From a virus, in IMG/VR virus record IMGVR_UViG_3300033996_001430, positions 1 to 64,000 of that record: a stretch of DNA of 64,000 nucleotides. The stretch is one strand, 5' to 3'. Each line of letters opens with the position of its first letter. Positions within the stretch are counted from its first letter, which is position 1. The notes under the pieces are model-generated. The model made no database searches, was not told the origin of the DNA, and saw only the letters and a program-made list of their open reading frames with translations. Of the stretch, positions 1 to 64,000 are shown one piece after another. The translations under genes and the position numbers were made by a program.

Positions 1-241
1 CAGGAATCTCTTCATCATCCTGATTATAGAATACACCATCGGAATAACTAACAAGAGGTGTCCCCTCCTCAACCTCATCATTATAGGCATTCATAATATC
101 TTCAGGGGATGCAGAACTACCAAGTACGTATTTAGCCCCACTATATTCCCCTGAAATACGAATCATATCTTTTTTCTCATTTATTAATCGTTTAACAATA
201 CGAGTCAAATCAGACTCAGTCAATCTTATAACTTTTTTCAT
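1..241 (-). CDS. Hypothetical leader-bearing protein, partial (runs off window start)
   Basis: ATG at 241 gives MKKVIRLTESDLTRIVKRLINEKK..., the same leader as 1383..1763; TATTTAT motif upstream. Confidence 0.75.
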   Translation of the reverse strand, partial: MKKVIRLTESDLTRIVKRLINEKKDMIRISGEYSGAKYVLGSSASPEDIMNAYNDEVEEGTPLVSYSDGVFYNQDDEEIP

Positions 242-314
242 AATTTTAATTTAATAATAAATATACGACAAAATAAAAAACCCCCATAATAATACGGGGG
301 TAGTTTCAAAAAAT

Positions 315-671
315 TTATAGGTATTTGTGATATCTATGATCCAATCTCCTAAGGATAAACCCTTTTAAACTTTTTGGTATATCCCCAAAAGGTATAGAAT
401 AATATTCTTTTACATCGTTAGGTATTTCCTCGGACTCACCATATGAAATCAATCCGTGTTGAAACTCATCTGTATATAGTTGAATCAATATTTCCTTAGT
501 ATCAAAATGTATCTCAACAACATAAGCCTCATCACTACCGTTATATAATTCAATCCCCAATTCATTAACCACTCCATCAGGTACTTTAAGCCAAAGAGGT
601 TCCGTCTCAGTTAAAGATTCCATCAATACACCCCTAACTATTTTTCTTAACTTATTACCCATTATATACAA
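315..671 (-). CDS. Hypothetical protein
   Basis: ORF track; leader-like KLRKIVRGVLMES; hairpin terminator follows at ~276-305. Confidence 0.7.
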   Translation of the reverse strand: MYIMGNKLRKIVRGVLMESLTETEPLWLKVPDGVVNELGIELYNGSDEAYVVEIHFDTKEILIQLYTDEFQHGLISYGESEEIPNDVKEYYSIPFGDIPKSLKGFILRRLDHRYHKYL

Positions 672-994
672 CCTCTTGTTCTCTCTTTATAGAAGTTCCT
701 AATCTTATCACCATGTTCATCCATTAACATATTAATAAATCTCTCATAACCAATGTCGTCATGTATAAAATCAATCGTATCATAAATATGATAGTTGGGA
801 TGTTCATATTGTTCACCAATCTCATAAACAATACCCTCAACAAATCTTCTTAACGTGGGATAATTAACACAGAAGTCAACACCCTCATAAAAACCAACAT
901 CGTCAATCATATACTCCGCCTCATACATAATATCTCTTATCCTTCTAAGATAAGATAATTTCTTATTTTGATTCTCAGTAATAATAATCTTCAT
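662..994 (-). CDS. Hypothetical protein, MKIIITE leader plus 'RR' helical paralog family
   Basis: MKIIITENQ...YLRRIRDI; FC.NY motif. Confidence 0.75.
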   Translation of the reverse strand: MKIIITENQNKKLSYLRRIRDIMYEAEYMIDDVGFYEGVDFCVNYPTLRRFVEGIVYEIGEQYEHPNYHIYDTIDFIHDDIGYERFINMLMDEHGDKIRNFYKERTRGCI

Positions 995-1007
995 AACAAT
1001 AAATATA

Positions 1008-1286
1008 TTAACATTTACGTTCGTAGTATAATTCGGTTAACTCAACATAAAACATTTTCTTTAGTTCAGACATAATCCCATCATAATCAAAAGTGTTAAT
1101 CAAATAATATACAGGATGAAGTTCACCCATCATTATTAATACAAATTTTCTTTCATAATCAACAAAAGAAGTAAACTTACAAGGATTAACATAACTAACC
1201 GCCTCATCAAAACTATCCTTGACCAAATCGTATCTTCGTAGTAACCATATTTTATTATATTGTGACTCAGTAATAATAATCTTCAT
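1008..1286 (-). CDS. Hypothetical protein, MKIIITE leader plus 'RR' family
   Basis: Start moved to MKIIITESQ (1286), just downstream of TATTTAT; LLRRYDL, NPCKF. Confidence 0.75.
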   Translation of the reverse strand: MKIIITESQYNKIWLLRRYDLVKDSFDEAVSYVNPCKFTSFVDYERKFVLIMMGELHPVYYLINTFDYDGIMSELKKMFYVELTELYYERKC

Positions 1287-1382
1287 AGTAATAAATATAC
1301 AAGAAATAAAAAACCCCACTAAATGGTGGGGTTGAATTATTCATTTAAATGGTGGGGATTGACAACCCGAAGGGAAAAATTT

Positions 1383-1763
1383 TTATAAATTATCCAAAAT
1401 TGATCCTGATATTTCAGAACTTATAAAATCAAAATCAATATTCTTTCTACCCATATTCATTAAGTCAGTGATATTTTCATTGTAAACATCCTCATGAATA
1501 TCAGCCAATTCTCCATACTTTTCTCTAAATTCATTTTGGTATTTTTTTAAAATACTATCAAAATCAATATTGTTTAAAATATTATTAAACATTTCTTGAA
1601 GCTCCGCATCCATTTCAAAATATAGGTCAGAAGCATATTGATCTGCTTGTTTAAAATTTTCATAATAAAATTCATCTTCATCTGACTCTTCATCTGACTC
1701 TTTAACTAATCGTTTAATAATTTTAGTTAAATCAGATTCTGTTAATTTAATAATCTTTTTCAT
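1383..1763 (-). CDS. Acidic hypothetical protein with MKKIIKLTESDL leader
   Basis: Start moved to 1763, after the TATTTAT motif. Confidence 0.75.
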   Translation of the reverse strand: MKKIIKLTESDLTKIIKRLVKESDEESDEDEFYYENFKQADQYASDLYFEMDAELQEMFNNILNNIDFDSILKKYQNEFREKYGELADIHEDVYNENITDLMNMGRKNIDFDFISSEISGSILDNL

Positions 1764-1799
1764 AACAATAAATATAACCACCCGTTAATTAGTTCGGGG

Positions 1800-2040
1800 T
1801 AGTTCCAATTTTTTCCCAAAAATTTTTCCAGAATTTTTTTTACGAATATTTCATTTACGCCATTGAACCCCCTTTCTACCTGTCAAAAAGTCATATATGG
1901 GGGGGATACGGAGGGGGGGAGGGGTACCTATGTCAGATCCCCCATGAGGGAGGGGGTGTGCCAAACTATAAGGGGATCCCTACAAGTTATTAACAATATG
2001 GTTGTTGATAAGTTTACTTATGAGAAGTTATTAACATGAC
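1800..2040. other. Non-coding zone with T/A tracts, G-run cluster and DnaA-box-like 9-mers
   Basis: T/A tracts 1804-1850; G7/G7/G4/G3/G5/G4 runs 1899-1975; TTATTAACA 1987 and 2028; TGTTGATAA 2003. Confidence 0.5.
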
Positions 2041-2046
2041 AACCCG

Positions 2047-2550
2047 TCAGTCATCAAATTGTGGTATGTTACTATCTTTGGCTATGTTGATACTGTCTAT
2101 GTTAATGGTTCTTGGTTTGTGTAATGAATCCAATGCCCAACTGGGGATCTGATTTTCGGGGGTATTACTATATCGGTTCACCCTCATGTTAACAGGTAGT
2201 TGACTATATGCCATAGTGATGAACTTCTCCATCTGTTTATTAAACCTCCATCCTGTGATGTCTTCGTACTTTTCATCAAAGAAGTGTACAACGAATGACA
2301 TATCATCACTATCATCCATATAGAACTTCCATAGTCTTGGGTTATTAATAAACTTTTCTCCTATAGGTATGTTAAAGTACTTACTGAGTGTCAATGGATC
2401 TATTGTTAACTTGATCCCCAACATACTCTCGTAACTATTGAAGGGGTGTTTCTTTGATAGTGTGAGTGATACCACGAATGGATATTCTGATTGGACTATA
2501 CTCTCCAAGATCTTTAATCCCTGTTCTTGTTTTCTTGTTAACATATTCAT
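2047..2550 (-). CDS. Hypothetical protein
   Basis: 167-aa ORF, TATTTAT directly upstream. Confidence 0.65.
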   Translation of the reverse strand: MNMLTRKQEQGLKILESIVQSEYPFVVSLTLSKKHPFNSYESMLGIKLTIDPLTLSKYFNIPIGEKFINNPRLWKFYMDDSDDMSFVVHFFDEKYEDITGWRFNKQMEKFITMAYSQLPVNMRVNRYSNTPENQIPSWALDSLHKPRTINIDSINIAKDSNIPQFDD

Positions 2551-3027
2551 ATAAATATTAGGTTATGTCAAAAATTATCCGTACCTTTGTTATGTTGGTG
2601 GTTAAGTCCGAAACGGGCTGGGGGAAAGATAATCCCCTTGGAGTGTAGACTCCAACCTGCCTTATAAAAAAAAATAAGGAATATGGTTTTTTTACATAAT
2701 GCTCTTGTCCCCCATGTGGAATTTACTTATACTTACATTATGAGAAATAGTATAGAAGTATTTGTTGTGTTGGGGTCACTCCTGTTCGGGATGGCGTTAA
2801 TTAATTGGGTACATAATTTTACCCCCTCGTTTATTTATAGAGATGAAACTGAAATAGTGATTGAAGATGATATTGCTTAAGATCTTCCTATGGATGATTG
2901 TCGTAACCTTGACACTCATAACCTCACTATCAGTATGTGTCTTCATCATGACCAAGTTCCCCAAGTCTAAAGTGGGGAATTGGATCCGTAATCATATCAT
3001 TACAGATGAAGACCTTGAACCCCCAAT

Positions 3028-3327
3028 CTAACGTTGATCATTAAGGTAGTTCTCTACCTCACTTAATGAATGATCACGGATTAGTTTATTTATAGATGAA
3101 AGATCCTCACTACTCAGTGGGGATTTTTTGTGTATGTACTCTATCACATCCCCCATGTCAGTTGAAGTCAATACCAAAAAGTTTTGAACAATTGGTTTCT
3201 TTAGTCCCTTTGTAGTCACCTGTTCATAAACACACGTGCCAGAAAAGTTATGGTGACAATATGTCAGGGTTATGGTACCACCACTTTTGTTAATAACTTT
3301 GTTGAAAACTTCTAATATCTCTGTCAT
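3028..3327 (-). CDS. Hypothetical protein (uncertain)
   Basis: 99-aa ORF in a gene-poor region. Confidence 0.35.
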   Translation of the reverse strand: MTEILEVFNKVINKSGGTITLTYCHHNFSGTCVYEQVTTKGLKKPIVQNFLVLTSTDMGDVIEYIHKKSPLSSEDLSSINKLIRDHSLSEVENYLNDQR

Positions 3328-3943
3328 AGGGGGGAATTGTTAATAAATAAATATGTTAATTTTCTTGTTTTTGTCAAAATGTCAGTCGTGCTTTGAATAC
3401 CACACAATGCTTTTCCCACTTTTCCCCACTTGTAGTATAGTAAATGGTTCCCACCTTTTACCACCACTATTGGTCCTGTTGCTATGGTGAGAGTGAAAAA
3501 ATCCCCTCTGTAGATACCTACAGGACCACTTTTTTAGGTATATGAAAAGTCCAGCGAAAACTACATAGTTATAGTTCATTGAGCGTGTGTAGACATTTAT
3601 GTCGTTAGTAGATCACTTATAGATAACTAATAGATCATTAAAAGATAACTTCAACGACCACTTTAGTGGACCTTTCAACCTTTGACCCCTTAAAAATAGA
3701 CAACTAATATAGGAAGTAAATGAGTGGTAATTAGTGGGTGATCTTTTATATCATTCTCATCAGGTTTAACCTGACCTTAGTGATATGATTCATACCCTTT
3801 CATCTACCAACTAATAACACACCATAACAATTACCTTCATCAAGACCATTGGTCTTCCATACAATTACACATAATGTGTTACGCAAAATGTGTAATGGAT
3901 TTGTCTACTTATAAATGGGGTCATTAGTTTATGTGGGGGAAAT

Positions 3944-4015
3944 TTATACCCGATAGGGACAGAATTATACCCGATAAGGTATAATCATAAAAACATTATA
4001 CCCGATAGGGTGTAA
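3944..4015. repeat. Three iteron-like near-palindromic repeats TTATACCCGATA(G/A)GG
   Basis: Copies at 3944, 3965 and 3996 within an ~800-bp ORF-free region. Confidence 0.8.
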
Positions 4016-4347
4016 ATAGAAAATATAAGGTTGTGAACTTATATACGTATTTATCCGTATATATACGAATCCATATACGAATGGTTTACACTAACCTGTT
4101 TACTGTAAACAACATCATAGATAAACGGATATATTCCGATTAACCTATTATATAATGTAAACTTTCTATACCTGAGAACCTCATCATGTAAACGAAATGT
4201 ACATTACAGTAATCCCCATTACGATAAAGGATATGTGGTAAAATATAGGACAGATCCTTAATAGAAATGTAAACGGTAAATAACTTACATTTTACCGTAT
4301 GGTCTGAATATGACGGTAAAAGAGTATAGGATAAAATTAGGAATGAA

Positions 4348-4394
4348 ATCCGTAGTGAGTTTACGAACGGTAGGATGGAATGAGTAAATTGATC
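4348..4394. repeat. 47-bp direct repeat, copy 1
   Basis: ATCCGTAGTGAGTTTACGAACGGTAGGATGGAATGAGTAAATTGATC; 46/47 identical to 7314-7360. Confidence 0.9.
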
Positions 4395-4403
4395 ATATAC
4401 TCT

Positions 4404-5093
4404 TTATACTTTCCTTAGTTTTAATAATTTACTTATATCCATAGTAACATTCTTTGGTACGTGTGTTGGTGATAATGTTTCTTTCACATCTACTTTTGTT
4501 TTCTTCGCCAAATCATATATTGTTTTCTCTTCCGTTCCCACATTATATATTCCTTTCACATCAGAATTAATTAATCCCACAACCAATGATGATATTACGT
4601 CAGTGTAGTCGGCATTTGTTTTTACATCTGTCCACGCATGGTCATAAGTAAATGGATTATCTTTGTGTGATAATCTACAGATAAGATAATTGTTTGACAT
4701 TAACTCTATATGTGAATCACCTAATAGTTTAGTATATGAATACCAATTATTATCGTGTACAGGAACGTCGGTTTCTTTTGCTAATTCTACTGAGTTTGCG
4801 TATACATAGTCCGTTGATATATGTACTAACTTTGATCCCGTCTCATTACAATACGTTACAAGTTGTGATACAAATTTATAGTTAACATTCCATTGTTCTT
4901 CTTTTACGTTGGAGTAGGTGTTTGTGTTTGCAATACAGTTTACAATTACGTCATATCCGTTCATCTTATGAACCCATTCATCAAAATTATTTACATCTAT
5001 GTTATCCTTACCTCTTGATAAACTATCCCACCTTGTTTGGTAGGTTATCTCCCTTCCTAATTTTCCTTGTCCTAAAACTAATACTTTTAACAT
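4404..5093 (-). CDS. rmlD: dTDP-4-dehydrorhamnose reductase-like (RmlD) SDR
   Basis: GxGxLG Rossmann start, HISTDYVY, YxxxK (YSYTK). Confidence 0.8.
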   Translation of the reverse strand: MLKVLVLGQGKLGREITYQTRWDSLSRGKDNIDVNNFDEWVHKMNGYDVIVNCIANTNTYSNVKEEQWNVNYKFVSQLVTYCNETGSKLVHISTDYVYANSVELAKETDVPVHDNNWYSYTKLLGDSHIELMSNNYLICRLSHKDNPFTYDHAWTDVKTNADYTDVISSLVVGLINSDVKGIYNVGTEEKTIYDLAKKTKVDVKETLSPTHVPKNVTMDISKLLKLRKV

Positions 5094-5112
5094 ATTCTAA
5101 ATATAATAAAAA

Positions 5113-5136
5113 ATCCCCCATTTTTAAATGGAGGAT
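5113..5136 (-). terminator. Intrinsic terminator, ATCC(C/T)CCA-N6-9-TGG(A/G)GGAT family
   Basis: Hairpin with A-tract on + strand (U-tract on -); related copies at 5745, 11278 and 14501. Confidence 0.65.
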
Positions 5137-5163
5137 TAGTTATTTTTTTATTTGTGTAATATA

Positions 5164-5691
5164 TTATTCTTTAATATATTTTCTACCGTTCTTGATATAA
5201 AAAGAATTACTTGGGTGAGTCGTTATATCTTTAATTTCTCTTCCAAGTAAATCATAGTAATTGTTATCCATTAATGACGAATTTTGAGTTTGTTCAGTAA
5301 GTGATAACGAATTACAATCGTTAAGATTAGTTCCTAAACGAACGTAAGACGAATTATTTTGATCAGTGAATGTAACAATGTTTCCATCGCAACTAAATAC
5401 CATAAGACTAACCAAGATATTTCCAAAATTGTAATCTATAGTAATCGTATTATTAGTCACGGAATAATTTTCTGTCCCTGGAATGTGATTACCATCTCCA
5501 GCCTCAAAGGTGTTGTATAAGGAATCACAATTTCCTGCTATACAATAATAAGTAAATCGTTCACCATTTTCAAAAATATACATCGTATTGTCAAAGTTTG
5601 GCATTTTCCATTTACCTTCAATTGTGTTGTTTTGTGAGAATGTGTTGGTTGTGATCAATAGTAGTAGAGCTCCTAATAGTAATTTTTTCAT
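5164..5691 (-). CDS. Secreted protein with signal peptide and Bacteroidota T9SS-like C-terminal tail
   Basis: MKKLLLGALLLLITTNTFSQ signal peptide; C-terminal YYDLLGREI...FYIKNGRKYIKE. Confidence 0.7.
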   Translation of the reverse strand: MKKLLLGALLLLITTNTFSQNNTIEGKWKMPNFDNTMYIFENGERFTYYCIAGNCDSLYNTFEAGDGNHIPGTENYSVTNNTITIDYNFGNILVSLMVFSCDGNIVTFTDQNNSSYVRLGTNLNDCNSLSLTEQTQNSSLMDNNYYDLLGREIKDITTHPSNSFYIKNGRKYIKE

Positions 5692-5792
5692 AGTTTTTGT
5701 TTTTTTATAAGTATACACATTATAATAATGTTTGTAAATAAAAAATCCCCCACTTTACAATGGAGGATCTTAATTATTTTATGTGGAATGTA

Positions 5793-6818
5793 TTATTTTA
5801 TAATTCTTGTTGTATAGAATTTACCACCATCATCTGTAAGAGTAATAACATATGTACCACTACTTAATGTATCAGAGTTAAACTGAATGTTCTTAGTGAA
5901 ATACTTTTGTTGATATACACATTTACCGTCAATTGACATGATCCTTAGTTGACCACTGTTTGAAGGAGTATTGATGTTTACAACACCCGATACAGGGTTT
6001 GGCCATACTTTAATGTTGTTGGTTAATTCTGTTACACCCACAGTATATTCAGGAACAATATGTAATGTGTAGTCCGTTACTAAACTACCAGGTGACCAAA
6101 AACCTAATGTGTCAATTGTAAATGTTAGACATGAATCAACAACACAACCGTCTAAAGAACTTGCCGCTAAACATACGTTATATGTTCCTGTCGAGATATA
6201 GTTCACTGTTGGATAAGGTAAATCAGATGATTGTCCGTTTCCGAAGTTCCATGTCCATGAAGTTGCGTTAACTGTTTGACATACAATAAAAATTCCATTT
6301 GGTTCTGTAACTAAAGAGTCAGCAACAAAGTACATACCAATTGATGGAGTTGCCTCAATTAATCCATCACAGTTGTTATCAATACCATCATAACATAGTT
6401 CGGTTGCTCCTGGATAGACAGTTGGATCAAATGGATTACAATCAATATTATCCATGAACCCATCAAAATCTGAGTCTTGGTTTTGAAGTACTATTGTAAA
6501 TGTCTGAACCCCTTGTCCAGGACCAAGATATATTGTTTCATTTATACAAGACTCACCTAAACATGGTGAAGTATAAATCGCACAGATACTAACATTTAGA
6601 CTATCAATTGCAGGTACAACCGCCACATAACTTCCTGTAGGTTGTTGTGCGAAAGTAATGGATCCTTGAACCCCACCTCCATAATAGTTTCCGAACAATG
6701 TATATGGACATCCGCCAAGGTTAATTACATCAACGTTAAACGACGTTAATACTTGTGATGATACACTCAGTCCAATGAATGTGAAAAGAGTTAAAAAGAG
6801 TAATTTAATTTGTTTCAT
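5793..6818 (-). CDS. T9SS type-A sorting-domain protein with metal-binding (DxDxDG/DNNCDG) motif and PKD domain
   Basis: Signal peptide; DCNPFDPTVYPGATELCYDGIDNNCDG; WTWNFGNG (PKD); IKVWPNPV...LSSGTYVI...RIIK. Confidence 0.8.
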   Translation of the reverse strand: MKQIKLLFLTLFTFIGLSVSSQVLTSFNVDVINLGGCPYTLFGNYYGGGVQGSITFAQQPTGSYVAVVPAIDSLNVSICAIYTSPCLGESCINETIYLGPGQGVQTFTIVLQNQDSDFDGFMDNIDCNPFDPTVYPGATELCYDGIDNNCDGLIEATPSIGMYFVADSLVTEPNGIFIVCQTVNATSWTWNFGNGQSSDLPYPTVNYISTGTYNVCLAASSLDGCVVDSCLTFTIDTLGFWSPGSLVTDYTLHIVPEYTVGVTELTNNIKVWPNPVSGVVNINTPSNSGQLRIMSIDGKCVYQQKYFTKNIQFNSDTLSSGTYVITLTDDGGKFYTTRIIK

Positions 6819-6839
6819 TTTTGTTTTTTTTTATTTGTT

Positions 6840-7235
6840 TTATTTTAAAGGTATTAAATTGTAAATCCAAGCAAAGTCATTGTATTCAATAGCAAGAAAA
6901 TCTTCCCCCGATTCATTTTCTATTAAATAAAGTCTACAACGTTGTCCTGCCGTGTCATATGCGTACCAATATACTGCCGATCCTTCTACTTCCACATCTT
7001 CAGAATCCGAATAGATTGTATAGTGTTGACGTTGTGTCGAGTTAATAGTTATCACTGTTGGTTCAATCATAACCAATATGGACTCAATTACCTTAGGTCC
7101 TGACCAATCAAAATCTCCTGTTAATGTGTTTTTAACCCCCACATTTAATGTGGTTGCTCTTGCGTATGCGGCATCTTGAGTATACCCCACTAATAATAAT
7201 AGAGATAGTAAAAGTGTCGTTATTATTTTTTTCAT
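6840..7235 (-). CDS. Secreted hypothetical protein
   Basis: MKKIITTLLLSLLLLVGYTQ signal peptide. Confidence 0.7.
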   Translation of the reverse strand: MKKIITTLLLSLLLLVGYTQDAAYARATTLNVGVKNTLTGDFDWSGPKVIESILVMIEPTVITINSTQRQHYTIYSDSEDVEVEGSAVYWYAYDTAGQRCRLYLIENESGEDFLAIEYNDFAWIYNLIPLK

Positions 7236-7313
7236 AGTTTTGTTTTTTGTGTAAAGGTAAGCAATTTTACCTTACTTGTCAATAAAGACTATGGGATTAA
7301 ATTATGAATGGAT

Positions 7314-7360
7314 ATCCGTAGTGAGTTTACGAACGGTAGGATGGAATGAGTAAGTTGATC
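7314..7360. repeat. 47-bp direct repeat, copy 2
   Basis: Matches 4348-4394 with one mismatch. Confidence 0.9.
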
Positions 7361-7410
7361 CTATAATCTTTAATAACTTTGTTTTGATATACAAATAATA
7401 TTAACTATAT

Positions 7411-8220
7411 TTGTTTATTATGGAAGATAAAGTTTGTCGTAAATGTGAATTATTACAACCACGAGAAAATTACTATAAGAACATCAGATCAAAAGACGGA
7501 TTAACCATTGATTGTAAATCATGTGTGAAAAGTTATGTGAAAGAAAACAAGACCGATGAGTCCATTAAAATGAGTCAACTTAAAAAGAGGGCTAAGAAAA
7601 GAAATATGGACTTAGAAGATATCATTAAAGAAGATAACATTATTGAAGAATCTAAAAGATTAGGTATGAAATATTGTTATAGTTGTTTAAGAATTTTAGA
7701 TAAGTCTTGTTTCGGTAAACATAAAATATCTTCTGATGGTTTAAATACTGCCTGTAAAGAATGTAGGGTTAAGGTAACTCGCGATTATTATATAAATAAT
7801 GTGGAGACTATCACCAAACAAAAATCTATATACACCAAAAACAATTTGGGACGCATTGTTAAACGTCAATCTAAATACACTAAAAAAAGGATGGCTGAGG
7901 ATCCCATGTTTCGTTTGACCGTTAACCTAAGAAAGAGAATTAAAAACTATATGAAAAGTATCGGGATTAGTCCTAAACTATCTAAAGAAACTCAGGAAAT
8001 GGTTGGTTGTTCACCACAATCACTAAGAGAATATATTGAAAGTAAATTTGTTGGTGGAATGTCGTGGGACAACTATGGTGTTAACGGATGGCACTTGGAT
8101 CACATAATCCCATTGGCTTCCGCAAAAACCAAAGAAGAAATAATTAAACTTAATCACCACACTAACTTACAACCCTTATGGTCCATTGAAAATCTTAAAA
8201 AAGGTTCTAAGATTATTTGA
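7411..8220 (+). CDS. HNH-type homing endonuclease with two CxxC zinc-finger repeats
   Basis: CRKC...CKSC and CYSC...CKEC; WHLDHIIP...NHHTNLQPLW..ENLKK; opposite strand to neighbours. Confidence 0.75.
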   Translation: MFIMEDKVCRKCELLQPRENYYKNIRSKDGLTIDCKSCVKSYVKENKTDESIKMSQLKKRAKKRNMDLEDIIKEDNIIEESKRLGMKYCYSCLRILDKSCFGKHKISSDGLNTACKECRVKVTRDYYINNVETITKQKSIYTKNNLGRIVKRQSKYTKKRMAEDPMFRLTVNLRKRIKNYMKSIGISPKLSKETQEMVGCSPQSLREYIESKFVGGMSWDNYGVNGWHLDHIIPLASAKTKEEIIKLNHHTNLQPLWSIENLKKGSKII

Positions 8221-8300
8221 TCAGGGAAACCAATCTTAATAACTTTCTTCTTAAATGCTCACCCCTGACTTTAAACCTTTTATCTAAATCAGTTAAGAAC

Positions 8301-8645
8301 TTATCTAATGATTTGTTTGGTCTCTTCCCTTCTTATTCTTGTTATGGATTCTTGTAAATTCAACCTGCCCCTTACATATTTAACAAGTGGCCTTTCATAT
8401 TTCAAATAAGATTCCCAATAATCCGCATCAGGACCAAACTCATATATGTCTGGGAACTTTCTTGATTTAATAAATTCTCTTGTACCATCGTAGATTGCAG
8501 TATCCAAACTCTCACCATAATCAATCAATTCTTTAACATCATTGACCAACCACTCAAGGTCCTCTTGAGTAAGCCTTCTTCGGATATATATTGGTAAATC
8601 AGTTTCTTCCTTTAATACTTTCCTTATGTGTTCCTGTAATCTCAT
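8301..8645 (-). CDS. Leader-bearing 'RR' family protein
   Basis: MRLQEHIRKVLKEE; YIRRRL. Confidence 0.75.
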   Translation of the reverse strand: MRLQEHIRKVLKEETDLPIYIRRRLTQEDLEWLVNDVKELIDYGESLDTAIYDGTREFIKSRKFPDIYEFGPDADYWESYLKYERPLVKYVRGRLNLQESITRIRREETKQIIR

Positions 8646-8992
8646 CTAATTAATACATTATACATTGATGTAATCCTTTCTTGATAGTGTTTGGTTAACT
8701 GTTTGGCTAAACCATCAATTATCTCTTCAGACATTTCTCCACCATAAAAATACTGTCTTACACTTAATGAAGTTAAAAGATCCATTATAACCATTCTTGA
8801 GAACTCTTCTTCTGTTAATAAACCTGGATCTGACTTAAAACTTTTTATAAATATTTTTGACACATAATGTAATGATGACCCAAATTCCTCATCCATCTTT
8901 TCTAAAATCCTTGAAGGTATTCTACGTAACATCATTCTTATGTAGTTAGTCTCCTCCTTTAATACTTTCCTTATTTGTTCCTGTAGATTCAT
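8642..8992 (-). CDS. Leader-bearing 'RR' family protein
   Basis: MNLQEQIRKVLKEE; MLRRI. Confidence 0.75.
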   Translation of the reverse strand: MNLQEQIRKVLKEETNYIRMMLRRIPSRILEKMDEEFGSSLHYVSKIFIKSFKSDPGLLTEEEFSRMVIMDLLTSLSVRQYFYGGEMSEEIIDGLAKQLTKHYQERITSMYNVLIR

Positions 8993-9309
8993 TTTTTTAA
9001 ACCTTTATATAGATCCCTTATTATATCATCAAAATAATCGGAAACCTCCGTAACAAATTCTATTTCTTCTTGTTCAGGTAAATCTTCCCATCCCAATTCA
9101 TATGTATTATACATAATTGCTTCCACCGCCCGTAAAGTTAACTCATATTTAAATTGTTTGTAACTTTTTGTTTCAAAAAACACTTGTCGTGAGTTAGTTG
9201 GAAGTAACAATTTAACCACATCTAAATTAATTCTTCTATGAAAGAACTTTGATTCATTAATGGTACCCATCATTGATTGTATTCTTGATATTTGCTCGTG
9301 TAGGTTCAT
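8989..9309 (-). CDS. Leader-bearing 'RR' family protein
   Basis: MNLHEQISRIQSMMG; FHRRI...FKYEL, similar to the N-terminus of 26130 ORF. Confidence 0.75.
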   Translation of the reverse strand: MNLHEQISRIQSMMGTINESKFFHRRINLDVVKLLLPTNSRQVFFETKSYKQFKYELTLRAVEAIMYNTYELGWEDLPEQEEIEFVTEVSDYFDDIIRDLYKGLKK

Positions 9310-9725
9310 TGTAATATTATTTGATATTTCATATCGGAAACATATGGAATCATAGATTTGTCCCCTTGTTTTATAAACTTTAATCTATGTTTATGTTCAT
9401 TAAAAGGTTCTAACTTCGGGGCTTCATCTATTTCACCCATAACATATTTATGTGCTTGTGGATAGTTAATGGCATATATTTCTTTACCCTTTGAATACAC
9501 AATTCTAATGTCTTTTTCATTTCCTCCCCATAGTTCTAACTCTTGGGTGTATTTTGGTATATCATTTTTTTTAATAAACCAGCAATGTATTCCTTCATAT
9601 GGTAATTTATTTACTGTACCTTTATTATCAAACTTTTCAGTTCTAATAAAAACATAGTCATCATTGTTTTCACTAATAACCCCCATCATTGATTGTATTC
9701 TTGATATTTGTTCTTGTAGATTCAT
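9306..9725 (-). CDS. Leader-bearing hypothetical protein
   Basis: MNLQEQISRIQSMMG; ATGA overlap coupling. Confidence 0.75.
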   Translation of the reverse strand: MNLQEQISRIQSMMGVISENNDDYVFIRTEKFDNKGTVNKLPYEGIHCWFIKKNDIPKYTQELELWGGNEKDIRIVYSKGKEIYAINYPQAHKYVMGEIDEAPKLEPFNEHKHRLKFIKQGDKSMIPYVSDMKYQIILQ

Positions 9726-10210
9726 TTGTCCCTTAATATTCTTTTAACTATTGGGTTATTTAAAAACTCTTCCATATCTTTCTTAACTCTTCCTGTATTA
9801 CAAAAAGTGTTATTGAAAAAGTATTCTGGTATTTCATTTGTTTCTTCATCAAATATTTCTGTCCTATACATTTCAGGGACAAGGTACCTTTGTCTTTCTT
9901 CCCACTCTTCCAATCTTTTCCACGCTTCATCCATTGTTGTTAACCCATTTGAATCCAATAACATATTATCAATTTTAATATAAGCATGAACCAAATAATC
10001 CTGAACTATCGTTTCATCCAACTCATCTATCTCTTGAGCCAGTAACAAATAATAATTAACCTTCTTCTTTGGGAACATCTTTCTAATCTTCCCAATAACA
10101 TTATAAACAAAGTAATGACAATATCCATATTGATAATCATAGTTCCCCTTATTCCATTTGGACTCAAGGGTCTCTCTCAATACTTTTCTTATTTGTTCTT
10201 GTAGGTTCAT
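9722..10210 (-). CDS. Leader-bearing protein, possible papain/transglutaminase-like Cys-His-Asp fold
   Basis: YGYCHYF...LVHAYIK...LLDSNG. Confidence 0.55.
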   Translation of the reverse strand: MNLQEQIRKVLRETLESKWNKGNYDYQYGYCHYFVYNVIGKIRKMFPKKKVNYYLLLAQEIDELDETIVQDYLVHAYIKIDNMLLDSNGLTTMDEAWKRLEEWEERQRYLVPEMYRTEIFDEETNEIPEYFFNNTFCNTGRVKKDMEEFLNNPIVKRILRDK

Positions 10211-10211
10211 A

Positions 10212-10559
10212 TTATGACATACTTCTAACTATTTGATTATATTTGTGAACGGCTAATGCTGTTTTTTGTATATTATCCCAATTCCCTTTCCATCCCATTA
10301 ATTTTTCTTCAGGTAATTCTTCCCATTCATACCACGCATTTGTATTTTCAGGTGTGACGATTGATATTAAATCAGGGTTCCATTCACCTCCTGTTTGAGC
10401 ACCTTCAGGTGTATGAACTAGTTTAAATGAATTACCATAGTTCTCGTCCCAATCAATGTAGTATTTTTCACCAAATTTATTTAATATAGGTTGTTCAGCT
10501 TCTTCTTTGATAACCCCCATCATTGATTGTATTCTTGATATTTGTTCTTGTAGGTTCAT
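10212..10559 (-). CDS. Leader-bearing hypothetical protein
   Basis: MNLQEQISRIQSMMG at 10559. Confidence 0.75.
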   Translation of the reverse strand: MNLQEQISRIQSMMGVIKEEAEQPILNKFGEKYYIDWDENYGNSFKLVHTPEGAQTGGEWNPDLISIVTPENTNAWYEWEELPEEKLMGWKGNWDNIQKTALAVHKYNQIVRSMS

Positions 10560-10560
10560 A

Positions 10561-10893
10561 TTAGTCTCCACAATTAATGTGAAAGTATTCTTTTATTTTT
10601 TCTCCGTATTTGTCTTTAATATAATTTTCAATATCATTATATATTTCATTCCATAATTTTCCATTATCATCCAAATTTGAAAAATGATTAAAATACATAA
10701 AGTCAATCACCGATTGTATTATACGATCCAATAAGTCTTCACCAGTTATATGTCTACATATATTATCAGGCATATAAACCTCTTTCATTAATCTATAAAA
10801 TTCATTATCAATTACCCCCAATCTTCTTCTGAGATAAATGTTTATCTTTGTTTCCTCTTTGAGTATCCTTCTTATTGTCTCTTGTAGGTTCAT
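10561..10893 (-). CDS. Leader-bearing 'RR' family protein
   Basis: MNLQETIRRILKEE; paralog of 10893..11249 (PD.IC, ID.MYFN.FSN). Confidence 0.75.
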   Translation of the reverse strand: MNLQETIRRILKEETKINIYLRRRLGVIDNEFYRLMKEVYMPDNICRHITGEDLLDRIIQSVIDFMYFNHFSNLDDNGKLWNEIYNDIENYIKDKYGEKIKEYFHINCGD

Positions 10894-11249
10894 TACTTTC
10901 TTTTTTTTAAACAATTATCCACATAGTAATTTCTTATCTCATCACCATATTTAGAGTTTACATATTTAACCATATCATCGTATATATTAGGCCAATCTTC
11001 TCCCATATTACTAAAATAATTAAAATACATAGAGTCAATAGATCCCCCGATTATATTTTCAAGTAAGTCTTCTTCATCATTATATTGATGACATATTGTA
11101 TCAGGAGCATAAAAACCTTTACCCAATCTAGATTCAACTTCATAATCCAACATTTCTATTCTTCTCCTAAGAGAGTTGGATAGTTTTCTTTCTTCTTTTA
11201 ATAGTCTCTTTAATGAATTATTTTGACTCTCTGTGATAATAATTTTCAT
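10893..11249 (-). CDS. Leader-bearing 'RR' family protein
   Basis: MKIIITESQ; LRRRIEMLD; TATTTAT upstream. Confidence 0.75.
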   Translation of the reverse strand: MKIIITESQNNSLKRLLKEERKLSNSLRRRIEMLDYEVESRLGKGFYAPDTICHQYNDEEDLLENIIGGSIDSMYFNYFSNMGEDWPNIYDDMVKYVNSKYGDEIRNYYVDNCLKKRK

Positions 11250-11306
11250 ATTATATAAATATATGTATAAATAAAAAATCCTCCATGTTAGTGGAGGATC
11301 TTTATA

Positions 11307-11399
11307 TTGTCAGGACAGGATTCGAACCTGTAACGTCTCAAACAAATTATGAGCTCTTGAGGTCAACGTCCCTAGCATCTACCGTTCCGCCACCTGACT
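11307..11399 (-). tRNA. tRNA-like RNA/pseudo-tRNA, long variable arm, anticodon unassignable
   Basis: Acceptor (A)GTCAGG/CCTGAC(A), D-arm TGGCGGAACGGTAGATGC, T-arm CAGGTTCGAATCCTG; anticodon stem pairs poorly. Confidence 0.6.
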
Positions 11400-11416
11400 A
11401 TTTTGATTTAAATTTT

Positions 11417-11791
11417 CTACATTATATATGGTTGCCACATATTTAGCACCTTTCTTACTCCAACGTTTTCAACTTTTAATATTGTAATATCTCCACTTTC
11501 AATTAACATTTCATCTTCATTACCACCTTTCCACTTTTTGAATACAGGATTATCTACTCGTATGTGATATAAATATCCTTCTTCACCACCTTTCAGTGCC
11601 CTATATTCATTTTTACCAGTCTTTTCGTTCCAATTCATATGAACAGCAAACGAAGCAGCTCTATGGTTAGATGTTGATAAAAAAAGAGGAAATCTGAAAT
11701 CTTGTATTAATGTTTTGCTTCCGTGATAACCTTTAATAAACGTATCTTTTTCTTCGTTTATGAACTCTTCAAATATTTCATTTAATTTCAT
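11417..11791 (-). CDS. Possible ADP-ribosyltransferase-fold protein
   Basis: GYHGS...LFLST...AASFA...GYLY...EDE. Confidence 0.5.
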   Translation of the reverse strand: MKLNEIFEEFINEEKDTFIKGYHGSKTLIQDFRFPLFLSTSNHRAASFAVHMNWNEKTGKNEYRALKGGEEGYLYHIRVDNPVFKKWKGGNEDEMLIESGDITILKVENVGVRKVLNMWQPYIM

Positions 11792-11827
11792 AATATTATT
11801 TATTATAAATATACTATTTTTATTTTG

Positions 11828-11894
11828 TAGTCAGGACAGGATTCGAACCTGCAATCTTCCTTGTTAGGAGCTCTGCCAATTGAGTTACCTGACT
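11828..11894 (-). tRNA. 67-nt tRNA-like RNA with truncated anticodon arm
   Basis: AGTCAGG/CCTGACT acceptor, D-arm CTC-AATTGGCA-GAG, T-arm CAGGTTCGAATCCTG; anticodon arm only TCCT-AACA-AGGA. Confidence 0.65.
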
Positions 11895-11899
11895 ATTTT

Positions 11900-12075
11900 A
11901 CTATCAGCTCTTCGGCATTCTACTCCCCGCAACACGGAATTGTATCTTACTTAGCCCATCGTCAGCGGTATGGGTACCGAAGTTCACTAATAGTTTGAGG
12001 TTGAGAACCTCTGTGTTGTAAAGTAGATTAAATTCTTTCTCTCAACTCCTATTCCTTTCTCAAGGGAACAACACA
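11900..12075 (-). ncRNA. Candidate structured ncRNA
   Basis: Nested stems in an ORF-free interval: CTTCGGCA/TACCGAAG, CCCAT/ATGGG, GAGGTT/AACCTC, TGTGTTGT/ACAACACA. Confidence 0.4.
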
Positions 12076-12086
12076 ATATTTTATTC

Positions 12087-12320
12087 TCAAACATTTGGTG
12101 TGAAACGTTCTGCCGCCTCCTTGTAGATAGACATCTGAGTCATCATCAAGTGGGTATAAACATTATCACCAACTATCTCGTGAACCATTTTACATTTCTC
12201 TCTAACAACTCCTTCTGTACGGACAAAACCTTGTGGTCCATCTTCTTTCATTTCTCTAACCGCTTGAGCCAATTCCAAGTCAGTCATATCAGAGAATACT
12301 TTTGTTACTTCGTTTTCCAT
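12087..12320 (-). CDS. Hypothetical protein
   Basis: ORF with TAGATTTG and TTTG promoter elements upstream. Confidence 0.65.
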   Translation of the reverse strand: MENEVTKVFSDMTDLELAQAVREMKEDGPQGFVRTEGVVREKCKMVHEIVGDNVYTHLMMTQMSIYKEAAERFTPNV

Positions 12321-12388
12321 AGTTTGTTATTTTGATTTGACAAATCTACAACAAAAATACTCTCAAACAAAATTTATTTTATGTTCAT

Positions 12389-12580
12389 TTATTCACCCTC
12401 ATGTAATTTCTTATTTTTTTGTTCAGCCCAAAGGTCAACTAAAAGGAACAATCCCCACCACTTAACATCAACATATTCTTCAATTTTAGTTCCTGTAAAT
12501 GCTGAAATCAACAATAGTACAAAAAGGTAAAGAGCAACGATTAAGGGAAGTATTCCTATTATTTTTTTGAAAGTTTTCAT
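12389..12580 (-). CDS. Small membrane protein
   Basis: Two hydrophobic segments. Confidence 0.6.
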   Translation of the reverse strand: MKTFKKIIGILPLIVALYLFVLLLISAFTGTKIEEYVDVKWWGLFLLVDLWAEQKNKKLHEGE

Positions 12581-12674
12581 AATATATATTTTTTAGTTAT
12601 TTAGTTTAATTCATCAAATATTTTATAGGTAAAATCTGAATATCTTTTACCGAATGTTGCATATACTAATTATT

Positions 12675-12881
12675 TTAATCTTCTAAATCTAATAACCAAG
12701 TCATTTTATCCAACCAAAAACTAATAGTTGGAAATGCAATAGTAATTATTGCTAACATCCATCCCCATAGTTGCCATCCTATTTCTGTATCACTTTCATT
12801 AGTATATACACCCCAAATACCAATACCCATGATTGTATTTGTTACAATGAATGCTAAAATTCTTTTTAATATCTTTTTCAT
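12675..12881 (-). CDS. Small membrane protein
   Basis: Two hydrophobic segments. Confidence 0.6.
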   Translation of the reverse strand: MKKILKRILAFIVTNTIMGIGIWGVYTNESDTEIGWQLWGWMLAIITIAFPTISFWLDKMTWLLDLED

Positions 12882-13343
12882 ATTTTTCTATTGTTTTAAT
12901 TTTCAATATGATTGTAAATCAATTTCATTACCCAAGCATTTTCAAGTTCATTTATACCACATACATGACACGCTTCTTCTTCAAGATTGTAATACATAAC
13001 ATTACCGTCTTTATCTTTCATGAAATCCATATTTCTAAGATCTATGATTACGTATTGTCCTTTCATTCTATTTCTTTTTAAATCGTTTCTCTTGTATCTT
13101 CTCTTTTACTAACCCCACGATCAGTAGTACCAATAAGGTTACGCTTACTATAAGGGTCATCCAATGTATCTCTATTCTATCCATTACCTTTTTTTATTTT
13201 TTCTGAATATATTACGTTCGTATTCTAAATCCCAAATCCATCTTGTTCTACAAGTCCATACCCACAATCTAACTCTCCACCGATGTCTTAGTTTAACCTT
13301 CCATGGAAGTTTCTCCATTTCTTTGAGTAATCTGTCAACAGTT

Positions 13344-13691
13344 TTAGTTCTCATGTTTCTCTGTGATTTTAATTAACTTAGTTAGACAAGATAATTCAGC
13401 CTCTTCGTAGGTGGGGTGAGAACTCATCATTAAACCATTCTTCAACAGGTTATAACCCAACTCAAGTTTCTTGTCATCAATGGGTTTAATCACTATGCAC
13501 AACCCACTCTCTCTAAACCATCTAAATGCTTGTTGGTATAGTGGTGTATTACATTCACCATCAAAATCCATAGAATCATATAATAACACTTTTTCACCTT
13601 TCATATCTTTGTAATAAGCAAAGCAAGGTTCATCAAATCCAAGTGTTTTGAGTTTCATTGCCAACTCATAGGGTACAAATTCTTTATTCAT
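13344..13691 (-). CDS. Conserved phage hypothetical protein
   Basis: MNKEFVPYELAMKLKTLGFDEPC...PLYQQAFRWFRE...TYEEAE; TATATTTG promoter directly upstream. Confidence 0.7.
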   Translation of the reverse strand: MNKEFVPYELAMKLKTLGFDEPCFAYYKDMKGEKVLLYDSMDFDGECNTPLYQQAFRWFRESGLCIVIKPIDDKKLELGYNLLKNGLMMSSHPTYEEAELSCLTKLIKITEKHEN

Positions 13692-13959
13692 ATGACAAAT
13701 ATATTGCAATGTTCTTGTCAATCCAAATTTTATTTAGTGATTGATGTCTTATCTCGTTTATGGTATCTGGTCTATATGTTGTATCAGGATTCATTATTAT
13801 GGTCCCAAAGTTGTACACCGTCGTATCTTTCTTCTGTGTCACCATAATTGGTACCAGTTCCCCGTATTGATCCACCCAATATAAATCTTGTGATACCTTT
13901 GGTGAACATCCAATTAGTAGTAATACTATTATTATGTAATTACATATAATCTTCATCAT
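13684..13959 (-). CDS. Putative lipoprotein
   Basis: LLLIGC lipobox. Confidence 0.55.
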   Translation of the reverse strand: MMKIICNYIIIVLLLIGCSPKVSQDLYWVDQYGELVPIMVTQKKDTTVYNFGTIIMNPDTTYRPDTINEIRHQSLNKIWIDKNIAIYLSYE

Positions 13960-14116
13960 CGTTATTATCTATTCTAATATAATTTTCATAATCCTTACAA
14001 TAACATTCAAAACATCTGTATATATCTTTTTCCGTATCAGAGTTGTTATATGTCAAGATAACAAAAACTTCTTCAGATCCGCAATTCATACATTTGTTTT
14101 TTGGTTCTACCATATG

Positions 14117-14482
14117 TTACAATGTTTTATTCCAACTTATCAATTCCATTATCTGTCTTGTTAGATGTCCTGCCGTTTTTGTTCCGTCAATACTCCATCC
14201 GATAATTAAATGTTCAATCTCAGAATATAAAATATTTTCTCTTACCAATGTGGGTAAACTATCTTTAGTTTTTTCTAATACTTCATTAGCCTTTTTTAGT
14301 GATTCAGGGAATAAAACGTCCTGACGGTACTTTGGTATTGACACCACCTCATCGTACCACTGAAACCCATCTAAATCAGTTTCTTTCATTGAAAATAGAA
14401 GACTTTGGTACTCCATACCTGTTTCATAATAATTACTTATAAACCATTGGATCCTTTCATCATATGTTAATTCTTTTTCCAT
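14117..14482 (-). CDS. Hypothetical protein
   Basis: ORF; start at MEKEL after TATTTTTG. Confidence 0.65.
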   Translation of the reverse strand: MEKELTYDERIQWFISNYYETGMEYQSLLFSMKETDLDGFQWYDEVVSIPKYRQDVLFPESLKKANEVLEKTKDSLPTLVRENILYSEIEHLIIGWSIDGTKTAGHLTRQIMELISWNKTL

Positions 14483-14539
14483 AACAAAAATATACAAAAA
14501 ATCCCCCATATAATCAATGGGGGATGAACCTACTTTACC

Positions 14540-15322
14540 TTATGAATTTTTTTCACATTCCTCTTTCACCTGAATAAAGATATCAGTTAATTCACGTTTC
14601 TTATAGTCAAGAATATAATCAGGAACATTCTTTTTTACCATCATATAAACATCATCATCAAACTTCGTTCTTGCCACCCATATAACATCATCTATTATAG
14701 CTTCAATAAACTCACCTGACGTTCTATAATCACATGGGTACACCTCCTCCAATACCGCTCTAATTAAAAGATCCAATTCATTTATTCTTCTCTTAAACTC
14801 ATTTGAAAACTTTCTTTCTTCTGTGACATTTTCTGTGACATTATCTATGACATCTTCTGTGTCATCTTCCATATCTTCATTCTCAATAACATGACAATCT
14901 AAAGATATTTTTGGTTTTGTACTAAAAAATACTGGGTGACCCACATCCCTAACATCAAAGGGAAAAAGCCTTTTAAACTTATCTAACATAATTTGTTTAT
15001 ACCAACTATCTATATGTGAAACATTATCATCAAAATAATGTTTTAAATGCACATCAATAATTTTACCACCTGATCTTCCAGTTCTTTCTTCTATAAACAA
15101 CACTTCTACACCTTCCACATTTTCAGAATAAATAAAATCCTTAACTAACTTAGCCTGATCGTTAATGTCATCAATATCAATTTCCAATATTTTCGCTAAC
15201 CTTTTAAATCCACCAACAGTTTTTGACGCTCGTTGAATACCGTCAGTCTTAATTAGATCAGTTAAACTATCTTTTAATGTTTCTTCATTTAATATTTTTC
15301 TTATACGTTCTTTTAGTTTCAT
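14540..15322 (-). CDS. Leader-bearing two-module protein (C-terminal 'RR' module)
   Basis: N-terminus paralogous to 15920..16405; C-terminal FKRRINELD...YPCDY. Confidence 0.75.
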   Translation of the reverse strand: MKLKERIRKILNEETLKDSLTDLIKTDGIQRASKTVGGFKRLAKILEIDIDDINDQAKLVKDFIYSENVEGVEVLFIEERTGRSGGKIIDVHLKHYFDDNVSHIDSWYKQIMLDKFKRLFPFDVRDVGHPVFFSTKPKISLDCHVIENEDMEDDTEDVIDNVTENVTEERKFSNEFKRRINELDLLIRAVLEEVYPCDYRTSGEFIEAIIDDVIWVARTKFDDDVYMMVKKNVPDYILDYKKRELTDIFIQVKEECEKNS

Positions 15323-15930
15323 ATCGTATTAACCTTAATCATATTATAAAATATATCAGCAATTTCATCAAAACTACTAACATTTTTTGATCTAATTGTG
15401 TCCTTTGTTTGTGAGATTAATCTTTCAAAATGGTTCAATGGAATATCTTTATACATTGATAAAGTTTTTCTATTTGGAACATTTATAAAACCTAACTTAA
15501 CAAATTCTCTTACTTTTCTATTGGCGAATTCATCCGCAATAATTTCAATTTTTTTCATTGCAATTGCAGCTTCTTTAACATCTGTTTCATCCAAATAAAA
15601 TTCATACATCTTTTCATCACCATATTTTTTATATTGGTACTGATGAGCAATCTCATGGAATATTATAAATAAAAAATCAGGTAATTGTTGTTTAAAAATT
15701 ACCTCATTAAATAAAACACCATTATGTACGGCTAACCCTAAAGCCGGATATTTAAACGTCGCAACTTCAATTTTTTTACAGTTTGAATTCTTTATAAATG
15801 ATTCAATATTATCAATAAAACCTTCAGTTTCAGGATATGTTTCCATTACTTGTATTAAGAATTGTTCAATACCTTGAGTTTCTTCCTTTAATATTTTTTT
15901 TATGGTTTCTTGCAGTATATTAGTTACCAT
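15319..15930 (-). CDS. Leader-bearing zincin-like (HExxH) protein
   Basis: IFHEIAHQYQ and a downstream E (EIIADEFA). Confidence 0.6.
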   Translation of the reverse strand: MVTNILQETIKKILKEETQGIEQFLIQVMETYPETEGFIDNIESFIKNSNCKKIEVATFKYPALGLAVHNGVLFNEVIFKQQLPDFLFIIFHEIAHQYQYKKYGDEKMYEFYLDETDVKEAAIAMKKIEIIADEFANRKVREFVKLGFINVPNRKTLSMYKDIPLNHFERLISQTKDTIRSKNVSSFDEIADIFYNMIKVNTI

Positions 15931-16405
15931 TATAATACCTCCCTTCTAAATCTATTTCCCTCACCTCAAGACCTGAGTTATCCTCAAACCATCTTTTAAA
16001 TATAGGAACCCATTTATCATTAAATAAATTATTTAAGTCATTTATAACCCAATTACATATAAATAATACATATAAATTATCATAACCATCCCATTCACCA
16101 AGATAAGCATATCCTTCTAAATCATCTATTTCAAAGTGATATGATCCATATACTCTAACCTCCTCATCATAAAAATCAAATAACTCAGGACCCCAATTAT
16201 AATCAGGGTAATAGTTTTCAGTAAGGTATTGATATATAAATCCATTAAGATCTTCTTCATTAAGATTTAGTATCTTTATTAACCTATTCATTCCACCAAC
16301 GGCCTTTGACGTTTTTTTAATACCATCAGTATTGATCATATCAAACAAACTATCTTGTATTGATTCTTCGTTTAATACTTTTCTTATAGATTCTTTTAAA
16401 TTCAT
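15920..16405 (-). CDS. Leader-bearing hypothetical protein
   Basis: MNLKESIRKVLNEE. Confidence 0.75.
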   Translation of the reverse strand: MNLKESIRKVLNEESIQDSLFDMINTDGIKKTSKAVGGMNRLIKILNLNEEDLNGFIYQYLTENYYPDYNWGPELFDFYDEEVRVYGSYHFEIDDLEGYAYLGEWDGYDNLYVLFICNWVINDLNNLFNDKWVPIFKRWFEDNSGLEVREIDLEGRYYNGN

Positions 16406-16407
16406 AT

Positions 16408-16899
16408 TTAGTATTTAAAAATATTCACAATTTTAACTTTTTTATCATCAATTATAGTGATTTCATCTTCGTTTGGGTGTAGGGAAAATGTTAATATGGT
16501 TTCATGGTAATCAATATTATTAGTTGGGGTTTTTATTTCTATAACCCATAAATCATCTTTTTGTAATTTTTTGTTTTCTTTTTTTGCATTGTAATATAAA
16601 TAATCTATCATTTGTTCGTGAAAATAATCCAACTCCCCAACAAAATGATGACCAATTTTTTTAGTATTTATATCTGTTTTTGATTTACTATAAACAAGTC
16701 TATATAATTTGATTTCAGATTTTTTACTTATCCTTTTTAATGTTTTTATTTTATCATTTAATAAATCTTCTGGTTCCACCCACGATATCCCTGTGTCTTT
16801 TGAAGAAATATTATCTAATAAATCTTCATAATTATGATCAAAAACCTTTTTGTTGGTTTCTTCCCTTAATATTCTTTTTATGGATTCTTGTAAGTTCAT
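16408..16899 (-). CDS. Leader-bearing possible ADP-ribosyltransferase-fold protein
   Basis: LYRLV...GHHF...NEDEITI. Confidence 0.45.
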   Translation of the reverse strand: MNLQESIKRILREETNKKVFDHNYEDLLDNISSKDTGISWVEPEDLLNDKIKTLKRISKKSEIKLYRLVYSKSKTDINTKKIGHHFVGELDYFHEQMIDYLYYNAKKENKKLQKDDLWVIEIKTPTNNIDYHETILTFSLHPNEDEITIIDDKKVKIVNIFKY

Positions 16900-16902
16900 A
16901 TA

Positions 16903-17241
16903 TTAATCTTCCAAATCTTTCATTTCAGGATTATTTATATTAACTAACGCATCTTTATGTTGTAAAATATCTTTTTTGGTTAATTTCCTTCCCATTCTTT
17001 TTTCAAAACAACTTTTACATAAAGTTAATTTATCATTACCATGTTTATCCCATATATCATCATTAACCATATACATAGTGTAATCTTTTTCACCACAATC
17101 GGCACAAGTAAATCTTTCTTCTTCAGATTTTAAAAAATCTTCATCATCATCATTATTTTTAGGTGATTTAAACCAATCTAAAAAAGATTCGTCAACCCCC
17201 ATCATTTCTCTAATTCTTTGTATGTTTTCTTGTAAGTTCAT
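16903..17241 (-). CDS. Leader-bearing zinc-finger protein
   Basis: CADC...YMV...W...LCKSCFEKRMGRKL. Confidence 0.65.
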   Translation of the reverse strand: MNLQENIQRIREMMGVDESFLDWFKSPKNNDDDEDFLKSEEERFTCADCGEKDYTMYMVNDDIWDKHGNDKLTLCKSCFEKRMGRKLTKKDILQHKDALVNINNPEMKDLED

Positions 17242-17266
17242 TTTGATTTAATTACTTTTGTATCTT

Positions 17267-18124
17267 TTATTTAACCCATTTTGAATTTTTTAATTCTGAG
17301 ATAGGGTAAAATCCGTCGGCATATTTGTCGTAACCACTTCCAAAAAATTTACCTCTATCAATTTTGTCTTGCCAATTATTAAATTGTGTGGTATACTTCC
17401 ATAATTCATCTTTATCTGTCATATAACCATTATTTTTAAGATAAGCACCAACCATTCCTCCAGTTCTATCCGCACCGTGAGCACAGTGAATTAATGTATC
17501 ACCTTGGTTTAAAATGTCACTAGTTTGTTGTATTGATGAAGTATAACCTTTACCTAATTTAAATCCACTATGAGCATTAATAAAATGGTAAGTACAATCA
17601 TTTTCCTCACATATTTTTTTTTCAGTTTCTCCAAGTGTTTTAGAATGGGAACTTATATGTCTAGAATCAGAATCTGTATCTCCGTTCATTCTCACTATAT
17701 TTTTTATACCATATTTTTTAATTACTGAAGGTAATACATCTGCAGTTATTTGAGCTGATCTCCAATTATTTGTCCCTCCAGGTATTTTATGAAATTTAAA
17801 TTCTTTTAAATCACTAACATCCACATCATCCACATACTCTTGTGCCATTTCAGTTTTTTTTGATTCAAACTCTTCTGGTGGTATTTCTTCTTTGTAAGAT
17901 TCATGTGCTGCCTTTGTAATTGGACCATATATTCCGTCAATACCATCTTTACTGTCACCAAATTTCCCAATATAATATCCTTTATTGATTAATTCTTTTT
18001 GGATTTCAATTACTTTTGGATCATATTTGTAAGAAATATCCATATCAATATCTTTTATCTCAGTTTCTTCTGTGATAAGTCCCATCATTTCTCTAATTCT
18101 TTGTATGTTCTCTTGTAAGTTCAT
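17267..18124 (-). CDS. Leader + peptidoglycan-binding domain + CX5R (tyrosine/dual-specificity) phosphatase
   Basis: IQKEL...DGIYGPITKAA; IHCAHGADRTG. Confidence 0.75.
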   Translation of the reverse strand: MNLQENIQRIREMMGLITEETEIKDIDMDISYKYDPKVIEIQKELINKGYYIGKFGDSKDGIDGIYGPITKAAHESYKEEIPPEEFESKKTEMAQEYVDDVDVSDLKEFKFHKIPGGTNNWRSAQITADVLPSVIKKYGIKNIVRMNGDTDSDSRHISSHSKTLGETEKKICEENDCTYHFINAHSGFKLGKGYTSSIQQTSDILNQGDTLIHCAHGADRTGGMVGAYLKNNGYMTDKDELWKYTTQFNNWQDKIDRGKFFGSGYDKYADGFYPISELKNSKWVK

Positions 18125-18156
18125 AGTAATAAATATATCACTAATTGAAAATCAAC

Positions 18157-18639
18157 CTATACTAATTCCATTTTAAACCATTCAGGGATCTCTCTATTTT
18201 TCCACACGGCAATCTTTGATTTTTCCCCTATGTAATAATTTCTATATGATTCTACCACACTTGGAACTTTGTATTCATCTGGCATTGCTCTTGCAGGTTC
18301 GGTGAACCCTTTATCCACAATGTTTGGTTTGTTTACAATACACCACTCTATTACATCCTGAGACTTATGTCTCTTACCGTAACGATATGTATATTCTTTA
18401 CATAACTCTAATCCCAAGTCACATAGGTATAAATAATTGGATAGAGATTCTCTTGACCATATTGCACATGGATGATTTTTGTGGGATAACTTGTACGGTA
18501 CTTGGTCGGTTACTTGGTCGGTCATATGATGAACACCACACAATAGTTGTGCAGTCTCAAGGATCATCTTAACTACGTGCTTATCACAATGATATTGAGC
18601 ACACTTTCTTGTGTCTGTATCTAATAGAAAAATATTCAT
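18157..18639 (-). CDS. Pyrimidine-dimer DNA glycosylase-like (DenV-related) protein
   Basis: MNIFxLD...HCDKHVVKMILETAQLLC...HxNHPC...EYTYRYGKxH. Confidence 0.7.
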   Translation of the reverse strand: MNIFLLDTDTRKCAQYHCDKHVVKMILETAQLLCGVHHMTDQVTDQVPYKLSHKNHPCAIWSRESLSNYLYLCDLGLELCKEYTYRYGKRHKSQDVIEWCIVNKPNIVDKGFTEPARAMPDEYKVPSVVESYRNYYIGEKSKIAVWKNREIPEWFKMELV

Positions 18640-18702
18640 ATAACAAATATACGAATTTAATTTTTACTCACAAAAGTTTTTTAAACTATAATAAGATTAC
18701 AT

Positions 18703-19404
18703 TCAATTACTTGAAGAATGGTCCCAATGCCATGGTTCACTTGATAAGGGTTTGAAGTTGAATCTTGACGCATTATCAACTAACCATGTATGAACTTTAC
18801 TACCTCTCCTACAATGTTTAACGTCTATTGCACTACCTTTACCATGATTTGATGTGCCAGGTTTTGCGGCTCTATTACCTTTCCCTGATTTATATTTTAT
18901 CCATGCACACCACTGAGTAAAACCTTTACCACAACCTTCTTCTCTACTACCTAAAGGTCTATAACCTTGAGAAACTTTAATTTCAATCTTACCATCAGTT
19001 TCATCGTATGCCGTTTTAACCATATCATTATAGTCTTTAGCAGCTAAAGGATTTAATTTGTTTTTTGTTTGATTACCATCAGGATCCAACAAATTAACTA
19101 ATTGTCCATCAGGTATATTACCGTTACTACTTTTTTCACTATCTAATTCAATATCATAATATTCATCATCAACACTATCAATACCATTTTCTTTCTCCAA
19201 TTTATCTTTTTCCTCATCACTCAAATTCTTAATTTCATCAACATCAGTGGTTCCAAATTTATCCTGAATGAATGATTTAATATCTTGACTAACATTTGAA
19301 CTTTGTAACATATCAATAGTATCATCAATAAAACCTTCATTTAAATTATATAATCCCCTAATTTGTTTTCTTTCGTTTTCAGAAATAAGAAATCTTTTTG
19401 ACAT
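18703..19404 (-). CDS. M15-family D,D-carboxypeptidase/endolysin (VanY-like)
   Basis: SQGYR, AAxPGTSNHGxGxAIDV, EPWHW. Confidence 0.8.
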   Translation of the reverse strand: MSKRFLISENERKQIRGLYNLNEGFIDDTIDMLQSSNVSQDIKSFIQDKFGTTDVDEIKNLSDEEKDKLEKENGIDSVDDEYYDIELDSEKSSNGNIPDGQLVNLLDPDGNQTKNKLNPLAAKDYNDMVKTAYDETDGKIEIKVSQGYRPLGSREEGCGKGFTQWCAWIKYKSGKGNRAAKPGTSNHGKGSAIDVKHCRRGSKVHTWLVDNASRFNFKPLSSEPWHWDHSSSN

Positions 19405-19526
19405 AATAGTGTTTTATTATAAATATATCATTAATTTTAATTTATGGAAACGTTTTTAATACTTAGTTGGACTGTTATTGTTGTTATGACAACATTTTAC
19501 CTAATCAAAAAAATTGATGGTAATAA

Positions 19527-20249
19527 TTAAAGGACGTTTATTATTTTCCAATTACCATCAAAATCTTCCACAAGACAGGTTGAGTTTTCACAGAAATCAC
19601 CTGAATTCATATAGTCATTCTCTATCTTAGGTTGGTGAATATGCCCACACACCGCAACATCATATCCCTTCTGTTTTGTTAGACCTTTTGCGTTTTCCTC
19701 AAAATCAGATACAAAGTTAATTGCACCTTTTACTGATTGTTTTATTGTATTTGCTAATGAATGATATGGTAATTTAAACCACTTTCTTATTTTGTTGTAT
19801 ATTGTATTAAACTTAATCACAATATCATATGACCATCCACCAATTACCGCCAACCATCTTGCCTCCATTATAACGAAATCTAATACATCCCCGTGAAAAC
19901 AAAAATACTTTCTATCATCTATCCCTGTATGTATATACTTCCTTACAATCCTAATGTTGTTTAATTTAAATGGAATGAAATCTTTTAAAAAGTCATCATG
20001 GTTTCCCCTTATATAAATTACCTTTGTATTCTTCTCAGACATCTTCATGAACTTTCTGAATATCTTGGTACAATCCTTTGTCCATTTACCATTACCTTTG
20101 AGAGCCCAACCATCTATTATATCACCGTTCAATATTAGTTTTTCGGTTGTGTTATTATCCAAGAAACTTATTATCTTATCTGTCTGTGATTGTCTTGATC
20201 CTAAGTGTAAATCACTCATGATTATCGTTTTCCAATTATTCATTCCCAA
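19527..20249 (-). CDS. LpxH-like (UDP-2,3-diacylglucosamine diphosphatase family) metallophosphoesterase
   Basis: SDLHLG, GDIIDGW, GNHD, HGD, CGHIH, NSGD. Confidence 0.75.
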   Translation of the reverse strand: MGMNNWKTIIMSDLHLGSRQSQTDKIISFLDNNTTEKLILNGDIIDGWALKGNGKWTKDCTKIFRKFMKMSEKNTKVIYIRGNHDDFLKDFIPFKLNNIRIVRKYIHTGIDDRKYFCFHGDVLDFVIMEARWLAVIGGWSYDIVIKFNTIYNKIRKWFKLPYHSLANTIKQSVKGAINFVSDFEENAKGLTKQKGYDVAVCGHIHQPKIENDYMNSGDFCENSTCLVEDFDGNWKIINVL

Positions 20250-20947
20250 TATCCTTTATCATCCTCAAAATGATTTTTATTATTCCTGTTGAAGAATGAA
20301 CTAACCATAAGTTTTAACATATACCACACACCTTTCTGTTTGAACCTTCTTGGACTTGTGAATACCGTTGTATTCATGATATAAAACTTGCTTGGTTTAA
20401 CTTGTTTGGAGAATAGATAATCCTCAGCAACTCTTGCGTTTTCATCAAACCCACCGATTGTATTATATACTTCTTTCTTAACCATCATAAACCCACCAAG
20501 ACAAAATGGTGTTATTGGTTTGAATACCTTTTGTATGGTATCAAACAATCTGAATATACTATTATACTCACCCGTTGTTGATCTTACTTTACACGTAATC
20601 AAATCTGTGTTATGTAATAAGAACTCTAACATACAATTGTTTAATATGTCAAAATCCAATAAGAATATGTCGGCATCCAAAAATAGGACATAAGGTGTTT
20701 CCACATTCTTTGCTCCCTTATTTCTTGCAACAGACGGAAGTCCTCCTGAAATAATCTGTAGATTAAAATAATCTGATCTTCTATTTTCCAAAGAATAGGA
20801 TGTATAATCATCATCCGATGAATCACAAACAATAACTCTAACATCTTGTATTCCCTTTTGAAAGTTTAATAAGGACAACGTTTGTTCTATTATCTTACCC
20901 TCGTTCTTACAAGGGATTACAATGGTCAATAAATTTGATAAATCCAT
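20240..20947 (-). CDS. Glycosyltransferase family 2
   Basis: IVIPCKNE, ARNKGA, FLDAD, GGFDE..AED, SPRR. Confidence 0.85.
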   Translation of the reverse strand: MDLSNLLTIVIPCKNEGKIIEQTLSLLNFQKGIQDVRVIVCDSSDDDYTSYSLENRRSDYFNLQIISGGLPSVARNKGAKNVETPYVLFLDADIFLLDFDILNNCMLEFLLHNTDLITCKVRSTTGEYNSIFRLFDTIQKVFKPITPFCLGGFMMVKKEVYNTIGGFDENARVAEDYLFSKQVKPSKFYIMNTTVFTSPRRFKQKGVWYMLKLMVSSFFNRNNKNHFEDDKGYWE

Positions 20948-21009
20948 AATAATAAGTATAATTCATATTACACTTATTATATAACTTAACAATTTAATAA
21001 TAAATATTT

Positions 21010-21831
21010 TTATGTAATAAAATTGGTTACGTAACCTAACGCACCCCAGTGATTAACACCATCTGGAGTATCTGTTGATCCTGGAACAACACCTTTACCT
21101 CTAAAGTCTGTTGATCCTGTAATAACATTTTCATTTGGGACTCCCATAGAAACCGCATCATTTACTGAATCAAATACACTTGATGCCTTAGCGTAAGATT
21201 CTACAATAAATAACCTATCTTTGTATTTGATCTCTTCTGCAATCTGTGAAGAGTATTTACACGCAGCACTAAATAAAACAACATAAGACTCAGGGTTTTT
21301 TCTAATAGCATCTAATACTCCCTGTAAATTGTTATACCTAAAACCTATAATATTTTTATTTGGTAATTTATTTTTTAATACTTCAACTTGTTGGTCTATA
21401 TTAAGATCACCAGGTCTTGTATCTAAACCACCCATTAATATAACATCACCACTTGAGACATTGGTTTGTGAATCATCTTCTTTCTCAGGTTCGTCAACTT
21501 TTTTAATTATATCAATTGATTTAGAGTCAGTTTTACAAAAATCAGGTGTAACCCACTCAACTTTTCTATCCTCCAAATCTTTTAATTTACCTTTTGTTAT
21601 ATCCCCAACAATCCCGTCACTATCAATTTCCATTGCTTTTTGGAACTCTTGGACACAGGATTTTGTTTGTCTACCAAATTCACCATCTTTATGAATACCT
21701 AATAATTCTTGTAGTAATTCAACCTCATCACCGCTTGACCCTATTTTTAAGATAGATGTTATATCTGATACGGATTCAGTTATGATCCCCATCATTTCTT
21801 TAATTCTTTGTATGTTTTCTTTTAGGTTCAT
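21010..21831 (-). CDS. Leader + peptidoglycan-binding domain + possible alpha/beta-hydrolase-like domain
   Basis: LKIGSSGDEVELLQ..DGEFG..T...VQEFQ...DGIVG. Confidence 0.7.
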   Translation of the reverse strand: MNLKENIQRIKEMMGIITESVSDITSILKIGSSGDEVELLQELLGIHKDGEFGRQTKSCVQEFQKAMEIDSDGIVGDITKGKLKDLEDRKVEWVTPDFCKTDSKSIDIIKKVDEPEKEDDSQTNVSSGDVILMGGLDTRPGDLNIDQQVEVLKNKLPNKNIIGFRYNNLQGVLDAIRKNPESYVVLFSAACKYSSQIAEEIKYKDRLFIVESYAKASSVFDSVNDAVSMGVPNENVITGSTDFRGKGVVPGSTDTPDGVNHWGALGYVTNFIT

Positions 21832-21854
21832 ATATTATAAATATATTAAAAACA

Positions 21855-21886
21855 AAAAAGGAAATCTAAAATAGACTTCCTTTTTT
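21855..21886. terminator. Intrinsic terminator
   Basis: AAAAAAGGAA-N-TTCCTTTTTT hairpin. Confidence 0.6.
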
Positions 21887-21897
21887 GTAATAAGTGT

Positions 21898-21951
21898 GTA
21901 TAACAAATGATAAACAACATTAAAACGATTGTTTATCATCGGACGTTATGT
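21898..21951 (-). other. attC-like imperfect palindrome
   Basis: On - strand ACATAAC...ATGATAAACAA-N11-TTGTTTATCAT...GTTATAC, ~70 nt downstream of the 22023 stop. Confidence 0.4.
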
Positions 21952-22022
21952 GTAAGTGTTCTGTTCATCGTTCTAATCAACATTTCAGTTGAAAATTTTA
22001 AAAGAAAAATCCCACCCACATT

Positions 22023-22613
22023 TTATAACAATCCGTCTTTTATTATGTTTTCTTTTGGTATGTGTGGTATTTTATTTGATAAAACTAAAACTTCTTCTTC
22101 ATCCCTAAATCTATTTTCGTCTAATCCAATATAATCTATGACATTATTTATATCAAATAAAACATCATCATTATTTACATTAAATTTAAACACAATATAA
22201 TATTTATATCTTCTTTTTGATGTTTTCAATAAAACTGATTTTATTCCCTTTAATGATTTTGAACAAGCATAATATTTTTGATTTTCCAAAACATCAAACC
22301 CATTTTTTAAAACCTTTTCATACAAAGTTTTGCTTTTAGTTTGAAATACTCTATATAAAACACCTTCATATTTTAATTCTTGTGGTATATTTCCTTTAAA
22401 ATAATTTATAAAAATATCAATGTTTTCAACACTGTCCAATATAGTTCCACCATCTAAATGATAAAGTAATTTATCCTTAAAAATATTTTTGTTTTCGTTT
22501 AAGAACTCCTTAAAATTCTTAACTTTATCAATCATTTGTCTTATTTCTTTGCTCATAATTTTATCTTTAGTTTCTTCCCTTAATATTCTTTGTATGTTTT
22601 CAAATAAATTCAT
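22023..22613 (-). CDS. Double-leader ADP-ribosyltransferase-like (R-S-E clade) protein
   Basis: VLYRVF, YACSKS, DEEEVLV. Confidence 0.55.
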   Translation of the reverse strand: MNLFENIQRILREETKDKIMSKEIRQMIDKVKNFKEFLNENKNIFKDKLLYHLDGGTILDSVENIDIFINYFKGNIPQELKYEGVLYRVFQTKSKTLYEKVLKNGFDVLENQKYYACSKSLKGIKSVLLKTSKRRYKYYIVFKFNVNNDDVLFDINNVIDYIGLDENRFRDEEEVLVLSNKIPHIPKENIIKDGLL

Positions 22614-22617
22614 ATTT

Positions 22618-23262
22618 TTAAAATTCAATAGTAATTGTGTTAGGAAGTTTACTTAAACGATTAAAATGCTCCTCACAACTTTTACGATTATTGTCATTGT
22701 CGTCGTATCTGTCATCAATGGTCATAACAATAATATCCACACCTTTGAAGGTATTTCGTAATTTCTTTTGAATAAATGATTCGTACTTATCCATAGTATA
22801 TTTTATTTTAGTTACAATTGCAACCAAATAAAGTTTATTTCTACCTACGGTAACTGAAACAAAACAAGGTTTATAATTTGACCTACTTAAATATTCACCA
22901 CTCACTCCATCAATATATTCAGCAATAAATTCAATTTTTTTTAGGTCTGATGGTTTAACATCTTTATCTTCAGATTCATTTATATATTCATCACAACTTA
23001 ATTGTGCGTTTTCAAAGTAATCCAAAAACTCCTCAAAATATCTTTCTCTTATTAAATGATGCAGATCAATTGCAATATTATCATCCTCTAAATTGTTATT
23101 ATTTACAAAGTTTTCTACCACCCAATTAGTTATCTCCCTGAAGTATATATAAAACTTATCTTCATCGTAATCACAAGGTGTTACTTCATGGTAAACCTCA
23201 TCAATAAGATCATCAATTTGTTTCAGTCTTCTAAGTAAAAATGGATTAAAACGGTCTTTCAT
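22618..23262 (-). CDS. Two-module protein with N-terminal 'RR' module
   Basis: LLRRLKQID...TPCDY; internal INES junction. Confidence 0.7.
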   Translation of the reverse strand: MKDRFNPFLLRRLKQIDDLIDEVYHEVTPCDYDEDKFYIYFREITNWVVENFVNNNNLEDDNIAIDLHHLIRERYFEEFLDYFENAQLSCDEYINESEDKDVKPSDLKKIEFIAEYIDGVSGEYLSRSNYKPCFVSVTVGRNKLYLVAIVTKIKYTMDKYESFIQKKLRNTFKGVDIIVMTIDDRYDDNDNNRKSCEEHFNRLSKLPNTITIEF

Positions 23263-23304
23263 ATAGTATAAATATATTTAAAAATTGTTTTAACGAAATA
23301 GTAA

Positions 23305-23715
23305 TTGATTATCTCATATGTGATTGGTATTATTGTATTTATGAACCTTGAAAAACAATTTCATTTATTCCAAGATTTCTTAATTGAAATGAGTAATGGT
23401 GCAATATCTCACGTTAGGTCAATTAATCTTAAAAAACTTGATAAACCAATATTAAGATATGAACTTGACCGTACCACTGTTAGTAGACCTGTTAGTAGAG
23501 AGTCATTTAATTATGAAGATTTGGATATGAGGGCTCACGTTACGGAATACATATTAACAATTGATATTATTGCTAAATGTAATATAGATAAAATATGGTG
23601 CGATGATTTGGTTAATATGTTTCGTGGAACATTTAGTTCTTTAATACCAGCAAAATGTAAGATTGATATAATACCGTTAACTAATGAACCTACCCCAAGA
23701 AATTGGTTAGCTTAA
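23305..23715 (+). CDS. Hypothetical protein
   Basis: + strand ORF filling the gap; likely start MNLEKQ. Confidence 0.55.
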   Translation: MIISYVIGIIVFMNLEKQFHLFQDFLIEMSNGAISHVRSINLKKLDKPILRYELDRTTVSRPVSRESFNYEDLDMRAHVTEYILTIDIIAKCNIDKIWCDDLVNMFRGTFSSLIPAKCKIDIIPLTNEPTPRNWLA

Positions 23716-24266
23716 CCCCATTGAATATGTATGTCATCAAATTCTATTCCAAATGAATGTGCGGTACTTTGAACAAAATCATTAATCATGTCTTTTATCT
23801 CAACATCTAATTCCCACCAAAGTTCTTCAGTTATTGATTCATGATCAGTTAAATCATATTCCATACCATTTGTTATTAATGTAACACTACCGTGAGTAAT
23901 ATCAAAATCAACAAATATTTCAACTTGATTATTTTCTTCTCTTACAAAAACACTTGGAAATTTAAATGAAAAATCATATCCACCTGTATAAACACCAGCA
24001 TCTTCCATGTCATCAGTACTGAACTCCTCTCTATTGGTCAGATATCTTTCAAACTCTTTTCTCAGGTCATATACATTACCCATATATTCTCTATAATAAC
24101 CTAATATATCCTTTGCTTTACTACGAAAACCAAGTTTTTTTACCATTACTGGGTTGAATCTTGGTACCTCACCTAAAGATTTTTGTTCATCCCAAAGATC
24201 AAAGAAATATTTCTTCACAGGATTAACCTTTTCTTCCATCAATATTTTCCTGATAAGATCTCTCAT
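23712..24266 (-). CDS. Leader-bearing protein, paralog of 24491..25081
   Basis: MRDLIRKILMEEKVNPVKKYFFDLWDE. Confidence 0.75.
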   Translation of the reverse strand: MRDLIRKILMEEKVNPVKKYFFDLWDEQKSLGEVPRFNPVMVKKLGFRSKAKDILGYYREYMGNVYDLRKEFERYLTNREEFSTDDMEDAGVYTGGYDFSFKFPSVFVREENNQVEIFVDFDITHGSVTLITNGMEYDLTDHESITEELWWELDVEIKDMINDFVQSTAHSFGIEFDDIHIQWG

Positions 24267-24490
24267 ATAAAATATAAATATCACATAAAAACAAAACCTG
24301 AGACGTAGTTCCTCAGGTCAATGGTATTAATCCACATTCTTATGTTTTTTCTTACGAGTGTAACATTTCTTACTCTTTTGAACAATAGGTCTTGTCGCAG
24401 CCCATATCTCTTGAATTGTAATCTCAATAGTTTTCATCTTTCCGTATGTTTGAATATTGTTTGACATAATTAATTATACAAATATACAAA

Positions 24491-25081
24491 TTATTTTAAT
24501 ATATCCACATCAGCATCAGTAATTTCTGTACCATATTTTATTGCGAAGTCAATAATAAATGATTGAACTATTGTTTTAATCTCATCCTGTACATCAAAAT
24601 AAGTAGACATATCATCTATTTCATTATTACCCCTTGAAATGTTGTACCTTACCTGAGTATATTCATCTTGATCTTCATCATATTCGTCTAAATTTATATA
24701 ACCTTCAAGTATATCAACATCAGCCTCAATGTTTTTATCTCCAAATATATATTTATCAACACGAACATTACTTAACTTAAACGTGAATATTAAATCTTCA
24801 TCACCCCATTGTCTTCTAAAACTAAGGTCATCAGAATGAAATACCTGAGACGATAAAAAATCCAATAAATTCTCTTCACCAACACTTTCCCCACCAATGT
24901 ATTCAGTATAGTAATCACTTATCTCTATTGATCGTTTTCTAAAACCAAGTTTACCAATCAAACTATAATCAATAGTCGGATATTCACCATTAGATCTCAT
25001 TTCATCCCAATGATCAAAGAAGAACTTTTTGATTGGGTTCATCTTTTCTTCTTTTAATATTTTTCTAATTAACTCTTTCAT
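24491..25081 (-). CDS. Leader-bearing protein, paralog of 23712..24266
   Basis: MKELIRKILKEEKMNPIKKFFFDHWDE. Confidence 0.75.
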   Translation of the reverse strand: MKELIRKILKEEKMNPIKKFFFDHWDEMRSNGEYPTIDYSLIGKLGFRKRSIEISDYYTEYIGGESVGEENLLDFLSSQVFHSDDLSFRRQWGDEDLIFTFKLSNVRVDKYIFGDKNIEADVDILEGYINLDEYDEDQDEYTQVRYNISRGNNEIDDMSTYFDVQDEIKTIVQSFIIDFAIKYGTEITDADVDILK

Positions 25082-25230
25082 TATTCCATAAATATAGTTA
25101 AAAATACTCTACTATCGTATATTCTATAATATTTCCATAGGTGTTAATCCAATCAATACATTCCTGTTGTGTTGCGTTTTCCAACATGATATCCCTTGTT
25201 GATATTTCTATTACGTTATAAGTTTCCATA

Positions 25231-26130
25231 TTAACTAAATGTTAAAGTTATTGTTTGTGATGGAGCACCAACCGTAGATTGATTTGTTCCACCCCAGTTT
25301 GCATTATTAATCATAGGTCTAAGTGCGTATGTACTACTCGCAGTACAACTACCAACATTTGAGAACTCAACCGCAACACCACCAATTTTAGGGGTACCAC
25401 AACCTGTCCCAACAAACCAAACATTGGCTCCGATTGTAACATTTCCAACAGTTGCAGTTCTTAAGTTATTTGCAAGAGTTTGTACTTTTGTTGGGTCGGA
25501 AACCGTTATTGAACTTCCATTGGTACTTGACCAAACAAATTGTGTATATGTGGTACCAGTTAATTGACTTCTAAATGTATTCCAAGCAGTTTCCATAGCT
25601 GACGTTGGCGCAACTCCTTGAGTAAATGCCTGAAAGAATGTAACACCACTAGCTGGCACTGACGAAGTTGTAGGTGTTGGTGTCGGTGTACTTGTTAAGG
25701 TTTGTGTTGGTGTTTGCGTAGGTGTTTGAGTTGGTGTTTGAGTTTGTGTAGGCGTAGGTGTTGGGGTTAGAACAACAACCCATGAACTCCAAAAACCTAA
25801 CGATTCCAAATAATACTTACAATCATTCCCATTTGTAAAACTTTGTCCATAAACACCATTAACTAAATCAACAAATGATTGTTCTGTCTTAAGTTTAGAT
25901 CTATAAAATCTAACATAAGCAGGTACGTTATCAGGATTAGGTTGATTACCACTAAGGTTAGGTCTACATATAACATAACCCAAATCTTCATCAGGACCTT
26001 CCCACCATCTAACACCACCAATTCCACCTGTATAATCTAACGGATCAACACCAATAGCTAAGTCACCAACTTGGTCGGTGCCAGGTATTAATGACCCTGT
26101 ATTATATGCAAATGGTCTTGATGTTGGCAT
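25231..26130 (-). CDS. Probable virion-surface protein with Pro/Thr linker
   Basis: Two domains joined by (TP/TQ)n; beta-rich Gly/Thr C-terminus. Confidence 0.6.
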   Translation of the reverse strand: MPTSRPFAYNTGSLIPGTDQVGDLAIGVDPLDYTGGIGGVRWWEGPDEDLGYVICRPNLSGNQPNPDNVPAYVRFYRSKLKTEQSFVDLVNGVYGQSFTNGNDCKYYLESLGFWSSWVVVLTPTPTPTQTQTPTQTPTQTPTQTLTSTPTPTPTTSSVPASGVTFFQAFTQGVAPTSAMETAWNTFRSQLTGTTYTQFVWSSTNGSSITVSDPTKVQTLANNLRTATVGNVTIGANVWFVGTGCGTPKIGGVAVEFSNVGSCTASSTYALRPMINNANWGGTNQSTVGAPSQTITLTFS

Positions 26131-26933
26131 TATCTATTGTATGGTCTAAACCTCATTGGGTTTGCCTTAATTGCGGATTTAGGAAATCTTAATTTAGATC
26201 CCTGTTGTCTTGCATTTTTTAGTGTCCTTGCGTATTCCCACATTTCTCGTTTATTACTATTCTCCTGTTCTTTAATATTAAAGATAAAATGTATTCTCCA
26301 CTTATTAATTATTCTATCCGCAATAAGATAAATAAAATCATCATAATCAATCCATTCTGATATACTATTAAAAGTTAAATTTAAATCAACTTCAAACATT
26401 GGAATGGTACTTATACCTTTTCTTCTTTCTATATTTACAATACTTATTTTATCTATAGTATCAACAACATCGCAAGCTGAAGGTCTATAACCTTCCTCAT
26501 CAGATAGCCATTCAGGAAAATCGTTGGTATCCAGTTCTTCACAATTATGTTTAATTTCCTCTAACGTTTCGTCAACAATGTCTTGGAATGTTTCCGTCAT
26601 TGTTTCTTTACTTAACTTGTTATTTATAGATTCGTTTATACCACCTCTACTTTTTCTTTCGTCATAATAATAACCCTTAAGTAATGAATCGTAAGTTTTA
26701 ATCATATAGTCAATAAAATTATCCACATCATCCTGAGGTTGATCTTCAATTTCAATATTATATTTGTAATGTATATAATTTTCTAGTGTCGCCTTAACTA
26801 ATTTATATTTAAATTCTTCAAGACTTTTTGATTCAAAATAAATATAACCGATACCTTTCCTCATCATTTTTTCAAACTTATGATGGTCAATTCTTCTTTT
26901 AAAGAATGGTGATAAATTGTAATCTTCTGACAT
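26130..26933 (-). CDS. Modular hypothetical protein ('RR' module, INES junction, basic tail)
   Basis: FKRRIDHH; start at MSEDY after TATTTAT. Confidence 0.7.
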   Translation of the reverse strand: MSEDYNLSPFFKRRIDHHKFEKMMRKGIGYIYFESKSLEEFKYKLVKATLENYIHYKYNIEIEDQPQDDVDNFIDYMIKTYDSLLKGYYYDERKSRGGINESINNKLSKETMTETFQDIVDETLEEIKHNCEELDTNDFPEWLSDEEGYRPSACDVVDTIDKISIVNIERRKGISTIPMFEVDLNLTFNSISEWIDYDDFIYLIADRIINKWRIHFIFNIKEQENSNKREMWEYARTLKNARQQGSKLRFPKSAIKANPMRFRPYNR

Positions 26934-27025
26934 ATAATGATAAATACCAGTTAAATCAAAAAACATTTTGCCCATTGATAGTTCTTTTATTTTGTAAAGT
27001 CAAATGTTTTCACTATCTTTGAAGT

Positions 27026-27370
27026 ATGAAAGATATGAAAATTAAAGATATTGTGATGAAAGTTATTGACGTGTTGTACAACATCGTCGTTGGTGTATTA
27101 ACTATGTTAGGTAAGGTGATTGTATTCTTGATCACACTTGCTCAGTCAAGTAGTATTGAAAAGTCAAAGTCCGCAGTTGACTTTATCTTCTCAGATGTTA
27201 AACCTAAAGTTAAATCAACTGTAAATAACAGTTCAACAATTAATGTTGAGCCTAAAAACAAACGTCAAGAACTTGAGGATAGCCTTCGTTATTTAAAGTC
27301 CAAAGTTAAAAAAACCGTTCAAGATAAAAATAACATTGGAGTTATTGAATCCGTTCTTAAAAATATGTAA
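27026..27370 (+). CDS. Membrane-anchored hypothetical protein
   Basis: TATCTTTG promoter directly upstream; N-terminal hydrophobic helix. Confidence 0.65.
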   Translation: MKDMKIKDIVMKVIDVLYNIVVGVLTMLGKVIVFLITLAQSSSIEKSKSAVDFIFSDVKPKVKSTVNNSSTINVEPKNKRQELEDSLRYLKSKVKKTVQDKNNIGVIESVLKNM

Positions 27371-27384
27371 CGGTAATACTTTTA

Positions 27385-27624
27385 TCAAATGTGTTTAATG
27401 TTTTTTGTTATATTAGTAAACCAATTTGGACCATACTTATCTTTGTAATAATTATTGTTTTGTCCTCGTTTACTTTCTTTATCATAAAACCCACTTAAAT
27501 ATGCTCTATTAACAATATTTTCTTCAACAGATTTTAGATTATTTAATTTTTCTACAATCTGATCGTTAGTTGGGTTCTCCTCTTGAATAAATTTGATAAG
27601 TGCATCTACTGGTGTTTTTTCCAT
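27385..27624 (-). CDS. Hypothetical protein
   Basis: Start at MEKTP. Confidence 0.55.
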   Translation of the reverse strand: MEKTPVDALIKFIQEENPTNDQIVEKLNNLKSVEENIVNRAYLSGFYDKESKRGQNNNYYKDKYGPNWFTNITKNIKHI

Positions 27625-27628
27625 AATA

Positions 27629-27877
27629 TTATAAATAAGTATCTTCAACAAAAATTGGTGTTTTCTCACCCACATAAGCCCCAACAATATTATAGTAATA
27701 ATGTTCAAGAGCGTCTTCCTCAGTCATATCCTCACTCATTAGTATTTCAATTACTTTTGATTTGGAATACACTAACCTCATACTATTCTCTTCTATCCCT
27801 ATGATACCATCATCAAGACCATCAGCCTTTAATATTTCCTCATCAGGATAATTCTCAACTATCTGATCAAGTATCAT
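27629..27877 (-). CDS. Conserved phage hypothetical protein
   Basis: ADGLDDGIIG...A.E.Y.YNIVGAYVGEKTP. Confidence 0.7.
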   Translation of the reverse strand: MILDQIVENYPDEEILKADGLDDGIIGIEENSMRLVYSKSKVIEILMSEDMTEEDALEHYYYNIVGAYVGEKTPIFVEDTYL

Positions 27878-28080
27878 TTTCTTCTCCCTCTTATTTTTTG
27901 AAAGAAACTAACATATATAGTTGCAATCAAAATATATAATGTCGCACTAATCCACAATGGAGCAGTTACCCACCACCAAGACCAATCAATATAATTTGTA
28001 AGTTTTAGGACTAAGAATATTAAAAATAGAATGGTTCCTAAACCCATTCCTCCACCTGTGTTACTACTTTTATTTCCCAT
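27874..28080 (-). CDS. Small membrane protein
   Basis: LFLIFLVLKLT..IDWSWWWVTAPLWI. Confidence 0.7.
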   Translation of the reverse strand: MGNKSSNTGGGMGLGTILFLIFLVLKLTNYIDWSWWWVTAPLWISATLYILIATIYVSFFQKIRGRRK

Positions 28081-28107
28081 ATTTTAATTATATGGGTTTT
28101 GATTTAA

Positions 28108-28686
28108 TTAGTCAATATAGTCAGGATCATTTTCTGATAACCATTCAAACATTTCCAATCTACATTCTTCTAACCAATCAGTACAGGTATCAATAATACT
28201 ATCGTAGTAGTTTGAATTAAACCAATCTAATAACTCGGATATTTTATAAAACTCAAAATTAATCTCAACAGGATAATATAATTGTGGATCATTTTCATAA
28301 TTACGATTCCAATTATTATAAAAAATCAAATTTATTGGTAAAATATCACTACCATCCCAAAACATAGTTGCGTAACCGCCCATACTTTCTTTACTTTTTT
28401 TAAATGTAATTTCAAAAGTCCAAGATCCCACCATGCTATCAATATCAAGTTTAACATCAACACCCTTATTACTAAAAGTTCTTGGTAAAACTTTCTTTTT
28501 AAAAATATAATAACTTAATATATCATTACACTCTTCGTTAGTAAATGGTGTTGTTTTTTGAAACATTATATCAGCCAACTTAATAGGAAACTTATATCTT
28601 TTTAATGTTTCTATTAGACCAAACTCCTCAACAGATTGATCAACCTCATGTTTAATATTATCAATATTTGATTCACTAATAATCAT
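28108..28686 (-). CDS. Hypothetical protein
   Basis: ORF coupled to the upstream gene. Confidence 0.7.
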   Translation of the reverse strand: MIISESNIDNIKHEVDQSVEEFGLIETLKRYKFPIKLADIMFQKTTPFTNEECNDILSYYIFKKKVLPRTFSNKGVDVKLDIDSMVGSWTFEITFKKSKESMGGYATMFWDGSDILPINLIFYNNWNRNYENDPQLYYPVEINFEFYKISELLDWFNSNYYDSIIDTCTDWLEECRLEMFEWLSENDPDYID

Positions 28687-30173
28687 TATGGTTGAAGTAT
28701 TGAAGAAGCGTATTTATAAGATTCTTCAGGTATTTTACCTCTAAGTTCAGTAAATGGCGTTTTATTTTTAAACGCTTCTGAATATGCTTTTAAGTTAGGA
28801 CCACTATTATATCCCGCAATTGAAAGATCAAGTCTTCCTGGAAATTTACTCAATAATACTTTCATCATTTTAGGATACGCTTTCAACGCATCACTAACAT
28901 TACAAGGATCACCACCACCCCCATAAGTTGGCCAAGTTCCCGGCATAAACTGAGCAATACCTTTAGCACCCGCACTTGAATTTCTCTTACATAACATAAC
29001 ATCAGGACTAAATGCAGACTCACTAAATAATTGTCTGATTGCAATTTTTGGGTCTAACCCAATCTCTTCAACATCAGACATAAACGTTTCATAACTATCT
29101 CCAGCAGCATTTTTGAATCTAGATTCAATATCTGACGGGTATTCTCTAACTTTTATACCTGGATTTTCAATTACCATTGGATTAAAGTTTTTATTACTCT
29201 TATCACTTTTACCAAAAGTATATCTCTTACCTGTTATTTTAAATAATAAATCGCTTATAATACCACCTGTCGTATCAGGTGTTAATTTACCTGTCTGTTC
29301 TAAATTATTGGTTTCTTGATAGTCCTCAATAGCCTGTGTTGTTTCACCATCTACTTGACCTGTCATTGGTAAATCGCTTTTATTTATAACATTCAAGGAA
29401 AATTGCATGGTTTTAATATCTTCAGGTGTCGCTCCACTTTCCATATTATCTTTTTTAGATAATATGGTTTGAATTGATTTAAAAAGTCTTTGGGACGCAG
29501 TTTGGGTTTCAGTATTAGTACTACTATCAGTATTAGCACCAACCGTTATATTTTTTAAATCACCCATATTAGCATAAACCTGATCTCTCATTAACTTGTG
29601 TTGCGCAGATCCTACGTGAACACCATCATTACTCCAACTCATATCACCAACTAATTTTGGTATTACTACCGCTCCAGTAATACTAGTCGCCAAATCAGTT
29701 TGGTATTTCACTCTTTTAGGTTTATAAGCTATCATACATTCTCTATCACAATATTTAGTTGGTTTAACTTTTTCCGGATTAAATATTGTTTCACTGTCAA
29801 ATCCTACCAATACAATTGCCTTTCCACCTTGACCATTAACTAAGTCAACCATTTTTTGTATATTACCAATTGGTTTTGTTATTGGTTGTGGAGACATTAC
29901 GTCATTTGCACCACCATAAATGAAAACTAAATCATATTTTTTTTCACTTAATTTTGTTGTAAGGTTTTCCAACATCCAATCAGTTCTCATCCCACCTTTA
30001 GCAACCTGAGTTACATCCCATTCAGGATGGTCTTTAGCAATTAAGTAGTTCCATGTCCATCCATCACCAGCACTATGACTATCACCAACAAACATAACAT
30101 TAATTTTCCCGTTATCTTCTTTGATGAGGTGTACTAAAGTTTTTAATTGTTCTTCACTTATTATAATCTTCAT
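28686..30173 (-). CDS. Leader + SGNH/GDSL hydrolase + PG-binding + SLT lytic transglycosylase
   Basis: FVGDSHS...GGAND...DGVH; ESAF...SSAGAKGIAQFMPGTW...AGYNSG. Confidence 0.85.
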   Translation of the reverse strand: MKIIISEEQLKTLVHLIKEDNGKINVMFVGDSHSAGDGWTWNYLIAKDHPEWDVTQVAKGGMRTDWMLENLTTKLSEKKYDLVFIYGGANDVMSPQPITKPIGNIQKMVDLVNGQGGKAIVLVGFDSETIFNPEKVKPTKYCDRECMIAYKPKRVKYQTDLATSITGAVVIPKLVGDMSWSNDGVHVGSAQHKLMRDQVYANMGDLKNITVGANTDSSTNTETQTASQRLFKSIQTILSKKDNMESGATPEDIKTMQFSLNVINKSDLPMTGQVDGETTQAIEDYQETNNLEQTGKLTPDTTGGIISDLLFKITGKRYTFGKSDKSNKNFNPMVIENPGIKVREYPSDIESRFKNAAGDSYETFMSDVEEIGLDPKIAIRQLFSESAFSPDVMLCKRNSSAGAKGIAQFMPGTWPTYGGGGDPCNVSDALKAYPKMMKVLLSKFPGRLDLSIAGYNSGPNLKAYSEAFKNKTPFTELRGKIPEESYKYASSILQP

Positions 30174-30175
30174 AA

Positions 30176-31321
30176 TTAAACATTAAATAATGGTTCATTT
30201 TTAAATAACACTAACCCACCTTTACTTACAACTTCATAATCTTTGTTTTCAAATACCACATAGTTAGATCCATTGTCACTTATAAACATCAATAAATCAA
30301 CATAATTTGGATTATACATTTTCATGGAGTTTGTTGGTACCGCATATTTAAAACCATCAATTGTACTTGGTTTAAGTTTACCATTTAATGGTTTTATTTG
30401 GTAATATAAATTTTCACTATTCACTTTTAAATCTCTCCCATATCTTGTGTCTTGAATTGATCCAGGACAATATTCAGTTAAACCACCTTCTTCAATATTA
30501 TATATTTGTTTTAAAACATTAATCGCATTTTGCTCATTGGTAATACCTCTTTTTAATGTACTCCAATTTAATTCTTCTAAATCATCCAAATATATAGATT
30601 CAGGACCTAAAATTTCTTCACTGTTATTTACTAACCAACTTAAAAATTTAGTTTTAAAATCTTCAAAAATGTCTTTTTTACCTTCTAAACTTGTTTTTGT
30701 TTTGTTTGCATATATTTCAAGTAACTTTGATATAACTTCCGAGTTTGTATCAAAATAATTTAATATTGACCAATCAGATATTAAAGAAAAATTTTCACCA
30801 TATTTTACACCTCTATAATGTATAACACCTCTATTGGTTTTGCAATTTTCATCCTTAACTGACTCACCATACATTGTATCTCCATTCTCATCTGTCTTGG
30901 TTGAATAAATTTTTTGCAGTAACTGTCTAAGAGTTTTTTGATAAGTGTCACCATCTTTATCATATTTTAATAGATATGACAAAGTTCTGTCATTACCAAT
31001 AAGAACATTATATTTACCATCATTATTTAAAATGTATGGGTCCCAAGTAGGATTTTTAAATACAAACGTATTTTTACCAATTTTTACTTCTTTACCGTCT
31101 TTAACAAGGATAATATCTTTATCACGATTATTTTGTATTAATATTTTATCATCATTACTTATTCCTTTCACAACAATAAGTGATGTACTACCGTAAGATT
31201 TTTTTTCTGTCGCAGTATATTTAATTTTTAGAGGTCCACCATCAAGTTCTTCGCCTTCTTTAATGATACCCATTAAAGTTTTTATCCTATCCAACTCCTC
31301 AATAATTATATTTTTACCCAT
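30176..31321 (-). CDS. Leader-bearing protein, possible C-terminal PD-(D/E)xK-like domain
   Basis: QDTRYGRDLKV...YQIKP. Confidence 0.55.
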   Translation of the reverse strand: MGKNIIIEELDRIKTLMGIIKEGEELDGGPLKIKYTATEKKSYGSTSLIVVKGISNDDKILIQNNRDKDIILVKDGKEVKIGKNTFVFKNPTWDPYILNNDGKYNVLIGNDRTLSYLLKYDKDGDTYQKTLRQLLQKIYSTKTDENGDTMYGESVKDENCKTNRGVIHYRGVKYGENFSLISDWSILNYFDTNSEVISKLLEIYANKTKTSLEGKKDIFEDFKTKFLSWLVNNSEEILGPESIYLDDLEELNWSTLKRGITNEQNAINVLKQIYNIEEGGLTEYCPGSIQDTRYGRDLKVNSENLYYQIKPLNGKLKPSTIDGFKYAVPTNSMKMYNPNYVDLLMFISDNGSNYVVFENKDYEVVSKGGLVLFKNEPLFNV

Positions 31322-31333
31322 AACTTATAAATA

Positions 31334-32002
31334 TCACAATTTAATTTCTTTATGGAATCCGCTATATTTTAACACTTCATCTCTTATATTTAACTCAAGA
31401 TCAATTTTATTCCTGTCAACATTAAAATTACCTTCAGAACCAGCTTCTGTATTCCACCCATTTTTATTACTATTTAAAAATTTAACAAAAAAGTTCTCAA
31501 ATTGCATTATAAAACCTGGATCAGCATCACCATCCGCCCTTAGATAGTTAAACCCATAATCATTATGACCAGCCCAAAAATCAACACTAAACCAACTAAC
31601 TCCGTCATCATCCATCATTTCCACAATATGTACAGGAGTTTTTTCCTGATATTCATGTGGCGCGTATTCCATAAAATAACAATAACTTTTAATGTCTATT
31701 TTTTTCTCTTCAGGATATATTCTAAAAATTAATTCGTGATTATCATTAAGATCAAAGTCAACAAGATCAGTTAATAAATGCATATGATCTTTAGTATATT
31801 CCATAAAGAAATTACGAAAAGTACCAATCATAGGTACTTTTTTATTACTATTATGTGTTTGACCATCAAACAAAACTGTAGGTTGGAATGATCCTACATT
31901 TTCAATCTCATCACCGTAACAATGAACCAAAACCTCACAGGGACCAATGTCTTCAAGATAAAGAAATATTGCTTGAGCTATTTTATTTATCTTATTACTC
32001 AT
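31334..32002 (-). CDS. Hypothetical protein, paralog of 31999..32664
   Basis: FLYLE start; GWNTEAGSEG. Confidence 0.7.
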   Translation of the reverse strand: MSNKINKIAQAIFLYLEDIGPCEVLVHCYGDEIENVGSFQPTVLFDGQTHNSNKKVPMIGTFRNFFMEYTKDHMHLLTDLVDFDLNDNHELIFRIYPEEKKIDIKSYCYFMEYAPHEYQEKTPVHIVEMMDDDGVSWFSVDFWAGHNDYGFNYLRADGDADPGFIMQFENFFVKFLNSNKNGWNTEAGSEGNFNVDRNKIDLELNIRDEVLKYSGFHKEIKL

Positions 32003-32664
32003 TCTATATCTTCAAGTTTTATTTCAAGATGTAAATCACTGTCAACCTGTTCTCTAGTATTCCAAATATGTTCAATTTCAATTTCTTGTTTAGTTACAGT
32101 TATTACTCCAGTAGCACCTTCATTGTTTTCCCAACCACCAAATGATCGTTCCAAATAAGTATAAACAACGTCTTCCATTCCCGCACTCAAATCATATTCA
32201 ACTCCATTATTTCCTTCACCTTTATCTTCAATGTGTCCATCATCTCCACCGCCTTCATATTTAACCGTAATTGATTCAAGGTTGTGTTCATCTAAAAATG
32301 AATTTACTTCCTCGTTACCATTTAATTCATAACTATCACCAGCAGATTCTTCACCATTTTCTGTTATTTCACTAGTAATAATCATAATTTTTGATTCCAC
32401 TTTAAATTTTATAAATAAACGGTAATACTCCTCCTCACTTTCACTTTGAGACCCATACCATATTTTATGACCATATTTTTCTATAATCATATCAAAAAGT
32501 GGTAAAAAATTAGACGGAATTTTAACGTCTTTACGTAATCCATTAATCCATACTTTTTCATCCCACCATTCTATACTAGTTATTTCCATGCTAAAATCAA
32601 CGGATGCCTCGTCGGTATTAAATTGTTCTAAATAAAGGAAAAATGATGTTAATAATCTTTTCAT
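31999..32664 (-). CDS. DUF6878-like protein
   Basis: VKYEGGGDDGHIE...GWENNEGATG. Confidence 0.6.
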   Translation of the reverse strand: MKRLLTSFFLYLEQFNTDEASVDFSMEITSIEWWDEKVWINGLRKDVKIPSNFLPLFDMIIEKYGHKIWYGSQSESEEEYYRLFIKFKVESKIMIITSEITENGEESAGDSYELNGNEEVNSFLDEHNLESITVKYEGGGDDGHIEDKGEGNNGVEYDLSAGMEDVVYTYLERSFGGWENNEGATGVITVTKQEIEIEHIWNTREQVDSDLHLEIKLEDIE

Positions 32665-32689
32665 AATACTATTTTATAATAAATATAAG

Positions 32690-33043
32690 TTAATCGTCAA
32701 ATTTCATCTTCATTGTACGTATCATCCACATTGGTCTTTCGTTTGACTCAATAGCCTTTATCCAATCGTGAGCACTTGGAATATAATTATTACAATCTTC
32801 TTTGATGTGATCTTCCCCCACATATCGTGTATAAACGACTTTACCATCACTATTGATGAATGAGGACCCAAATATCTTTTCCATCTCAAAAATACCCTCT
32901 GAATGATGTCTAAACATCCTGTGTAAAGAATTTCCAACCCATGCTTTGGTCTCATCCAACCAATTATGTAAATGGATATAATCTTCTTCTTTACCTCCGT
33001 ATTTCTTAACTGAACTTTTTGCGTGTATTAATGGGTGTGCCAT
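32690..33043 (-). CDS. DUF6915-like protein
   Basis: MAHPLIHAKSSVKKYGG...HRMFRHHSEGIF...VGEDHIKED. Confidence 0.65.
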   Translation of the reverse strand: MAHPLIHAKSSVKKYGGKEEDYIHLHNWLDETKAWVGNSLHRMFRHHSEGIFEMEKIFGSSFINSDGKVVYTRYVGEDHIKEDCNNYIPSAHDWIKAIESNERPMWMIRTMKMKFDD

Positions 33044-33106
33044 GATAAATGATTTTTTTATATAATAGTGAATTTTATAATGGAATTGTAGTGATATTTA
33101 TTATAT

Positions 33107-33307
33107 ATGAAAATTATAATCACAGAGAAACAAGCCGATATACTATTTGGAAATAAGATCCATTGTTCAAAATGTGATCACTCATGGAAAAAAGAAAAGG
33201 ATGATAAACATCCTTATTTATGCCATTCATGTGGTTGGGATAACAAATCCAAAAAATATAATAAAGTAGAACTAAAAAAGTTTTGGGATAACCATACCAA
33301 AAAATAG
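33107..33307 (+). CDS. Leader-bearing zinc-ribbon protein
   Basis: MKIIITEKQ; CSKC...CHSCG; TATTTAT upstream. Confidence 0.7.
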   Translation: MKIIITEKQADILFGNKIHCSKCDHSWKKEKDDKHPYLCHSCGWDNKSKKYNKVELKKFWDNHTKK

Positions 33308-33308
33308 G

Positions 33309-35075
33309 TTATGCACGTTTTTGAACATAATTATTAGTAATCGCTTTAGAGGTAACTCCTTTAACCATATCATTAGCTTTTTTGACCACATTATCATCAT
33401 TACTAGCAAGTTGGGTTCCTTTGTCTATAAGTTTACCAAATTGATCATATGCTTTATATCCTTTATCCGCAGTTTTTGCATAATCACCTGATTTAACCGC
33501 CCCTTTAAAATCTTTTGTAAGTATTTTTTTATAATCCCCAATACCATAACCTAATTCAAGTGCGGTCTTTGCTTTATCACCAGCAACATAACCCGTAGCG
33601 TCCGCAGTGTATCCTTTTACTTTATCTTTAGCCGGATCGTATATAACTTTCTGTGTTATTTTTTTAGCATCTGCTTTAATTTGATCTTGAGTCAATTTTT
33701 TAATTCCAAGATCGGTCGCAAGTTTGGTTTCCGACGCAGCTCCCGTACCAGACCATTTCACTATACCTTGGAAAAGTTGTTCCATCCACGCAGCAGCTTT
33801 AGTAACCATGCCACCAATAGTTGTCGCACCAAGTTTTTCAACTACCCATGTACCCGCTTGTTTTATTAGACCCGCCGCCCAACTCAACGCACCACCAATC
33901 TTACTAACCCAAGGTTTAACGTATTTAATAAACCAAGATTGTTTGGCAATCTTTTGAAAAAATGAACCAATTGTGCCTCCCGCCCCAAAAAATGGTTTTA
34001 GGAACTTACCAATGATTTTTGCTAATGCCCCCGCAGTACATAGACCAATTACGCTAAAAAATAATTTACCCCAAGAACCAATACCTGAAGCAATTTGTGA
34101 TACATCAAATAATGTTAATGCCGCCCATGCCGCGGTAACCCCAAGTGCCCCAACACCTGTATAATCTAATAATGTTTGTAGTATTGCCCCACCTGTACTC
34201 ATAAGAATATCTCTCATTTGTTCAAAGAACCAAGGTATTCCTTTTTCTTTTAACCATGTAAAACCTTTTTTAACCAAATCAACACCAGCACCCGCAGCCG
34301 CTAAAAAAGTATTATAATTGGCTCCACTATAACCCAAACCTTCTAATCTTTTCCAAATTGCTCGGTATTGAGTCGGATCAAAGTCTGACATCTCAGCATT
34401 AAGCCAAGCTCTAAGATTTCCATATGGTTTAATTTGATATGCAATTATTTCATTAACTTTATCTAAAATATTTTTATTTACAATAAGATCTATTGCTTTA
34501 ACCGCATCATCTTCATTTGTTCCGTCGTAGTCATCAAATACGTTATCACCATCAAGATCAAACGCCCTTTTTAACGCATTAACAACAGAATATGCCGCAC
34601 TATCATTTTTAGCTTTAATATCAGCCTCACTCTTTAAAAACGCCGCCTTTTGTTCAGGTGTCATTTTTGCAAGAGCGTCATTTCTTTTTTGATTTTCAGC
34701 ATCAATTTTTTTATCAATATCTTTAATCCATCCCCATCCCGACCAATCGTCGTCTTCTTCTTCAGATAATATATTTGACTTTGTAACTTCATTTACAAAA
34801 CTTTCTTTTAGAAACGAAAAGAATTTATCAACCTCATTTTTAGGATTGAATGTTGATTCAACAATTACGTCACCATTAAACTCCCTTTCGTAACTCTCTC
34901 TAATAGTTTTATTATTACCAAATAAATTAGTAATGTACTCATTCTGACTTTCCTTTAGGAATACCGCTTTATTTGTGAAGTTAGGATTTGTCTCCATCTC
35001 AAATAAATGTAATCCCCTATGAAAATCTAATTGTCTTTCAACTTTAGATAAGTAATAATTTAACCTATTGTCCAT
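33309..35075 (-). CDS. Large membrane-interacting virion-like protein with annexin-like motif
   Basis: DGTNEDDAVKAI; long Gly/Ala hydrophobic amphipathic stretch. Confidence 0.65.
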   Translation of the reverse strand: MDNRLNYYLSKVERQLDFHRGLHLFEMETNPNFTNKAVFLKESQNEYITNLFGNNKTIRESYEREFNGDVIVESTFNPKNEVDKFFSFLKESFVNEVTKSNILSEEEDDDWSGWGWIKDIDKKIDAENQKRNDALAKMTPEQKAAFLKSEADIKAKNDSAAYSVVNALKRAFDLDGDNVFDDYDGTNEDDAVKAIDLIVNKNILDKVNEIIAYQIKPYGNLRAWLNAEMSDFDPTQYRAIWKRLEGLGYSGANYNTFLAAAGAGVDLVKKGFTWLKEKGIPWFFEQMRDILMSTGGAILQTLLDYTGVGALGVTAAWAALTLFDVSQIASGIGSWGKLFFSVIGLCTAGALAKIIGKFLKPFFGAGGTIGSFFQKIAKQSWFIKYVKPWVSKIGGALSWAAGLIKQAGTWVVEKLGATTIGGMVTKAAAWMEQLFQGIVKWSGTGAASETKLATDLGIKKLTQDQIKADAKKITQKVIYDPAKDKVKGYTADATGYVAGDKAKTALELGYGIGDYKKILTKDFKGAVKSGDYAKTADKGYKAYDQFGKLIDKGTQLASNDDNVVKKANDMVKGVTSKAITNNYVQKRA

Positions 35076-35149
35076 AATATTTTTAATTCTTATATAATAA
35101 ATATTACCATATACTAAAAACTATGATTTTTAATATATTTATATAAAGT

Positions 35150-36121
35150 ATGAAAGATATTAAATTACATAGTATTATAAAAAGAGTATTGTTGGAAGAG
35201 GTTGACGATAAGGCTTTTACCAAAAGAGAAATAATATTCTTTAAATTTTTAAACGAGTTTAAAGAATCCGCTCAACCATCATCAGAAAAGTTAAGTAAAT
35301 TTATCCAAAGTAATATGTCTTCATTTGGTTTTAAACCTGAGGACTATACCGAACTTTCAAATAGGTACACTCAGAATTATAGAGAAGATGGCAGATACGA
35401 GGACACTAAAACAAGTGAACTTAAACAATATCACAACTTAAAAACTAAAAAGGTAACCAACACAAACGCATCCGAAAGAGTCTCAGAACTACTACCATTT
35501 AAAGGATCTAACTTAGAAGGTAGATGGGAACAAGACGGTAAAGGTGATTGGGGTTATGTCGTTCTTTCATATAATTGGTATCCTATATACATTTACAAAT
35601 ATAAAAAATGGTTTGAAACTTCTAATTCATATTCATCATCCACATCTAAACAGATGAGGAATACAAGACCAACAAGATGGAATAGTAAGATAGGAAAACA
35701 AATGTTGATTTGTGATCGTAATGAGATGGATCAGATAAGACGTGGTTCTATTAGTCCAGAACAATTAGTTGTAAATAAAAATAACAATTTTACTGAATCA
35801 ATTGATAAATTGATTGACTCACATACTTTACAAACAATCAGAGTTGGTTGGTTCCCAAGATTAAGATTATCGTTTTACTACACAGGAGTTAGATTCAATG
35901 AGAAAATGCCTGAGGTAGACATAAACATTGTTAAAGTTGATAAGATAATTGATAACAAAATAGATAGAGAATCAGGTGATTTCTTTACAGGTAATATGGT
36001 TGGTGTCACTGAAGAATATTTAAAAACCTCAGTTAATTCACACTTTGAAAGATCATTTACTGAAATGTTAGGTAGAGATCTATCCGAAAGTATAATAGTT
36101 AACATATCTTTTAAAAAATAA
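35150..36121 (+). CDS. Leader-bearing hypothetical protein
   Basis: IIKRVLLEE; YVVLSYNWYPIY...YSSSTSKQ. Confidence 0.7.
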   Translation: MKDIKLHSIIKRVLLEEVDDKAFTKREIIFFKFLNEFKESAQPSSEKLSKFIQSNMSSFGFKPEDYTELSNRYTQNYREDGRYEDTKTSELKQYHNLKTKKVTNTNASERVSELLPFKGSNLEGRWEQDGKGDWGYVVLSYNWYPIYIYKYKKWFETSNSYSSSTSKQMRNTRPTRWNSKIGKQMLICDRNEMDQIRRGSISPEQLVVNKNNNFTESIDKLIDSHTLQTIRVGWFPRLRLSFYYTGVRFNEKMPEVDINIVKVDKIIDNKIDRESGDFFTGNMVGVTEEYLKTSVNSHFERSFTEMLGRDLSESIIVNISFKK

Positions 36122-36122
36122 A

Positions 36123-36146
36123 AAAGTCGGATCTAAGTCCGACTTT
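36123..36146. terminator. Bidirectional terminator between convergent genes
   Basis: AAAGTCGGA-TCTAAG-TCCGACTTT with A/T tracts on both sides. Confidence 0.75.
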
Positions 36147-36165
36147 ATTTTTACAATCCTTAATT

Positions 36166-36402
36166 TTATAACCCGTAGTTAACTCTTTTATCACCTAACA
36201 ATTCCAAGGCTTTCTCAACCGCCATGTCTTTGTTTTTAAGACCACGTTCTTTAATCTTCTTACCATGTACGATTTGATAAGTAGTTGAAGCGACTTCTTT
36301 GTTATCACCTTTCCCAGATTGTTTTTTAATAGCTTCCATCGCATAAACATCTAAAAAACCAACTTTACAAATGTAACGACCTTTTGTTGAACCTTTTACC
36401 AT
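36166..36402 (-). CDS. Hypothetical protein
   Basis: TACATTTG promoter upstream. Confidence 0.65.
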   Translation of the reverse strand: MVKGSTKGRYICKVGFLDVYAMEAIKKQSGKGDNKEVASTTYQIVHGKKIKERGLKNKDMAVEKALELLGDKRVNYGL

Positions 36403-36448
36403 TTTTTTATTTTTTTGTTTTAATTAATACTTCTACAAATGTACGAAT

Positions 36449-36796
36449 TTATTTTTGATCTGACAACATAAAATTTAAAAATTTTCTTATTGTCCTAATA
36501 ATTTTTACTCTTTCAGGATCTTGTTCATCCATATCGTAAACATAATCAGTCATATCATTTTCATATAACATATTTACAATACTATTTTCCATGTCTTTTT
36601 TTGACATATACCCATTAAACCCATATCCTGGCAACCCTTCAAATTTGTATTCCTTAACTTTTAATCCTCCCCAGTCATCACCTATCTTTCTTTCGTTAAC
36701 CTTAAGTCTTCTAATTAAGAAATAAAACAATTTACTATCTATATCTTCGTGTTGTGAAGATATTTGTTCATTCTCATTCAAAGTTGACTTAATCAT
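36449..36796 (-). CDS. Hypothetical protein
   Basis: ORF coupled to the upstream gene. Confidence 0.65.
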   Translation of the reverse strand: MIKSTLNENEQISSQHEDIDSKLFYFLIRRLKVNERKIGDDWGGLKVKEYKFEGLPGYGFNGYMSKKDMENSIVNMLYENDMTDYVYDMDEQDPERVKIIRTIRKFLNFMLSDQK

Positions 36797-37285
36797 TTAT
36801 TTAAGAAATTTTAATTTGTAAAGAGTAGAATTTATTAGTTCTTCTACAGTATCAATTTGGTTCTGCAAATAACTTTCTTTAACTGAATCACGATTATCAG
36901 AAATAACATCCAATAACTCTTTAAAGTACTTAATTAATTGATCATTTGACTTATAATCAACCATATCAAAAGTTTTGTAATTTTTAACTAATCCGTGTTT
37001 ACCCTGATATGATTCAACTAACCCGTCAACTAATCCATCTATACCTTCATAATATTTTTGTAGTGCTTTATGTTCTGAATATGAAGTTGTTTGTAAATGA
37101 AGGATATGTACTTGTGTTTGTGAATGTAATAACTTACAAACTATTTCACAAAACTGATCATTACTTCCTTCGGACTCTGAATCATTTTCATTATTGTCAT
37201 CTTTGTCTTCAATTGTATCTTCCTGTTCGTATAAACCTTGTTTTTTTAATTCTTCAAACAATTTTTCTGTTAGATTTTTTTCCAT
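36797..37285 (-). CDS. Ferritin/Dps-like four-helix protein (DUF5856-like)
   Basis: HILHLQTTSYSEHKAL..YY..IDGLVDGLVESYQG...LYKLKFL. Confidence 0.65.
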   Translation of the reverse strand: MEKNLTEKLFEELKKQGLYEQEDTIEDKDDNNENDSESEGSNDQFCEIVCKLLHSQTQVHILHLQTTSYSEHKALQKYYEGIDGLVDGLVESYQGKHGLVKNYKTFDMVDYKSNDQLIKYFKELLDVISDNRDSVKESYLQNQIDTVEELINSTLYKLKFLK

Positions 37286-37313
37286 AGTTTTTTATTAATA
37301 AATATACTCAAGT

Positions 37314-37814
37314 TTATGATTTTACAACCAAATCCTTTTCTGATATAATAATACTAGATTCATCAAACGTACTATCTAACCTTAATATCTCATTTTTAAT
37401 CTCAGAAAATGAAGACCACAATAACGATCCTTCAGTTTTTGGACTGTAATCATTATCAACCAAATATTGTACTATAATATTTTCTTCCAATGTTATGAAC
37501 CCATGAGCAAACCCTCTTGGGACAATTAATTCATCACCACCTTTCATTTCAAAAAATTGGCAGTTATTATACGATCTAAGTGGTTTCCTTAAATCCACCA
37601 CAAAATCTAAAATTCTACCATTAATGACCTTTACCAATTTTGCTTGGGAGGTTTCTCCTGTTTGATAATGTAATCCTCTTAATGTAAACTTTTTTGGGTT
37701 CACGCTAATATTACTTTGTTTCCATTCCTTGTCTAATTCAAACAACGAAAGAGGACTAAATGATCCTCTCTCATCATAGAATATTCTGTTGTTGATTATT
37801 CTTGGTTGTTCCAT
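37314..37814 (-). CDS. rmlC: dTDP-4-dehydrorhamnose 3,5-epimerase
   Basis: DERGSF, QSNIS, TLRGLHYQ, QAKLV, VDLR, PRGFAHGF. Confidence 0.88.
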   Translation of the reverse strand: MEQPRIINNRIFYDERGSFSPLSLFELDKEWKQSNISVNPKKFTLRGLHYQTGETSQAKLVKVINGRILDFVVDLRKPLRSYNNCQFFEMKGGDELIVPRGFAHGFITLEENIIVQYLVDNDYSPKTEGSLLWSSFSEIKNEILRLDSTFDESSIIISEKDLVVKS

Positions 37815-38506
37815 TATATAAATTTAATTTCGTTAGTTATAGGGTCCCAATCAATATTCCATGGAGTATGTGAATAAAGATATCGTTCGTTCAATACAGA
37901 CGCATTGAAGTAGTGTGTGTGACCATCAAAGTAGTGTCCATGACCAGTATGGATATGACCACAGATATGGATCTTAGGTTTGATTTGTTTGATTCTCTCC
38001 GCAAGTAATTCACAACCCAAGTGAACATTGCGATTACCTTCAACATCATCTAATATTCCCCAAGCCGGTCCGTGAGTAATCAATATATCAATACCTTCAG
38101 GAATCATATCCCATTTTGCTTTCAACTCTTCACCATTTCGTGGTAAGTTAAATGCCCAATTGTAGAACTCAGGTTGCCAAGGAGATCCCCAAATTTTAAC
38201 TTCAGGACCATCACCATCTTGTGTAGTCATTAACTCATCTTGGACGTATTCAATAGTCTTGTACCCTGTTAATATATCTTTTACTTTCTCAACATTGTTT
38301 TGAAAACCCCAATCATGATTACCTGCAATGAATACTTTATGGTCATAGGTTACGATTTTATCGTACCAAGCAGCAAACTCACGTATCTCGTGTTCGTAAC
38401 CCATAGAACTAATATCACCCGCATGGATTAACAAATCACCACCAGGTAAATCGTGGTGTACGTGTTTGTGTTTTCCGTGTGTGTCTGATATGATAGTTAA
38501 TTTCAT
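37814..38506 (-). CDS. Calcineurin-like metallophosphoesterase
   Basis: SDTH, HAGD, AGNHD, THGP, CGHIH. Confidence 0.85.
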   Translation of the reverse strand: MKLTIISDTHGKHKHVHHDLPGGDLLIHAGDISSMGYEHEIREFAAWYDKIVTYDHKVFIAGNHDWGFQNNVEKVKDILTGYKTIEYVQDELMTTQDGDGPEVKIWGSPWQPEFYNWAFNLPRNGEELKAKWDMIPEGIDILITHGPAWGILDDVEGNRNVHLGCELLAERIKQIKPKIHICGHIHTGHGHYFDGHTHYFNASVLNERYLYSHTPWNIDWDPITNEIKFI

Positions 38507-38523
38507 AATACAAATATACAAAA

Positions 38524-38916
38524 TTAATAGTGTAAATCCAAATAAAGATTGTCGTCATCTGTATATTTTACACAACAAAATGCAGGATGGTATTGGTCTT
38601 TCAAATCATCAGTTAACTCATGAATATGTTTTGAAGGATCATCCACATAGTACATTGGTTCTTCTCCATTCTTTCTCCTTTGGATTTCTTCTTCCATTCG
38701 GGCATTATGGGTCATAGACATATTATACTGTTCTCCTTCTTTCAATACCACACCCCATCCGTGTTGCTCATAATACTTATCTTCAACTCTTTGGGCAAGA
38801 ACAAGAGCATCATCAGGTAATTCAGGATGATCCTCCAAAAACTTTCTAAGTTTCCCGATGGTAAGGTAATATTCGTAATTACCTTTTAAATCATCAATGA
38901 CATTTATTTTACCCAT
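38524..38916 (-). CDS. Hypothetical protein
   Basis: ORF track. Confidence 0.65.
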   Translation of the reverse strand: MGKINVIDDLKGNYEYYLTIGKLRKFLEDHPELPDDALVLAQRVEDKYYEQHGWGVVLKEGEQYNMSMTHNARMEEEIQRRKNGEEPMYYVDDPSKHIHELTDDLKDQYHPAFCCVKYTDDDNLYLDLHY

Positions 38917-38929
38917 TACACTAATTTTT

Positions 38930-39250
38930 TTATTTAGTTTTATAATCGTTCCACTTCCATCCTAGAAATAGTTTCATACATTTTCTATGTAACCAATTTG
39001 GTTTTTTCTCAAAATGAATACAAAACCCTTCGCCAGCACCAATACAATATTTGCCAACCTTCTTTACTATTTTATTTTCTTCACTTTTTGTAACATATGG
39101 TTTTTCTGAGTTATCAACTTGATGATTATCCAAATTTTCTTCAGTTATTACTTTTTTCTTTCTAGGTTTATAAGTCCTTTTTTTTGGTTTTTTTTCTACT
39201 ACAGGTCTACCCGTAGTAACCGTTTCTTTTAAAATTATTTTTTCTGTCAT
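38930..39250 (-). CDS. Hypothetical basic protein
   Basis: KPNWLHRKCMKLFLGWKW tail. Confidence 0.6.
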   Translation of the reverse strand: MTEKIILKETVTTGRPVVEKKPKKRTYKPRKKKVITEENLDNHQVDNSEKPYVTKSEENKIVKKVGKYCIGAGEGFCIHFEKKPNWLHRKCMKLFLGWKWNDYKTK

Positions 39251-39255
39251 TTTTT

Positions 39256-39984
39256 TTATTTTTTAATTTTTAATACTTCCTTTTTATAGTATTCATCAAA
39301 TCCATCTAAGTAATTTGTAATACTCTTACTTTTATCAACTCCAATAACTTCATCTATTAACCCAAACTCCATTGCCTCATCTGAGTTATACCATCTGTCT
39401 CTTTCAGAGAAGTCCAACACCTCTTGGAATGTTTTTCCACAATTCTCAGCCAAAATTTTAAATAAGATGTAATTGTATTTTTCACCTTCCATCTGATCAA
39501 TACGTGTGTCTTGAATGTTTCCTTGTGTACCATGACTTACTTGGTGAGTCATTACTTTAGAATGAATTAAAGATGATCTTTTACCTTTGGTACCTGAAGA
39601 AAGTAAAACAGATCCCATTGATGCACACATACCTAAATTAGTTGTGACAATATCAGAACTAACATAGTTCATAAGGTCAACAATACCAAGACCACACATC
39701 ACAGATCCTCCAGGACTATTAAGATACAACGTAATGTCTTTCTTCTCCACAGAATCCAAAAACAATAATTGAGCTTGTACAATATCAGACATATTTTGAT
39801 TTACAGGTCCTGATAACCATAATATACGATCACGCATCAACCTTGAGAAGATATCAATTTGAGTCGCACGTAACTCTCTTTCCTCCAAAATGTATGGTGT
39901 TAATGACGCTTCAAACTGATCTAATGCCATTGAACTAATCCCTTCGCTTTTTGCAAAACTTCTAAACTCTTTTCCGTAATTCAT
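39256..39984 (-). CDS. clpP: ATP-dependent Clp protease proteolytic subunit
   Basis: DIFSRLMRDRI, YLNSPGGSV, GMCASMG (Ser), MTHQ (His), ERD...EAMEFGLIDEV. Confidence 0.92.
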   Translation of the reverse strand: MNYGKEFRSFAKSEGISSMALDQFEASLTPYILEERELRATQIDIFSRLMRDRILWLSGPVNQNMSDIVQAQLLFLDSVEKKDITLYLNSPGGSVMCGLGIVDLMNYVSSDIVTTNLGMCASMGSVLLSSGTKGKRSSLIHSKVMTHQVSHGTQGNIQDTRIDQMEGEKYNYILFKILAENCGKTFQEVLDFSERDRWYNSDEAMEFGLIDEVIGVDKSKSITNYLDGFDEYYKKEVLKIKK

Positions 39985-39988
39985 AATA

Positions 39989-40621
39989 TTATAATTTATT
40001 TTCTGTGTTTTTTATTTCGTAATAATAGTTGTTTGAATCTTCAGATACCCATTTATCCGATTGAGCTTCCACTGACTCAATGTGTGTATCAACTTTTAAA
40101 CTTGATGGTTCTATTGGGAATGGTTTGGTCACCCAATTTGAATCTTTCCAATATATTCTGTTGTTAGGTTGACAAAGTAGATAACCATCATCCGCAATTA
40201 GTATATGCCCACACTTATAATCAGATGGTTCATCAGAATATGGATTTCTATACCAGTCTACTGTCATAAGATAAGTAGCCCAAACTTTTGACCCGTCTTT
40301 TAATGCGACCTGACATCTTTTTTCATAAAGATAATCATAGGTAATAACACTTACATTTTCAGAGAAACAATCCCATAATTGTTTAAAATCAAATGGAATA
40401 TCATTTTTAGGTATTTCCATAAAAATTTCAGATATTGGGACTCTTGATCTTAACATTCCATAATCAGTCATAACATGAAATGTTAATATTTTACCCGCCA
40501 ATGATTGAACTGCAAATGCATAAGCTTTGTGATAATCGTCCTTATCTTCTTCTTTTTTTGTGAAGTGTGATGCTCTCACATAACACTTAAATAATTCAAT
40601 GTTTTCGTTTAATTTTGACAT
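39989..40621 (-). CDS. Conserved phage hypothetical protein
   Basis: RVPIS...QLWDCFS...YLMTVDW...QPNNRI. Confidence 0.7.
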   Translation of the reverse strand: MSKLNENIELFKCYVRASHFTKKEEDKDDYHKAYAFAVQSLAGKILTFHVMTDYGMLRSRVPISEIFMEIPKNDIPFDFKQLWDCFSENVSVITYDYLYEKRCQVALKDGSKVWATYLMTVDWYRNPYSDEPSDYKCGHILIADDGYLLCQPNNRIYWKDSNWVTKPFPIEPSSLKVDTHIESVEAQSDKWVSEDSNNYYYEIKNTENKL

Positions 40622-40622
40622 T

Positions 40623-41039
40623 TTAATTTTTTTTAATCCATTTATTTTCTGAGTCCAGTTCAAACTCCCCAACAAACTCTTGTCTCCATTCAGTTGGTCT
40701 TATTAATGATAAGAAATATTCCCCATTATTTCTACGGTATAGGTAATATTTTTCCCCAACAACAGGTTGGAAATTGTAATTTGATGAGTAAACCATTCTA
40801 TTCCACTCAAACTCATCAACCAATTTATTATACTCTTCCTTTATCTCATCATACCTTTTATTGAAGTAATGATTGGTTTTAAGGATCTTTTCATTTTTCC
40901 AAGTTGATACATTATCAGGAATTATGACCGGAGACCCAACATTTGTTGCATATGGAAGAAGATGGGCATAATAACCCTTCTCCTCACTCCATACTGCATT
41001 ATCGGGGTATTTATTTTCTTTTGGCATATCGTAAGACAT
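40623..41039 (-). CDS. DUF2452-like protein
   Basis: LPYATNVGSP...FQPVVGEKYYLY...LSLIRPTEW. Confidence 0.6.
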   Translation of the reverse strand: MSYDMPKENKYPDNAVWSEEKGYYAHLLPYATNVGSPVIIPDNVSTWKNEKILKTNHYFNKRYDEIKEEYNKLVDEFEWNRMVYSSNYNFQPVVGEKYYLYRRNNGEYFLSLIRPTEWRQEFVGEFELDSENKWIKKN

Positions 41040-41093
41040 TACACTTGGTAAATCAGAATACTGACACCATAAATCATCAGTGTGTACCTAAAA

Positions 41094-42146
41094 TTAATTT
41101 GATAACGGGAAATATATTTTTGGGTGTGATTGATAATTTTCTAAAACAATATCATCCAAAGTATATTCTGAAATATCATTTACTGCCCTTTCAGATAATC
41201 TAACATTCGGTAATGGATATGACTCCCTTGTTAATTGTTCTTTAACACCATCTATATGATTTAAGTAGATATGACAATCACCTAAACTACAAATAACCTC
41301 ATCAGGAACCATATTGACTTGTTTTGCCAACATCATAAGTAACAAAGAATATGAGCTGACGTTATACGGCCATCCAAGTGCCGAATCGACACTGCGTTGG
41401 ACCCACATTAAAGAGATTGCTCTGGTTGGGATATTATGTTTATCCATATATTCCATTGTTTTAGGTTCTTTGTAATGAACTGACACCCAGTTATCTAATT
41501 TTTTCATCAACTCATATCTTTCCTCCAAACTCAACTCTCTTGTATAACATTGAAATCCATAATGACAAGGTGGAAGCACCATCGTGTCCAGTTCTCCAAT
41601 ATTATAAGCATTAACCATCAATCGTCTTGAGTCTGGGTTTGTTTTAAGGTCACGGATTAGGTTTGCGATTTGGTCAATTCCGTACTCAATCCTTCTTACA
41701 CCTGCCTCTTTACTCTTATCTTCAACTACATCCCAACCTGTATGCCAACTTCTCCATTGCTTACCATACACAGGACCTAAATCACCCCACTTTCTAGCAA
41801 ACTCATCATCTGTTTTGATATGTTCAATAAAATCTTCTTTACTCTTTGGCCATCTTACTTCATCACTATCAACATATCTCTTATAAGCATCACCATCCCA
41901 AATATGACAATCATTATCAACAAGGTATTTGATGTTGGTATCACCTCTTAAAAACCATAGTAATTCAGTTACCATAGTTTTCCAAGCCATCTTCTTGGTT
42001 GTAAGAAGTGGAAATCCATCTTTCATATTATGACGAATCTGTCTACCGAATACAGATAATGTTCCTCCGTTTCTAGTTTCTTTTTTTACTCCGTTATCAA
42101 GAATGTCTTGAAGGAGTGATTGGTATGATTTATCTAGGTTGTTCAT
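41094..42146 (-). CDS. thyA: Thymidylate synthase
   Basis: FPLLTTKK, ELLWFLRG, LGPVYGKQWR, SRR, LPPCH, QRSVD, GDCHIY.NH. Confidence 0.95.
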   Translation of the reverse strand: MNNLDKSYQSLLQDILDNGVKKETRNGGTLSVFGRQIRHNMKDGFPLLTTKKMAWKTMVTELLWFLRGDTNIKYLVDNDCHIWDGDAYKRYVDSDEVRWPKSKEDFIEHIKTDDEFARKWGDLGPVYGKQWRSWHTGWDVVEDKSKEAGVRRIEYGIDQIANLIRDLKTNPDSRRLMVNAYNIGELDTMVLPPCHYGFQCYTRELSLEERYELMKKLDNWVSVHYKEPKTMEYMDKHNIPTRAISLMWVQRSVDSALGWPYNVSSYSLLLMMLAKQVNMVPDEVICSLGDCHIYLNHIDGVKEQLTRESYPLPNVRLSERAVNDISEYTLDDIVLENYQSHPKIYFPLSN

Positions 42147-42168
42147 ATTTTTCTATTGTTTATCTAAT

Positions 42169-42483
42169 TTATTCACAACTTTCGGTATTAAATTCAGTTT
42201 CGTCAGGAGTTTCCTCAATCATAGGTTGGTTTTCTAATCTCTCAATTACTATGTTAATTGCTTCAGGATAATGAGTATATCCCTGTCCGAAATTAATTCC
42301 CGTTAGTCCCAATACCTCATTGTTAATGTAATGTCGGTTTTTACCCTTACCTTTTAAAATCTCGTGGTCCATTGAAACATCGTTCCAATCTCTCAATACA
42401 AGTCCAGTACCACTAGGTTCCTTGTAATGTAACCTAATGATATTGTTATGACTAAAGTTCTTAATAAATTCTCCTAGTGTCAT
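42169..42483 (-). CDS. Hypothetical protein
   Basis: ORF track. Confidence 0.6.
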   Translation of the reverse strand: MTLGEFIKNFSHNNIIRLHYKEPSGTGLVLRDWNDVSMDHEILKGKGKNRHYINNEVLGLTGINFGQGYTHYPEAINIVIERLENQPMIEETPDETEFNTESCE

Positions 42484-42497
42484 ATTATTTTATTTAT

Positions 42498-42740
42498 TTA
42501 ATTGATGTCTTCCAATCCATCAATTTTATCTCTCAATGTGTTGATCGTTGAATGGACATATTCATCAAGTTCATGAGATACCTCCAAATACTTTCTTCTC
42601 AGTTCGTGGAACTTTTCATCCTGAACTTCTTTGAATGATGAGTAATGTTTGAAACAATAGTGGAAACCTTCATTCTCCATTCTATAACGAACCATTTCAA
42701 TTTCCTCTAATTGATTTTCTAATCTTTCTAAATCACTCAT
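42498..42740 (-). CDS. Hypothetical protein
   Basis: EGFHYCFKHYSSFKEV.DEKFH. Confidence 0.65.
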   Translation of the reverse strand: MSDLERLENQLEEIEMVRYRMENEGFHYCFKHYSSFKEVQDEKFHELRRKYLEVSHELDEYVHSTINTLRDKIDGLEDIN

Positions 42741-42831
42741 TTCTTTAAAAATATATTTAATATAGATTGTTTTACCACATTAAGATAGTACAAACAGACA
42801 AACAAATAAATCTTTATCTTCTTCATTTGTT

Positions 42832-43242
42832 TTATACGGTGTGTTCTATATGAACTCTCACACAATTCTGAGGCATTCTATTCAAGTGTCTGTAATTGTT
42901 GATGTATCCCATCATATTACCGCTACCTACGGCATTTGCAGAGTGGATCACAACTTCTACTACAGGTTTACCATCCAACCATTGGTTAACCAACCATTTG
43001 GTGCAATCCATACCAGTTTTCTCAGTGATGTTATCGTAATTGATTATGTAGTTTTTCACAACACCGTAGTGCCATTCCGCCATCGCACTATCACCTAAGT
43101 CGTGATCCAACGATATTAATTCAATATTCTCCAACCCAATTGAGTTGATCTTTTGAACGAACTCATCATAAGAACGTACAACGATCCAACTTGGATCCAC
43201 TGGCGTTCTTACATCATCTAAATAAATTCTAACTTTGTCCAT
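42832..43242 (-). CDS. Cyclic-phosphate-processing receiver-domain-like protein
   Basis: IYLDDVRTP, SLDHDLG, KTGMDC..WL, HSAN.VG. Confidence 0.7.
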   Translation of the reverse strand: MDKVRIYLDDVRTPVDPSWIVVRSYDEFVQKINSIGLENIELISLDHDLGDSAMAEWHYGVVKNYIINYDNITEKTGMDCTKWLVNQWLDGKPVVEVVIHSANAVGSGNMMGYINNYRHLNRMPQNCVRVHIEHTV

Positions 43243-43257
43243 ATTACAAATATACTT

Positions 43258-43560
43258 TTATTTTTTTATTAAACCTAATTCTAACCGATATTCTTTAATC
43301 TTAACTCTTGCTTCCTGATATTGATCACCATTATTGGCTTGATGACCTTTTGAAACCGCAAGAGTAATTTCCATTTCATTATCAATAATGTAAGATATTT
43401 TTTCCTGATCCGTTAGTTCACATGGTGTTATTTCATTCTTAATATAAGTTAAGATCAATTGTTTAATGTTAAGAACCTGTTTGTTAGGGTTGGTTTTACC
43501 ATTATAACTCATAACAGAAGAATCGTAGATATACTTACATAGTTGTTGTAGTTTATCCAT
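43258..43560 (-). CDS. Hypothetical protein
   Basis: ORF track. Confidence 0.6.
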   Translation of the reverse strand: MDKLQQLCKYIYDSSVMSYNGKTNPNKQVLNIKQLILTYIKNEITPCELTDQEKISYIIDNEMEITLAVSKGHQANNGDQYQEARVKIKEYRLELGLIKK

Positions 43561-43565
43561 TTCAA

Positions 43566-43826
43566 TTATATTAACTCAAATTCTTTATTTACCAATTCTA
43601 TTTCTTTATTCAATCTTTCAAGTTCTTTGGATATCATTTCTATGATAATCTCCTTGTTATTAAAACTTACATCACCTTTTACCATAAACGGTCCAGGATT
43701 CGTAAACTCAATTTTTACCCCCAACCCACAACCTTTAAGAGCACCTTCTAGTTTGTATTTTTGTCTTTCCAATCTATCAAGATTTTCTTTGATTATTTTT
43801 GCCTGTTCAAATTTTTCTATTTCCAT
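43566..43826 (-). CDS. Hypothetical coiled-coil protein
   Basis: ORF track. Confidence 0.6.
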   Translation of the reverse strand: MEIEKFEQAKIIKENLDRLERQKYKLEGALKGCGLGVKIEFTNPGPFMVKGDVSFNNKEIIIEMISKELERLNKEIELVNKEFELI

Positions 43827-43946
43827 TTTTATATTTTTTACGTAAGTATTCTTCCCAAACTTCTTGTTTTATTCCGTTCACAAAAAACCAACCAAGATTT
43901 AATTCAAACCATTTATTAATCCGATAAAAAGTTTTTTTGATCATAT

Positions 43947-44333
43947 TTAAAAATTTCTTAATTTTTGATAATCTTCTTTGGTTAAAACAATTTCATTTAA
44001 ATCTGAGTTTAAACCTCTAATGGTTTTCCAAGCTTCCTTAACTCTACCCCACAAAGATTTATTCCCATAAGTTTTATAAAACGTTATGTAATAATCGGTA
44101 TCATCATTGAACTTGTCAACAGACATACAGGTACAATTGTCAACACATTTAACAATTACTTCAGATCTTTCATTGTTTTCAACTTTCATCCTATTAATGT
44201 TGTCATTAATTTCCTTTAATTCAATTTCATCCAATATGACTTTTAATCTGATCATGTAGTCATAGGTAGGTTTTTCACCGTATATGTTAATAAGACGATT
44301 GTAAATAAATTGTAAGTGTTCTCTTTTTATCAT
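43947..44333 (-). CDS. Hypothetical protein
   Basis: Starts 3 nt downstream of the repeat-array ORF stop. Confidence 0.6.
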   Translation of the reverse strand: MIKREHLQFIYNRLINIYGEKPTYDYMIRLKVILDEIELKEINDNINRMKVENNERSEVIVKCVDNCTCMSVDKFNDDTDYYITFYKTYGNKSLWGRVKEAWKTIRGLNSDLNEIVLTKEDYQKLRNF

Positions 44334-44336
44334 TTT

Positions 44337-46235
44337 TTATTTCTTTAAATTAATTACACCATTTTCAATAACATCATTAACCATTGATTTTTGCATATAT
44401 TCTGTCCCTAAAGTGTGTTTCACTCCATTTTGGATAATATCATTAAACCTTTCATCACCATCTAACCAATCACCATCTTCAGTGTGTTTCACCCCATTTT
44501 GAATGGTATCTTTAACAGTGTTTTCTCGTGAAAGTTTAAGATCTATGGTGTTTTTCACCCCATTTTGGATTATTTCTTCAACTTGCCAATCAATATATTG
44601 TGTCATTGGGGAAATATTTCTCACCCCATTTTGAATGGTATCTTCAACTCCTGATTGAATCGATTCAGGCAAAAACAGGGTGTTTTTCACCCCATTTTGA
44701 ATGGTATCTTCAACAAGCTTCTTATTTTCAAAAATCTTTGGACTGGTGTTTTTCACCCCATTTTTAATAGCATCTTCAACTTTATTATATTGTGCCCACC
44801 CAATCTCGATGTGTTTCACCCCATTTTGAATGGTATCTTCAACCGCACAATCATTAAAGATGTCACCAATAACGGTGTGTTTAACTCCATTTTGAATGGT
44901 GTCTTTAACAACGCTGCTTCGTCGTAGACAAATATCCCCGATCTCTTTAACCCCATTTTGAATGGTATCTTCAACTGAAGTGACTGTCAGTTTTGACAAT
45001 GGAAAGGCGTACTTCACCCCATTTTGAATGGTATTTTCAACGCTTTTGGGACAATCTGTACTTGAACGATTGGTGCGTTTCACCCCATTTTGAATGGTAT
45101 CTTCAACTGCCAATGGTCTAACCCCTTTATGTAATTCAGTTTCCTTCACCCCATTTTGAATGGTATCTTTAACTCTCAACTTGTTCTTTTGTCCATTTTG
45201 GATGGTTTCTTTCACCCCATTTTGAATGATATCTTCAACATCATATTTACAGTTTCCAACAGAACTGGAGATGTATTTTATCCCATTTTGAATGGCATCT
45301 TCAACCTCAAACGAATCTTCTTCCTCTATCATTCGGGTGTATTTCACCCCATTTTGAATAATATCTCCAACCAGTTCCGGATGAAGATGACCAACCGTAG
45401 ATGTGCGTTTCACCCCATTTTGAATGGTGTCTTCAACTCTTTGGTGTTTCTTCCTGAAGTTCCTTCTGGTGCGTTTCACCCCATTTTGAATGGTGTCTTC
45501 AACTATCTGATGCAATGGATGATGATTTACCTTGATGTGTTTCACCCCATTTTGAATGGTATCTTCAACTCGTGTTGCGTTCTCTTTCCCTATATCTGAG
45601 GTGAGTTTCACCCCATTTTGAATGGTATCTTCAACTGAATCGGGTTGTTCAGAATAGTAAGTAGAGGTGTATCTAACCCCATTTTGAATGGTGTCTTCAA
45701 CTATAATGCTCAATGGTTCCAACGTACGATTGGTGTGTTTTACCCCATTTTGAATGGTATCTTCAACTACACTATTAATACGGATAATCGCTTTATTGGT
45801 GTGTTTCACCCCATTTTGAATGGTATCTTCAACACCCATGCACATCCACGGATTACTTTCTTCGGTGTGTTTCACCCCATTTTGAATGGTATCTTCAACT
45901 CTTTTCTCAGCATTAGCATTTGTTATGCTGGTGTGTCTCACCCCATTTTGAATGGTATCTTCAACCACCTCAGGTTTAAGAAATCTTGACTCAAACCATT
46001 CGGTTATATATTCTTGATTTTCCATAAGATCTAAAGATATTCCCTTAAATAAAGATTTAAATAAATTGTAGTTATACCACAATGTTTTTTCTTTAGTAAA
46101 TTCAACCATCCATTTTAATTCTTCGGTATTAATTAACCAAAAAGATCCATTATGGTTGTATATGTCCATGCCATTTGTGACATCATTAATGATCTCAAAT
46201 AAACATTCTTTTCTTTTTATTTTTTTATAATCCAT
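44337..46235 (-). CDS. 632-aa protein: ~90-aa N-terminal domain plus 25 x VEDTIQNGVK(H/R/N/E/Y)T repeats with unique ~10-aa inserts
   Basis: Uninterrupted ORF across the whole array; same strand as neighbours and tightly packed with them. Confidence 0.8.
   Translation of the reverse strand: MDYKKIKRKECLFEIINDVTNGMDIYNHNGSFWLINTEELKWMVEFTKEKTLWYNYNLFKSLFKGISLDLMENQEYITEWFESRFLKPEVVEDTIQNGVRHTSITNANAEKRVEDTIQNGVKHTEESNPWMCMGVEDTIQNGVKHTNKAIIRINSVVEDTIQNGVKHTNRTLEPLSIIVEDTIQNGVRYTSTYYSEQPDSVEDTIQNGVKLTSDIGKENATRVEDTIQNGVKHIKVNHHPLHQIVEDTIQNGVKRTRRNFRKKHQRVEDTIQNGVKRTSTVGHLHPELVGDIIQNGVKYTRMIEEEDSFEVEDAIQNGIKYISSSVGNCKYDVEDIIQNGVKETIQNGQKNKLRVKDTIQNGVKETELHKGVRPLAVEDTIQNGVKRTNRSSTDCPKSVENTIQNGVKYAFPLSKLTVTSVEDTIQNGVKEIGDICLRRSSVVKDTIQNGVKHTVIGDIFNDCAVEDTIQNGVKHIEIGWAQYNKVEDAIKNGVKNTSPKIFENKKLVEDTIQNGVKNTLFLPESIQSGVEDTIQNGVRNISPMTQYIDWQVEEIIQNGVKNTIDLKLSRENTVKDTIQNGVKHTEDGDWLDGDERFNDIIQNGVKHTLGTEYMQKSMVNDVIENGVINLKK
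44346..45965. CRISPR. CRISPR-like array: 25 x 36-nt repeat and 24 unique spacers (22 of 30 nt, one of 27, one of 33), inside a CDS
   Basis: + consensus GGTGTGTTTCACCCCATTTTGAATGGTATCTTCAAC (e.g. 45864-45899); 66-nt period; internal CCATT/AATGG hairpin; degenerate toward 44346; no cas genes in window. Confidence 0.6.
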
Positions 46236-46292
46236 TTTCTAATGTATTTGGGTAATATAAAACTTATTTATATTTCTTAAAGATACTAAAAA

Positions 46293-47036
46293 TTATTTGT
46301 ATTTCCAAATAAAACCTTGTGACTTTTTATATCCTTTCCTTAAACAATTATTTATTGCTTTGTAAGATAATTCTAATTCTTTTGAAGCAATTAAAGCATT
46401 CGTCCATTCTTTAATAAATTCATTGTCTAATGAAAATTGTAAAACAGGTTTAGATTTAGCGTGAGGTAATCCGGTTCGTTCTAAATATCTTTTATAATTA
46501 TTATTTTTACCCTTTGCGGATTCACTCATTTTAGTTTTTGTTTCGGAGGTCTTTAATTTACCCTTCCAAAATTCACTCATCTTCTTTTTTGTTTCATCGG
46601 TAATTTTTTTACCAAGAGCTGATTGACTCATTTTCTTTTTTGACTCTTCATTATGTTTCCTACCGTACCAAAATGGTTTTAATGTCCCATTCAAAACTAA
46701 CTCATCATCTTTTGGTACTCTATAAACTTTACCATTTTCACCCATATATTGTCCCAAACCAACAGTTTTAAAACCAACATCAGGAATATGGGCATTCCTG
46801 TTTAATTTATCGGAAATATGTTCAATGATTAACTCTCGTTCATATCTAATACAATCTTCTCTATTAATAAAATCACATTTAATAATAGTTTTAATTAATT
46901 TTTTTTTATCTGTTTTCCAAGACCTCATAGACCCCATATAATAAACATCTTTAGTTGGTTCAACTTTAGATGTTCTACTACCAAAATAAAATTCTTTTGT
47001 TTTCGGTAATTCTAATTTATAAACATAATGATACAT
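46293..47036 (-). CDS. GIY-YIG-like homing endonuclease with NUMOD3/NUMOD1 motifs
   Basis: HYVYK...FYFGSR..YMGS; HNEESKKKMSQS repeats; KPVLQFSLDNEFIKEW...GFIWKY. Confidence 0.8.
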   Translation of the reverse strand: MYHYVYKLELPKTKEFYFGSRTSKVEPTKDVYYMGSMRSWKTDKKKLIKTIIKCDFINREDCIRYERELIIEHISDKLNRNAHIPDVGFKTVGLGQYMGENGKVYRVPKDDELVLNGTLKPFWYGRKHNEESKKKMSQSALGKKITDETKKKMSEFWKGKLKTSETKTKMSESAKGKNNNYKRYLERTGLPHAKSKPVLQFSLDNEFIKEWTNALIASKELELSYKAINNCLRKGYKKSQGFIWKYK

Positions 47037-47086
47037 ATCTTATAAATATATTACGACATCCAAAAGAAAAATTTAAATGTTATAAA

Positions 47087-47686
47087 TTATAATGATTTAG
47101 GATAATATAATAATGTTGGGTTTTTTTTTACAATATCTATATCAGGATATACATTACTAAACTGCAAGACATCAAATCTATCGGTAATCAAATGATATCC
47201 GTTTTTGGTAGGGATTTCACTTATGATTTTATCTTTCCCAAAAGGAGCACAACTGTCAATTGCAAGTTTAACCTTTAATAACTCTTTGTTGTCCTTACTA
47301 TCAACATCAACAATCCACCTCTTCTCGTTGGTCTTTATTTGTCCAACAACTGAGTCAAACAAACCTTTCTGAATGTGTTGTCCGTTTTTAATTCTTTCAG
47401 CCAAGGACATCATCATCTCCAATGAAACATCCTTATGGTTTTGTTTCTGAACGTGAATGTATGCACGAGCCTTAAACATCTCACAAAGTTGTTTAATCTC
47501 ATCATATCGTTTCTCCAAGTATTCAATAGAATCAACACAATAAGTTTTGATGGTACGAACTGATTGGTGGTTGTCTCTCTCACCTTCAGGTTGATCTTTC
47601 TTACGTTTGAATACATACAACATATAGAAATCACCATCGTCAGTGAAGTTAAGTAATGGTTTTATAAGTTCAATATTGTTAATCAT
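47087..47686 (-). CDS. Conserved phage protein with AEP/primase-like motifs
   Basis: WIVDVD and PTKNGYHLI. Confidence 0.5.
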   Translation of the reverse strand: MINNIELIKPLLNFTDDGDFYMLYVFKRKKDQPEGERDNHQSVRTIKTYCVDSIEYLEKRYDEIKQLCEMFKARAYIHVQKQNHKDVSLEMMMSLAERIKNGQHIQKGLFDSVVGQIKTNEKRWIVDVDSKDNKELLKVKLAIDSCAPFGKDKIISEIPTKNGYHLITDRFDVLQFSNVYPDIDIVKKNPTLLYYPKSL

Positions 47687-47751
47687 GTTTGTATTTCTAT
47701 AAATAATATTTTACAAATATACAAATATTATCAGTACCAATCTAATTTATT

Positions 47752-48882
47752 TTACACTTTTTTATATATCAATCTATAACCATCGTAAATTTTAACATTT
47801 AAGTCATTTACCGTATTTAGGTGTCTACCAGGTGAAAACCAATATTCAAAACCTTTTTTTATGTGACTTACTGAAGAATATATAAAATTATCACCATCGT
47901 AAAAAATAATACTTAACTCTCTATCAAAATCTATATTACTTGAAATGTAATATCTATTTTCATCTAAATCTATTCTTGAGTTAAAAACATTATTTTGTAA
48001 TGTTACAATTTCATTTGACAACTCACCTTTAGCCCCATGGAAAAATAATATGTCTCTTCTCTTTTCTTTACTAGGAACTCTAACATAAGATGTCACCTCT
48101 TTTTCATTCTCATAGTTTGATTCATAATATTCTTTAACATTATTAATATCATCAATGTTCATCTGTAAAAATGGTAATCTTTTGTTGTACTTGTATTTCC
48201 ACAATAAAACATTCATGGTTGTCTCATCACTAAATGGATAGTAAAACTTAATTTCTTCAAGATCCAAATTAAATGCAAACTCGTTTAACCAATCGTATTC
48301 TTTGAGGAATTGTTTACAATTTTTATTGTAAACCATTACCGATGTAACAGAATAATGCGTTCTATTTTTTACCGGTATGTGGTTCATTTTCATTAATGGA
48401 TATTCCAAAATATTTGTCTCATCAAAACCTCCATTGTGGAATGGATTACCTCTACCGTAATTTATTTGATATTCAAACAACCCCTGTTGGATTAACGGAT
48501 AATCCTCAACCTGATCAAAATATTTAAATAGTCCAGATATATCACCTGTAGGTACCATATCAGAATCAATGTAGATTGCCTGATCTAAATTAAGATGCTC
48601 TAACGTATGTAATACTACCTTACTTTTGAAGAACACTGACTTAAACATATTCTTGTTGGATACATCATTTTTGTTTCCAACAAAACTCATATTGTTTTCA
48701 ATACTTAATGATTCAACAGGAACCGTGGTTAAGTTTGGTATTTCAGAATTATATTTAAAATTAAGTGTGTATAAATAAAAATCTAAATTATTATGATATA
48801 GATTTAATGACTTAACTAAATTCAAAGAGTTCTGTAAATAATTCTCAGTACAATGAAGTATAATTGATATCCTATTTTCCAT
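47752..48882 (-). CDS. GT-A fold glycosyltransferase (GT8-like)
   Basis: YIDSD, DETTMNVLLW, FFHG. Confidence 0.65.
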   Translation of the reverse strand: MENRISIILHCTENYLQNSLNLVKSLNLYHNNLDFYLYTLNFKYNSEIPNLTTVPVESLSIENNMSFVGNKNDVSNKNMFKSVFFKSKVVLHTLEHLNLDQAIYIDSDMVPTGDISGLFKYFDQVEDYPLIQQGLFEYQINYGRGNPFHNGGFDETNILEYPLMKMNHIPVKNRTHYSVTSVMVYNKNCKQFLKEYDWLNEFAFNLDLEEIKFYYPFSDETTMNVLLWKYKYNKRLPFLQMNIDDINNVKEYYESNYENEKEVTSYVRVPSKEKRRDILFFHGAKGELSNEIVTLQNNVFNSRIDLDENRYYISSNIDFDRELSIIFYDGDNFIYSSVSHIKKGFEYWFSPGRHLNTVNDLNVKIYDGYRLIYKKV

Positions 48883-48885
48883 AAA

Positions 48886-49503
48886 CTATTTTTTAATGAA
48901 CCACCAACTGGCAAGAAACTCATCGGTTTTATTTACTTTATATCCGTTGTTAAGACAGAATTCATCCACTGCCGGGTTAACACCAAACATTCCTGTATAT
49001 GTTGACTTCTCAGGTTGTCCATCAGGGAAAGTATATAAAGGTTGATCCTTTTCAATTTGACCCTCATAAAAATAATCAGGTAAATAATCATGACCCATAA
49101 TCAAACCACCCGACTTAACCTTAGGGTACCATAATCTAATATCTTCTTTAACTGCCTGATATGTGTGGTTAGCATCAATATACACAAAATCTAATGATTT
49201 ATCCTCAATGAAATTACAAGCGTGTTCACCCTTCATTCTTAACATATAAGCACGATCTTCAAATCCCTTAATGTTATCCATAGCCTGAGAATATGCGTCA
49301 ATGTGTTCTCTATGGTTTGAGACATCATCATACTCCTGATGAGGTAATTCTCTCCATACATCAACCATCAATAAGGTTCCACCCCAATTGTTTAATATTG
49401 TGTTCGCAAATTGCCCTTTGAAGGATCCTAATTCAACACCAATTCCATTTAAGTTATGAAACTTAATGAAATCACCAATCTGTTCTCTATTCGTAAAATT
49501 CAT
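48886..49503 (-). CDS. Class I SAM methyltransferase (Methyltransf_24-like)
   Basis: GVELGSFKG, LDFVYIDANHTY..V..DI..W..KVKSGG...GHDY. Confidence 0.85.
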   Translation of the reverse strand: MNFTNREQIGDFIKFHNLNGIGVELGSFKGQFANTILNNWGGTLLMVDVWRELPHQEYDDVSNHREHIDAYSQAMDNIKGFEDRAYMLRMKGEHACNFIEDKSLDFVYIDANHTYQAVKEDIRLWYPKVKSGGLIMGHDYLPDYFYEGQIEKDQPLYTFPDGQPEKSTYTGMFGVNPAVDEFCLNNGYKVNKTDEFLASWWFIKK

Positions 49504-49531
49504 ATTCTATTACTTTCCATTTTATATAATT

Positions 49532-49771
49532 TCAAACTTCATTCTCTAATTGTTTTTTTCTTAGTTCATCTCGTTTAAATTTCAATTCTAAATCTAAAGA
49601 AGATCTAACAGACCAAATTAAATTATGATCAACTTTATTACGACACATTTGACCCTCAAAATTAAGTATCAAACTTCTTACACCAAAAGTTTGTTCATAT
49701 GTCTCACATGAATCAATTACTTTTCTTACCCATTTGTCTACGTCTCCGTAATGTTTACTTCTATTTTCCAT
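49532..49771 (-). CDS. Hypothetical protein
   Basis: ORF track. Confidence 0.6.
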   Translation of the reverse strand: MENRSKHYGDVDKWVRKVIDSCETYEQTFGVRSLILNFEGQMCRNKVDHNLIWSVRSSLDLELKFKRDELRKKQLENEV

Positions 49772-49777
49772 AATTTA

Positions 49778-50512
49778 TTAAATTTCCATTGTGGGTTTTA
49801 ACCACATTAATTTGTTTTCAAAAATATATCTTTTTAACGTTGGGTAATCGTTTAACATATCCAAAGTCAACATGGTGTCGTGTTTGAAACATTTCAACAA
49901 CTCCTCACGGATTCTTTCAGAAGAAACAACCTTCATCTTTGTTTCGTAATTGTAGTTGTTGATGTAGTAATCCAAGTGTTTCAAACTAAACCCTTTTGTG
50001 ATTGCAAATCTAATTGCTCTTAAGACACGAAGTGGATCATCATCAAATGTTTGTTTTGTTGGTAGTGGTGTACTTAAAACCATCTTCCCTAAATCCTTCA
50101 TTCCATCAAACAAATCTATAATCTCACCATCATCATCTTTTGCCATTGCGTTAACAGTGAAATCCCTACGTTCCAAATCATCTTTAAGGGTTCCTGGAAC
50201 AACGATAGGTGTTCTTGTACCTTCCACATACCCAATCTCTTTACGAGCCATTACAAAGTCTGCAACACCTTGATATTTGTGATCCTTAGGGAACTTAGCT
50301 CTAACAGTGAAACAATCAGGAGTTGAAAGAAATATCTCAAACTTTTCATTAGTAAGGAATGTCTCCAAAATAACAAACATTTCATGAGCACTTTTGTACT
50401 TTTCCAATAACGTATCACTTGGAACCGCAACATAGTCAACGTCTTTAGATTGAAGACCTAAGATCTCATCTCTAACTTTTCCACCTACCTCATAAATTTT
50501 AAATAAACTCAT
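49778..50512 (-). CDS. cca: tRNA nucleotidyltransferase (CCA-adding/poly(A) polymerase family)
   Basis: VGGKVRD..LG...KDVD, DLERRDFTVNAMA, DDPLRVLRAIRF, ERIREEL. Confidence 0.85.
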   Translation of the reverse strand: MSLFKIYEVGGKVRDEILGLQSKDVDYVAVPSDTLLEKYKSAHEMFVILETFLTNEKFEIFLSTPDCFTVRAKFPKDHKYQGVADFVMARKEIGYVEGTRTPIVVPGTLKDDLERRDFTVNAMAKDDDGEIIDLFDGMKDLGKMVLSTPLPTKQTFDDDPLRVLRAIRFAITKGFSLKHLDYYINNYNYETKMKVVSSERIREELLKCFKHDTMLTLDMLNDYPTLKRYIFENKLMWLKPTMEI

Positions 50513-50513
50513 A

Positions 50514-50777
50514 TTACTTAGTTTCAATTATTGTGTACGTTCCTTCTATCAAACCCAAAGACGATTCTTCCTGAAATGTATATGTTTGACAAGAGTCCTT
50601 TGATGTCATTGGTCTTGTTAAATACCAAAGCTGAGTTTCTTTCCAAGTAATATTAACCAACTTTTGTCCTTTTGGTAATCTAAGGGTTCCATCCCCTCCA
50701 AAGTTTCTAACTCTTGAATTTTCTGTACAAGATGTTATCATAACACCCATTAAAATTGCTAAAAAAACTTTTTTCAT
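50514..50777 (-). CDS. Lipoprotein
   Basis: MITSC lipobox; LPKGQKLVNITWK. Confidence 0.7.
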   Translation of the reverse strand: MKKVFLAILMGVMITSCTENSRVRNFGGDGTLRLPKGQKLVNITWKETQLWYLTRPMTSKDSCQTYTFQEESSLGLIEGTYTIIETK

Positions 50778-50781
50778 TTTA

Positions 50782-51027
50782 CTATTTTTTATTTAAAGAT
50801 TTGTTAATTAAAGTATATGGTGGACTAATTCTTACCTGAGACCCGTCACTATTAAAGTAATATGCGGTATCACCATCAAAACTAATTGTGTCCGTTAACC
50901 ATATCGCATCTCTCATTTGGTTTGAACCTGAAGTAGAAACATTAACTTTACCATGAATTTCATACTTATATTCTTTCATGGTACAGGAAGTTATACCCAA
51001 TAACATAATAAACATTAATTTTTTCAT
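50782..51027 (-). CDS. Lipoprotein
   Basis: GITSC lipobox. Confidence 0.65.
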   Translation of the reverse strand: MKKLMFIMLLGITSCTMKEYKYEIHGKVNVSTSGSNQMRDAIWLTDTISFDGDTAYYFNSDGSQVRISPPYTLINKSLNKK

Positions 51028-51032
51028 AAATT

Positions 51033-51257
51033 TTATTCTTTGATTTTTTCGTGTTTTTCTTTAAACTTATTAAACAACTCAATTAACTCATCAAAGGAAT
51101 CAAACGACCATCTTTCTGTTTCAATTACAAAGAAGTCACCACCACCACCGTTATCAGTTTTGATTGTTAAGAATTGATCTTCCGTACTAAGGCAGTCCGA
51201 ATCTTGCGCAAACGTGAGTTTAAACTCCTGACTCAATATTTCAGCTTTTTTCACCAT
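51033..51257 (-). CDS. Hypothetical protein
   Basis: TATCTTTG upstream; GGGDFFVIETERWS. Confidence 0.65.
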   Translation of the reverse strand: MVKKAEILSQEFKLTFAQDSDCLSTEDQFLTIKTDNGGGGDFFVIETERWSFDSFDELIELFNKFKEKHEKIKE

Positions 51258-51288
51258 ATCTTATTTTTATCAAAGATATGAATTATTT

Positions 51289-51591
51289 TTAGATAAACCT
51301 AATACTACCTTCAAAATTTTCAACCTCACATACACCTTCATCAATAGATAATATTCTATCAATATCCTCAGGGGTTAGTTTCAACTTATCTGGTCTTGCA
51401 TGGATCTTAAAACTTTTTGTTAAGGTTAATTTTGGATCCTTAATCAAATTTAATACTGTTTCGTTTTCACACTTAACAATCATTGGATATTGTCCGTTTA
51501 CCGTTACAATAGCGTCATCCCCAACAAAAATTTCTTCCGTTGATCCAAGATAAGGTTTCTCATCAATTACAAATAATTTTACTCTACTCAT
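51289..51591 (-). CDS. Hypothetical protein
   Basis: Start at MSRVK. Confidence 0.6.
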   Translation of the reverse strand: MSRVKLFVIDEKPYLGSTEEIFVGDDAIVTVNGQYPMIVKCENETVLNLIKDPKLTLTKSFKIHARPDKLKLTPEDIDRILSIDEGVCEVENFEGSIRFI

Positions 51592-51895
51592 TTTTTTTTC
51601 TGTTATATATATGATTATGATTCCAATTACCACACTGATCACAAGATTCGTAATCCGTTGAATTCTCAACATCATACTCAAACTCATCTCCATGATTGAG
51701 AATCAAATGAACAATCTCTGTCCAATCATTCATACTTAATTTATTTTTTATTGATCTTAGGTTATCAATCAATTTATCCTGCAAATCATTTATTATCTCA
51801 GGACTCCTATTGTCGTACTCATGGATAAATAATGATTCATCATCTATCTCAACATCAACACCAAAACAATTTTCACTTAAACCAATCTTATTCAT
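51584..51895 (-). CDS. Hypothetical protein with CxxC
   Basis: CDQCG. Confidence 0.6.
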   Translation of the reverse strand: MNKIGLSENCFGVDVEIDDESLFIHEYDNRSPEIINDLQDKLIDNLRSIKNKLSMNDWTEIVHLILNHGDEFEYDVENSTDYESCDQCGNWNHNHIYNRKKNE

Positions 51896-52206
51896 ATCCT
51901 TAAATCATTTTTTGCGTTCATATCCATAATATAATTCTTTAAATTTTTAATTAAAGATTCAGAATCACATTTTTCGTACATACCAGGATATCTTTTTGAT
52001 AATTCGTTTGTTTCCTCCATGTCACGACAACTTGTTAATATATCCAATAACATAGATCTTAACATATGTTCTTTATCGTATGAATCCTCAATCTTCCTTT
52101 GAAGTACCTCGTCTTCAAGTTCTCTTGTGTACTCAACAAGTTCTTGAACTTCAGGTTCATCCATTAGATGTTTATTATTTCTGAATATTTGATTTATGTT
52201 CTTCAT
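51892..52206 (-). CDS. Hypothetical protein
   Basis: Start at MKNIN. Confidence 0.6.
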   Translation of the reverse strand: MKNINQIFRNNKHLMDEPEVQELVEYTRELEDEVLQRKIEDSYDKEHMLRSMLLDILTSCRDMEETNELSKRYPGMYEKCDSESLIKNLKNYIMDMNAKNDLRI

Positions 52207-52561
52207 AATGTTTATTACATAATGTTCTATACCAACCAATATCTGTTCTCATATCTCCCTTTTCCCCACAGGTTTCACAAATCTCATAACTTTGATTTTC
52301 AGCCAATGTTATTCTTTTAAAAATTTCATCAGATCCGGCATTGATGTAAAATCTTAACCCACCAAACTTTTCTTTAACCTGACATAATTGTTTGTCCCAA
52401 CCAAGTTTTATTAGATCTTCAATCAGTTCTTTAATCAATGGGTACCATCCACTATCAACATCAAACACCTCGCAGTGTTTAATAGTTGGTCTGTCTGAGT
52501 AATACCCATTCTCAAGCCCGCCTATAGATTCAAGAAATTCATTCATTTCATCTTTACTCAT
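52175..52561 (-). CDS. Conserved phage protein
   Basis: GW..LI...QVKEKFGGLRFY...CETCG...W..TLC. Confidence 0.7.
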   Translation of the reverse strand: MSKDEMNEFLESIGGLENGYYSDRPTIKHCEVFDVDSGWYPLIKELIEDLIKLGWDKQLCQVKEKFGGLRFYINAGSDEIFKRITLAENQSYEICETCGEKGDMRTDIGWYRTLCNKHYEEHKSNIQK

Positions 52562-53138
52562 CTCTCAGAAACTTTAATATTTTTTCTTTAATACTTAATT
52601 GTTTAATACCTTCACTACTTTTTGGAGTTAAAACAAAATTATCAATTCCCCAGTTTTTCCAGTCCTCACCATTCTTACCCATATTAAGATCGTCAACCGC
52701 AACCCAATGTGTTACTTCAGGGTGATCGTGTAGGTATTGGGTAATCTCAATAACACGAGTCATTTCCAAATTCCATCTTGGTGACCAAACCCAAACTTGA
52801 TCGTTATACCAAGTACACTGACCAAGATTAGTAGTTACCGCAATTGGTCGTTTGATGATCCCCTGACTTTCGTAGTAGTCACCAAGTTCTTCAAGAGTTG
52901 CGTGTAATTTCCAATCAGACGATACAACAATTTCAGCACCTGTCTCTTCAAGGATCTCATTAAGGATTTTAACCGCTTTCTTATCAAAGTCATCAAATCT
53001 TACAGATACCGGAGCATCTTTACGTTCCTTACTTGAATCAGGATTTGCTGAACGATATTTCGCCCATTTCTTTGTTCGTCCACCCCAATTGTTGGAGAGA
53101 CAAATTACACCATCGTTATCTAGAACTAATACTTTCAT
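52554..53138 (-). CDS. HAD phosphatase, RNA-repair ('Swiss Army Knife') type
   Basis: LDNDGV, IVVSSDW, EI..YL, VAVDD. Confidence 0.7.
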   Translation of the reverse strand: MKVLVLDNDGVICLSNNWGGRTKKWAKYRSANPDSSKERKDAPVSVRFDDFDKKAVKILNEILEETGAEIVVSSDWKLHATLEELGDYYESQGIIKRPIAVTTNLGQCTWYNDQVWVWSPRWNLEMTRVIEITQYLHDHPEVTHWVAVDDLNMGKNGEDWKNWGIDNFVLTPKSSEGIKQLSIKEKILKFLRDE

Positions 53139-53140
53139 AA

Positions 53141-53416
53141 TTACATTATTGATCCTTTAATTTTAAAAACATATTCAATCCATTCTTCAATTATCTCATA
53201 TAAGTCATCTAACATTTCATCATCAATGTTTAACGCTTTACATATTGGTTGAACAAAATTTTTATATTCCAAATATATAACCTTTTCTTTTATGTTAAAT
53301 CTAAAATAAATCTCACCTTCTTTATGATAACAAAGATTTTTTGGACTACACACTAATTCACCATAATGTGTATCTAAAAAATTTAAAATAACAAATATTT
53401 TATTTTCTCCTATCAT
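53141..53416 (-). CDS. Hypothetical protein, possibly related to the N-terminal domain of 44337..46235
   Basis: Similar size and pattern (...KEKVIYLEY...IIEEWIEYVF vs ...KEKTLWYNY...YITEWFESRF). Confidence 0.6.
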   Translation of the reverse strand: MIGENKIFVILNFLDTHYGELVCSPKNLCYHKEGEIYFRFNIKEKVIYLEYKNFVQPICKALNIDDEMLDDLYEIIEEWIEYVFKIKGSIM

Positions 53417-53588
53417 TTATAAACTTATTAAATGGATGGTCCTTATCTTTATTAATTTTCCCCATAAAAACAGAGATTATTATGATTAACAAAAAAAGTA
53501 TAAGTCCTACCATATTGCAAATATAGTGAATTAATTCCAAATAAAAAACCCCACCTGGTAAGATGGGGTTTAAAAATGTGTTAATATT

Positions 53589-55085
53589 TTACTTTTTACC
53601 ACATATTTTCTTAACATCTTCGTCATTGATGGTTTTGTTCTTTGTTTTTTCTTCTAATGCCTTTTCCGTTTCTTCTCCGAACTTACCATCAACACCAACA
53701 CCTAAACATTTTTGTAATTGCACTATTCTTGGTCCTTTACATCCTTTATGATATTCACCATTACAATTCACATACTCACTTTTTCCTGTCCCGTCATTAC
53801 CACCACCTGATGAACTTGGATCACATTTCCAATCAGAGTTTTTATAATCTTCCACAGATTTATGACCACATTTTTTAGCCTTTACTAATAAATCTTCTGA
53901 TTGTAAAACGTTACATTTAGGATCGTTAGGTATTTTTTTACAATATTTTTTTAAATTCTCAGCACATTCTTCAACGTGATCTTTACAATATTCTTCAGAT
54001 TCAGTTTGTGCGTATTTTTTAGTCATATCAACTAATGGTTCAGCAATGCCTTCCCAACCATAATCAAAATCACCATTTAACGCCTCTAACAAAGATTCTC
54101 CAAATGTATTTTCATATTTTTCACCTACCGCACAAAAATCACCAGGACTTTTAAATGATTTGAATACACCGTAAACCGCTTCTTCATCTGTACCCAAACC
54201 TTCCATGGCATGATATAATATCCCTGAATTCTTTTTAACCTCTGTATCACTCATATATCTTTTCCACTTATCCTTGTCACTACTTGATTGACAAATATCA
54301 AATAATTTTTCAACCATACCCATTTTATCGTCTTTTGTGTACGCCCAAACACCTAAAGCCGCGATACTCGCAACACCAATTATTGCCCAACCAACAGGAC
54401 CTAAACCTAAAAAAGTAGCCGCAGCCGCTGCCGCTTCACCACCACCAACCGCAGCGGCCGCTCCTGCCCCTACCGCGACCTCAGTACCTACCACCGCCGC
54501 AGCTTCCGCTCCTCCTACCACCGCCGCAGCTTCCGCTCCTCCTACTACTGCCGCGGTTTCCGCTCCTCCTACTACCGCCGCAGTTTCCGCACCTACCGCC
54601 GCAGCTTCTGCTCCTACCGCAGCTTCCGCTCCTACCGCAGCTTCCGCTCCCGCAACTTCAGCACCTACCGCAGATTCGGCTCCTGCAACTTCAGCACTTG
54701 ACGCAGCATTTTTTCCTATACCTGTGACTGATTTTACTACTTTACCTCCTCCAACAGTGTTTGTTGCAGTTTGAACGTTTTTATTAGACGCAACATCTTT
54801 TACCGCATCAATAACCTTTTCAGGTTTATTAATCCATTTTGAACCTTTAGGTGTTTTTCCTTTATCAACGGCAGAATCAAAAATATCACCATCTGGTGTC
54901 CTAAATCTTCTTGGTTTACCATCTGAAGTCCCATAAATATTAGTACCGGAATCACTATCTAAACTTTTTAATATATCAGCATAACCTTCATAACCTTCTT
55001 GTTCATTTAATGTCTTAGAACGATCGTAACCCATAAGGTTTTTAATCCTATTTAACTCCTCAAGTATAAGTTTTTTATCTTTCAT
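53589..55085 (-). CDS. Leader + Ala/Gly repeat + TM helix + annexin-like repeat + PG-binding domain
   Basis: (GAEAAV)n; GLGPVGWAIIGV; AMEGLGTDEEAV...YENTFGESLLEAL; LQKCLGVGVDGKFG..T. Confidence 0.75.
   Translation of the reverse strand: MKDKKLILEELNRIKNLMGYDRSKTLNEQEGYEGYADILKSLDSDSGTNIYGTSDGKPRRFRTPDGDIFDSAVDKGKTPKGSKWINKPEKVIDAVKDVASNKNVQTATNTVGGGKVVKSVTGIGKNAASSAEVAGAESAVGAEVAGAEAAVGAEAAVGAEAAAVGAETAAVVGGAETAAVVGGAEAAAVVGGAEAAAVVGTEVAVGAGAAAAVGGGEAAAAAATFLGLGPVGWAIIGVASIAALGVWAYTKDDKMGMVEKLFDICQSSSDKDKWKRYMSDTEVKKNSGILYHAMEGLGTDEEAVYGVFKSFKSPGDFCAVGEKYENTFGESLLEALNGDFDYGWEGIAEPLVDMTKKYAQTESEEYCKDHVEECAENLKKYCKKIPNDPKCNVLQSEDLLVKAKKCGHKSVEDYKNSDWKCDPSSSGGGNDGTGKSEYVNCNGEYHKGCKGPRIVQLQKCLGVGVDGKFGEETEKALEEKTKNKTINDEDVKKICGKK
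54420..54695. repeat. GC-rich coding tandem repeat (Ala/Gly/Glu/Val)
   Basis: Repeated CCGCAGCTTCCGCTCCT units of 18-27 nt. Confidence 0.8.
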
Positions 55086-55157
55086 AAAATGTTTTTAATA
55101 TAAATATGTGATAAAATAGAAACCCCCATCAAAATGAAGGGGGTTTTATAATTTGTT

Positions 55158-55349
55158 TTACCATTTACTCACATCTGTAAGATCTAAAGTTGCATTTGCT
55201 AATTTACTATAGACCTCTACTATTTGTCCAATACCATTTGAGGTGAATTTATATTCATACTGACCATATTCACCGTAGATAACCTTTATGTGTTCTTTCC
55301 ACTCATCCAATTTTTTAACCTGATCATCATCTAATGTAAATGTTTTCAT
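55158..55349 (-). CDS. Hypothetical protein
   Basis: ORF track. Confidence 0.6.
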   Translation of the reverse strand: MKTFTLDDDQVKKLDEWKEHIKVIYGEYGQYEYKFTSNGIGQIVEVYSKLANATLDLTDVSKW

Positions 55350-55360
55350 ATTATATTTTT

Positions 55361-56356
55361 TTAAATTGGTAAATCATCACCAACCTCAATAGGGTTTCTT
55401 GGTCTTAATGTCTGTAATCTTTGTCTTAAATATTCTAACCCTTCATCTTGAATAATGCCCAGGTCATTGGTTCTTTCTTGTACATGATTTATTATCCCCT
55501 CCCCCATCATTTCTACCGGTATTGGTTCTTCACGACCAACCATTTCTTCTTCCGGCTCCTCATACCCACGATATTTTTTTAACTTTTCCAATTCACTTTC
55601 ACTAAATAACTTATAGTTAAAATTTTTATCTTTAACATCAGATTTTATTTCACTAAACAACTTATGTAATAATTCAAACGGAAGTCCTGTCTCCATTGAA
55701 TCTATTCTATCATCTTTTTGATCGTAGATATGAATTTGTTGTTTACCATGGAAAAACCCAAATTTAAAATTATTTATTTTATCAATTACATATACAAGTA
55801 CTCCATCTCTTGAGTGATTATAAAAGTAACTAGGGTCATGAACTGAAGCAGTACACCATTTTGTTTGATACCCATAAGATACAGATGCTTCATATGTTAA
55901 TGGTTTAATACATAAATATTGATCATCCTCATAAACAACTTTTACTTCTTTTTTTGCCTTTTTAAATAGATCACGATTCTTAGCCATATACACCTCACTT
56001 GAGACCATATCCCAACTATCGTATTTACTAATGTCTTTTTCATTAGTTAAACCTCTCTCCATATAGTCACAAAACTCAACAAATAAATTCATCTCATCCC
56101 AACCATACAGGTGTCCAATCAATCTCTTTGTCATCCAACTATCAAAACTATTATCACCTAAAACCTCATCAAGTTTTCTTTCTCTTGGTGACGCTTCTTT
56201 AAGTACATATTTCGAATCGTTGTTAAAACTTTTTATAAGTATTTTAACCAAAAATTGAGTGTATTTTTTAGTACTACTAGTATCTAGTTTACCCATCAAA
56301 TCAATTAAACTAATATTAACTAATTCGTTTTCTTTTTTAATTTTTTTAATTCCCAT
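55361..56356 (-). CDS. Conserved large-phage protein (PLTxEASxxYGxxTKWC motif)
   Basis: KPLTYEASVSYGYQTKWCTAS. Confidence 0.7.
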   Translation of the reverse strand: MGIKKIKKENELVNISLIDLMGKLDTSSTKKYTQFLVKILIKSFNNDSKYVLKEASPRERKLDEVLGDNSFDSWMTKRLIGHLYGWDEMNLFVEFCDYMERGLTNEKDISKYDSWDMVSSEVYMAKNRDLFKKAKKEVKVVYEDDQYLCIKPLTYEASVSYGYQTKWCTASVHDPSYFYNHSRDGVLVYVIDKINNFKFGFFHGKQQIHIYDQKDDRIDSMETGLPFELLHKLFSEIKSDVKDKNFNYKLFSESELEKLKKYRGYEEPEEEMVGREEPIPVEMMGEGIINHVQERTNDLGIIQDEGLEYLRQRLQTLRPRNPIEVGDDLPI

Positions 56357-56546
56357 TTTCTATATTTTTTTCTTCTAATGATGTTCCAAGTATATATAAT
56401 TCAAAAACTATTGTTATTACAATTTGAAAGAATCCACTGAATAACCACCAATTAAGTGGATTGTAATCTTTTTCAATCCATATCATAATGGCGTAAAATA
56501 AAAGGTTCTTTGAAAAGAATGCAAACGTGTTTAACTCCTGTTTCAT
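56346..56546 (-). CDS. Small membrane protein
   Basis: Hydrophobic segments. Confidence 0.55.
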   Translation of the reverse strand: MKQELNTFAFFSKNLLFYAIMIWIEKDYNPLNWWLFSGFFQIVITIVFELYILGTSLEEKNIENGN

Positions 56547-56818
56547 TATAAAGGTAATCTATCTGCAATTTTCTTAATCAATTCTTCCTCTTCGTTTGTT
56601 AATTGATGATATGAGTTCCATATCTTGGTTAAGTTGTCTCTCAACTCTTCTTCACCTGGCGATTCTTGTTCTCCTCTAACTACTTTACGTATATTAGGAT
56701 TTATATGTTCATCTAAAATACCATCATCATATAACAATTCCGCCATACCCATTTTATCTTGACGATCCATTTCGTCATAGATATCATCTAAATCAATATT
56801 AACATTTATCCAAGCCAT
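56546..56818 (-). CDS. Hypothetical protein
   Basis: ORF track. Confidence 0.65.
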   Translation of the reverse strand: MAWINVNIDLDDIYDEMDRQDKMGMAELLYDDGILDEHINPNIRKVVRGEQESPGEEELRDNLTKIWNSYHQLTNEEEELIKKIADRLPL

Positions 56819-56845
56819 CTGTTATTTTTTTAATAATAAGTAAAA

Positions 56846-57568
56846 TTATTCATACTTCCAAATAAATCCGCCCGATTTTTTTGTTTTATTTGATAAATTA
56901 GATTTAATATCACCTTTAATATTATTGTCCTTCATCCAATTAAAGGCATCAGTCATACAATCATATTTTTTTAAAAAATTACCATCTAAATCAAATTGTA
57001 GAACACATTTACCATTTCTCTTTTTTGACTCCGATCGTTTTTTTATTAAATCATCACTTTGTTTTACACCTTTTAAAGGGCTTACATATCCCTCAGGAAT
57101 GTTTTTAGGTGTTCCCTTTCTTAACCTATTTCTTTCCGATAAATCTGGTCTTGGTATGCCTATTTTAGATAATGCGGTTTTTGGATTTGGTTTTCCTTTA
57201 TTATGAGCAGGACGACCTTTGTATTTTTTTGAGATTAACTTTGAGAACTCGTTTCGGATCCTTTGGTATTGTCTTGAGTTTACTTTATATCTCATACCAT
57301 TCCTATCTTGGTTACACATACCCCATAACGCAAATTTCAATTTGTATTCATCAGGATGTATCTCACAAAGTAATAAATGAGCAATAAAATGTTCCTTTGC
57401 TGTTAATAATACAATGTTTGGGTGTGTTTTCCACTCTACAGTTTTTCCTTCACCACCCAAACATTTTGGGATTATGTGGTGTGATTCATAGTATACCCCA
57501 CAATTTTTAATTCTATTTTCACTCTTCGCCCTCAGGATTATCTGGTCGTACACTTTTTTGTAGTTCAT
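56846..57568 (-). CDS. HNH homing endonuclease with NUMOD motifs
   Basis: YESHHIIPKCLGG...NIVLLTAKEHFIAHLLL; VLQFDLDGNFLK...GFIWKY; start moved to MNYKK. Confidence 0.85.
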   Translation of the reverse strand: MNYKKVYDQIILRAKSENRIKNCGVYYESHHIIPKCLGGEGKTVEWKTHPNIVLLTAKEHFIAHLLLCEIHPDEYKLKFALWGMCNQDRNGMRYKVNSRQYQRIRNEFSKLISKKYKGRPAHNKGKPNPKTALSKIGIPRPDLSERNRLRKGTPKNIPEGYVSPLKGVKQSDDLIKKRSESKKRNGKCVLQFDLDGNFLKKYDCMTDAFNWMKDNNIKGDIKSNLSNKTKKSGGFIWKYE

Positions 57569-57689
57569 AATATTTCTCCATAGCAATTTTATTTATTCGT
57601 TCTTTGTTACGATGGTAATACTGATTAGCCCATTTTTTTTGAGCCTCTTTTTTCTCCTCTTCCGTTTTGTATTTTTTTAATCGTCCCAT
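57519..57689 (-). CDS. 56-aa basic protein overlapping the HNH start (not in ORF track)
   Basis: MGRLKKYKTEEEKKEAQKKWANQYYHRNKERINK...; TATTTAT directly upstream. Confidence 0.55.
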   Translation of the reverse strand: MGRLKKYKTEEEKKEAQKKWANQYYHRNKERINKIAMEKYYELQKSVRPDNPEGEE

Positions 57690-57740
57690 ATAATATAAAT
57701 ATATTACTAATAGAAAAAAACTAATATAAATTAATATATT

Positions 57741-58874
57741 TTAATGTGAATCACCGTAATTATTTTTCTCACTTGCTATCAAATAATCAGGGTTAATGAT
57801 TTTAGCAATTTTGTGTCTACTACCATCCAAAGATTTAACAACAACACCTTCGTGAGGAACTTTAGTCCCTTGAATATAGTTACCGAACACGTATTTATCT
57901 TGTTTTTCTTTTGACCAAGGACCTGAATATAATGTTTCAACCTCATCTAATTCTAAACATTGGAAGTGTGTTGTTTGACTTAAATTATCTTCATAATGTC
58001 CATCAACCTCAACATCAAAACCAGCAAAACGAATCTCCGTTAAACCATAATCATAATTCTTTTGGATTCCGTGTCCGAAGATCTCACCATAGATAATAAA
58101 ACCAGAACCTATCCCATCAGGTGAATAAACATCTTTAACGTGATCCCAAAGTTTTCTACGAATATCGTATTTTATTGCTATGTCTTCCCACACATTTCTA
58201 TCATAAAATCCTTGTGAATCAGAACCTTTTTCTACATTATGGCTACCCACAACATATTCATATCCAATCCATTGATTACCAAACCATCCACGAATCTTAT
58301 CTAAGAATGAAAGTTTTTTCTTCCTTACAATTCCGTAACGAGCATTGGTCCCGTGTAATTTACGAGTAATACATACCTCATCGTCCTCATTAAACATATC
58401 CGGTACATTTTTCATATTTGGGAATTTGTAGTAAACGTGGAAGTTAGGGTTTTGGTGGTACTTGAATTTTCTACCCCCAACACTCATCTCAACCATCTTA
58501 ACTGGTGGTTCGTATTTGGTGATACCTAATAGTTCCATTAAATCTTCTCCTTCTGTAAGAGTGGGGTATTTTCTTAAAGCAGGAATAGTATTCTTACTCA
58601 TAATTAAACACTCAGAGTAAACTTTACGAAGTTTAACGGTACGAACTCTTTGACCTTTTCTTAGGTAATTAGTTACACCCATTAAATCAGATAATTCAAC
58701 GGGGATTACCGCATCGGTAGTTGCAACAACAACCTTATCACCAACACTGTATTCACCTTTCTTAGTAATGGCTTGCCAACCACCAACCAATGCAAGTTCA
58801 ATGTTATCCGCACCTTCTATTGGTATAATCTCTCCGATTATTCCAACATAACATACACTATTTAAATTTTCCAT
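57741..58874 (-). CDS. RNA ligase, DRB0094/Rnl2-like, with N-terminal OB-like domain
   Basis: PIEGADNIE, TRKLHGTN (motif I), YGEIFG.GIQKNY, FDV, EGVV, KIINPDYL. Confidence 0.85.
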   Translation of the reverse strand: MENLNSVCYVGIIGEIIPIEGADNIELALVGGWQAITKKGEYSVGDKVVVATTDAVIPVELSDLMGVTNYLRKGQRVRTVKLRKVYSECLIMSKNTIPALRKYPTLTEGEDLMELLGITKYEPPVKMVEMSVGGRKFKYHQNPNFHVYYKFPNMKNVPDMFNEDDEVCITRKLHGTNARYGIVRKKKLSFLDKIRGWFGNQWIGYEYVVGSHNVEKGSDSQGFYDRNVWEDIAIKYDIRRKLWDHVKDVYSPDGIGSGFIIYGEIFGHGIQKNYDYGLTEIRFAGFDVEVDGHYEDNLSQTTHFQCLELDEVETLYSGPWSKEKQDKYVFGNYIQGTKVPHEGVVVKSLDGSRHKIAKIINPDYLIASEKNNYGDSH

Positions 58875-58884
58875 TTCTTATTTT

Positions 58885-59256
58885 TTAATTAATATCATAC
58901 AATCCGTTTTTTTGATCCTCTTCCATCATTTTTATCAAAAGAGCCTCTCTACTATATTTTCTAATTAACTTGAACGTCTCTTTGATATCTGTAAAATCAG
59001 ATGGTGGTGTATCGTTTCTCACAGGAAGAAAAATTATAGTAAATCCGTGATTTCCCGCAAACTTTTCTTTTACTCTGATACCACAGATTTCATCAATATA
59101 AACCCACGGGTAATTACCTGAAAGTTTAACTTCAATTCCAATTTTTTTCAATCTTTCAACAAACCTTGTGATCTTATCACCGGTTTTCTTTACATTAGTT
59201 TCTGTTTCCATTTCTATATAAGTTCCAAATTTAGTTTCTCTCTTCTTTTGATCCAT
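58885..59256 (-). CDS. Hypothetical protein
   Basis: RLKKIGIEV.L.GNYPWVYID. Confidence 0.65.
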   Translation of the reverse strand: MDQKKRETKFGTYIEMETETNVKKTGDKITRFVERLKKIGIEVKLSGNYPWVYIDEICGIRVKEKFAGNHGFTIIFLPVRNDTPPSDFTDIKETFKLIRKYSREALLIKMMEEDQKNGLYDIN

Positions 59257-59413
59257 AACATTCCAATTTTTTATTAGTTATATTCCACAAATCTTTTTTT
59301 CCTTCCGTCATATGACAATTATGTTTCTTTCCCGTTCTTTTACCAAACTCTACAATCATATCATTATGTCGGTTACGAATGGTATGAGGACATTCTTTAC
59401 AGGGTTTTTTCAT
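59231..59413 (-). CDS. Small Cys/His protein
   Basis: PCKECP...HNCH...C. Confidence 0.55.
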   Translation of the reverse strand: MKKPCKECPHTIRNRHNDMIVEFGKRTGKKHNCHMTEGKKDLWNITNKKLECYGSKEERN

Positions 59414-59643
59414 TTCTTATCTAAGATTGAATCAACATATTCTTTTGCATCTTTCAACTTTTCAAAGTCATATTTAACATCATTAATGTTAACAACATAT
59501 GATTGCCACTTAGTGAATCTCTTATCGTCTTTCTGAAATGTGCGCGGGTCTCTACGTCTGAAATAATCTTTGACTTTTGATCCTTCAAACTTTGTGATTA
59601 TTACACCACGATATTCCCTTTTAGTTTCTTTAGTTGTCCACAT
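59410..59643 (-). CDS. Hypothetical protein
   Basis: Clear upstream promoter. Confidence 0.65.
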   Translation of the reverse strand: MWTTKETKREYRGVIITKFEGSKVKDYFRRRDPRTFQKDDKRFTKWQSYVVNINDVKYDFEKLKDAKEYVDSILDKK

Positions 59644-59649
59644 AGAAAC

Positions 59650-59680
59650 AAAGGTAATAAATTAATTTGGATTTGACAAA
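59650..59680 (-). promoter_or_regulatory. Bacteroidota sigma70-type promoter (TTTG -33 / TAnnTTTG -7), representative copy
   Basis: - strand TTTGTCAAATCCAAATTAATTTATTACCTTTGTTTCTATG; similar -7 boxes near 12341, 13697, 18644, 27014(+), 38511, 43247, 51271, 62222. Confidence 0.7.
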
Positions 59681-60916
59681 CTATTTTTTGAATTTAAATT
59701 CGGTTTCTATTTTTCTTTTACCGTATTTTTTTTCCATCAGTTGTTGATGAAGTTCCCAATTGATTATAGATTCATTCATTGGTTGATCGTCTTCTGCCAT
59801 TGCGTAAAGTTTACCTAGTTTTTTAATAATTTTGTTTGCGTCGTCAGATAATTGTTTACATATATCTTTAAAGAACATAATAGGATCATCATCATACTTT
59901 GTCAAATAGTTGATGAATTTTTGTCTTACTTTTTGTAAGTTTTTTTCTTCTTCATCTTGCGGAAGTAATCCACCACCAAATGCATTATTAAATAAAGCCC
60001 TAATACCATATCTGTCTAAAGGTGTTGATGTCATTTGATCAAATAACTCAACGTTATTATTCACCAAGTTCACATAAACTAATTTTAATGTTATTTTAAT
60101 CTTTTCGTCTTCAGTTAAATTTTCATTATATTGTCCAATATGTTTAATTAACGCATCCACTCTATCCATTTGTTCTTTTAAACCATCAATTAACTTTTCA
60201 AAACTATAATCCCTAATTTCTAAAATCTCTTTAAATGATCTGTCTTCTTTAAGGAAATTTAAAAACTTAGATTTTAAAATTTTCCTTTGTCTCATTCTTG
60301 ACGCAAGTTCAGTTGGTCTAACTAAACTTTCGGCAACTTGCATAAAATAATTGTACCTCATAAACTTATGGTCAATCTCAGGTATTCCAAACCTTAAATT
60401 TCCTTTAGAGTAAGTTTGGTATTGAGCGTCTTTACCAATTAAATCAAATTGTTTTTTCTGTTTGTCGTACTTATGTTTTAACTCATGAGCCAAAGTGGAT
60501 TCAGTTTCAACACGATCTTGTGTAAATCTTTCATATAAATCTTCAGGTTCCCATTCATTACCAACGACAAATGTTATATGTAATTCTATTTCAGTATCTA
60601 ATAACTGAACTTTTAATTGTATTTTTCTATTATAATTAAAATTTTGACCCATAGCCATAGATGCAAGTTCAGCCTTCCCATCATAACCTGGAATATGCTC
60701 AACATTAACATGAAGATCAAGTGAATCAATCTGATAATCCGAAATAGTTAAATCAACACTTTGGTTAAAAATATATTCGTCTTTTTTATAATCAATTCCC
60801 TTAATTAAATTTTCAACTATTTCATATAAATCTGATGCAGTATCTAAAATACCTTCAGGAACCCCTAACGCTTCGTTAAGTATTTTGTATTGTGTTTCTG
60901 TTAATATAATCTTCAT
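59681..60916 (-). CDS. Leader-bearing zincin-like (HExxH) protein
   Basis: MKIILTETQY; LAHELKH. Confidence 0.65.
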   Translation of the reverse strand: MKIILTETQYKILNEALGVPEGILDTASDLYEIVENLIKGIDYKKDEYIFNQSVDLTISDYQIDSLDLHVNVEHIPGYDGKAELASMAMGQNFNYNRKIQLKVQLLDTEIELHITFVVGNEWEPEDLYERFTQDRVETESTLAHELKHKYDKQKKQFDLIGKDAQYQTYSKGNLRFGIPEIDHKFMRYNYFMQVAESLVRPTELASRMRQRKILKSKFLNFLKEDRSFKEILEIRDYSFEKLIDGLKEQMDRVDALIKHIGQYNENLTEDEKIKITLKLVYVNLVNNNVELFDQMTSTPLDRYGIRALFNNAFGGGLLPQDEEEKNLQKVRQKFINYLTKYDDDPIMFFKDICKQLSDDANKIIKKLGKLYAMAEDDQPMNESIINWELHQQLMEKKYGKRKIETEFKFKK

Positions 60917-60942
60917 ACATATAAATATGTTGGAGTTGTAAT

Positions 60943-61596
60943 TTAACCCACAACCCCAACAATATCATCTAAATGGTGATCATCGTTCATCTCAGAGACA
61001 ATATTTCTTTTATCCATCATGTGTACAATCTCGGTAATACTATATGGTTGGAGGTTGTTTCCATCCACACCAACGTCCAATCTTTTACCTTTACCCCATT
61101 TTCTACTTGCCGGTAAGTGAACGTGTCCGTGAAGGTGAACCACCCCTTTATTAAGACCATTCCAACTTTCAAATGGATAGTGAGTCATCACAAAGTTTTC
61201 TCCACCAATGTTAACCTGTAGGTAATCACTAACAGATAAGAACATATCTTTAATGCCATCTCTATTGTTTTTGATATGGTGATCGTGATTACCAAGAACC
61301 AAGTGAATGTTTTTACATACCAATCGGTCCAAGAAGATTCTAATAAACTCAAAACCACCAAAAGCAACGTCACCCAACATAATTAAAGTGTCGTCTTGAC
61401 CAACTTTAGAGTTGATGTTATCAACCAATGCGTTATTCATTAGTTCTAACGTTGGGAAATTTCTTGTACTATGGTCTGGCACTTTCCCATCAGTAGTTCT
61501 CCAATCAGTTACACCTCTACAAATGTTTTTATGGTTGTAGTGGGGATCTGATGTGACCCACACTCTACCTGTCGTTAATATTTTATCAAATTTCAT
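60943..61596 (-). CDS. Calcineurin-like phosphoesterase (phage RNA-repair type)
   Basis: TSDPHYNH, LGD, LGNHD, HYP, LHGHVH, DVGVD. Confidence 0.85.
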   Translation of the reverse strand: MKFDKILTTGRVWVTSDPHYNHKNICRGVTDWRTTDGKVPDHSTRNFPTLELMNNALVDNINSKVGQDDTLIMLGDVAFGGFEFIRIFLDRLVCKNIHLVLGNHDHHIKNNRDGIKDMFLSVSDYLQVNIGGENFVMTHYPFESWNGLNKGVVHLHGHVHLPASRKWGKGKRLDVGVDGNNLQPYSITEIVHMMDKRNIVSEMNDDHHLDDIVGVVG

Positions 61597-61599
61597 TTC

Positions 61600-62001
61600 T
61601 TAAATTTTAATTTCAAATCTATCTTTCATTAACTGTATCTTATCTTCAGGGACTCCGTGTTGATTAATCCCACCATGTCTATTCTCAACAATCAAACAAA
61701 ACACTTTATAATCAAATATTTCCGCCATATCAAAATACGGTTTCATTTCCCATTCTTGAGTAAATGTGTTTGAAACAACAATTACGTTATTAATATTTGC
61801 GGTATGATTTAATATCATCGCAGTATTAACACTATCTTGACACCACTTATGTGCTTCCTTTATTTTGGTGAAGTCAAATTTATATTCACCATTATCCATA
61901 AAGAACATATCAGTCTCAAAATGAGCACCACCTAATGATTTAGCAAACGTAGATTTACCTGATCCAGGCACACCTCTAACAATATATAATATTTTTTCCA
62001 T
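61600..62001 (-). CDS. P-loop kinase (polynucleotide-kinase-like, AAA_33)
   Basis: RGVPGSGKSTFA, VSNTF, HGVP. Confidence 0.8.
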   Translation of the reverse strand: MEKILYIVRGVPGSGKSTFAKSLGGAHFETDMFFMDNGEYKFDFTKIKEAHKWCQDSVNTAMILNHTANINNVIVVSNTFTQEWEMKPYFDMAEIFDYKVFCLIVENRHGGINQHGVPEDKIQLMKDRFEIKI

Positions 62002-62004
62002 AAC

Positions 62005-62217
62005 TTAATTTTTTACCCAACCAGATTTATTGTCAGGGTTAACTTTTATCAAACCTTTCTTTAACAAGTCATACGCAATGTTCCAAGCCTTATACCCAAT
62101 AACCTTGTCATATCCTTTTTTATCTTTAGTATCTAACAAAATGTGATCAAAAACCCAAACAACCCCTTCTTTTTCCAAGAGTTCCATAAATAATTGTTCT
62201 TTCTTTGTTAGTTTCAT
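62005..62217 (-). CDS. Hypothetical protein
   Basis: TATATTTG upstream. Confidence 0.6.
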   Translation of the reverse strand: MKLTKKEQLFMELLEKEGVVWVFDHILLDTKDKKGYDKVIGYKAWNIAYDLLKKGLIKVNPDNKSGWVKN

Positions 62218-62311
62218 ACCACAAATATAACGCTTTAATTGGAATATACAAAAAAAAATATCATAAAAAAAGGGAGATCTCTCTCCCTTAATAAATTTTT
62301 AGTTTTAACTA

Positions 62312-64000
62312 TTAATATATTCTTACATTTCCTCCCGGTGTTGATACCTTTGGTTCTTCAGCTCCTCCCCCTCCAGTTGAAGATCCACCTGTAAGAGCCA
62401 TCATAATTTGATTTCTTGTATTTTGATCTCTTTTACAATCGACGGTTAATCCCGCATCTTTAGTGTTATTTAAATATTGTTTTACTTGTCTTAAAGCATC
62501 ACACATTTCTTTTTTACGTAAATCTCTTTGTCTTTGTCTTTCAGGATCTACATTACCTCCTCCTCCTCCACCACCACCTACTACTCCACTTCTTCTACCT
62601 CTACCACCTGTACCACCTGTACCACCTGTACCACCTGTACCACCTGAACCACCTGAACCACCACCTCTAATAACCTGGTCAGTACCCTCTTTTGCGTCTT
62701 CACCAAATAAAACTTTTTGTGTTGATCCACCACCACCAACGTTTTTATATTCAGCATCAATCACTACATTATATTCATCTAAAACATTTAAAATTTTAAA
62801 GTACCCATTATTATCACTTAGTTGTGTATCACTAGTATTAGGAGATACTTTAATCCATTTACCTTCATCCTTTGTCGTATAATTATGTTTTCTACCCGAA
62901 TACTTTATAGGTGATGCAGCATCATAAGCCATAATTTTTTTAAATGTTAACTCATCAACATCACCCGTATCTTCCAAGTTAGTATCTTTTTGTTGGAAAG
63001 CTAATACCGCTTTTTGCGTTTCAGGACCATAACCACCTTTAGTACTAATACCTAATTTTGTTTGTATTGCAACAACATCAGGACCCGTACTTTTAAGCGT
63101 TAAAGGTCTTGTGTATTCTGTTGCAGATGCGGGTAATTCTGTTGCAGATGCGGGTAAAACATTCCGTGCGTTAAAGGCTTCAGTACCTATTATTGCCTCT
63201 AAAGTTGCATCATCAACAACTCCATCAGTTCTTAATGGTGTTGGAAGTTTAGCTCCTTCAGTTGTTTGGAATTTAATTACCGCTTTTTGAGTGTCTTTTC
63301 CAAATTTGTTATCAACAGGTCTTAACTTTAATGCCTTTTGTATCAACCCAACATCAGGGTCTTCCGCACCTATCCATAAAGTTTGTTCTTCAGTTAATAA
63401 ATTATGTCTAAAACCTCTGATTCTATTGTTACTTACACTATCTTCTAATAAATTACGATTAGGTGCACCTTGGATACTATTGTCACTTTTACCATTATCA
63501 TTAAAATCGGGATCTGTAGTTAAAACTATTTTATTTTGTTCCGGTCCTGGAATTGCCCAACTAAAATATTCAGGGTTAATATATGGTACTATATCATCAT
63601 AACTCCAAGCATTAGTTGATAGTGAAAATTGTATTTTTTTATCATTACAATCAAACTCAGTTATAACTTTATTACTATCCATTTGTACCCCTACATCTGT
63701 GTAATCAGTACCTCTTTGGTCTTTTGCAACACCATAAACAAACTTATCAATAATAGGATTACCTGTGTTTAATTGATACCCAACACCTCCAGGTATTTGT
63801 TTCGGTTTATTCACTAATGCCGGATTACGTCTTGGAGAATTAGGGTCTATACAGTAATAACCTTCAAACGATACTTGATAAGAACCAATTTCTCCATCAC
63901 CAGTATGAGGGGTATATTTACGACCCACACATTTCCATGCTTCCCCATCACTACCCGCTCTATATGCCTCAATTGTATCATATCCACATTTTTTAGCATT
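62312..64000 (-). CDS. Large virion-like protein with two PG-binding domains and a Gly-rich linker, partial (starts beyond window end)
   Basis: Frame stays open to 64000 (NAKKCGYDTIEAY...WKC, a motif shared with 53589 ORF); DNKFGKDTQKAVIKFQ; GYGPETQKAVLAFQ. Confidence 0.75.
   Translation of the reverse strand, partial: NAKKCGYDTIEAYRAGSDGEAWKCVGRKYTPHTGDGEIGSYQVSFEGYYCIDPNSPRRNPALVNKPKQIPGGVGYQLNTGNPIIDKFVYGVAKDQRGTDYTDVGVQMDSNKVITEFDCNDKKIQFSLSTNAWSYDDIVPYINPEYFSWAIPGPEQNKIVLTTDPDFNDNGKSDNSIQGAPNRNLLEDSVSNNRIRGFRHNLLTEEQTLWIGAEDPDVGLIQKALKLRPVDNKFGKDTQKAVIKFQTTEGAKLPTPLRTDGVVDDATLEAIIGTEAFNARNVLPASATELPASATEYTRPLTLKSTGPDVVAIQTKLGISTKGGYGPETQKAVLAFQQKDTNLEDTGDVDELTFKKIMAYDAASPIKYSGRKHNYTTKDEGKWIKVSPNTSDTQLSDNNGYFKILNVLDEYNVVIDAEYKNVGGGGSTQKVLFGEDAKEGTDQVIRGGGSGGSGGTGGTGGTGGTGGRGRRSGVVGGGGGGGGNVDPERQRQRDLRKKEMCDALRQVKQYLNNTKDAGLTVDCKRDQNTRNQIMMALTGGSSTGGGGAEEPKVSTPGGNVRIY

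Follow-up and report, generated by a model that had tools for sequence, protein, structure and literature searches.

A lake-phage protein gene built from constant 36-bp repeats and unrelated 30-bp cassettes, and its likeness to type VI-B CRISPR arrays

The array of 36-nt repeats and 30-nt inserts at positions 44,337–46,235 of the window, the 64,000-nucleotide stretch of viral DNA analysed here (positions 1–64,000 of IMG/VR record IMGVR_UViG_3300033996_001430), is a real protein-coding gene whose frame is kept open. The reading that we favor, with a probability of roughly 0.6, is that of a translated cassette-repeat protein whose units are shuffled by recombination, which probably derives from a type VI-B-like CRISPR array and is not CRISPR-active now. 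When phages co-infect a cell, their arrays would recombine unit by unit through the homology of the 36-bp constant segments, and this recombination would both shuffle the cassettes and homogenize the repeats. The encoded protein is probably a scaffold of solenoid-like build with many variable loops on display, and it probably binds or decoys a putative host or competitor target.

The source record is 74.8 kb long with a CheckV completeness of 26%. Relatives with the same gene have genomes of 295–309 kb, one of them with terminal repeats, and the window's phage is therefore a jumbo phage of roughly 300 kb. It has a G+C content of 31% and comes from lake water; metagenome runs from lake water that contain the stretch number at least 24, with dates between 2018 and 2024. 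The genes neighboring the array gene encode a thymidylate synthase, ClpP, a cREC receiver domain, a glycosyltransferase, a methyltransferase, a nucleotidyltransferase and a NUMOD3 homing-endonuclease-like protein.

Organization of the gene, its reading frame and its family

The features of the gene are listed in Table 1. The 22-residue unit comprises a constant VEDTIQNGVKxT segment (36 nt) and about 10 variable residues (30 nt). A repeat search identified 25 copies at 66-nt spacing, which reproduces the copy number, the period and the consensus given in the initial annotation. Length variants of −3 and +3 nt only had been reported; one 63-nt and one 69-nt spacing were indeed found, together with an additional 42+24 pair that corresponds to an insert holding a partial copy of the repeat. 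The repeats match the consensus at 35–36 of 36 positions beside the N-terminal domain and at 21–34 positions at the far end, the distal decay that had been described before. Pairs of inserts within the array show the same distribution of identities as shuffled sequences, that is, the inserts are mutually unrelated, as had also been stated. The C-terminal units include inserts that are conserved throughout the family (EIGWAQYNK, SPMTQYIDWQ, EDGDWLDGDER and LGTEYMQKSM). The inserts are hydrophilic in composition, enriched in R, H, S, C, Q and P and depleted in F, I and V, as expected of exposed loops.

Table 1 Features of the array gene in the window.
Feature	Positions	Strand	Basis
Gene P0001, 632 aa: N-terminal domain and about 25 units of 22 aa	44337..46235	-	Only stop-free frame
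N-terminal domain, ~88 aa, defining domain of the family	45966..46235	-	AlphaFold pLDDT 91 and invariant residues
N-proximal 13 units; repeats near-perfect, inserts mostly lineage-private; unrelated sequence instead in sister phage L001	45108..45965	-	
Repeat copy containing the recombination breakpoint relative to L001	45072..45107	.	Identity with L001 stops inside
C-terminal 11 units, repeats more degenerate	44337..45071	-	
Insert IQNGQKNKLR with a partial copy of the repeat motif	45174..45203	-	Copy at 45180-45219, 68%

The coding frame of the array contains no stop in 518 codons, whereas the five other frames contain 10, 26, 29, 36 and 55 stops. The probability that the 238 insert codons lack a stop by chance is about 4e-9 when derived from the insert composition and 2e-10 when derived from the strand composition. 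The initial annotation had put the chance for the − strand at 1e-5 and had noted that the antisense frame is broken; at ~1e-9 the case is stronger than claimed, and the interruption extends to all of the other frames. At the DNA level the insert lengths are all multiples of 3, with 33-nt inserts making up about 15% (41 of the 286 inserts measured).

Several features of the sequence bear on the encoded protein. Bases change in the degenerate repeats while the amino acid motif (V/I)x(D/E)xIxNG(V/I)K is kept. Inserts common to several phages differ mainly by synonymous changes, with a pN/pS of 0.26 over 24 clusters. In a codon-model test the gene's own frame scored best for 56–62% of the inserts, to be read against 78% for true in-frame gene fragments and 29% for randomly captured stop-free fragments. 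In most relatives the first repeat forms the end of the N-domain (ITKWVEDTIINGVK). Motif retention, pN/pS, the frame test and the location of the first repeat within the N-domain together indicate selection on the protein. The proposed translation of the array into a hypervariable repeat protein is upheld by the stop-free frame, the family-wide architecture and the pN/pS value. Gradual divergence of aligned variable segments by point mutation, which had been named as the mark of an ordinary solenoid repeat protein, was found in part, in that the shared inserts have accumulated point mutations under purifying selection.

At least 619 metagenomic homologues have the same architecture. A profile of the N-domain identifies 411 clusters at 50% identity; 150 of these were listed, and in every one the domain lies at the N terminus of a protein of 96–611 aa. 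Its invariant residues are D24, S31, W33, W42, E45, T47, L52, W53, N55, F59, W80 and E82. The window gene belongs to the family as so defined, with an N-domain carrying the invariant residues followed by 22-residue modules. The AlphaFold model of the N-domain (pLDDT 91) consists of an α segment, three to four strands and two helices; it has no significant structural match (best Z 4.8), no Pfam match and no match to a PDB profile. Candidate paralogues of the N-domain lacking an array elsewhere in the window were not supported (hhalign E 0.038 and 0.22). The family is absent from 50,697 deposited phage genomes. A megablast search against deposited phages returned no match, tblastn returned only weak periodic matches to tape-measure proteins, and Pfam and PHROG annotation of the whole gene gave nothing of value. 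Full-text searches of the literature turned up no account of genes of this kind.

The repeat region is predicted by AlphaFold to form β-rich 22-residue units with pLDDT of 60–80, and in the first units of the model the conserved IQNGVK lies at a turn. A fold search with the whole model yielded only weak matches, to β-solenoids, none of them significant. The sequence search of the PDB identified Crov588 (6NYR), a giant-virus protein with 22-residue FNIP/FGxxFN leucine-rich repeats (LRR), at a summed phmmer E value of 3.9e-19. Crov588 resembles the phage protein in having about 25 regular 22-residue repeats (PMC9525666), and the phage repeats are likewise predicted to form β-rich, solenoid-like units. 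Its ENVLPxxLTH segment aligns with the phage EDTIQNGVKH, each single stretch being weak (E 0.01–0.4). However, the entire 22-residue unit of Crov588 is conserved, with an LxxLxFGxxFN core, whereas the phage stretch aligned to this core is the hypervariable 10-mer. Identity as an FNIP/FGxxFN repeat fails on this point, since the core would sit in the hypervariable segment (PMC9525666). A match to dodecin (PF07311) was also rejected; it covers only profile positions 15–35 of 64, and its score is a sum in which no single stretch passes.

Exchange of units between related phages

Related phages differ by the loss, gain and replacement of entire modules, and at least one exchange had its breakpoint inside the 36-bp repeat. 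The sister phage L001 is 99.88% identical to the window over 4026 nt (41082–45107), and the identity ends inside the repeat at 45072–45107, which marks a recombination junction in a repeat. Upstream of this breakpoint repeat, L001 has a divergent N-domain and different units. A second comparison involves the metagenome contig L080, whose N-domain is of the same type as that of the window. The two arrays have 10 units in common, in collinear order, with private units between the shared ones in both arrays and one unit substituted at the same position. Other sister arrays differ in the N-proximal part (pairs P0011/P0013 and P0008/P0010) or by internal swaps (L018, L021 and L022). The differences are thus scattered through the arrays and not limited to one end, which speaks against the polarized gain of units at the N-domain end that the initial annotation had named as a check; private inserts are nevertheless commoner near the N-domain.

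Exchange also reaches across the family. Loci with N-domains of only 40–50% identity have some inserts in common at 100% DNA identity; the 33-nt EDGDWLDGDER insert, for example, shows 100% DNA identity in several divergent loci. The proportion of inserts shared within the family is 35% in the N-proximal fifth of the arrays and 70% in the C-terminal fifth. One-ended addition would yield the same N-to-C gradient of private inserts.

The covered pieces of the array did not vary over the years sampled. In metagenome runs from 2018, 2020, 2023 and 2024, contigs covering most of the array match it without a difference, among them pieces that span the border of the N-domain with the first repeat or unit. 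The array contigs in the lake runs have the depth of their flanks, and the repeat itself has a depth 10–25 times that of the flanks, indicating that the lake contains many arrays with this repeat side by side.

The LRR locus of Flavobacterium psychrophilum (PMC10392669) is alike in its unit-level recombination and in its modular repeats of ~22 residues with variable positions. It differs in that its variation is limited to a few positions within a conserved repeat, whereas the phage gene alternates whole unrelated 10-residue cassettes with a segment that is constant in DNA, and in that the exchange in the phage family runs between phage genomes.

Relationship to type VI-B CRISPR arrays

The codons of the repeat are kept across 27 distinct loci, rare codons included. 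Within their codon families, ACC, GGG and GTG account for 11–13% in the genes of the window versus 61–91% in the repeat. By this measure the repeat is more constant in DNA than its coding role demands, and protein constraint alone does not explain it. Unit-level recombination would explain the constancy by homogenizing the sole segments that are homologous between arrays; alternatively, it would reflect descent from, or selection for, a particular nucleic acid sequence.

The + strand (antisense) of the phage repeat was compared with the type VI-B repeat of Flavobacterium columnare, the sequence of which is printed in PMC5395568 and was additionally read from genomes. The two sequences are identical at 25 of 36 positions in register, a value reached by 0 of 200,000 shuffles. 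The matches amount to 19 of 21 positions in the 3′ half and 6 of 15 in the 5′ half, and they cover 10 of the 12 wobble positions. The identity is likewise 25/36 with the repeat of Flavobacterium sp. J27 and 21/36 with the Bergeyella-type repeat, where real VI-B repeats share 24–33 positions with each other. The resemblance to Cas13b repeats that the initial annotation had suggested therefore holds in part, being concentrated in the 3′ half. The claim that the 36+30 geometry is of the VI-B type agrees with four real VI-B arrays, which have periods of 65–67 nt versus 66 nt in the phage. We take the repeat match to reflect a real relationship, as neither chance nor protein constraint readily accounts for it. 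Kinship with the VI-B arrays of Flavobacterium is suggested by the 36+30 geometry together with the antisense 3′ half, and descent of the gene from a VI-B-like CRISPR array would be the simplest account of that kinship.

A scan for the VI-B 3′ half in 185,579 species, with one genome each, identified arrays only in F. columnare, F. covae and Flavobacterium sp. J27, and in the same set no CRISPR array carried a repeat of the phage type. The other Cas13b loci that were retrieved as a source of further real repeats had no array within reach. Rfam, run in permissive mode, matched no CRISPR repeat family in the phage array.

The predicted folding of the repeat departs from that of the VI-B repeats. 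Each of three real VI-B repeats folds into one hairpin, in which GTTG pairs with CAAC to close the structure below an upper stem (−9.8 to −11.2 kcal/mol). For the phage repeat the prediction is of two small hairpins unrelated to this one (−6.8), and the closing stem and the 5′ arm are missing. Its CCATT/AATGG hairpin shows no paired changes; positions 14–15 are invariant and positions 25–26 vary. The suggestion that the opposite-strand RNA serves as guide or decoy is not supported, because the phage repeat cannot form the closing stem and the upper stem of VI-B repeats.

The initial annotation reported no cas gene in the window, and the same outcome was obtained here; in addition, five phage records (G000–G004), two of them complete (100% and 98%), contain no match to Cas1 (PF01867) or Cas13b. 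The leader of the F. columnare array lies next to the GTTG end of its repeat (PMC8092290). The variable end of the phage array adjoins the CAAC end, a polarity opposite to that of F. columnare. The cas1-less VI-B array of F. columnare is filled in trans by II-C Cas1-Cas2 (PMC8092290), so that the mode of spacer acquisition cited in the initial annotation is a documented one.

Taken side by side, the phage array and the VI-B arrays of F. columnare, F. covae and J27 are alike in the 36-nt repeat alternating with 30-nt unrelated inserts, in the 3′ 21 nt of the repeat and in private units that grow more frequent toward one end; the lake-water origin and the 31% G+C of the phage also fit the likely host phylum. 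They are unlike in that the phage array is translated, stop-free and composed of inserts whose lengths are multiples of 3, in that its first repeat belongs to a conserved protein domain, and in that its repeat has no GTTG/CAAC-closed hairpin. Moreover, no cas13b or cas1 was found near the phage array or in the complete relatives, its variable end adjoins the other end of the repeat, and no protospacers were found in the collections searched. The hairpin and cas linkage, as evidence of a working CRISPR array, were not borne out here, nor were protospacers in the collections sampled or a leader polarity like that of F. columnare, and we see no current CRISPR-type activity in the window's copy.

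Sources of the inserts and alternative readings

Copies of the inserts were sought in several collections. No copy outside the arrays was found in the 74.8-kb record and 40 related loci, or in a complete relative of 308 kb, for which the inserts of its own array served as queries. Copying of inserts from the phage's own genome is thus ruled out for the complete 308-kb relative and for the 74.8-kb record. One near match, that of insert 21 of L006 to window positions 22064–22089 (25/26), is of low complexity, and the other matches of this insert are not in homologous genes. A search of 400 Flavobacterium species returned only non-orthologous low-complexity matches, and the apparent matches of one insert in several Flavobacterium genomes were dismissed on the same grounds. 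None was found in 400 Flavobacteriales genomes. JGI metagenome contigs, searched with two inserts, and IMG/VR, searched with three, contain no copy outside arrays. The expectation that the inserts are spacers with protospacers is therefore unsupported by any of the collections searched; as these are samples, the negative result is weak. Within arrays one pair of inserts is near-identical and the identities are otherwise random, with no continuum from duplicate to diverged copy. The random identities argue against duplication followed by divergence as the source of the inserts, that one pair excepted. Recombination, for its part, moves cassettes only and leaves the origin of the unrelated 30-bp inserts unexplained.

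The units could instead have been created by CRISPR-type spacer integration, for example by a host II-C Cas1-Cas2 acting in trans, a reading that we regard as the main rival but as rather unlikely. Each event would add 36+30 = 66 bp, or 22 codons; selection would keep the inserts that are stop-free, and old inserts would turn into ordinary protein sequence. Such integration fits the period shared with the four real VI-B arrays, the repeat match with its 3′ half and the documented filling of VI-B arrays in trans, as well as the greater frequency of private inserts toward the N-domain end. It also accounts for the origin of mutually unrelated inserts, with no duplication continuum among them, better than recombination does. 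However, it has no direct support here. None of the sampled collections contains an off-array insert copy, and the five phage records lack a Cas1 family match. The variable end lies at the CAAC end and not at the GTTG end where the leader of F. columnare is found, and private units are scattered in both the window and L080 arrays. The inserts are coding-like well above the expectation for random capture (56–62% vs 29%), about 15% of them are 33 nt long, and the covered parts of the array stayed constant over six years. For the window's array, growth by the host adaptation machinery, as proposed in the initial annotation, is accordingly not supported, given the missing protospacers, the scattered differences, the opposite polarity and the identity of the covered pieces from 2018 to 2024. 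That the inserts were at some time written by a CRISPR-type integrase, the likeliest being a host II-C system in trans, and that the window's array is an old, protein-selected product of it, is a possibility that we entertain tentatively.

Two further readings appear far less probable. Phage-borne mimics of CRISPR repeats are known as RNA anti-CRISPRs; these mimics and mini-arrays are non-coding and retain the repeat structure bound by the Cas protein. The phage array is similar to them in being a CRISPR-repeat-like sequence on a phage without cas genes, and it differs in being coding and in not keeping the Cas-bound structure. By analogy, the repeat might act as RNA against a host Cas13b, with the + strand supplying decoys or guides, or with the mRNA sponging host pre-crRNA by means of its 25 copies of a sequence complementary to the VI-B 3′ half, and with the open frame secondary. 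The 19/21 match of the 3′ half to the F. columnare and J27 repeats and the conservation of synonymous sites, rare codons included, would suit such a role. It is nevertheless very unlikely in view of the different fold without the 5′ arm, the CCATT/AATGG hairpin that is not maintained by paired changes, the clear selection at the protein level, and the absence of the phage-type repeat from CRISPR arrays of the species scanned and of CRISPR repeat families from the Rfam result. The protein might alternatively be a multi-core peptide precursor, in which an RRE/PqqD-like N-domain and 12-mers serving as recognition or cleavage sites would lead to release of the 10-mers as a library. The neighbors of the N-domain in a protein language model (ESM) are all MftB/PqqD chaperone clusters, many of its low-Z structural matches are winged-helix domains, a fold class that includes RREs, and the ClpP-type protease gene lies 4.4 kb downstream of the array gene. 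However, the ESM score of 0.79 is within the range reached by shuffled proteins, the N-domain has no Pfam, PDB profile or significant structural match (Z below 5), the neighboring genes include no RiPP-type modifying enzyme, and the repeat region is predicted as folded β structure; we give a peptide precursor little credence.

The preferred reading, a translated cassette-repeat protein with units shuffled by recombination, describes a gene family that is carried by hundreds of uncultured lake jumbo phages. Its members represent an unusual build of a variable protein, in which DNA-constant 36-bp segments alternate with unrelated 30-bp cassettes that are traded as units, and the protein could serve as a natural scaffold displaying about 25 different peptides. 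If the link to CRISPR is mechanistic, CRISPR-type integration would have been used to write protein sequence. Spacer acquisition would then act as a generator of peptide cassettes, which, if true, would be a new principle both for CRISPR biology and for protein diversification.

Neighbourhood of the array gene

The region of the array gene looks like a recombination hotspot, because genes resembling those of homing endonucleases are found near it both in the window and in the sister phage contig L001, and because identity to L080, a metagenome contig carrying the same type of N-domain, is a mosaic that ranges from 78 to 99% across neighbouring blocks. The array gene is followed, 1.1 kb downstream, by the gene for a 136-residue protein that contains a receiver domain of the cyclic-phosphate-processing type (cREC_REC, E 1.5e-21); this protein is conserved in L001.

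Locations of the features described in this part
Feature	Location	Remark
NUMOD3 protein, homing-endonuclease-like	window 46293-47036	
ORF, GIY-YIG-type in appearance	L001 4463-4765	judged by eye
cREC_REC protein gene	window 42832-43242	
Mini-array (locus L081)	G003:C1:4100-4400	four units, in frame, period 66
Paired array-family genes	L026 3060-3700	inverted, as in L030
Paired array-family genes	L006 1202-2055	tandem
Match to L006 insert 21	window 22064-22089	25/26 bases
Gene antisense to this match	window 22023..22628	
Array-less candidate N-domain paralogue	window 53141-53416	E 0.038
Array-less candidate N-domain paralogue	window 15920-16405	E 0.22
tRNA-Asn (GTT)	window 11306-11400	95 nt

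A sister array family and paired genes in relatives

The complete 308-kb relative G003 contains a second array, a mini-array that belongs to a sister array family. Its repeat peptide, VEEHYKMEVT, differs from the VEDTIQNGVK type, and a small domain with KEIWKFFESYF at its end precedes the array. Some related phages carry two adjacent array-family genes, and the arrays of these pairs have inserts in common with other phages.

Other loci in the window

An AT-rich, low-complexity segment of the window matches insert 21 of the related array in locus L006; the match may be due to chance or may mark a genuine source of the insert. The remaining matches of this insert lie outside homologous genes. 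Kinship of the two candidate paralogues with the N-domain of the array gene is unsupported, the profile comparison yielding only the E values listed. The tRNA-Asn identified by ARAGORN is ~20 nt above the usual length, and the additional nucleotides may correspond to an intron or an extended arm.

Repeat depth in lake samples

Over window positions 44370-45970, the depth of the repeat in the lake-water metagenome runs X1, X4, X9 and X14 is 10-25 times that of the flanking genes, and many contigs from these runs link the repeat to inserts that are not present in the window. Together, the excess depth and these contigs indicate that each lake sample contains many distinct arrays sharing this repeat.
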